Below are positions 1-45,839 of a stretch of DNA of 45,839 nt, piece after piece (positions within the stretch are counted from its first letter, which is position 1; each line of letters starts with the position of its first letter). A program made the translations under genes and the position numbers. Source of the stretch: Macrostomum lignano (taxonomy: Eukaryota); NCBI GenBank assembly GCA_002269645.1, contig NIVC01004441.1, positions 1-45,839 of the forward strand, in the 5' to 3' direction. The notes under the pieces are model-generated. The model saw only the letters and a program-made list of their open reading frames with translations, was not told the DNA's origin and did not search any database.

Positions 1-39
1 AGCATTCACGCTAGCAGTGTGTACACCGCTTGATAAAGA

Positions 40-560
40 AATAAGGTCAGTGGATTCAGTGGGTCAGTGGCAGAAGTCAGTGGGTAAGTTGCCTCAGTAG
101 GCCAGTGGGTCAGTGGTTTTCAGTGGGTCAGTGGTTTCAGTGGGTCAGTGGTGTCAGTGGTTTCAGTGGGTCAGTGGTGTCAGTGGGTCAATGGTGTCAG
201 TGGGTAAGTGGTGTCAGTAGTCAGTGGTGTCAGTATGTCCGTGGTGTCAGTGGGTCCCTGGTGTCAGTCCCTGGTGATGAGTGCTGTCCCTGGGAGTGAT
301 GTCCCTGGTGTCAGTGGGTCTGTAACGTCAGTTGGCCAGTGGTGTCAGTGGGTCAGTGGTGTCAGTGGTGTTAGTGGATCAATGAGCCAGTGGTGTCAGT
401 AGGCCAGTGGGTCAGTAGGCCAATGGTATCAGTAGGTCAGTGGTGTCAGTAGGTCAGTGGTGTCGGCAGACCAGTGGTCAGTGCGTCAGTGGGGTCAGTA
501 GACCAGTGGGTCAGTCGAGTCAGTGGGGTCAGTAGACCAGTGGGTCAGTCGAGTCAGTGG
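40..560. repeat. Degenerate 8-9 bp low-complexity tandem repeat (GTCAGTGG[T/G])
   Basis: Recurrent gtcagtgggtcagtggt motif; the overlapping ORFs are repeat translations. Confidence 0.85.
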
Positions 561-1331
561 GGTCAAGTGGGCCAGCATCCAGCAGCCGGTAGGTCAGGTG
601 GTCGCGCGGCACCGGCCGATGAGGAACGGCCGCTGGTCCAGGGTTGCCTGCAGCGTCGCTTTGTGTGGTGTGTGTTCGGACGGCTGGGGGCTCGAACTTG
701 CGACCATGTTGGCTTATCCTAGATAGATAGATCAGATTAGTAAGTAGAAGTCAATGTCGAAAAATAGGCCCCGAACCCGAGCCCTGACGTTCTGATATTA
801 TCGAGGAATTTTTTAGATTAGGATTTATTATCGAGGAGAGCTTTTCTCCGCCTATGTTGACGAACAGTTTCGGAAACGAGTCTGAAGTGTCTTCCAGGTC
901 TTCCGTGTTCCCTGAACAGCTATTTACGAGTAGCTTCGAACTCATGGTATGCGAGAGCAACTCAAGCTTGAACATTCATGCTGACCGATCATCAAGTCTG
1001 TAGAGTTGCACCTGATTTACAGCATAATTTGCAATTTTCACAGAACATCCGAAATTATGTACACATAAAATCCGCCTGAATTTTTTAAATCTAAATTCTT
1101 TTCAGTTCAAGAGTGGCAGCTCCCAAACCCAACAACTCATCCAAATCAGAAGCAAATTTGTCCATTTTCTGGGACCAAATTCCCAAACAGTATTTCTCCG
1201 CAGGTGGATTGCTCAGCTGGGTCCCCTCATCTGCTTGCTTAAATCAGCTCTGAGACCTGACAAGTGTGACAGAGTTTGAGTCTGAAAATTTATTGGTGAC
1301 GTATCTTTTTGGCTCAAAACATGCAGCAGAT

Positions 1332-1735
1332 TTAACCGCAGAGATAAACACGGGCTTAAAATATCTAAAATTTCTGAAAACACAGCTCTTCACCACACAG
1401 ATAAACACGGGCTTAAAATATCAGGCATTTCTAAAAAATAGCGATTAACCACACAGATAAACACGGGCTTAAAATATCAGGCATTTCTAAAAAATAGCGA
1501 TTAACCACAGAGATAAACACGGGCTTAAAATATCAAACATTTCTAAAAAACAACGCTTAACCACAGAGATAAACACGGGCTTAAAATATCAAACATTTCT
1601 AAAAAACAACGCTTAACCACAGAGATAAACACGGGCTTAAAATATCAAACATTTCTAAAAAACAACGCTTAACCACAGAGATAAAGGCTTAGAATATAAA
1701 AAATCTCTGAAAACACAGCGCTTAACCACAGAGTT
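1332..1735. repeat. 56-bp tandem repeat, about 7 copies
   Basis: Unit ttaaccacagagataaacacgggcttaaaatatcaaacatttctaaaaaacaacgc starts at about 1332, 1389, 1445, 1501, 1557, 1613 and 1669. Confidence 0.92.
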
Positions 1736-1774
1736 AACTAAAGCAAACAAGGCTCCCTGCAGCAGGTTATGCAG

Positions 1775-2150
1775 TCCCCGATTCTCATGTGCTCGATTCT
1801 CAAGTCCCCAATTCTCATGTGCCCGATTTGCATGTACCCGATTCTCATGTGCCCGATTCTCAAGTCACCAATTCTCATGTGCCCGATTCTCAAGTCGCCA
1901 ATTCTCATGTGCCCGATTCTGATGTGCCTGATTCTCATGTGCCCGATTCGCATGTGCCCGATTCTCATGTGCCCGATTCTCAAGTCGCCAATTCTCATGT
2001 GCCCGATTCTGATGTGCCTGATTCTCATGTGCCCGATTCGCATGTGCCCGATTCTCATGTGCCCGATTCTGATGTGCCTGATTCTCATGTGCCTGATTCG
2101 CATGTGCCCGATTCTCAAGTCCCCAATTCTCATGTGCCCGATTCTCATGT
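1775..2150. repeat. 15-bp minisatellite (CCCGATTCTCATGTG), about 25 copies
   Basis: Direct periodicity; gives 5-aa repeat pseudo-ORFs (MCPIL, HVPDS). Confidence 0.92.
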
Positions 2151-2158
2151 CCGGAGCC

Positions 2159-2861
2159 TCAGATGCCAACGAGGAATTCCCCAGCCACGGTCTCCAGCTC
2201 GTGCGGCAGAACGGCGAATTTCAGCAGGTGGCAGGCGTCCAGGTGAAACAGCACGGCCTGGCAGTTGACAACGCATTGAACCAGACAGTCAGCCAGGCTC
2301 CTGACGGGCTGCACGGTGCGGTACATCGGCCCGGCAGAGGTCAGGTTCAGGTAGACCCGGTCAGCAGAGTTGAAACGCTTGGCAACTGAAAGAAAGATAA
2401 GCGAGAAAAATCCTGGAAAGGCTTTAGCCACTAGAGAAGACACTCAGCTGGGTTGCACTTGCCTGGGTGAGAGCGGGCCAGACGGTACACGGAATTTCGA
2501 TGAGCGCCTCCGCAGATTTGCGAGGCGTTGCCACGGCAGTTCATGTTGCAGTCGCTACCGGGTGCAGAGCCATACCTGCCGTACAAGTTGCTGCAGAAGC
2601 ATGTTTCTGCATACTGAGTTCCAAAGTAGTGAAAGTTGCCGTAGCTGCAGACTTTGTCGCACAGCCCAGAGTCATCGAGCTGGATGGCACAAGCAAACCC
2701 TGCACTGAGTAGGGCCCGATGGTGGAGTGTCCTGCCAGGCCGTCAAGGTCCCTGGGGTCACTGTCTGCAAAGCAGCCCATGAAAGTGAACTCAGTGGTGG
2801 CCAGCGAGTAGCCGAAGGCGATGCAGCAACAGAGAAGCGGCAGAATTGATGAGGCCTGCAT
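2159..2861 (-). CDS. Secreted WSC-domain + PAN/apple-like protein, 2 exons (2463-2861, 2159-2385), with a 1-nt frameshift at about 2665-2667
   Basis: Signal peptide MQASSILPLLCCCIAFGYSLA, then FMGCFADSDPRDL. After restoring one G the frame reads MTLGLCDKVCSYGNFHYFGTQYAETCFCSN...CNMNCRGNASQICGG..RNSVY, a WSC Cys pattern. A 77-nt GC-AG intron (2386-2462) joins in phase to VRSLADCLVQCVVNCQAVLFHLDACHL, a PAN-like Cys spacing. Confidence 0.78.
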
Positions 2862-3444
2862 TGTCAGCGCTTTGAAATGTTTTTCTATTGAGAGAGGCTT
2901 CTGCCTCCGCAAGCTGCTTTATGCATTTTGCCAAACCATAGTTTGAGGACGTGGGCGTTGCGACAGCTACATGGAGGGGATGCGACACGCGCGGGCTCAT
3001 CGTGTACGAGACAGATGGCATAACTGGGCCCAAGGACTCATGCCTGCAAGTTCTCACTGAAACAATAAAGCATATTGCAGCCCTGATAAGCCCATATCCA
3101 ATTGTGTCCACTAACGTGTGCAGTCCGTTTCAGTTGAAGAGCCTGGGGTGAGATGGGTGAGCTGTTTTGCCTAGTAACGGAAGCAGTTGAAAATAATTTT
3201 TCCTCTGGGGATGAAAACCTTGTTAAGCTACGCAACTCAGCCCCGCCGTAGCCGAAAACTAAAAGCCAGCGAGCGGTTCCCGTCATCCTAGAAATAATAG
3301 CGAAGTTTCCTAGAGCTGCAGTTTTCAGGTCGCAAGTTGCATTTCCAAATGCGCCCAGCACATTTGGTCGCAGAGTAGATATAAGCGTTCGGAAATGAGT
3401 TCACAGACAATCTCATAGAGCAAATGAAACAGATTCAGTTAGAA

Positions 3445-3453
3445 AATACAGAC

Positions 3454-3492
<39 letters not shown>

Positions 3493-3557
3493 CACAAACA
3501 GACAGACAGACAGACAGACAGGCAGACAGACAGATAGACAGACAGACAGACAGACAC

Positions 3558-3592
<35 letters not shown>

Positions 3593-3593
3593 C

Positions 3594-3624
<31 letters not shown>

Positions 3625-3685
3625 CACAAACAGACAGACAGACAGACAGGCAGACAGACAGATAGACAGACAGACAGACAGACAC

Positions 3686-3745
<60 letters not shown>
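3445..3745. repeat. (GACA)n microsatellite
   Basis: About 300 bp of gaca repeats with minor interruptions. Confidence 0.97.
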
Positions 3746-4029
3746 CTAATGTGACAGGCAAAATAATGATACTGCATGGTCCCTAATGATGAAAAGGAGC
3801 TGCTGTAATTCATGGTAAAGAGATGCTGGTCGCTCATGATGAAGGGGAGATGCTGATCACAGCCCCAAAACAAATGAAAAAAGCAAGGCACAAAAAACTT
3901 GTCTGTCGGATTTTACAAAATCAAAGTTCCTTTCTAAAATGCAGTTGACAGATTTTTTTTGCAGCACCGCGACTGTAGGAAATATAAATTGTATTTGAAA
4001 TGAAATACATGACAAATTGCCGGAGTCCA

Positions 4030-7235
<3,206 letters not shown>

Positions 7236-7349
7236 GGGACTGGCGACAGGAGCTGCTGCTTAAAGGCGGTCTCTGCGCTGCTGGCTGTGGGGAGCAGGTT
7301 TTTTAATTTTATTTTGAATATCTCTAAGCTGATGCATCTGCATCTATTT

Positions 7350-10200
7350 ACACACACAACTAACAATTTGACCTAACAATTGACTAAACAAAATTAAAAA
7401 GCACAAAATAAAAATTGTTAACTAAGACTTTAGTAACTATCGTTAACTGATAATTTCACTTTAGGTTTATTACAAGCAAAATAAATTAACTTAATAACTT
7501 AATTATTAACTTAACTGATTATAATACATAGTAATGACAGCAAATTTAACAATAATTTTTAGTTCAATAAAGACCCTATCTATACAATACTTACAATACT
7601 GTTTTTGGCTCTCTTCTAGTAATTGCTGGGTTCTAAATTGAACACTAATAAAAATTCGTTTCTCTTATAGCACTATTTTAGAAATATTTTCCAATACTTG
7701 CTAGGTCAATGTTATGCAACATAACTAATGAATAGAATGACAAGGACCACTAGGAACACTTTGTTATATAGGATGTAACACTCTTGATTCATATGAAAAT
7801 AGTTGAAGGCTGATTTTTATTCTTGTATACATTAGTGAGATAGACGAAATGCATGATTTTCAACATCATGTGCTATTTGCAGAGGCCTAGGGCTATTAAT
7901 TTCCAAAATTTTGCAGTATGTAACCAAAAACACTTAGCTAAATTATATTATTTTGTGGTTTAGTCATATTTTTTGGTTATTTACCATTTTTTACATTACT
8001 TATGACTAGTAGGCCAGCTAGGTAGGCCTATGACTAAGGACATATGTTTATCAACTGGTAGTAAATACTTCACAGGTCTAGACTTATTTGATTTCTAGCT
8101 AGGCTAGTCATAACCCTAACTGCCTTAACTAACTTCTTTTTTATTGATCACATACCTGCAAAGTATGGCCTAGGCCTATTTATTGAAACTTTATTATAAA
8201 TTTGAAACTCAAAAAAATTTAGGGTTTTTGATCCCAAGCCAAGGTTTTGGGACACAGGCAATCAATGACAATGACCCTAGGCCTAGAGTAATAATTAGGG
8301 TCTAAAATAAAACTTTATTTGTTTTGAGAAGTTTTTAAATAAAATTAATGATACCTTATCCTTATTGCTAAGGATTTAGCAATCTTATTAAGTAAGACTG
8401 TTTTTAGTCAATTTTTGGGTTATCTTATTATTTCTCTTAGTATTTAGCAATTCTTTCCTAGGTTTATGCTTTAGCTATATGATAAAGATGTTATATTATC
8501 TTGAATTTCAAAATTGCAACTTCAAGTTAGACCTTGGATACAATTTAGTATCTTAGTACTAAGCTTAGCAAAAAAAACCTTGGCTAAGGTATCCTTAAGC
8601 TATAGTATCATTATTGTATAATATCTTTTTTGATTGAATTTTGAACTTGGACCTTGGATACAATTTCATATTGCATCCTAGACATAGACCTAGTGTAGTG
8701 CCAGCAAAAAGCTAGGTTTTTATTTTGTTTATTTTGTTTCCCAATGATTTTTACACTCTACATGGTACTATAACTGCACTAGCAGTTATATAGTCAAGAA
8801 CACATTCAGATTATATATAGCAAGGGTTGGAAAACTTTTACCTCAAGGGCTTAATAGAGAATCTAGCTCTGATGATAGGCTAGAAAAGGAGAAAAAAAGA
8901 AAAAGAAGTGAGATAAGAAAAAGGAAGTGAAATAATAATTGGAAAGATAGTTAGGATAAAATTGAAGATAGAAGAAAAAAGGAAAAGGATAAAAAGAAAA
9001 GTGAAAAGAAAGAGAAGATAAAAGAAAATTTATGTCCCTGTGGTACAAATTTTCCAGGGAATTGACATCTTTGGATTTAGGCCCTAATTGATAGCAGTCA
9101 TATATATTTTTAATTTTTTAATAATCAACTTATTGAGATCTTAAAAATGTTTATCAGCAAACTATTTTAATAAATTAAGTTAAAATTATATAATTAAAGG
9201 TTGAGTAGTTCAGTAATACTTGTTTGAAATTATTAGGGCCTATATATATAATATAATTTGGATATCTTCTCGAATCGTTTGTATAATTCCAACCCCCACC
9301 ACCCACCACCCTTGAATAGAGGGTGAAATAATTCCGGAAATAATTAAACAAACGATTCAAAAAGATTGCCTATAATTTTTTATTATATGCAAGGAATGAT
9401 AAAGCTCAAGTCAGTATTAATCATACAGTTCATTTTTTTCATTTTTAACTTTATTTCATTTCAGACTAGTTGTTAGGCCAATGAAGTTTTATTTGCCAAG
9501 ATATATAAGCAACTATACTACTGGTAATATCTGGCTAGGATGGAATTTAATTACAACTTGAGGCCCAGGTGCACACTTTTGTTCATGCTCCTGTGATGCT
9601 CTTGGATATCCAGAACTGAAATGCCCAGGTCAGGTCCTACAGCTTCCACAGGTGACTGAGGTGACAGACTAGCTAATTCTAATGCTTCCTAAACTTGATT
9701 TTGATGTTTAGAGTGACAGGATTTGTCAGCATACATGTACCATTTGTACACATGATCCCAACACTGCTTATGAATCATTCTTTTACTATGCTAAATTTGT
9801 TAAAAGAATTTTGATGCATTTGCTTGTTTGTTATTTATTATTTCATTTTGTTTGCTCAGTACTGTTATATCACTTTGCAACACTGCTGTACCAACAATAA
9901 AATTTCCTCAATATAGTTTATCATACCTCGTCAATTTTGTGCCAGACAGACTGCTATTTATAATTTGAGCTAAAAGCAAATAAACTTGACAAGTCTGCTT
10001 GTTTGCTAAATTCTACTGCCACTCGCAAGCCACTTCAATTTACAAGATTATAGAGAATAGAAGAATGTTAAAACAGGGTCTGCTTTGTGATGTTTTGCTT
10101 TTTCTTCTCACTCATTTTTTCTGACTAGCCATCTTGTAAGAAAGATTTTAAAGGATATAGTAGACCAAAGTATGCGGGTTCTGTATATGATCTCCAGACT
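7350..10200. other. AT-rich, strongly CpG-depleted domain
   Basis: No CG dinucleotide found by eye from about 7837 to 9270; about 17 CTAG in 7861-8890. Confidence 0.8.
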
Positions 10201-12176
10201 CCAATATATTTTCAGAAACGTCACTAATGAAACTAAGAGCGTATTCACAAAAAATGCGCTCAAGATTTTCGGCTACTTTATTAATTTTGCTTCCTAAACT
10301 TGAAGATTTGAATCGCTACCATACGCCTAAAAATAGGGTGTCTCCATTGTACAGGATTTTCTTGCATCTACAAATAGTGGGAAGCTAAACTAACTGACTT
10401 ACTTGGTAGGGGACAAAAATCCGAACAATCTGTCGAAAAAATTAACCTTCTACATGCAACCGATTCGGAGATACAATCATTTTAATAATCGGCCTTCAAC
10501 TATTTTTGCACGATTTGCAAGTGTTGCGTCCTTCAAGTCTAGTAGTCCTTGTAAAATGATCGATAGGTTGTATTTTTATGCGTACATATTATCTCCCTGA
10601 AGCAGAATATGGGGTACAAAATAGCTAATTGCGATTTATAAAGACAAAAATAGTAAAGCTCACTGCATTACTTTGCATAGCTAACGCCAACCAACTTACG
10701 TAATTCATGCCCTGGAGCGGCCTGTGCAGGCCGTTCTTAGAGACTGACTGATGATTCATAATTTGCAATATTGTAATGTCACAACTGTTGGAATCTGTAA
10801 ATAAAAACTCTTACGTTTTATAAAAATATATAATTTATGAGTTCAATCGATATTTTTAAAAAACGCTGCTGTTTTTTTACAAAAATTAATTGTATTTTGT
10901 TAAAACAAGCAGAAAAAATTTTTTTAATGCCGCGTAGCATTGTGTGTACGTTTAATAATTGCGTCGCGATTTTCTACAATTTAATTTTTATGACATACAC
11001 GAAAGTACGTGCCTATAGTCAGGATGTCTATACACTCCAACAGATATTGACTTTCCTTTTATTGCAAATCTATCCAAACTATCCTTGAGCTTCTTACACA
11101 AGTTCTTGCCAGGAAAGTGTCGGATTTACATGTACACTATTGAAATTGATACGCTACACATGTAAATTAGCATGACACACTACATATCTAAGCGGTTGTA
11201 ATTTGCTACTTAGGTATCGGTTCAGAGTATAAACTCAATGATGAACATGCATGAACCTCACTGCAATTACGAGTATTTAAGTTTATATCTCTAAGATTTT
11301 TAATACTGCATATTTGACGTCTAGCTACCCTAGAACGGCCCGGCCGCTAAATAAGATTTTGCATCATGATGGTAGTACACCACAAGAGTATAAAGGACCG
11401 TGTCGTACAGTTGAAAATAAAAGTACTCGCACTTGACTGCAAGTACTTGTGAACCTTTTCATACACTTCATTTTCGTAGAACTACTGAGAGATGATCGAG
11501 CGGTAACTGCATTTTGTTGTATCGCTATTGGTAGGTATCGAGAAATCGCGCAATCATACAACAATTAGAATTGATTGCAGAGGATATAAGTCTAAGGTTC
11601 GGACTTATTTTTCAAAAAATCAAATTATCTAAGTAATGACGAAGACATTAAAAAAATTACATGGACCTTTAATATTATTCTCAAAGGCCGGAGTCCATTA
11701 TTATTATTTTACTAAATACGCGGCCTAACATATGAAGGCCGGCCTATAAAACTATTTTGAAGTTTTTGCACAAAAAATAAAAAATTATGATAACAATTAG
11801 GCTGATAAAAGTGTCTAGTCAGAATTTCATCAGCTACCTTTTAAATGACAGGATTTTTCAAGTTGCCCATGGTCAGCATTATACCGTTTTTTAGTTGAGA
11901 AAAAAGCGAACTACATGTAAATTATATCGAATTACCAATAAATTTGTTATACTTTAATGAGTATATTTTCGATAAGTACATGTATTTGCACGCAGTGCAA
12001 TAAATTTTTTTTAAAGTTATAGCAACGAGTTATATGTTTTAACAATTATTTAGGACATTTGACTGGCTTCTTCAGCCAGTCCGCTCGTACATGCACATAT
12101 GGGTGCAAAATACCAGATTTGAGAAAAGCTTAGCAAGCAAGCGAAAAAACACAGGAAAAAATACGTCGTAAATATA

Positions 12177-12885
12177 CTAGACAATCGCCGAGCTGCTGGA
12201 AACGCTAAAGGCAGACTGGCGCAAGAACTGCTGCCGCCTGAACGAGGGCTGCCTCTGGCGCTGCTGGTCCACGCAATCGTTTTGATCCACTGCGACTCTG
12301 GCAACTGCATCATTTCCAGTCTCGCTTTTCGGCCTAATCCCTATTTCCACATCTCTTCCGGTTGCGGTCGCAGTTCTAGTTTCGACAAATATTCCACTTC
12401 CGGTCACGGTTCCGCTTTCGAGTCCGCTTCCGGTTCCAAACATGCTCGCTGTTTGAAAGCCGGTTTCAGTTGCGGCAGTGCTGGAGGTGACGGCAGCGCT
12501 GTTAACCACGCACAGAGGCTGCACCGGAAGTTGACGCCACAGTCCCGTTATGGGCAGCGCCGCGCCTAGACCGGGCACATTCGGACAGCCAAAGCCGAAA
12601 TTCGGAACTCCCGGCAGCAGCAGGCGGCCCGGCATGACGAACTGGCGCTCCCGATGGCGGCGCCATTTCGCTTGGCGCGCAGCTGCCAGGCCGCTGAGCT
12701 TGAACTGGCGGCAGCAGGCCACGGCGAGGGCGAGGCCGGCCAGCGCCGCCGCCAGGCCGCCGCCCAGTGCCAGCGTCAGCCGCTCCTCCTGCGGTCCCAA
12801 GCCGGCGCCGCTGGTGAAATGGCGCGGGCCGGGGTGCTGCACGGTGAGCACGCTGCCGAACTGGCGTTCAGTGCGGAGTTGCGAG
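12177..12885 (-). CDS. Possible orphan terminal exon encoding a single-pass membrane protein
   Basis: GC-rich open frame with hydrophobic LTLALGGGLAAALAGLALAVACC followed by basic residues. Acceptor ttctccAG at 12886-12887. No ATG start or upstream exon identified. Confidence 0.35.
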
Positions 12886-13847
12886 CTGGAGAAGATTCGG
12901 ATTGCGTGTGAGTTATGAGAAGACAAACCTTTACTGGAAATTAAATGTGCGCATGAATGAATTTTGGGAAATAGGGGATTTCTGTGGAGATGAGGATTAT
13001 AGCGACTTCTGCCCCCCTTCAGTTGACCTTGTTTACTCTCTCGTGCGATTCAGTCTAGCCTTCTCTCTCTCACCCTCTGTTCACTCTGATTGGTCCTCAC
13101 CTCGTCCCTCTTTAGCCTCTCGTTCTCACCCACCCCTCCTTTTATTATCTGCATTCAATCCCCCTATGTTAATGTCCAGTTGTGAGTCCGAAGCTATAAC
13201 CTCTGGGCTACAACACAAGCTTGCAGCTTGTAATTAAAGAAGACTCATTTTGAGAAGACGTCAGTTGTAAGCTTAGAATCAAAAGAAATCTCGAAGGATG
13301 GAAGAAAAGATAGAAAAGGTAAAATCTGGGTCACGCACCTTCCGCTGTCTCCAAAGAGCGAGTCCACTGGCGGCATTGAGAGAGCAGGAAATCAGGATAT
13401 CTCTTCAGCTTTCTTCAGCAAAATGTTGTCACCCGAGTTTCGCCAAGCCATGCGCTCAATTTATACGAACCTCGGGCACCGTGCAATCCGACACGTGAGA
13501 CGGTCGCGAACTTGCAGCCGCAGTGCGACCCCTGAGAGTTAGTCAGCTAATTTGTTCATGCACGGCTGAAGCCAGCGATGACTCATCCGCGGTTTTTTGG
13601 TGGGCTTCGCTGACTCGAGGGCATCCGCGCGTAGGCTCGGTTCGACAGAGTCGCTACAACTGCGAACTGCACGCAGAGGTATCGAGTTTCACTTAAGCGG
13701 CCCAGCGAAATTTTTAGAATGACTTTTTGCAGATTTGTTCTGCAAATACTATGCTAGAAAAACTGCCGTGACGTGCACCATCAAGTATCTCTTCACTGAA
13801 AATTTACTGATAAGGAAACCTGGGACAAGTGTGAGATGTACAGAAAC

Positions 13848-16236
13848 ACTGCATGCACACTGATGCACTGCATGCACACACTGATGCACTGTATGCACAC
13901 ACTGAGACACTGCATGCACACACTGATGCACTGCATGCACACACTGAGACACTGCATGCACACACTGAGACACTGCATGCACACACTGATACACTGCATG
14001 CACACACTGAGACACTGCATGCACACACTGATGCACTGCATGCACACACTGATGCACTGCATGCACACACTGATACACTGCATGCACACACTGATGCACT
14101 GCATGCACACACTGATGCACTGCATGCACACACTGAGACACTGCATGCACACACTGAGACACTGCATGCACACACTGATACACTGCATGCACACACTGAG
14201 ACACTGCATGCACACACTGATGCACTGCATGCACACACCGATACACTGCATGCACACACTGATGCACTGCATGCACACACTGATACACTGCATGCACACA
14301 CTGAGACACTGCATGCACACACTGATGCACTGCATGCACACACTGATGCACTGCATGCACACACTGATGCACTGCATGCACACACTGATGCACTGCATGC
14401 ACACACTGATACACTGCATGCACACACACTGATGCACTGCATGCACACACTGATGCACTGCATGCACACACTGATGCACTGCATGCACACACTGATACAC
14501 TGCATGCACACACCGATACACTGCATGCACACACTGATGCACTGCATGCACACACTGATACACTGCATGCACACACACTGATGCACTGCATGCACACACT
14601 GATGCACTGCATGCACACACTGATGCACTGCATGCACACACTGATGCACTGCATGCACACACTGATGCACTGCATGCACACACTGATGCACTGCATGCAC
14701 ACACTGATGCACTGCATGCACACACTGATGCACTGCATGCACACACTGATGCACTGCATGCACACACTGATACACTGCATGCACACACTGATGCACTGCA
14801 TGCACACACTGATGCACTGCATGCACACACTGATGCACTGCATGCACACACTGATGCACTGCATGCACACACTGATGCACTGCATGCACACACTGATACA
14901 CTGCATGCACACACACTGATGCACTGTATGCACACACTGATGCACTGCATGCACACACTGATGCACTGCATGCACACACTGATGCACTGCATGCACACAC
15001 TGATGCACTGCATGCACACACTGATGCACTGCATGCACACACTGATGCACTGCATGCACACACTGATGCACTGCATGCACACACTGATGCACTGCATGCA
15101 CACACCGATACACTGCATGCACACACTGATGCACTGCATGCACACACTGATACACTGCATGCACACACTGAGACACTGCATGCACACACTGATGCACTGC
15201 ATGCACACACTGATGCACTGCATGCACACACTGATGCACTGCATGCACACACTGATGCACTGCATGCACACACTGATACACTGCATGCACACACACTGAT
15301 GCACTGCATGCACACACTGATGCACTGCATGCACACACTGATGCACTGCATGCACACACTGATACACTGCATGCACACACCGATACACTGCATGCACACA
15401 CTGATGCACTGCATGCACACACTGATACACTGCATGCACACACACTGATGCACTGCATGCACACACTGATGCACTGCATGCACACACTGATGCACTGCAT
15501 GCACACACTGATGCACTGCATGCACACACTGATGCACTGCATGCACACACTGATGCACTGCATGCACACACTGATGCACTGCATGCACACACTGATGCAC
15601 TGCATGCACACACTGATGCACTGCATGCACACACTGATGCACTGCATGCACACACTGATACACTGCATGCACACACTGATACACTGCATGCACACACTGA
15701 TGCACTGTATGCACACACTGATGCACTGCATGCACACACTGATGCACTGTATGCACACACTGATGCACTGCATGCACACACTGATGCACTGCATGCACAC
15801 ACTGATGCACTGCATGCACACACTGATGCACTGCATGCACACACTGATGCACTGCATGCACACACTGATGCACTGCATGCACACACTGATGCACTGCATG
15901 CACACACTGATGCATTGCATGCACACACTGATGCACTGCATGCACACACTGAGACACTGCATGCACACACTGAGACACTGCATGCACACACTGAGACACT
16001 GCATGCACACACTGAGACACTGCATGCACACACTGAGACACTGCATGCACACACTGAGACACTGCATGCACACACTGAGACACTGCATGCACACACTGAG
16101 ACACTGCATGCACACACTGAGACACTGCATGCACACACTGAGACACTGCATGCACACACTGAGACACTGCATGCACACACTGAGACACTGCATGCACACA
16201 CTGAGACACTGCATGCACACACTGAGACACTGCATG
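13848..16236. repeat. 21-bp minisatellite (TGCACTGCATGCACACACTGA), about 110 copies
   Basis: Clear periodicity with GAT/GAG/GATA variants and occasional 23-bp units; long ORFs here are artefacts. Confidence 0.98.
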
Positions 16237-16489
16237 CTTAGATAATTCAGAGTCTTGTTGGTTGCAACTAAAAGACTTACTGCTGAAATTCCAAACCGGA
16301 TTTGCTAAAATTGTATCGATTGAGGCTGCCAGAGACTCGATATTCGCGTATCCAAACGGCTGTTCGATAAAAACCGCACACCGCCTCCAGCGAGTCATTG
16401 GTGTTGCAAATCATTGAATTCTCTCACCAACACTGTTTCATACAGCAATATGATCTGGCACATTTTGCTCCTAGAAGTATTGCAATTAT

Positions 16490-17450
16490 GTCAGGAAAAT
16501 TCGATCAAACAAGCGCCGCCAGCGTTGCGACCCCAGCCTGTCTGAACTTCACCACCTGCCAGCGCCCGTATGTGGTTGTGCTCGATGCGGGCAGCACAGG
16601 CACCAAGGCATTGGTGTACCAGCTCGACAGAGGCCTGGTGAGCAGTTCTCACAACAGAGGCCCGGCGAGCAGGAGGCCTATTAGGCCTAATACTCAAAGA
16701 CACCGAGTTTCAAGTCGTAAATGATCCCCGATACAGCATCGTTGCCGTGGGTGGCGGATCCATTTACTCGTAAGTGGCTGTCGCTCTTCCCACCATGCGC
16801 TTTTCGGCCGGAAGTTTGAGAAGTTTCAACAAGTCGACTGTCTTTGCGAGCAGCACAATCGGATTCAAGTCCGCGGCATGCCTCGACTACTGCAGGAACG
16901 GCAGTCTGCAATCTGAGTACCATGCAATCGCCCTGCCTGAACCCGAGATTCAAGAGCGCGTATTTCTTCAACTCGCCCAGCATCAACGTCACCGGTGATC
17001 CGGCGATCCCGGTTTCCCAGCGCTGGTACGAGTGCCAGGCCAGGGTCAGAGAGTTCCTCCGCTCGGTTGGTCCGATTCAGCGATCCGTGTCCATCGCGTC
17101 CGAGAGAGGTTACGTGGCGGGGGAGGCATCTACTACCCTTTGAGGTCGCTTAATGAGCTCGGTCACCTCAGCAACACGATCCCAGGCCCTGTGACCCTTT
17201 CCGAGCTGACAGCGGTGGCAAAGAAATCCTGCATCGATCCCCCGTGGAATGCAGATTCAAGCCGTACCTTTGCCTGGACAGCGCGTACATCGCAACCCTG
17301 CTGACGGAGAGCTACTTATTCTCAGACGATCAGAAATTCTTCATAGCCGACTCAATTGACGACTGGCCAGCGGGACTGGCCATGGCGTTCGCGACCAGAC
17401 CCGATGAAGTTGGCGCCATACAAGTTGGCCATGAGCTTTGAGGAGTCGTG
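16490..17450 (+). pseudogene. Disrupted intronless GDA1/CD39 family NTPDase (apyrase, ENTPD5/6-like)
   Basis: ACR1 YVVVLDAGSTGT, ACR4-like VAVGGGS, SPCLNPRF, GIYY...LSELTAVAKKSC and PYLCLDSAYIATLL..Y.F...W lie in at least four frames with stops. ACR2 and ACR3 were not found. Confidence 0.72.
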
Positions 17451-17644
17451 AAGCAATTCAAACCAAGAGAAAGTGAACTCGTGAAAGTCAGATTGATGAA
17501 CTCCCCGAGTTGAAAAATAAAAACGAGCGATGCATAAAGTGTGCCGATCGAGGCACTCCCGCCTGCCGTGACTTGATAGAACCGTATCATCCAATGCTTG
17601 TGGCTTCAGTGCAGCTGATAGTTATGATAACAACTGATTGCATC

Positions 17645-17815
17645 TGAAGGCTTCTCAGTCAAAGGACTGGGGGGGGGGGTCGCCACACACCCTCAATTAC
17701 CCCAGCTAATCCTGGCACCCCATTTTACAGCTGGGGTGAACTGAAGCAATGCAGAGTTGTCTTTCTAAAGGACACAAACTTTTCCGAGTAGGTTTGGAAT
17801 CGAACCCCCCCCCCC
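17645..17815 (-). mobile_element. 5'-truncated tRNA-derived SINE with conserved central-domain-like body
   Basis: Minus strand has a perfect B box GGTTCGATTCC, then GTGTCCTTTAGAAAGACA...CAGTTCACCCCAGCTGTAAAATGGGGTGCC, resembling metazoan conserved-domain SINE bodies (subtype not assignable by eye). Confidence 0.6.
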
Positions 17816-18199
17816 AACCTGTTGCTAAAATAAGCAAAATGACCTAAAGTGACTCTAAAAATCGTCTAAAAATCATTAGTAATCACGGTTCAATATCGTT
17901 AAAAAGGCCATTGGAGCTGTTAATGAACAGTTAAATTCTGATTCGTGCCGGCCGGGCCTATAAAATCTTGTAATACCAATAAAATCACACAGTACTGAGC
18001 ACAAAGCCTTCGGTTTACAAAAAATGTTTTTCTTTGTGACAGTAAAATTTTCCGAATAATTTTAACATTCCATTAATGAACTATAGCCATCAAGCTAAGG
18101 ACAAGACATGGAATAGCCTACGTTTACCAATTTGTCTTAATTATGTTCAAGCCATATATGCATGCTTAGTTGTTAAACATCGGTTCATGAGCCAGTCGG

Positions 18200-21100
18200 T
18201 CAGAACACCACGATGGTGACCAGCCAGGTCAGGAAGATGATCAGCATGCCGGCCAGGTAGACTCCGAAGAGCAGCCGCAGCAGCCGGAACTTGGCCGTCT
18301 CGATGCTGTCCTTCTCCTCCGAACTGTCGGCATCCTGCGCCTCTGCGGAAGCGGAGGGGGGCGCGGGTTTTGCGAGGCGGGTTCGAGGACCATCTTCTGG
18401 ACTTCCAGTGATGCACATAAAGTTCGTGCGCGATAGATTTGAGTCTTGAGATTTTTGAGAAGATGTTTCATTAGACCGGTCAATTATGACAAAGGAAGGT
18501 TCTTCGGAAGTCGTTTTATATTTAAAAAGGAAGTTTTTGCAGATTGGATTGCATAAGAAGTCTAGATTAAAACTTATATAATGTCTTTTGTATAAAAGAA
18601 TTCTGTACGAGAGACAGGAAGAACCGATGTGTTGCTTCAATTTACCTCGTTTGCCCACGAGCTCCCAATCTCGGCAACCCACGAGCTCCCAATCTCGGCA
18701 ACCCACAAGCTCCCAATCTCGGCAACCTACGAGCTCTCAATCTCGGTAACCCACGAGCTCCCAATCTCGGCAAACCACGAGCTCCCAATCTCGGCAACCC
18801 ACGAGCTCCCAATCTCGGCAACCCACGAGCTCCCAATCTCGGCAACCCACGAGCTCCCAATCTCGGCAACCCACGAGCTCTCAATCTCGGTAACCCACGA
18901 GCTCTCAATCTCGGCAACCCACGAGCTCCCAATCTCGGCAACCCACGAGCTCCCAATCTCGGCAACCCACGAGCTCCCAATCTCGGCAACCCACGAGCTC
19001 CCAATCTCGGCAACCCACAAGCTCCCAATCTCGGCAACCCACGAGCTCCCAATCTCGGCAACCCACGAGCTCCCAATCTCGGCAACCCACGAGCTCCCAA
19101 TCTCGGCAACCCACGAGCTCCCAATCTCGGCAACCCACGAGCTCCCAATCTCGGCAACCCACGAGCTCCCAATCTCGGCAACCCACGAGCTCCCAATCTC
19201 GGCAACCCACGAGCTCCCAATCTCGGCAACCCATGAGCTCCCAATCTCGGCAACCCACGAGCTCCCAATCTCGGCAACCCACGAGCTCCCAATCTCGGCA
19301 ACCCACGAGCTCCCAATCTCGGCAACCCACGAGCTCCCAATCTTGACAACCCGGCAACCCACAATCCCCCCCCCGAGTCTTCCCAACCCGGATGTGCAGC
19401 AAGAGTCTCACTGCTTCCAAAGCGAGCCAGCACGATGGGCACTACAATCTGGAACACCAGGTGGAAGCCCAGCCAGGTGAAGGCGTACACCAGATGAGAA
19501 ATCCGATAGGACTGCGGCAGCGACGACAGGAACCCGATGGTGATGATGGTGGTGTCTGGAATTTGAACAAATTTCGAAGCGATGTGTGAGACAGTTGTAT
19601 AACTAAATTGGGCCACGAATTTGCTTGAGTACTACTACTCTTAGGAACAGTTGTTAAGTAGTGCAAACTTGGCAAAATGATTAATCTTCTGGCAACTATA
19701 AAAAAACACGGAAAAGTAAAGCCAATAGTATGGCACTGTGCTGCTGAACATAACAATACCTGCACTCCTGTTACCCACCTGCCAGCGACAGGGCGGTGTA
19801 GGCTACGATCTGGTGGGCGATTTTGAACCAAGGCCGCTTGGGCGAGTCTTTGTCCGGCCGCAGCGCGCCCATGAGGATCTGCACCACCGTCAGGCACACG
19901 ATGGTCAGTCCCATAGCGCCGTGGCTCTGAGTGTTGCTGTACATCTGGGAATTAAAAAAGCACAAAGAACTCAGACATTGTTGCTTGCTTTTTGGACCCC
20001 CAGAGAAGTGAAACTCACGGAGCGCCACTTCCAGTCGAACTCGGCAAATATGAGCAGCACGCCAATCAGGGAGGCGCAGAAGCCCGTCACCATGAAGCCT
20101 CGGTGAAGCTGCAGATTTTAAATGATTTTATTAACGAGCTGCTTTGCCACCCTCACCCCTCAGTCCCTACCCCTCATCTCCTGCCCCTCTTCCCCTACCC
20201 CTCATCTCCTGCCCCTCTTCCCCTACCCCTCATCGCCTGCCCCTCTTCCCCTACCCCTCATCGCCTGCCCCTCTTGCCCTGCCCCTCTTCCTCTGCCCCT
20301 CATCTCCTGCCCCTCCTGCCCCTCTTGCCCTGCCCCTCATTTCCTGCCCCTCATCTCCTGCCCCTCATCTCCTGCCCCTCATCTCCTGCCCCTCATCCCT
20401 TGCCCCTCTTGCCCTGCCCCTCATCTCCTGCCCCTCATCTCCTGCCCCTCATCTCCTACCCCTCATCTCCTGCCCCTCTTCCCCTACCCCTCATCGCCTG
20501 CCCCTCTTGCCCTGCCCCTCTTCCTCTGCCCCTCATTTCCTGCCCCTCTTGCCCTGCCCCTCATCTCCTGCCCCCCATCTCCTGCCCCTCATCTCCTGCC
20601 CCTCATCTCCTGCCCCTCATCTCCTGCCCCTCATCTCCTGCCCCTCATCTCCTGCCCCTCATCTCCTGCCCCTCATCTCCTGCCCCTCGTCTCCTACCCC
20701 TCATCTCCTGCCCCTCTTGCCCTGCCCCTCTTTCCCTGCCTCACTTCCCCTGCCACTCATCCCCTTGCCACCCACATGGAACCAAAGCTGCACGTTGCCG
20801 TAGGTCTTCATGAAGAGGCAGCGGTAGAACAGCGCCAAATTGGCACCCAGAGGCATCAGGAACTGCCAGGCCGTCAGCATGAGGCTGCCGTGAGCTCGCC
20901 GCAGGCCGCTAATGCGATGCGCCGAGTAGCCATCGCGAGACTGCAGGTTAACCTGGCTGGTGGAGATCGCCGGCATCTCCGTGTGCTGCTGGACGCTGTT
21001 GCTGTCTGAATGCAATGTCAAAGCCGGGGCGATGAATCATTTGGAGAAATGATGCAGTACAGTACAGATAGATGTGGGTTTCAGATGCGACTGTGGCTGT

Positions 21101-24100
21101 GGTCAGGTGCGGCTGTGGTCAGGTGTGGCTGTGGTCAGGTGTGGCTGTGGTCAGGTGTGGCTGTGTTCAGGTGTGGCTATGATCAGGTGTGGCTGTGGTC
21201 AGGTGTGGCTGTGATCAGGTGTGGCTGTGGTCAGGTGTGGCTATGGTCAGGTGTGGCTGTGGTCAGGTGTGGCTGTGGTCAGGTGTGGCTGTGGTCAGGT
21301 GTGGCTGTGGTCAGGTGTGGCTGTGTTCAGGTGTGGCTGTGGTCAGGTGTGGCTGTGATCAAGTGTGGCTGTGGTCAGGTGTGGCTGTGGTCAGGTGTGG
21401 CTGTGGTCAGGTGTGGCTGTGTTCAGGTGTGGCTGTGGTCAGGTGTGGCTGTGATCAAGTGTGGCTGTGGTCAGGTGTGGCTGTGGTCAGGTGTGGCTAT
21501 GGTCAGGTGTGGCTGTGGTCAGGTGTGGCTGTGGTCAGGTGTGGCTGTGGTCAGGTGTGGCTGTGGTCAGGTGTGGCTGTGGTCAGGTGTGGCTGTGGTC
21601 AGGTGTGGCTGTGTTCAGGTGTGGCTGTGGTCAGGTGTGGCTGTGGTCAGGTGTGGCTGTGGTCAGGTGTGGCTGTGGTCAGGTGTGGCTGTGGTCAGGT
21701 GTGGCTGTGGTCAGGTGTGGCTGTGGTCAGGTGTGGCTGTGGTCAGGTGTGGCTGTGGTCAGGTGTGGCTGTGGTCAGGTGTGGCTGTGGTCAGGTGTGG
21801 CTGTGGTCAGGTGTGGCTGTGGTCAGGTGTGGCTGTGGTCAGGTGTGGCTGTGGTCAGGTGTGGCTGTGGTCAGGTGTGGCTGTGGTCAGGTGTGGCTGT
21901 GGTCAGGTGTGGCTGTGGTCAGGTGTGGCTGTGGTCAGGTGTGGCTGTGGTCAGGTGTGGCTGTGGTCAGGTGTGGCTGTGGTCAGGTGTGGCTGTGGTC
22001 AGGTGTGGCTGTGGTCAGGTGTGGCTGTGGTCAGGTGTGGCTGTGGTCAGGTGTGGCTGTGGTCAGGTGTGGCTGTGGTCAGGTGTGGCTGTGGTCAGGT
22101 GTGGCTGTGTTCAGGTGTGGCTGTGGTCAAGTGTGGGATTGTGGTCAGGTGTGGCTGTGGTCAGGTGTGGCTGTGGTCAGGTGTGGCTGTGGTCAGGTGT
22201 GGCTGTGGTCAGGTGTGGCTGTGGTCAGGTGTGGCTGTGGTCAGGTGTGGCTATGGTCAGGTGTGGCTGTGGTCAGGTGTGGCTGTGGTCAGGTGTGGCT
22301 GTGTTCAGGTGTGGCTGTGATCAGGTGTGGCTGTGTTCAGGTGTGGCTGTGGTCAGGTGTGGCTGTGGTCAGGTGTGGCTGTGGTCAGGTGTGGCTGTGT
22401 TCAGGTGTGGCTGTGGTCAAGTGTGGGATTGTGGTCAGGTGTGGCTGTGGTCAGGTGTGGCTGTGGTCAGGTGTGGCTGTGGTCAGGTGTGGCTGTGGTC
22501 AGGTGTGGCTGTGGTCAGGTGTGGCTATGGTCAGGTGTGGCTGTGGTCAGGTGTGGCTGTGGTCAGGTGTGGCTGTGTTCAGGTGTGGCTGTGATCAGGT
22601 GTGGCTGTGTTCAGGTGTGGCTGTGGTCAGGTGTGGGATTGTGGTCAGGTGTGGCTATGGTCAGGTGTGGCTGTGGTCAGGTGTGGCTGTGGTCAGGTGT
22701 GGCTGTGGTCAGGTGTGGCTGTGTTCATGTGTGGCTGTGGTCAGGTGTGGCTGTGGTCAGGTGTGGCTGTGGTCAGGTGTGGCTGTGGTCAGGTGTGGCT
22801 GTGGTCAGATGTGGCTGTGTTCAGGTGTGGCTGTGGTCAGGTGTGGCTGTGATCAAGTGTGGCTGTGGTCAGGTGTGGCTGTGATCAAGTGTGGCTGTGG
22901 TCAGGTGTGGCTGTGGTCAGGTGTGGCTGTGGTCAAGTGTGTCTGTGGTCAGGTGTGGCTGTGATCAAGTGTGGCTGTGGTCAGGTGCGGCTGTGGTCAG
23001 GTGTGGCTGTGGTCAGGTGTGGCTGTGGTCATGCAATTTACCAGGACATTAGACAATATGGCGCACCTCTGTAGGTATTTCCGTAAGCTACGAAGACATA
23101 TCTCGGAGTTCGCAGATCAAAGCTGCGAAGCACAGGAGGCTCCGAACTCTGCCTGGGATTCAGATAGGTGCTGATGTTCACTGTCCAGGGCAGCGTGAAG
23201 TCGCACCGGATGCGTCCGGTGTCCAGCAGCTCGATGTACTTATTCTGCATCGGCGTCTGTTGGCGGGAGGGGGCACAAAATGCAAAAGAAAGTCTCAGGT
23301 AGAGCCGGCTGGCGGGGTGCTCACCCAGCGGTGTCTCTCGTTGAGCCGGCGGTACTTGGGGTTGTAGCCCAGCTGCATGCTGTAGCCGCCCTGACCGCCT
23401 GTGCAGGTCAGGGTCAGGTCGTCTCCCTGCGCAAGGAGTTGCGGGTTCGGGAATATAGTTAGCCTAGATTCAGATTTAGAAGGCTTCTGGACAGGTTGAC
23501 TGGGCCCTAGGAAACTGGGGTCATATTAGCCAGGGTCAATTTATTTTGGGTCATGGTAGCCTGGGTCATGGAAGCCTGGGTCATGGTAACCTGGGTCATG
23601 GAAGCCTGGGTCATGGTAACCTGGGTCATGGAAGCCTGGGTCATGGAAGCCTGGGTCATGGTAACCTGGGTCATGGAAGCCTGGATCATGGTAGCCTGGG
23701 TCATGGAAGCCTGGGTCATAGTAGCCTTCATTATAGTCTGGGTCATGGCTGCCTTGGTCATGGAAGCCTGGGACATGGAAGGCTGGGTCATGGAAGCCTG
23801 GGTCATGGAAGCCTTAGTCATGGTAGCCTGGGTCATGGAAGCCTGGGTCATGGAAGCCTGGGTCATGGAAGCCTGGGTCATGGAAGCCTGGGTCATGGAA
23901 GCCTGGGTCATAAAAGCCTGCATGGGTCAGAAAAGCCTCACCATCTTGTCATCGTCCGACAGCCCCAAAGACACGAAGTTCCCCACCGCATGCACCAACA
24001 GCCGCAGGCGGTTCTCGGCCTCCAGGTAGAGGAACTTCACCAGAATCTCGCAGTTCGCGGTATCGCACAGGGCCGGAGACCGCACGCAGCCGAATTCGGT

Positions 24101-26316
24101 GCCGCAGGCACCTTCTAGGGGGTTGGGCGACTCTCCAATCGTCAGTGGCGGGAAGGGCGGGTCTTCGCTTGACTGGACGGCGGTCAGCACACTGGAGGTG
24201 ACGTTGGACCAGAAGGTGCTGAAGGACTGCACCACCGGCGTTCTGCGTTTGATAGGTTTTTCGGTTTAGACCATTAGTTTTTTTATTCATGTTACAGTAA
24301 ACTGGCACAGATTACAGTAAACTAGCACAGATTACAGTAAACTAGCACAGATTACAGTAAACTAGCACAGACTAAAGTAAACTAGCACAGATTACAGTAA
24401 ACTAGCACAGATTACAGTAAACTAGCACAGATTACAGTAAACTAGCACAGATTACAGTAAACTAGCACAGACTAAAGTAAACTAGCACAGATTACAGTAA
24501 ACTAGCACAGATTACAGTAAACTAGCACAGATTACAGTAAACTAGCACAGATTACAGTAAACTAGCACAGATTACAGTAAACTAGCACAGATTACAGTCA
24601 AATAGCACAGATTACAGTAAACTAGCACAGATTACAGAAAACTAGCACAGATTACAGTAAACTAGCACAGATTACAGTAAACTAGCACAGATTACAGTAA
24701 ACTAGCACAGACTAAAGTAAACTAGCACAGATTACAGTAAACTGGCACATATTACAGAAAACTAGCACAGATTACAGTAAACTAGCACAGATTACAGTAA
24801 ACTAGCACAGATTACAGTAAACTAGCACAGATTACAGTAAACTGGCACAGATTACAGTAAACTGGCACAGATTACAGTAAACTAGCACAGATTACAGTAA
24901 ACTAGCACAGATTACAGTAAACTAGCACAGATTACAGTAAACTAGCACAGATTACAGTCAAATAGCACAGATTACAGTAAACTGGCACAGATTACAGTAA
25001 ACTAGCACAGATTACAGTAAACTAGCACAGATTACAGTAAACTAGCACAGATTACAGTAAACTGGCACAGATTACAGTAAACTGGCACAGATTACAGTAA
25101 ACTAGCACAGATTACAGTAAACTAGCACAGATTACAGTAAACTAGCACAGATTACAGTAAACTAGCACAGATTACAGTAAACTGGCACAGATTACAGTAA
25201 ACTGGCACAGATTACAGTAAACTAGCACAGATTACAGTAAACTAGCACAGATTACAGTAAACTAGCACAGATTACAGTAAACTAGCACAGATTACAGTCA
25301 AATAGCACAGATTACAGTAAACTGGCACAGATTACAGTAAACTAGCACAGATTACAGTAAACTAGCACAGATTACAGTCAACTAGCACAGATTACAGTAA
25401 ACTGGCACAGATTACAGTAAACTGGCACAGATTACAGTAAACTGGCACAGATTACAGTAAACTGGCACAGACATCTGTACCATGAATCAGCCAAGGACAC
25501 TTACGTGAACACCACGTCTCCCACGGAGCGAGGTGGCGCGGTCCAGCGAGCCGTGATCTCGGACTGCGGAACTCCGCCGTGGGTGAGGCAGTTCTGCGGG
25601 GTCGGGACGTAGGGGGCTTCGGCTTAAAAATGTTTGTCACCAAGTCGGCCAGTCGATCAACTCAATCGGGAACTCACCGGCAGGCTGGCGTTCTGGCTGT
25701 ACCAAAAGCCGCCGACGGCGCCGGTGGGCACCTCGAAGCCGCCGACCAGCTCTTCCGTGTCGTCGCTGACTCGGCGAGCCGCCAGCGCGAAGCCAAGAAA
25801 CGACTGACCGCTCGTGCCGCGGAGAGTCACTGGTTGCAGTTTTGAATGGCAGTTTATTACACCTGTTAATTTCCCATCGCAGCCCAGGTGAGTCCTACGT
25901 GTATCTCATCCAGGTGGCTGAGATCTCACCCACGTGACTCCTATCTCACCCACGTGACTCCTATCTCACCCAGGTGACTCCTATCTCACCCAGTTAACTC
26001 CTAAATGTATCTCACCCAGGTGACTCCTATCTCACCCAGGTGACTCTTATCCCACCTAGGTGCCTTTTATCTCACACCTGGGTAGCTGCTCACCTTGAAC
26101 AGTCTGGCCGGGCGAGTAGCGGTCTGGGCTGAAGGTCAACTCGTAGGGCGGAGCTGAGGTCTGCGGCTGGAAGCCGTGCATCGGCACCAGGTTGCTGCAC
26201 CTGTGGTTCGGCGCGCCGTCAGGAAATGCAGCCGACAGGTGAACGCCTGACAGCAGGATTACGGCGCTGAGTAGCATCTGCACTTCCGGGCTCATCGGCA
26301 GTCGCGAGTTCGACAT
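18200..26316 (-). CDS. FRRS1: Ferric-chelate reductase 1 / SDR2-like (Reeler + DOMON + cytochrome b561), 11 exons
   Basis: Exons 26094-26316, 25678-25829, 25505-25593, 23942-24242, 23325-23426, 23067-23256, 20776-21005, 20019-20108, 19779-19944, 19412-19555 and 18200-18396; all GT-AG and phase-consistent. Reeler FPDGAP..C..LVPMHG...WTAPP; DOMON VSLGLSDDDKMGDD; b561 AHGSLMLTAW, WFH/LHR, HGAMG and KIAHQIVAY. Confidence 0.92.
18655..19345. repeat. 24-bp minisatellite (CCCACGAGCTCCCAATCTCGGCAA), about 29 copies, FRRS1 intron 10
   Basis: Near-perfect periodicity. Confidence 0.97.
20150..20760. repeat. C-rich 15-bp-based repeat (CTCATCTCCTGCCCC), FRRS1 intron 7
   Basis: Degenerate pyrimidine-rich periodicity; G-rich on the gene sense strand. 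Confidence 0.93.
21085..23030. repeat. 16-bp minisatellite (GGTCAGGTGTGGCTGT), about 120 copies, FRRS1 intron 6
   Basis: Near-perfect periodicity. Confidence 0.98.
23515..23915. repeat. 15-bp minisatellite (TGGGTCATGGAAGCC), FRRS1 intron 4
   Basis: Periodicity; MTQAS and LGHGS pseudo-ORFs. Confidence 0.95.
24293..25470. repeat. 20-bp minisatellite (ACTAGCACAGATTACAGTAA), about 58 copies, FRRS1 intron 3
   Basis: Near-perfect periodicity in register with the 60-nt lines. Confidence 0.98.
25885..26050. repeat. 20-bp short tandem repeat (CTCACCCASGTGACTCCTAT), FRRS1 intron 1
   Basis: About 7 partly degenerate copies. Confidence 0.85.
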
Positions 26317-26949
26317 TCTTGACAAAAAATGATTGACCTCAAATTACAAAACTTATAATGCACTGCGTAAGCGTTCAAAATGCTGCACTTTCCCGCTTCG
26401 TGGCGGCATTGGATGGGATGGGAAAGCCACGCCCTGTAGCCTCAGGCTTCGCCCTGTGGCCGCTGTCTGACAGCAGTACGCAGGGGCTGACGGAAGGGGG
26501 AGAAAATCTCTCCCCATGGGAAAGAGTTGAACAGATGGAATTTAGGAGACGCTGAGAAGGCACTGCCCTTTTCCAATCCTGCTCTGAGCTCGGCAATTCA
26601 TGTAGAGGCATGCGACTGCAAGTGAGATGTACGAGTGTACATGTAATTATATGCACATGTAGCCCAAAGTAGAAGGCGGAGGATGAACCAGAAGATATCC
26701 TCTCACACTCTGTGCTTCATTACCTTTGCTTGCACAAGAGAAATATGACAAATGTAAGGAAGGAGGGTCGAAAGCCAAGGCGATTCTCTGGGTTTTGACT
26801 CATTTGAGTGACATTCCTGGGCTTGGAGGGCGATTCTCTGAAGTATGAGGGCGATAAAATATTGTTAGATGCTGATTCCATTGATATAGAGACCTATTCT
26901 CAACAGTTAAAGGCATTTACTTGATTTACTGAGAAGGCGTACGGCGATT

Positions 26950-28230
26950 CTTTTTGGTTGGATGCCGATTCTCTGAGGTTGGGAGGCGATTCTCTGAGGT
27001 TGGGAGGCGATTCTCTGAGGTTGGGAGGTGATTCTCTGAGGTTGGGAGGCGATTCTCTGAGGTTGGGAGGCGATTCCCTCTGGCTGGGAGGCGATTCCCT
27101 CTGGCTGGGAGGCGATTCCCTCTGGCTGGGAGGCGATTCCCTGAGGTTGGGAGGCGATTCCCTCTGGCTGGGAGGCGATTCCCGGAGCTGGGAGGCGATT
27201 CCCTGAGGTTGGGAGGCGATTCCCTGAGGTTAGGAGACGATTTTCTGAGGTTAGGAGGCGATTCCCTATGGCTGGGAGGCGATTTCCTGAGGTTAGGAGG
27301 CGATTCCCTATGGCTGGGAGGCGATTCCCTGAGGTTGGGAGGCGATTCCCTGAGGTTGGGAGGCGAATTCCGAGGTTGGGAGGCGAATTCCCTGAGGTTG
27401 GGAGGCGAATTCCCTGAGGTTGGGAGGCGATTCCCTCTGGCTGGAAGGCGATTCCCGGAGCTGGGAGGCGATTCTCTGAGGTTGGGAGGCGATTCCCTGA
27501 GGTTGGGAGGCGAATTCCGAGGTTGGGAGGCGAATTCCCTGAGGTTGGGAGGCGAATTCCCTGAGGTTGGGAGGCGATTCCCTCTGGCTGGAAGGCGATT
27601 CCCGGAGCTGGGAGGCGATTCTCTGAGGTTGGGAGGCGATTCCCTGAGGTTGGGAGGCGAATTCCCTGAGGTTGGGAGGCGATTCCCTCTGGCTGGAAGG
27701 CGATTCCCGGAGCTGGGAGGCGATTCTCTGAGGTTGGGAGGCGATTCCCTGAGGTTGGGAGGCGAATTCCGAGGTTGGGAGGCGAATTCCCTGAGGTTGG
27801 GAGGCGAATTCCCTGAGGTTAGGAGGCGATTCCCTATGGCTGGGAGGCGATTCTCTGAGGTTGGGAGGCGATTCCCTGAGGTTGGGAGGCGAATTCCGAG
27901 GTTGGGAGGCGAATTCCCTGAGGTTGGGAGGCGAATTCCCTGAGGTTGGGAGGCGATTCCCTCTGGCTGGAAGGCGATTCCCGGAGCTGGGAGGCGATTC
28001 TCTGAGGTTGGGAGGCGATTCCCTGAGGTTGGGAGGCGAATTCCCTGAGGTTGGGAGGCGAATTCCCTGAGGTTGGGAGGCGATTCCCGTAGCTGGGAGG
28101 CGATTCCCGGAGTTGTGAGGCGATTCCCTGAGGTTGGAAGGTGATTCTCTGAGGTTGGGAGGCGATTCCCTGAGGTTGGAAGGTGATTCTCTGAGGTTGG
28201 GAGGCGATTCCCTGAGGTTGGGAGGTGAGC
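26950..28230. repeat. 21/22-bp complex minisatellite (GAGGTTGGGAGGCGATTCCCT)
   Basis: Periodic, with variant units forming higher-order blocks; lies upstream of FRRS1. Confidence 0.96.
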
Positions 28231-28704
28231 TGAAGTCGATACTGTGCCCTTTACCTTGTAGAACTGTAGTGAATTCCGGTGCCACCAGTAGACAGCTGAG
28301 TTCAGTGGCTTCAACAGCGACTCAAATTTCAGCACTCAATCTGAGCTCCAAGGCTGAGAGTTCAGCTTTATGCGGCTAAAATTGAGATAAGAAATCTACT
28401 AGCTGTTTAAAGTATGGAAAAGGCAGCGAGCCAAGGCGAGTTATCGGTTGCCCTTGGAGACCAGCAGGTTAAGCCATTTTATTTATAGCTGACAGCACCG
28501 CGAAGGAAAAGTACAAGTCATTAATCTACACTCGGGCTGCGTATAAAAAATGATTACTGAAGTGAGTTTGCTACGTTATGAATTTGCACCACTTGTCACT
28601 GCTGTTGAGGACAGGGCACCCTCTGTCAGTCGGCCTCTCGCTTCTGTTTCTGTCATTCTAGTTTTTTAGTCAGTCAGTTATTTTACTAATTAGGAGCACA
28701 CGTG

Positions 28705-29505
28705 AGTCAGAGTAAAAACCTGCGAGTCTGAGAGCAGGAGCGAATCTGAGTCAGCAGGAGCACACCTGTGAGTCAGAGACCAGGAACACATCTGTGAGTA
28801 AGAGACCAGGAGCACACCTATGAGTCTGAGCTAGTAGGAGCAAATATGAGTCAGAGCAGGAGCACACCTGTGAGTCAGAGACCAGGAGCACATTTGTGAG
28901 TCAGAGACGAGGAGCACACCTGTGAGTCAGAGACCAGGAGCACACCTGTGAGTCAGAGACCAGGAGCACACCTGTGAGTCAGAGACCAGGAGCACACCTG
29001 TGAGTCAGAGACCAGGAGCACATTTGTGAGTCAGAGAGCAGAGCACCAAGTCAGAGACCAGGAGCACATCTGAGTCAGAGAGCAGAACACTCAAGTCAGA
29101 GACCAGGAGCACACCTGTGAGTCAGAGACCAGGAGCACACCTGTGAGTCAGAGACCAGGAGCACACCTGTGAGTCAGAGACCAGGAGCACATTTGTGAGT
29201 CAGAGACCAGGAGCACATTTGTGAGTCAGAGACCAGGAGCACATTTGTGAGTCAGAGACCAGGAGCACACCTGTGAGTCAGAGACCAGGAGCACATTTGT
29301 GAGTCAGAGACCAGGAGCACACCTGTGAGTCAGAGACCAGGAGCACACCTGTGAGTCAGAGACCAGGAGCACACCTGTGAGTCAGAGACCAGGAGCACAC
29401 CTGTGAGTCAGAGACCAGGAGCACATTTGTGAGTCAGAGACCAGGAGCACACCTGTGAGTAAGAGACCAGGAGTAAATCTGATTCAGAGCAGGAGCGCAC
29501 CGATG
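28705..29505. repeat. 26-bp minisatellite (GAGTCAGAGACCAGGAGCACACCTGT), about 28 copies
   Basis: Periodic core with degenerate edges. Confidence 0.96.
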
Positions 29506-30289
29506 AGTCTAAACGAAAAAAGCTGATTGAGAAGCCATACATGAGGTCAATTCTCTTCTCTTAATTTTGTGCTGTAGAGAATGAATCTCTGCAAGCTCTC
29601 AAAGATTTATTCAATTCCGAAATTCGAGCCACTAAATGTTTTAACTGCTGCAAATTAGATTCTCTTCGAGGTGAGATAACAGACATGGAATATTAAAACA
29701 GCCTATCAGTGAAAAAGAGATAAGCGACAGCGAGCATTGTCAAATTAAATTTAATTGGCATAAAATAACTGATTATTTCAAGGACTACAGGTTAATTGAC
29801 ATTATTAATTTATTTATTAAATTTCACTTTATCGTTTTCGGTGAGAAAATAAGATCAAAAGGTGCCGGCCGCAGTGCTTTGACGACGCAGCGCGCACGCG
29901 ATAATTGGGACAGGTGAGAGAAAACGAACGCCGAGCCCTTTTATTCTAGTCATAAAATGCAATGTGGGTTAATTAGCGCACAGGTGAGACAGATAATAAA
30001 ATGCTGAAAGGAGTATGTACACCTGGGGATAGACAGAACTGATACGAGGGGGGGGGGTTGCACAGCGGCGTGAGGCGGGTGTGGGAAATGCAAACCAAAC
30101 CGCTAACAAATCTTCTACATCATAATAACTAAAAGAAGAGAAAATAACAGATTAGAAGTTAGGAAAAAAATTACAATTATGCTTTACACTTGCCATATGC
30201 TTTTCTTATACTGTAGGTGATACCTGATTGGGCTAATGAGCAGAGGGGTAAGAGGAGACCTAGGGTTCCGAAGATGCAGGTGCACACAG

Positions 30290-30670
30290 GGGGGCAGGGG
30301 GACAGGAGCAGAGGGGCAGGGTAGGGGCAGAGGGGGCAGAGGGGGCAGGGTAGGGGCAGAGGGGGCAGAGGGGGCAGGGTAGGGGCAGAGGGGGCAGAGG
30401 GGGCTGGGTAGGGGCAGAGGGGCAGAGGGGCAGGGTAGGGGCAGAGGTGGCAGAGGGGGCTGGGTAGGGCAGAGAGGGCAGGGTAGGGGCAGAGGGGGCT
30501 GGGTAGGGGCAGAGGGGGCAGAGGGGGCAGGGTAGGGGCAGAGGGGGCAGGGTAGGGGCAGAGAGGGCAGGGTAGGGGCAGAGGGGCAGAGGGGGCAGGG
30601 TAGGGGCAGAGGGGGCAGGGAGGGGCAGAGGGCAGGGGAGGTGCAGAGGGAGCAGGGGAAGAGCAGAGAG
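30290..30670. repeat. G-rich low-complexity repeat (GGGGCAGAGGGGCAGGGTA), G-quadruplex-prone
   Basis: Dense runs of 3-6 G separated by short spacers. Confidence 0.9.
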
Positions 30671-30781
30671 GCAAAGTGGCGGGCAGAGGGTCAGCAGGTA
30701 ACAGAATAACAGAAAATACAAACCAGAATTCAAAAAGTCTAACGAGTTCCCCGAAGCCGCCAGCGCAGTCATTCGGCCAGC

Positions 30782-32355
30782 TCAGGACTTCTTGTGCTTG
30801 CGAGCGTCCTGGCACTTGGGGCAGAACCACTTGCCCTTGGGCTTGGTGCTCAGGCCCACGCAGTTGAAGTGAAACCACTCGATCGGGCAGTCGACATTGT
30901 CGCAGCCGATCATGTCGCCGTAGGACACCTGGTGGCAGATGCAGTAGGTCGGCTCGTTCGGGTCCACCGGCATGTCCAGCACCTCCGCCGGGTTGTTCGT
31001 CAGCGTCAGGGTCAGCGCCGCCGTGATCGGCAGGCCGGACGGCGGCAGTTGCGACGCTGCATCGTCGGCCGTGGAGGCCGCCGTTCCCGCCTCCAGCTTG
31101 ATGGACTTGCGCCCGGACGCCGCGTCAGCGCCGTTGTCCGCGTCGGCGCGCTGGCGCCGTTTCCGACCGCGTCGGGCGCCGCTTGGCTCGCCAGCGCCGT
31201 CGTCTCCACCGTCGACCGCGTCGGCGCCTCCGCCGCCGCCAGAAGCACCGACACCGGCGGCGCCACCGCCTTTAGCGGCGCGGTTGGCGCGCTCCTTGAG
31301 CTCGGCCTCAAAGCGGGCCAGGTCAGTGTCCAGCCGGCGGATGTGTCGGTCCACCATCTCGTATGTCTGCATGGCCAGCTGCACCTGCCAGACGGTCACC
31401 AATTGAAACAGGCTTAATGTGAGCTTCCTTCTGATGGCTCTCTGATACCAGGATGAACAGAGCTCAGACTCACGCATCACGCTTCAGGGTAAAAAGGTTT
31501 TGTTTACAAGCCTGTGAGATCACAACTGCTGCATGCTGCACTAATCGAAGGGTAACACACCTGACTCTAAGGTTACACACCTGACTCTAAGGTAAACACA
31601 TCTGACACCAATGTAACACACCTGACTCCAAGGTAACACATCTGACACCAATGTAACACACCTGACTCCAAGGTAACACATCTGACACCAATGTAACACA
31701 CCTGACTCCAAGGTAACAAACCTGACTCCAAGGTAACACACCTGACTCTAAGGTAACACACCTGACTCCAAGGTAACACACCTGACTCTAAGGTAAACAC
31801 ACCTGACTCTAAGGTAAACACACCTGACTCCAAGGTAACAAACCTGACTCCAAGGTAACACACCTGACTCTAAGGTAACACACCTGACTCTAAGGTAAAC
31901 ACACCTGACTCTAAGGTAAACACACCTGACTCTAAGGAAAACACACCTGAATCCAGGGTAACACACCTGACTCTAAAATAACACACCTGACTCTAAGGTA
32001 AACACACCTGAATCTAAGGTAAACACACCTGACTCTAAGATAACACAACTGACTCTAAGGAAACACACCTGACTCCAAGGTAGCATACTATAATAGCCTC
32101 CTCCACTCACTTTCTCATCAGCAAGCACCCGCCCTCGGAGAAGAACGCGCCAATCTCTTTGCACTTGTCAGCTCGCTCGGCCTTGCCCATAGACCGCGCT
32201 TCGGTCAGGTACTTGGCGGTGGCCTCCTCGGCCTCGCCCAGAATTGACTGCACCTTCTGATCGTGGTCGCGAATCAGATTGAAATTCCGTTCCAGGTCAG
32301 CCGGCAAGCTTTCCAAGCTGTCCAGATAGTGCTCCAGGTACATCGCGGATGCCAT
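30782..32355 (-). CDS. ING5: Inhibitor of growth protein (ING4/ING5-like), exons 32111-32355 and 30782-31384, with a 1-nt frameshift at about 32132-32134
   Basis: N-terminus [28 protein letters not shown]; ADEK|[19 protein letters not shown]; PHD finger [51 protein letters not shown]. Exon 1 is 245 nt, one short of in-frame. ING4 versus ING5 is not resolved. Confidence 0.92.
31550..32075. repeat. 20/21-bp minisatellite (AACACACCTGACTCTAAGGT) filling the ING intron
   Basis: Direct periodicity. Confidence 0.95.
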
Positions 32356-32469
32356 CTTGGCTGATAGCGCATGCGATAATTTGCAGGTATTAAATTCTAA
32401 ATAAATCAATAAATAATAATTAATACAGAACGTAATATTAAAGCTAATCAGTATGACTGAATAAGGCAT

Positions 32470-32660
32470 TGATCCTAATCCCATTAGGCATCAGTCCTAT
32501 TCCCATTAGGCATCAATCCTATTCCCATTAGGCATCAATCCTATTCCCATTAGGCATCAATCCTATTCCCATTAGGCATCAATCCTATTCCCATTAGGCA
32601 TCAATCCTATTCCAATCAGGCATCGATCCTAACCCCATTAGGCATCAATCTTACTCCTAT
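32470..32660. repeat. 22-bp tandem repeat (TCCTATTCCCATTAGGCATCAA), about 8 copies
   Basis: Period of 22 seen at 32531 and 32553. Confidence 0.92.
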
Positions 32661-33126
32661 TAGGCATGGAGCCTACCAGAGGAAAGCAGAGAAGCCAGGA
32701 AGACACATAGCAAAGAGAAAATGTATTTAATAATTTTGACAGCTTGCAAAATTGACAGTAGAAATTCACAGCCATTATCCAAGAAACAGTAATGTATCAA
32801 TATTGTCTAAAACTACAAAATCAGCCAGTCGAGGTCGAAAGCACCGAAGCCAGCGGAGGGACAGAAGGGCATAAATAGAGAGGATTATTGGCAATAAAAA
32901 TGCAGGTTTCCAATGGACGGGGCAGGACTGGAAGGCACCGCAAAGTGATTTATTAAAGGCTGACTTTATTAAAATAAAACAAACATGTTTATAAAGAGTT
33001 CGTGAAAAAGCTTTGAAAGTTTCAAAACAAAAGCCAGAATTTCTAAGCTGCTTTAAAGCTTGGTTGAATATTATTTTGTAAAGTTAAAACGGCCCTTTTC
33101 AGGGCACCCATAACCATATATGGAAG

Positions 33127-33426
33127 TCAGGAAGCGGCTGTAAACGTGAAGCCGCGCTTAGCCAGATCCGCCTTGGCCGTCTCGATCTCCTTCACCAATT
33201 CGGCGTGCGCCTGCGGACAGTCGACAAAGGTGAGCACGCGGTAGACAACAGTGATTAGGGAGGCCAGGCCCAGCGCCAGGGCGCAGTACACGGGCAGGAA
33301 GGCGGCCGCGTGGCGCCAGACGAGCCCAGGGTTAGCGGGCGCCACGGCGCCAGACAGCATCAGCAGCCAGGCGGTTAGGAGGGCCAGGCCGGCGAGCAGC
33401 CATTGATGCAGCTTAGTGAGAGCCAT
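33127..33426 (-). CDS. DPM3: Dolichol-phosphate mannosyltransferase subunit 3
   Basis: 99 aa: MALTKLHQW, two TM helices, then YRVLTFVDCPQAHAELVKEIETAKADLAKRGF, matching the DPM3 C-terminal coiled coil. Confidence 0.93.
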   Translation of the reverse strand: MALTKLHQWLLAGLALLTAWLLMLSGAVAPANPGLVWRHAAAFLPVYCALALGLASLITVVYRVLTFVDCPQAHAELVKEIETAKADLAKRGFTFTAAS

Positions 33427-34182
33427 GATAGGCCAGCTGCGGGATATTCATTGAAATCGATCAATCAAGACTTTATAGTTATTGACATTTTGACGTGTCG
33501 AGTTAGTTACGAGCGTATAAAAATATGAATCGAGTTATCTTTTGCCGATAGGGCACAGGTTCGTTCACACTGCCATTAAATTAGACAAATTTTTGGACAA
33601 ATACAAATACTCGGTACTCGTTTCTAACCGAGTTTTAACGAGCATTAGACGAGTATTTATAAATCAACCATTCGCAACTGACCCGTCAATTTTGATGCCG
33701 ATTGGATTGAAACTTTTAAAAAGTAATATTCACGATTTTCTTTCCTAGGAAAGGCAGAAAATCAACTTTTATGAAGTGATTTTTCCCGCGAAATTGAAGA
33801 TTTTAAAAAAGCTGCACAGCGCAGCATGCTTTTTGATCTGGCACTCAGAATTCTTCCCCTTTTTCAGATGCTCGGTACTTGATAACTCGCTCAGCTCTGG
33901 TCCCGAGTTCCCGACTTTTCTTCGAGTCGGACACGAGCCCAGACTTTTGCCGGGATTCTCGGCAGAACTTTTTCGTGCCTCGGACCGGAACAGGCTTTGC
34001 AGTCCGAATATTAAAATAAATGACGGACGTTGCGACAACGATGTTGAGAAACTTATGGTATATAAGTTAGCGACTGTCAACAAAAAAAGCAGAAGAGCGA
34101 CAGAAAATCGATCGATAAATTATTTTATTTCAATAAGTCGAAACCAGACAAAAAAGGTATTATTTAGACGCGGCTGAGACCG

Positions 34183-35034
34183 TCAGCCCAGCAGCTTGGC
34201 CAGCAGGTCGGCCCGCTCGGCGCCAACCCGAGCCAGGCAGGCGGGCAGGCAGAGCAGCTGGAAGGCCAGCACCGCCTGCAGGCAGATGGCCGCGTAGGCC
34301 AGTCGAGCTCCGGCCGTGTCGGCCGAGTAGGCGAGTCCTCCGCTGCCTCCGGAGGTTGTCGTTGCCGCCGTCAGTTCGCCGACCAGAACGTGCAGGCAGG
34401 CGACAAAGGCAACTGTGGCCAGCAGGGCGATGCTGGCGCAGGCGAACGCGGCGAATAGAAGGCGACGCTGGACGGCGAATTGGCGAGCGGCGAAACCGGC
34501 CAGAGCCAGGAGGGCGAGGCAGGCGGCCAGGCAGACGGGGGTGGCGGCCTGGCACAGCAGCATGGCGGGCCGGAAGCGGCAAAGGGCCGGCAGGGCCGCG
34601 CAGTCGGGGGGCTCGGAGGCGCAGCGCAGGCCGCCGCTGCTGTTGCCGGGGACAGCCAGGTCGCAGTGATGGCCGAGGCTCAGCAGGCGGGTGACGGCGA
34701 CAGCGGGAGGCTGATGGCGGCTGCGCGGTCGCGAAGATGTCGACGACGCCGTCGCGCCTCCAGTGGCGACCTCGCGCACCAGATCGGAGACGAGAGGCGC
34801 ACACACGGCCAGGCAGACGGCGAAGCAGGCCAGGATGCCCACGGACAGGTGAACCGGGCGGAGCCGCTTCAGTCGCCAAGCGGGACCCCCGCCGCAGGCG
34901 GCTGCGGCCAGCAGGGGCGGCAGCGACTGGCGGCGGCTCTCGGGGGAGATAGCGGCGTCGCGGCCTTCAGCGTCGGCAAGAAGCGGCAGTTTTGAATTGT
35001 CATCGTCGGCACGGTACCCGGGCGAGCAGCTCAT
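34183..35034 (-). CDS. Single-exon four-TM protein, claudin/PMP22-superfamily-like topology
   Basis: ATG at 35034; four hydrophobic segments; long Cys-containing first loop; YS...G..LAY pattern before TM4. Family assignment is inferred. Confidence 0.6.
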   Translation of the reverse strand: MSCSPGYRADDDNSKLPLLADAEGRDAAISPESRRQSLPPLLAAAACGGGPAWRLKRLRPVHLSVGILACFAVCLAVCAPLVSDLVREVATGGATASSTSSRPRSRHQPPAVAVTRLLSLGHHCDLAVPGNSSGGLRCASEPPDCAALPALCRFRPAMLLCQAATPVCLAACLALLALAGFAARQFAVQRRLLFAAFACASIALLATVAFVACLHVLVGELTAATTTSGGSGGLAYSADTAGARLAYAAICLQAVLAFQLLCLPACLARVGAERADLLAKLLG

Positions 35035-37924
35035 GGCGCGGCTTTTTGCGCACAAATTTTATCAGTGTATCGGATTGGCTTGGGCAGATAGGGCCGGATT
35101 CACAATTTCTTAGATTTTGTCTTCAGTGTCTTCGGACAAGGTCCTACGCATATATAATTTTTTGTTACAAGGCCTTAGGCTGTAAGACTGTGGGGTGGTG
35201 GGGCAGGCGGACAAGAGCGGGGGTTGCAATGTACACTCGCGCCCGGAACAGAGGGGGGCGGGTGACTGGCGGTTGTACACAGTGGGGGGAGGCTAACGAA
35301 CACTTAAAAAGGGTAGTCTGTAATTAAAAGGCTAATGTAAGTAAACAAGTCTATGAAATCACGTGACTGGTCCTGACTTACGTACAAAGCAATCAATCTT
35401 AAACCTGTCGTCATCATCATTAGAAAGCTGGGCCAGTTCAGGCGCGTTCCGTCAAATCCAAGATCACCTACTGAGGAGTAGCAAGAAATGAATATGAAGC
35501 GTATCATTTCCTAAAGTTAGCGAAAAAATCGAACATATTTTAACATGTTATGGGTGGGTCGGTCCTGGCTCTTGTAAACACTACTATTGACTATAGTCAT
35601 CAGAAACTAATTTTTGCATTAGAACATAGTTTGGTGTTGTTCTTTTATGATTAAGTTGTACTGGCCATTGATAGCAATAAGAATAGCCTTTAAACCAGTT
35701 GTCACAAATCAGTCCTGACCAGTTATGAGTTTGAATCTTATATTAGACAATACATTGAATCTGTGCTTCCATTTTTGATAAAGTTGAAAAGCACTTTCAC
35801 TGTGACTATGAACACTAGTTAGTTATTGCATTTCTAATCAAAACATGTTCATTGGTGAGAAGACCAGAGTTCTATGCAGAGAACTGCACAGTAAAGGTCA
35901 AAAGGCTTTGGGCCCATTCCATATAAGATGGACATATTTGGAAAATAGAAAAAAGTCAATATTTTTGCTTGTCATTGCCTTATCAGCCAATTTTTTTTAC
36001 CAAATCTTTATTGTATGTAATGTATACAATCTAAGAATAAATAAATGATAAAATGTTGGATTAGTATGTTATCAAGTGGCAAAAAGTTATTTTTGTAAAA
36101 AATTGGACATTTTCTAAGCAAAAGACATCATTAAGTTTATGTACCTTTTAAAAACAAATAGAAAGCTTTAGAAGGTTAAAACAAACTATATATAAAATTA
36201 TAGTAATTGCATCATCAGATGAAAACATTAGCAACCATATAATCTATTGTATTTTTAATATATTAGTACTTCAAAGTTACTGAATTGACAGAAAAAATAT
36301 GTTACGACCATAATGTTACAACCATAAGGCTGCCTTTTCTTTTGTATCTTTGTTGCCTTTTTGAGTTTATATATTCTAATAAAAGAGTATGACTTCTAAA
36401 GATGTTCTTAGTCAAATTTAAAAAAATTATTACCAAATATCAAAAATGAAAAATGTTATAAGACTTTTACCTTTTAGTTTCTATATGTCAAAAATCCTGT
36501 TGTTACAACCATAAGTGCCATTCAAGGTTTAATAGCATCTATACTAATGATGATATCTATATGAAACTTTATAAACATATTCTTGACAAAATAATCTTTC
36601 ATTCAAAATATTGGTTTAGTATATTCTATTATTATATTTCATTTTATAAGTAAAAATAGTCTGTCATGTTACGACCATAATTATATGGAATGGCCCTTTG
36701 CTATATTTGGGCAAGGCAGTTTTACATGGAATCAACTATATATCTCCAGTCACACTTGCCATTTGCAAAGGCTACATTGTACCAGGTGCAGCATCTGAAC
36801 CCTCCACAAGGATGGCCAAGCCTTAGCAATTCTCTCACAACGAAGTTACCATGATTGACAGGGAATGGAGACAACTGGTATTGGAGATTTCTAATAAAAA
36901 TAAAAATTCTAGAGAGCACTACTTAGTCTGCTGTCTTACACTTCTGGCTCATTTTTGAAGTATAAGGATACTATATAAAAAAAGTTTTTAGTTTTTAACT
37001 TTGTTTAATTGAAAAAATCCAATTACTAGTCCAATTTCGAAATTGATGATTTAAAGTGTTGCATAAAATAGTATAAAATATATCATAAAATAAAGATTGT
37101 ATAAAATATATCATTATATAAAAAATGTAGGTAGTTTTTTTTCTAAGAGTGAGATATATACAAAAACTTGCACAAAAATTACACACAACTTTCTATTCCA
37201 AAATTACTATGCAAAGATTCTATCTTAGTATATAATAATATAGCACATAGGGCATATAGATAACACTTAATAAACAGGTCTATAATCCACTTAACAAAAT
37301 ACTGTTTTAACAAAACACAGTATTTTGTTAAACTAATATAAGCAAAAAGAATCAATAACTAAACAAATTAAAAAAAGGATACTAACATATATATTTATGG
37401 CAGTGCTTATTATTCCCTTTGTCATAATGCCAATGGTTACATATTATCGATATAGTATTAAGCCAACAATGCCCTGCTTATTTGACTTATGCACAACTGC
37501 TAGCCAACCCTGCCCATCTAGCCACTGTAAATTGTGAAGAATATAAATATAATACTAATTAGCTAAATTTTATATGTAATGAAACATTTTGCCTTAATAA
37601 GATAATCATAGTTATTCCTGCTATTTATCCAAAATTTGCTTTAGCTTTAGGGTTGCTTTAGGGTTTTTTTTTAAAAGCTGCATTTTTTTAAAAAGTAAGT
37701 TGCATGGCTAGTATAAATCAGGGGGGTTACATATGTTTGATTTGAATAATAGCTAAATTATAAATATATCATAGGCCTATTCTTAGCATATGCCATACTA
37801 ATAAACAATATTATCCATGTAGTACCATGTCAAAAATGCTTTGCTTATTTACATAGCAGCTACATTATAATATTTGACTTGGACTTGGAAAATTACATTA
37901 TATTAAAATAGGCTAAACTAAAAA

Positions 37925-40345
37925 AGGTAATAGTCCAATTCAGTAACAGCCACTTTGGTAACAGCCATTTCAGTAACAAATGATGTCCAATTCAGTAATA
38001 GCCATTTTGGTAAAAGCCATTTAGGTTAAAATTAGTGGAAATAAAATATATATTGATTGATATACTCAAAAAAGATTTTGCAAACAAACTTTAAAGAAAG
38101 AACGACAAAAAAGTAATTAAGATACATTCTCACAAACTTTGAGATTTGGATTGATAATGAAAACTAGGCCTAAGCATATTTTAGTCTACATGTATTTTTA
38201 TTTTTATTTCCAGTTGTGGCAGATGCATATATATAAGCTAAGATATCCTGTTGACCAAATATTGTATATATTAGAATCTCTGAGTTAGCAACTTCATTTA
38301 CCAAATCTACTTTTTTCTTCATTTATAATTAGAAATACTTATCCCCACAGTCCCATGTCAATAATTCCAATTTTATCCACACAGATCCGTGTCAATAATT
38401 TCCAGCTTATCTCTATGGCAGCTCATTGGGATAGAGAACCTTAAAATGAATCTGTTCAAAAATCTGTTCATTTGTTTGTTTTCACTTTTCTACAAATCTT
38501 CCAAATAAACTAGCCTACTGAATACTGAATAGTATTGAGTACTTTGTTAAAACTTTTTTGTCATTAAAAGGGTTAATTTTAAATATTTGCTTAGCTGCCA
38601 GCTTTGCTTAGAATGACTAAACAACCTTAAGATTGAGGCAAATGAGACTTGCAAAATTCAAATTTCAAAATGTAATACTTGTAATAATGATAATTATAAT
38701 TTAATGTCAGTACACAAAACTAAACAACTGCACAATCTTAGCTGTGGGGAAAAGCTGAAAATTCTTGACACATCTGTGTGGATAAAATTAGAATTATTGA
38801 CATGGCCTATAGACTTGAATAGTGGGCAGTGGCAGCTATTTCAATAAGCTGCAGTGAGAATAAGCTGTAGAAGTTAAATTATCAACATGGATCCATGTGG
38901 ATAAAATTGGAATTATTGATATAGCCTATAGACTTGAATGGTGGCAGCTGTTTCAATAAGCTGCCATGCAGGGGATAAGCTAAAAATTATCGACATAGAT
39001 CTGTGGATAAAATTGGAATTTTTGGCATAGGACCGTGGGGATAAGCACTTCCTTTATAATTACTTACTTCAAATTTCAATTTTCAACAATTGCTTAATGT
39101 TCTTTGCTGCCTTTAATTTTTTTTACAAAGTTAATGCACAAATGTAACCAAATTAGAATATGCTCAAAGAGAAGTAAATCTAAACATTCATAGGCCTATA
39201 GCTTATTACGAATATGTCTAAGAATTATTAATCATATAATATTATAACTTATATCATTGAAAATATCCAACTAGACTAGAAGGGCAAAGATAAGCCCTCT
39301 GCTTGTTAATCAAAATAGGTCCTTATGAAACCCAATAAAAATAAAAATACAAAGTGTAAATAATATAACATTATATGTGTAATGAAATATGCATTTATTT
39401 TTGTATTGCTAGTATTTTTTAAGAATTTATACTAATGTTAAATATTCTAGGAATGTAATATACCAACTATTTACTTACTGTAATTTTTATTATATTATTT
39501 GTTTTGAATAGTGTTTTGTATGCAAATATAAGGTAAAACCAGTTTAAACCAGTTAGGCATGCATTGTACAATTGGTCTCTCAGGTGGCTACAAATAAGCT
39601 TAACCTTTAGACACTTCATCATAGACATAGATGTCACACTACTTGCCGTAGACATAGACTTATACTAGAATATTACATTATTTAAGTTCACTTAGAGTGT
39701 AGTTAATATTGCAACTATTATTACTATAATTAGCCCAATCCCAATACTAATTTTATCCAATATATAATAGTTATAGTGAGTTAGTAAGCCAGTGTGTGCT
39801 ACCTAATCTAACTAGATCATTAATATTATAATATTTACAGTCAACCTATATTAACCTACACAAATATTAAACCTGATTGCCCTGGCAGCGTCTTTGTTTC
39901 AATTTCTTTTATTCAACTCCAGTATAGAGAATTTGAATAGCAACCACAAGAAGTTAATATATTGCATAAATATTGTTATTTAGCTTTAGCTATTATGCAA
40001 ATAAGCAGGGCACTATTGGCATGACATCATGTGGATAATATTATCAGGATTAGCATGGGGATGTAGGAATAAACACTGATATTATTCTTGCATTTGCAAG
40101 GAGCCAAGATGTTAGGCTTAGTATCTTTCATATTTGGTAATATTAATCAGCTTAAACATAATGAATAAATATTTCTACTTGAATTTGAACCTTGCAGTGT
40201 GTGAGTATGTAGATTAGAGTACATTTTCAATTTATTTCCTATCTTTCTTAGCTAGCACTAACCTAACACTTAATTTTTCAGCATACCAAAATATACTATT
40301 ACCAAAGTGGCTATTACCTAAGTGGACTTTTACTGGGACATCCAA
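37925..40345. mobile_element. Possible decayed DNA transposon with inverted subterminal (C/T)RGTAAYAGCCAYTT repeats
   Basis: Tandem ttcagtaacagccactttggtaacagccattt at about 37935-38025, with reverse-complement copies (tattaccaaagtggctattacctaagtggac) at about 40295-40330. Confidence 0.45.
38336..39047. mobile_element. Foldback/MITE-like element with about 90-bp inverted arms (38336-38423 and 38959-39047)
   Basis: Arms align as agctgccat..gataagct..aaattatYgacaYRgatctgtg..gataaaattggaatt...gacYgtggggataag. Further copies of the motif at 38740-38930. Confidence 0.65.
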
Positions 40346-40970
40346 ATCTTTTGATGAACCTGGAAAAATTGCAAACGACTATGCAATATTTAGACATGAA
40401 TACTGAGCCAGAGCCACCCCCTCTTCTGCCTCACCCACACTGTCTGCCTCATTATTTTGTGGGCCACACGTTTTGCTAGGACAGTTTTTTAGTTTTTATT
40501 GTTTTAGCCGTAGCTTAAAATTACACAGAGTTCTGTTGAAAAAATCTGATAGGAACAAAATGGTTGCATTTATTTTGTGTTTAATAATTAGTAAGTAACA
40601 AAAAATGAAGCCTAAGGCCAAAGGAAACATAATTTTAAATTTTGACTTGAATTCTTTCTTCTTGGAAAAATATTATTTTGCAATTTTTTGAATTAGCAGG
40701 AATTTCATTAACGATGCATAACGAATTACTTTTAAAGGCTCTTTCCTATTGGTACTCTATATTAGTGCAACATTTGTGGTTCGTATTATTCGATTTATTT
40801 AAAGTAATGAAAGATGGCAGTGTAAACAAGTATTAAGGCGCTACCGAAGACTTTGCTAAAATTATCTAGTTGGTTGAATACAATTGAAAAAGTTTTCGAC
40901 GCGAAAGTAAGTGCTTGTGAACAAAAGTATGCACTACTACCAAGATGAGCATAGTGTTAGTGGTAATTGT

Positions 40971-43900
40971 AATACAACAACAACAACAAAATACGCTGTC
41001 AAGATGGCAAAAGTCAGCGTCACAGGGCGCGCTTCATGGCTTGGGCGCGAACAAAGGCCGCGCCACCGGCAGTGTCCGGGGCGCCGGCGTCAGCCAGCAG
41101 ACAGTCGACATAACGCCGAGTTCGCGCTTGACCTCGCCGGTAGGGTGCCTGCAGCGTGAGCAGCAGCACCTCCTGCACCGGCTGTGGGCAGTACGACTCG
41201 GCGCGGATGAGATGGCCTGCGAGCTGGAGTCGCCGACGGCGCAGTAGATCACTTGGACGTGGCAGGCCAGCGCGGCGATAGAGTGCCGCGTTGGTGACTC
41301 ACTCGACGCCGATGTTGAAGGCGGCGCGCAGCAGGCCAGCGTGCGCCGCATCGACTTGCTGTTTGAGTGAGTCCGTCAGCGTCCAGGTCTCGGCGTTGTA
41401 CAGCAGGACGGTCTCGATTACCGCCTGGAACAGCGCCGCCCTCTGGCGGTCCGGTAGGGCCTCGAACTGCAGGACTGCCCTCACAGAACGAAAGGCAGCC
41501 CAGGCAAGCCCGCGGCGGCGTCGCAGGTCCTCGCGAGCGTCTGGAACCAGACCGCCGAGGTAGACGAACTGCTGACATCGCGGGAGTTCGGTCGCCTGCC
41601 CGTCAGCGCCTCGGCAGAATATTGCAGCCTCGGCACGCAGAGCACAACGGTCTTCTGTGTGTTGACCACCAGGCCGACACTCGCCGCAACGGCAGCTAGC
41701 CTGTCCAGCTGCCGTTGGGCGCCCTCGACGGTCGAGGACAGCAGGGCGAGGTCGTCGGCGTAGCCAAGCACGCTGAGCCGCTTCTCCGGTTGACGTCGAC
41801 CTACGCGTCGCCGCAGCAGAAAACCGTCGTCGTCGGTAGGAAGAGCAGTCCGCAGCACCCAGTCAAGCACCAGGACGAACAGGAACGGCGCCAGCGTATC
41901 TCCCTGAAGTACTCCGGAGGATGTCTCAAAGGAGTCCGATAGGCCGTCCGGTGTTGTCACAGCAGCTGTCGTATCACGGTACATCGCCATGATGGCGGAG
42001 ATCAGCTGCTCGGCACGTTGTACGCGCGGAGCACCATTGGAAGCACGGCTCTGACAACCGAGTCGAATGCCTTCTTGAAATCAATAAAGATTAGAATCAG
42101 GATCGACTGGCGAATCCGCGCCTCCTCGATGACTCGGCGAAGAGCCAGGATCTGCGCCACTGTGCCGCGATGGGGCCGGAACCCGTTCTGCTCTGGGCGC
42201 AGGTACGGATCCAGCACGGGCTGCAACCGCGAAAGCAGCATCCGGTTGAACAGCTTCGCTGCACAGGACTGAAGGCAGATGTGCCCGTGGTGCCCGGCCT
42301 AGTGGTGCCCGGCTTCTTTGGAACAGCAACGATGTGCGCCGTGGTCCATTCGTTGGGCGCCGCCTCACCGAAGAGCACGCGGTTCATCACTCTGGCGACC
42401 TCAGCGGCCACACAGAGGATGCGCAGCGCCTCGATGGGCACCTCGTCCGGACCCAGCGCTTTCCCGCCCGGTGACTGCTGGGCGAGCTTGACAACGTCGG
42501 CTGCGTTGACTGGGCCTACGCTGAAACTCTCCTCTGCCGGCAACGGCGTCTCCGGCGGCAGCGTCAGACTGTCTGGCAGCGGGGGTGGCGGCGCGTTGAC
42601 GATGGCGGCGAAGAACTCGCGCAGCTCGTTCCTGCGCTCATCCGGAGTGTCACCAGCCAGGTTCAGCGGATTGCGCCGCTTTCGCCCCGTCAGAGCGTTG
42701 ATGGCGGACCAGGCCACGCGCCCTCTGGCATCGGGCCCAGCGGCAGAGACAGCCTGAATGGCGTCATCGACAGCCGCTTGTTGGCGCTGCAGGTAGACAG
42801 CCGCCAGAGCTGCCTCTGCCTCGCGGGTTGGTCACCTGCTCAAGCGGAGCCTCTCCAGATCTTCCCTCGCTGCCTGAATCGCAGGGTCGTCCTGCCAGAC
42901 CGGCTGCCCACGTTGAGCCGGCTGCATCATCGGGACTGCTTGCTCCGAGGCGGTTCTGACTGCAGCGCACACTTCCGCATACTCGGCACTTCCACGCTTG
43001 TCGCCCAGCGCGGTGTTAAAGGCGCTAGCAAAGCAACGCTGCGTATCGGTGGCTCTGAGCGCGCGGTAGTAGCGCCGCGGTGGCCGCTTCGGCGGACGGT
43101 AGAGCGGATCGCGAAGGTTGAGGTCGCAGATGAGGAGCCGGTGATCGGACCGCAGAGCCAGCGGCTTGATGGTGCGGCAGTTAACGGCGCGACGACGCTC
43201 ACGGAAACGCACGAGCACGTGGTCGAGCTGTGCTTGTCTCCGGGTTGCGTTCCTGCCACGCGCGTTCCGTCGCCTCCGCTTGCAGCCCACGAAGGTTGCG
43301 AGACCGCTCAGTGGCTTGCGGAAGCGGGTGTTGGCCACACCATGTCCTGCCTCTCCAGGAAGTCCTCCAGTGCCTCGGTGTTGTTGTTCCCGCGTGGCGT
43401 CACGAACAGCGACCTCTCGGACCTACGCAGGACTGCGTTCAGGTCTCCGAGGACGACCGCTGTGTCACGCTGCGCCATCGCCTCTACCTGCACTGAGAGC
43501 TGCTCGAAAAACTCTTGAGCCTCGTCAGGGCGTGTGGCAGGGCGCGCGTACGCGCAGAACAGGCGAGCATTCCGACTGCGTAGCCGGACGTCGATCCGAA
43601 GCAACCGGGGGACAGGGAGACGCAGCGACAGCTCTGCTGCAGCCTCGGCCCGATCAGCGCTCCAACTCCTCCACTGCCTCGCTGGTCCGCAGAAGTATAG
43701 TAGAGGGTCCACCGGGCGCCCAAGTCCTCACAATGAAGTCCCGGGTCGGCCTTGATAGACACCTCCTGCAGCGAGATGATGTCGCCAGCACCCCTCTACG
43801 CCAAGCAGCCTTGAGAGTGCGGCAGTTCAGCGTCCCGACCCGAAGCATGCCCTGTGGTACAGCTTGGGCTCGATGCAGTTGTGCCTCACGGTCCCCGGCG

Positions 43901-44118
43901 CCACCCGGAGGATCCGAGTGGACCCGCGCGGCAGCTCGACGGGCGGCGCCACGCAGCCGGCCTCATCGGTTCCGCTCACGCCGGCGCTCAACACGGCGAC
44001 GGGCGCTCCGCTGCCCTCGCTTGGTCCTGCCGCATTTGGCCGCCGCAGCAGTTAAGCGCGGCTCTCCGCTCTGACCACGAGGAGGTAGCGGCATTTATCT
44101 GCACCGTGGTGCAAAGGC
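40971..44118 (-). mobile_element. Near full-length RTE-like non-LTR retrotransposon (APE endonuclease + reverse transcriptase), frameshifted
   Basis: APE motifs VGTLNCRTL, DIISLQE, VLGDLNA, LDHVLV and SDH. RT motifs EQNGFRPHRGT, FIDFKKAFDS, GVLQGDTLAPFLF and YADD. C-terminus LLYNAETWTLT. (TTG)n tail at about 40975-40990. A single ORF of about 3.1 kb fits the RTE clade. Confidence 0.92.
44028..44118 (-). ncRNA. HDV-like self-cleaving ribozyme at the 5' end of the RTE element
   Basis: P1a GCCTTTG; J1/2 hairpin; P2a TGCCGC; P3 ACC/GGT around L3 TCCTCGT; P1b CAGAGC; P1.1 GG; P4 GCCGC..GCGGC; J4/2 GGCCAAA; P2b GCGGCA. P1 has a 1-nt imperfection. Confidence 0.75.
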
Positions 44119-45839
44119 AACAAAATGAAAATGACGACACGAGTTTTTAAAGTTTTTGAAGCGTTGTTAGTATACGAGCTCGTATGTGCGGCCTTACTTT
44201 TTGTATTGAATAAGTTTGAAATATTTTTTTCGTGTTGAGAAATAAATTAAGGCTCGCTTTCTGGTTAGCGGTAGTGCTAGTGGTTACTGTTGCAGTGCCT
44301 TTCCATAGCAGCAGGGCCTTTAGCACCAAGGGCTTAGCACCAGATGGGCTCCAGCTAAAGCACGATGCAGCATATCTTTCCCCCACCTAGCTCTTTGGAT
44401 TTGCACTTGTTGCCTTTGAGTTACGGCGTTGTTGTACGTGAGGCTGTTTACTAATGGAGTAAATCTAGCAAAAAGCCACTTCTCAGCTTCCCTTCGTGAA
44501 TTCGAAAACAATTAGTGATCTGGCTCGCCAAAGTGCATAGAAAATTAATGCATGCAGCTACTCTCTCTGCATTTGCGTGAATGGCAGCTAACCGCTATTA
44601 CAGTGTATAGTCATGCAGTCCGGTTTCAATGTTAATCATCCTGCATATTTGCTACATGTGGACAGCAGGCAGAATACACAATATACGGAAACTCGCGGAC
44701 AAGCCATCATCGCCCTGGCTGGAAATTTGGTGATTTTGCGCAGATGCTTCGCATCATTTCCATATATAGTTGTGGGCTTGGATTTCAACACAGCCAGCGC
44801 TGGCCGAGCGAGCTGCAGCTGTCCCACACCGCTCAAATTCTAACCGCCAACAAAATGTGCGATGCGGGATTGCTTTTTTAGGCCTCGCAGTATTTGAGCT
44901 CTCGGTCGGAAAATATGGTGGCACATCTGGCGGCCGGCACATCTGCTTCTGTATTAGATGAAATTTGACTGCTTTAAGCTGCGCTTGAGCAAACAGAAAT
45001 TCACAACAGTAGAAGTCAACGCTAAGTGCAGTGTCTGGCTTCAGGAAGCCGAAACTGTTATTGATTTCGTCCTGCGAAATCGGACCTGCTCAATAGAAAA
45101 GCAGTGATGGCGGGATTGGCTGAAGAAGAACCTATATTGTCTGGTGGCTTTTTAATAAATAATAATACTTAACGCTTTACTTAACCACAGAGCGCCTTGG
45201 CTACTACCGCAAGTCAACTAGGCGACAGTCAACCTGCAGCCAGCCAGACGACAATTTTGCTGTTATACGTCAGTTCCACTGACTCCGGAGCACGCGTGTC
45301 CACGACCGTCTCATCATTAGGTACTGAGGTACACTGTGCGAGTACCTCCTGCACACACAGGGCCCTGGGGGTAGGCCCTTATTGGCATCCATGCAGAGAG
45401 AGGTCACTGGTGCGAGAGACGGACGGACGAGTTACCGCTGAGCAGTCCTGCCGGGCAGTTGGGTTACTCTGACCGATAAGGAACAACCAACTGAAAGGCT
45501 GATCAGTTTTAAGCATCGGAAACACCCAAGTACTAAGTTAGTGCAAGCAATGCGAAAGTGCTTCCCATGCCAGTGTGGGGTTGGCCTTCATCAATAATGC
45601 ACGCCCTGCGGCAGGACAAACCGCCAAGTCGGGCCGCCCCCCAGCCGCTGAAGGCCCAGCGATCTGTGCACAGCTTTGTGTTGAACAGCTGGAATTCATT
45701 GCGCAAAATGGGGATCCCGGGCGGAGGATCAGCCTTAGGGCAGCGGGTCCCAGATGTTGTTTGCCATTTATCTATTGCCAGTTTGGCATCCCAAGAGGAC
45801 TGACGGAGGCCAGAGGCTTTAGGAACTCGTGGGGGGGAC

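Follow-up and report, generated by a model that had tools for sequence, protein, structure and literature searches.

Does the RNA of a retrotransposon copy in the Macrostomum lignano genome begin with a self-cleaving ribozyme of the HDV-like type and, if so, where would that ribozyme have cut? The DNA examined is a stretch of 45,839 nt, contig NIVC01004441.1 of assembly GCA_002269645.1, referred to here as the window. A preliminary description of it had proposed an HDV-like ribozyme at the head of an RTE retrotransposon. Our reading is that the first ~100 nt of an RTE-type element of ~3.15 kb are quite probably the fossil of a family-specific HDV-like self-cleaving ribozyme.

The element and its decay

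The element occupies positions 44126 to 40975 of the minus strand and differs from its surroundings in base composition, with 65% GC in the element block versus ~30% in the flanks. No second copy was found in the window by self-BLAST. Its body is delimited by two features:

41020..44094, minus strand: remnant of a single ORF for endonuclease and reverse transcriptase (EN+RT), traced by three-frame translation, Pfam and tblastn of the intact ORF of the relative L002
40975..40989, minus strand: 3'-terminal (TTG)5 microsatellite tail of the element; L001, L002, L004 and L134 likewise end in (TTG)n

RTE elements are ~3.2 kb long and have a single ORF with an N-terminal APE-type endonuclease and an RT, and they end in a tandem-repeat tail instead of poly(A). 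The size of the present element, its single EN+RT ORF and its microsatellite tail match an RTE-type non-LTR retrotransposon, to which it is assigned by this layout, and its short 3' UTR closes in a simple tandem repeat. Pfam searches of window pieces and of relatives returned RVT_1 and Exo_endo_phos, the latter weakly in the window. The closest named proteins are M. lignano reverse transcriptases that are named just 'reverse transcriptase domain-containing protein', and two of them match the window almost exactly over the C-terminal part of the RT.

The ORF of the window copy is broken many times. Comparison with the intact L002 ORF by tblastn placed at least six frame changes, near 43783, 43608, 43337, 42300, 42040 and 41650, and near 42300 there is also a duplication of 15 nt that includes TAG. 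Three in-frame stops were found, at 43965-43963, about 42834 and about 41301. Indel errors in the assembly are possible; the stops are substitutions, and the decay is therefore real and not a product of assembly indels alone.

The HDV-like core in the window

In HDV-like ribozymes, P1 comprises 6-7 bp and the cleavage site is the first 5' nucleotide of P1. P2 crosses P1, and a 3-bp P3 closes an L3 of ~7-8 nt that starts with UCC. Two L3 cytosines and the GG that follows the 3' strand of P1 (P1') form P1.1, while P4 is dispensable in some members. J4/2 carries the catalytic cytosine followed by conserved adenosines, and self-scission is Mg2+-dependent and abolished by a C-to-U change. The corresponding candidate parts of the window copy, in 5' to 3' order of the RNA, are as follows:

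44121..44126, minus strand: P1 5' strand AUUUUG, homologous to that of the relatives and aligned there by a covariance model built from the relatives only
44112..44118, minus strand: P1 5' strand GCCUUUG proposed in the preliminary description, able to form 5 bp with CAGAGC, or 6 if a C is bulged
44095..44120, minus strand: peripheral J1/2 hairpin (P1.2-like), from RNAfold of the J1/2 segments of six sequences
44092..44094, minus strand: ATG at which the element's single ORF starts; it overlaps P2 at the 5' edge
44088..44093, minus strand: P2 5' strand UGCCGC, pairing with GCGGCA at 44033-44028
44074..44086, minus strand: P3 (ACC/GGU) closing L3 UCCUCGU, identical to the drz-agam-1 consensus
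44082 and 44081, minus strand: the two L3 cytosines that are P1.1 partners
44068..44073, minus strand: P1 3' strand (P1') CAGAGC, equal to the two codons Gln-Ser
44066..44067, minus strand: P1.1 GG, partner of the L3 CC, invariant in six of six sequences
44042..44062, minus strand: P4 hairpin GCCGCGC / loop UUAACU / GC-U-GCGGC, present in the MFE fold
44034..44041, minus strand: J4/2, GGCCAAAT (= GGCCAAAU), with C44039 followed by the conserved AA
44028..44033, minus strand: P2 3' strand GCGGCA

From 44118 to 44028, the minus strand agrees letter for letter with the transcription given in the preliminary description, and all of the segments quoted there lie at the assigned positions and in the assigned order. 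The predicted P2-P2' core is undamaged and canonical, with a 3-bp P3 and a 7-nt L3 opening with UCC. C44039 is the putative catalytic cytosine, as had been suggested; it aligns to the drz-agam-1 consensus C and is invariant in the relatives. The J1/2 hairpin has the core UUUGCAC-CACG-GUGCAGA at 44115-44098, the base of which may be lengthened by UUG/UAA. It bridges P1 and P2 in six of six sequences folded with RNAfold and is present in both the MFE and the centroid folds of the window RNA.

At gathering thresholds, Rfam returned no match in the whole window. In E-value mode, applied to positions 43900-44300 (401 nt), drz-agam-1 (RF01787) matched 44103-44030 of the minus strand over the full model with 28.8 bits (E=7e-4). 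In this alignment P3/L3 reads ACCUCCUCGUGGU, as in the consensus, GGA follows P1', and the consensus J4/2 C falls on 44039. The Rfam comparison advised in the preliminary description yielded an HDV-like family, at a score below the gathering cut-off of 37 bits, and for that reason the window motif is filed as HDV-like and not as a member of RF01787. Taken by itself, the motif in the window is moderately better than chance.

Covariation, coding overlap and the L3 insert

Among 12 contigs reached through homologous proteins, five relatives with a homologous 5' end were obtained (L001 and L004 from the ENA metagenome, L002 from ENA, L003 from JGI and L134 from a Logan SRA run), with RTs 60-71% identical to the window RT. 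Seven of the 12 look-ups led to copies truncated at the 5' end or to sister elements whose 5' UTR is unrelated (L005-L007 and L128-L133); in the distant sister elements L129-L133, the 5' UTRs are unrelated and the ribozyme is absent. The five relatives share the following order of parts:

5' part: a 6-nt strand with initial G; 1-3 nt; a long hairpin with an AT-rich base; (A)UG-CCGC; R-CC; UCC
Middle part: hairpin insert; A-GGY; 6 nt; GG; 3 nt
3' part: GCCGCGC-loop-GC-N-GCGGC; KGC(C)AA..; GYGGYR

A covariance model was built from these five relatives with the window sequence excluded and with P1, P3 and P4 entered as pairs. It found one match in the 45.8 kb window, at 44126-44025 of the minus strand, full length, with 66.6 bits (E=1.5e-14). 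Together with the drz-agam-1 alignment, this match bears out the earlier claim of an HDV-like double pseudoknot at an RTE-like 5' end.

Searches further afield added no member. The P4/J4/2/P2' pattern used to scan metagenomes was not strict enough, and the matches listed were random GC-rich bacterial sequences; upstream P2, P3 and L3 were absent among those matches, bar one chance case (L025). With a stricter pattern, four chance matches came from bacterial and archaeal genomes, viral contigs gave none, and a search of viral contigs for related loci found nothing. When the N-terminal peptide was used for a profile search, one match was obtained, at a locus (L128) without the ribozyme.

The window, L001, L002, L003, L134 and L004 were aligned with the pseudoknotted structure. 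In this six-sequence alignment, standard pairs occupy 98.6% of cells, versus 28-56% when the partners are slid, and both sides change in five of the six P1 pairs and in one of the three P3 pairs. P1 in the relatives is a perfect 6 bp with G first, and it covaries, with the P1/P1' combinations GAGCCA/TGGCTC, GTTCCT/AGGGAC and GTGTTG/CAACAC; only five relatives are compared here, and L003 and L134 have identical P1. For the P1' of each relative, the only upstream sequence that offers a perfect 6/6 partner is that of the same element, where the partner lies at -32 to -38 from P2 and has G first, while cross-combinations between elements reach 5/6 at most. In P3, an A-U to G-C switch in three of the six sequences is compensatory.

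The remaining helices vary less. P2 crosses P1, as the topology of a double pseudoknot demands, and 97% of its pairs are standard; in each of its three variable pairs a single side has changed, giving G·U or U·G, and there is no double change. P4, which lies within coding sequence, is a 7-bp hairpin with one bulge, all seven pairs of which are invariant in the six sequences. The CC and GG of P1.1 are invariant in six of six sequences and hence without variation to compare, so that P4 and P1.1 add no covariation. The G, C, A and A columns of J4/2, including the catalytic C, are invariant as well. The covariation check outlined in the preliminary description for P1, P2 and P4 is accordingly positive for P1, and also for P3, whereas P2 shows wobbles only and P4 is invariant.

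The predicted catalytic core doubles as the first ~22-35 codons of the ORF. Intact ORFs that begin at the ribozyme ATG encode the whole EN+RT protein in L002, L003 and L134 (1060, 1059 and 1054 aa, respectively), and in these three the TG of the ATG supplies the first two bases of P2. The core translates as MP.PPG...GEPR..AAAAK.G. In the window the conserved peptide is MP.PP...GEPR..AAAAK.G...ERNR, and the frame is kept from the ATG at 44094 through MPLPPRGQSGEPRLTAAAAKCG...ERNR to the stop at 43965. P1' equals exactly two codons, and the dipeptides encoded there are not conserved (QS, WL, RD, QH, LV); the P1 5' strand lies upstream of the ATG.

This overlap admits the explanation that the HDV-like look is coincidental and that a GC-rich sequence has been kept solely for its N-terminal coding. 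P2, P4, P1.1 and J4/2 are all coding and invariant or nearly so, the conservation of P4 and P1.1 could be explained by the coding sequence (GEPR..AAAA), and the window RNA, when folded by MFE with nested pairs only, is no stabler than shuffles (z=-0.97) and shows a competing P2/P1' pairing, which makes that fold uninformative. Coding constraint can account for the invariant P4, P1.1 and J4/2, but not for the covariation of P1 and P3. Since the P1 5' strand is non-coding and P1' consists of two non-conserved codons, such constraint cannot explain how the two strands covary in three independent elements, for which the joint chance of P1 pairing is about 6e-7. Coincidence is also opposed by the compensatory change in P3, by the independent match to an Rfam HDV-family model, and by L001, where the ATG is lost and the frame is shifted in the 5' part, yet the structure is retained. 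The inserts found in L3 differ in sequence and length from element to element and nevertheless all fold as hairpins (z -2.3 to -5.1). We judge coincidence to be already largely refuted and give it hardly any credence. The comparison of the six sequences instead indicates that a conserved, covarying double-pseudoknot RNA with an HDV-family core heads this RTE family and overlaps the start of its ORF.

The L3 inserts set the relatives apart from the window copy. The window has an L3 of 7 nt, the five relatives have one of 28-42 nt, and a further relative seen as peptide alone (P0123) implies an L3 of about 22 nt. The relatives keep P3 and the UCC, and a hairpin of 21-35 nt is inserted in L3, beside the active site, which takes their L3 beyond the usual size. 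Neighbour-joining places the window beside L004 as its sister, nested within the insert-bearing elements; its short L3 is therefore probably derived. No HDV-family match was returned when the relatives were searched in Rfam E-value mode, presumably on account of the inserts, and no mention of L3 insertions was found in the accessible HDV-like ribozyme literature. A second CCUCC-like motif present in several inserts was considered as an alternative P3/L3 and dropped, being inconsistent across sequences.

With a hairpin in the place of the canonical active-site loop, the conserved 5' pseudoknot might not cleave at all and might serve instead as a translation-initiation or RT-binding element, especially in the relatives with a large L3 hairpin. 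The AUG is embedded in the fold, and IRES-like and protein-binding roles have been proposed in the literature for retrotransposon HDV-like ribozymes. However, the invariant J4/2 C and AA, the CC/GG of P1.1 and the +1 G with a maintained P1 are exactly what cleavage requires, and roles in translation or RT binding are compatible with cleavage. We therefore regard a non-cleaving pseudoknot as very improbable and retain the self-cleaving ribozyme as the preferred reading. If it is true that RNAs with an L3 hairpin cleave, the size limit accepted for L3 is incorrect, and a class of ribozymes escapes the search descriptors.

P1 and the 5' end of the window copy

The least secure part of the window copy is P1. 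At the homologous site, AUUUUG lies at -33 from P2, inside the range of the relatives, and forms five of the six possible pairs with CAGAGC, two of them G·U; the sixth position, the cleavage-site pair, is A·C, which one G-to-A change would explain. Predicted duplex energies with CAGAGC are -0.6 kcal/mol for AUUUUG and -2.7 kcal/mol for GCCUUUG, versus -5.4 to -8.7 kcal/mol in the intact relatives. When the best duplex of CAGAGC with the 55 nt upstream was compared with shuffles, 1388 of 2000 (69%) matched or exceeded it. Both P1 candidates in the window copy thus pair no better than chance.

The sequence around the homologous site has a second possible origin. Positions 44126-44118, ATTTTGTTG, equal the start of the element's own 3' tail and could therefore be flank, a target-site duplication or the stub of an upstream copy, and not P1. 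When a target-site duplication was sought at the 5' end, this 9-nt sequence was the sole match, and it is ambiguous because it is shared with the element's own 3' tail.

The preliminary description had placed P1 at GCCUUUG (44118-44112), paired with CAGAG(G)C from which one G had been lost, and had put cleavage before G44118. On that basis the window copy would be functional and full length, the missing G being an assembly error. The +1 nucleotide would then be G, as in every intact relative, and the duplex is somewhat better than that at the homologous site, reaching -8.7 kcal/mol with the G added; a stretch of 8-9 nt directly upstream of 44118, ATTTTGTT(G), matches the 3' tail and could be flank or a target-site duplication. 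Several observations point the other way. Every relative has a 6-bp P1 and a 6-nt P1', and with an added G the ATG and the MPLPP codons would no longer share a frame with the GEPR..AAAAK.G peptide, which the window as assembled reads in frame from 44094; given the constant 6 nt and the kept frame, loss of a G is unlikely. GCCUUUG overlaps the 5' strand of the conserved J1/2 helix, which stands apart from P1 in every relative, and leaves no spacer; both the covariance model and the family architecture, in which 0-3 nt and a long J1/2 helix lie between P1 and P2, set P1 at 44126-44121. Finally, the substitution stops in the ORF are beyond explanation by indel errors. A functional copy cleaving 5' of G44118 is, in our estimation, improbable.

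As to the position of P1 alone, we place it at the homologous site at 44126 with slightly better than even confidence. The site at 44118 is an unlikely one, and the minor share of probability that is left goes to P1 having simply been lost from this copy. Ancestral cleavage is predicted 5' of 44126. The copy reaches, or nearly reaches, the 5' end of the element, although the exact end is uncertain. The earlier designation of the copy as full length consequently applies to its length and not to its coding capacity, the ORF having the frame changes and in-frame stops detailed above. With P1 eroded and the ORF disrupted in this way, the window copy is most likely inactive, a dead fossil, and would be a relic of a ribozyme-headed RTE element.

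Proposed processing and comparison with known systems

In intact members of the family, the element would probably be transcribed within a longer read-through RNA, and the nascent transcript would fold into the nested double pseudoknot, consisting of a 6-bp P1, the J1/2 hairpin, P2, P3/L3, P1.1 and P4. The J1/2 helix may draw P1 and P2 together. According to the literature, a structured J1/2 domain speeds cleavage, and P1.2 of drz-Agam-2-1 is a published analogue. The J4/2 cytosine (44039 in the window), acting with Mg2+, would then cut immediately before the first P1 nucleotide, a G in intact relatives. By analogy with established HDV-ribozyme chemistry, the predicted product is an element RNA with a precise 5'-OH end. 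The ribozyme would remain on this RNA, with the AUG of the EN+RT ORF at the 5' edge of P2, and, as published work on other elements suggests by analogy, the retained fold may aid translation of the uncapped RNA. A start codon and the first ~22-35 codons within the fold would make the family a compact natural system for studying translation of an uncapped 5'-OH RNA.

HDV-like ribozymes termed drz-Agam-1 and drz-Agam-2 have reportedly been described from Anopheles gambiae. The window family resembles both in its nested double pseudoknot, in the P3/L3 of the window copy, ACCUCCUCGUGGU, which is that of the drz-agam-1 consensus, in the GG(A) that follows P1' and in the C-N-A-A of J4/2, and its J1/2 hairpin resembles P1.2 of drz-Agam-2-1. 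In contrast to drz-Agam-1, P2 of the window has 6 bp rather than 9, P1 has 6 bp, and the cleavage-site pair of the Macrostomum-type family is G-C. In HDV-like ribozymes this pair is usually a wobble. The Macrostomum-type family further differs from the drz-Agam ribozymes in its flatworm-like host, in the ORF start within the ribozyme and in the L3 hairpin insert of the relatives.

Published work has already established that HDV-like ribozymes process the 5' ends of R2, R4, L1 and RTE elements, as the preliminary description had stated for R2 and RTE, and that they may promote translation; a planarian R2 ribozyme is also known. The ribozymes of R2, R4 and L1Tc likewise lie within the first ~100-200 nt, and 5' processing of a co-transcript and translation of uncapped RNA have been proposed for them. 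R2, R4 and L1Tc come from different clades, whose endonucleases or target sites are also different, whereas the element studied here is an RTE of APE type that ends in (TTG)n. The R2 ribozymes often have very long J1/2 loops and may cleave in 28S, whereas cleavage here is predicted at the element's own first base.

Perere-3/SR3 of Schistosoma mansoni, which belongs to the RTE clade, carries twister-variant ribozymes at its 5' end. It shares with the present family the RTE clade, an association with Platyhelminthes and the task of a 5' self-cleaving ribozyme. The twister fold, however, is unrelated to the HDV-like fold, and its cleavage-site strand is supplied differently. Flatworm RTE lineages appear to have recruited different ribozymes for one job.

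In the literature searched, no HDV-like ribozyme was found linked to Macrostomum. The present family is a new example of the known association between HDV-like ribozymes and RTE elements, extended to a flatworm-type RTE lineage and its uncultured aquatic relatives. Whether it also represents an undescribed architectural variant is a more tentative matter, for which we hold the case to be somewhat short of even. Such a variant would combine a translated P2-P2' core with an AUG ~33 nt from the processed 5' end, an L3 that tolerates a hairpin insert, and a P1 strand that is sometimes tandemly repeated upstream. If this is true, variants of this kind would evade both the Rfam models and the fixed-L3 descriptors of published searches. 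Should activity be demonstrated, the AUG inside the ribozyme and the expandable L3 could qualify the family as a new variant. In annotating genomes, the ribozyme covariance model serves to mark true 5' ends of the window's RTE family.

A separate RNA structure was observed farther into the ORF:

43892..43912, minus strand: second conserved RNA hairpin, UCC-U-CCGG / loop GUGGCG / CCGG-GGA, with compensatory changes across nine elements

This hairpin is common even to sister elements without the ribozyme.

Sister elements and their 5' modules

Four sister elements (L129, L130, L132 and L133), whose RTs are 60-61% identical to that of the window copy, begin with 5' ends of 300-400 nt that are unrelated to the ribozyme-bearing 5' ends, are lower in GC and gave no match to the ribozyme model. 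Downstream, all four retain the EN start and a second conserved hairpin that lies within the ORF, and this hairpin is common to sister elements without a ribozyme. The ribozyme-less and ribozyme-bearing elements interleave in the NJ tree, which suggests exchange of 5' modules between elements.

Positions of the conserved ORF hairpin
Window 43892-43912, minus strand: second conserved hairpin, within the ORF and some 180 nt downstream of the ribozyme
L001 ~305-330 and L002 ~434-460: the same hairpin in relatives bearing the ribozyme 5' end
L129 ~294-320, L132 ~389-415 and L133 ~303-330: the same hairpin in sister elements

The consensus of the ORF hairpin is UCY-N-CYRG, a GUGGCK loop and CYRG-RGA. 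Compensatory changes are clear, with CCGG/CCGG, CCAG/CUGG and CUAG/CUAG pairings, as well as UCC/GGA versus UCU/AGA.

5' termini of the window element and its relatives

On the minus strand of the window, the 9-mer ATTTTGTTG occurs at 44118-44126, which is either the 5' end of the element or immediately precedes it, and again at 40981-40992, where the element's own 3' (TTG)n tail begins. It could represent a target-site duplication, a junction mediated by microhomology or the stub of an upstream copy, and its recurrence at both ends renders the exact 5' boundary ambiguous.

In two relatives, the predicted processed RNA begins with a unit of 16-17 nt that is repeated in tandem 5' of the ribozyme (L003 1-127, at least six copies with a period of 17; L134 1-30, two copies with a period of 16). 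The unit consists of P1 GUGUUG and the beginning of J1/2, and every copy offers a P1 substrate strand. These repeats may have arisen through template switching at the 5' end of the RNA, or may be an assembly effect.

Reading frames and related proteins

The RT region of the window copy contains an in-frame TAG that was brought in by a short tandem duplication.

Window ~42285-42315, minus strand: 15-nt tandem duplication, GCCGGGCACCAC-TAG-GCCGGGCACCAC

An additional reading frame is open and conserved at window 43780-44090 (minus strand) and in the corresponding region of L001-L004 (example peptide, RILRVAPGTVR.N.IEP.LY). This probably reflects strong nucleotide conservation near the ORF hairpin rather than a second protein.

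Among related proteins, the gene model P0122 (2114 aa) is chimeric, with an LTR-retroelement-like polyprotein leading into this RTE ORF. The RTE part begins within the ribozyme, at SGEPRLTAAAAKCG, which shares 94% identity with the window peptide. The N-terminus of P0123 (113 aa), MPRPPG-DPAHQGQD-GEPR, points to an L3 of intermediate length in its element.

Minisatellites and a contig artefact

Window 1-33000 is pieced together from over 15 unrelated minisatellite arrays, whose periods range from 4 to 56. These arrays account for its strong local GC-skew swings and long spurious ORFs.

Examples of minisatellite arrays in the window
13847-16237: 21 nt x 113
21092-23031: 16 nt x 121
24292-25471: 20 nt x 59
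26943-28225: 21 nt x 61

The metagenome contig L131 opens with a Nextera adapter (1-52, …TCGTCGGCAGCGTCAGATGTGTATAAGAGACAG), and its 5' part is therefore an assembly artefact.
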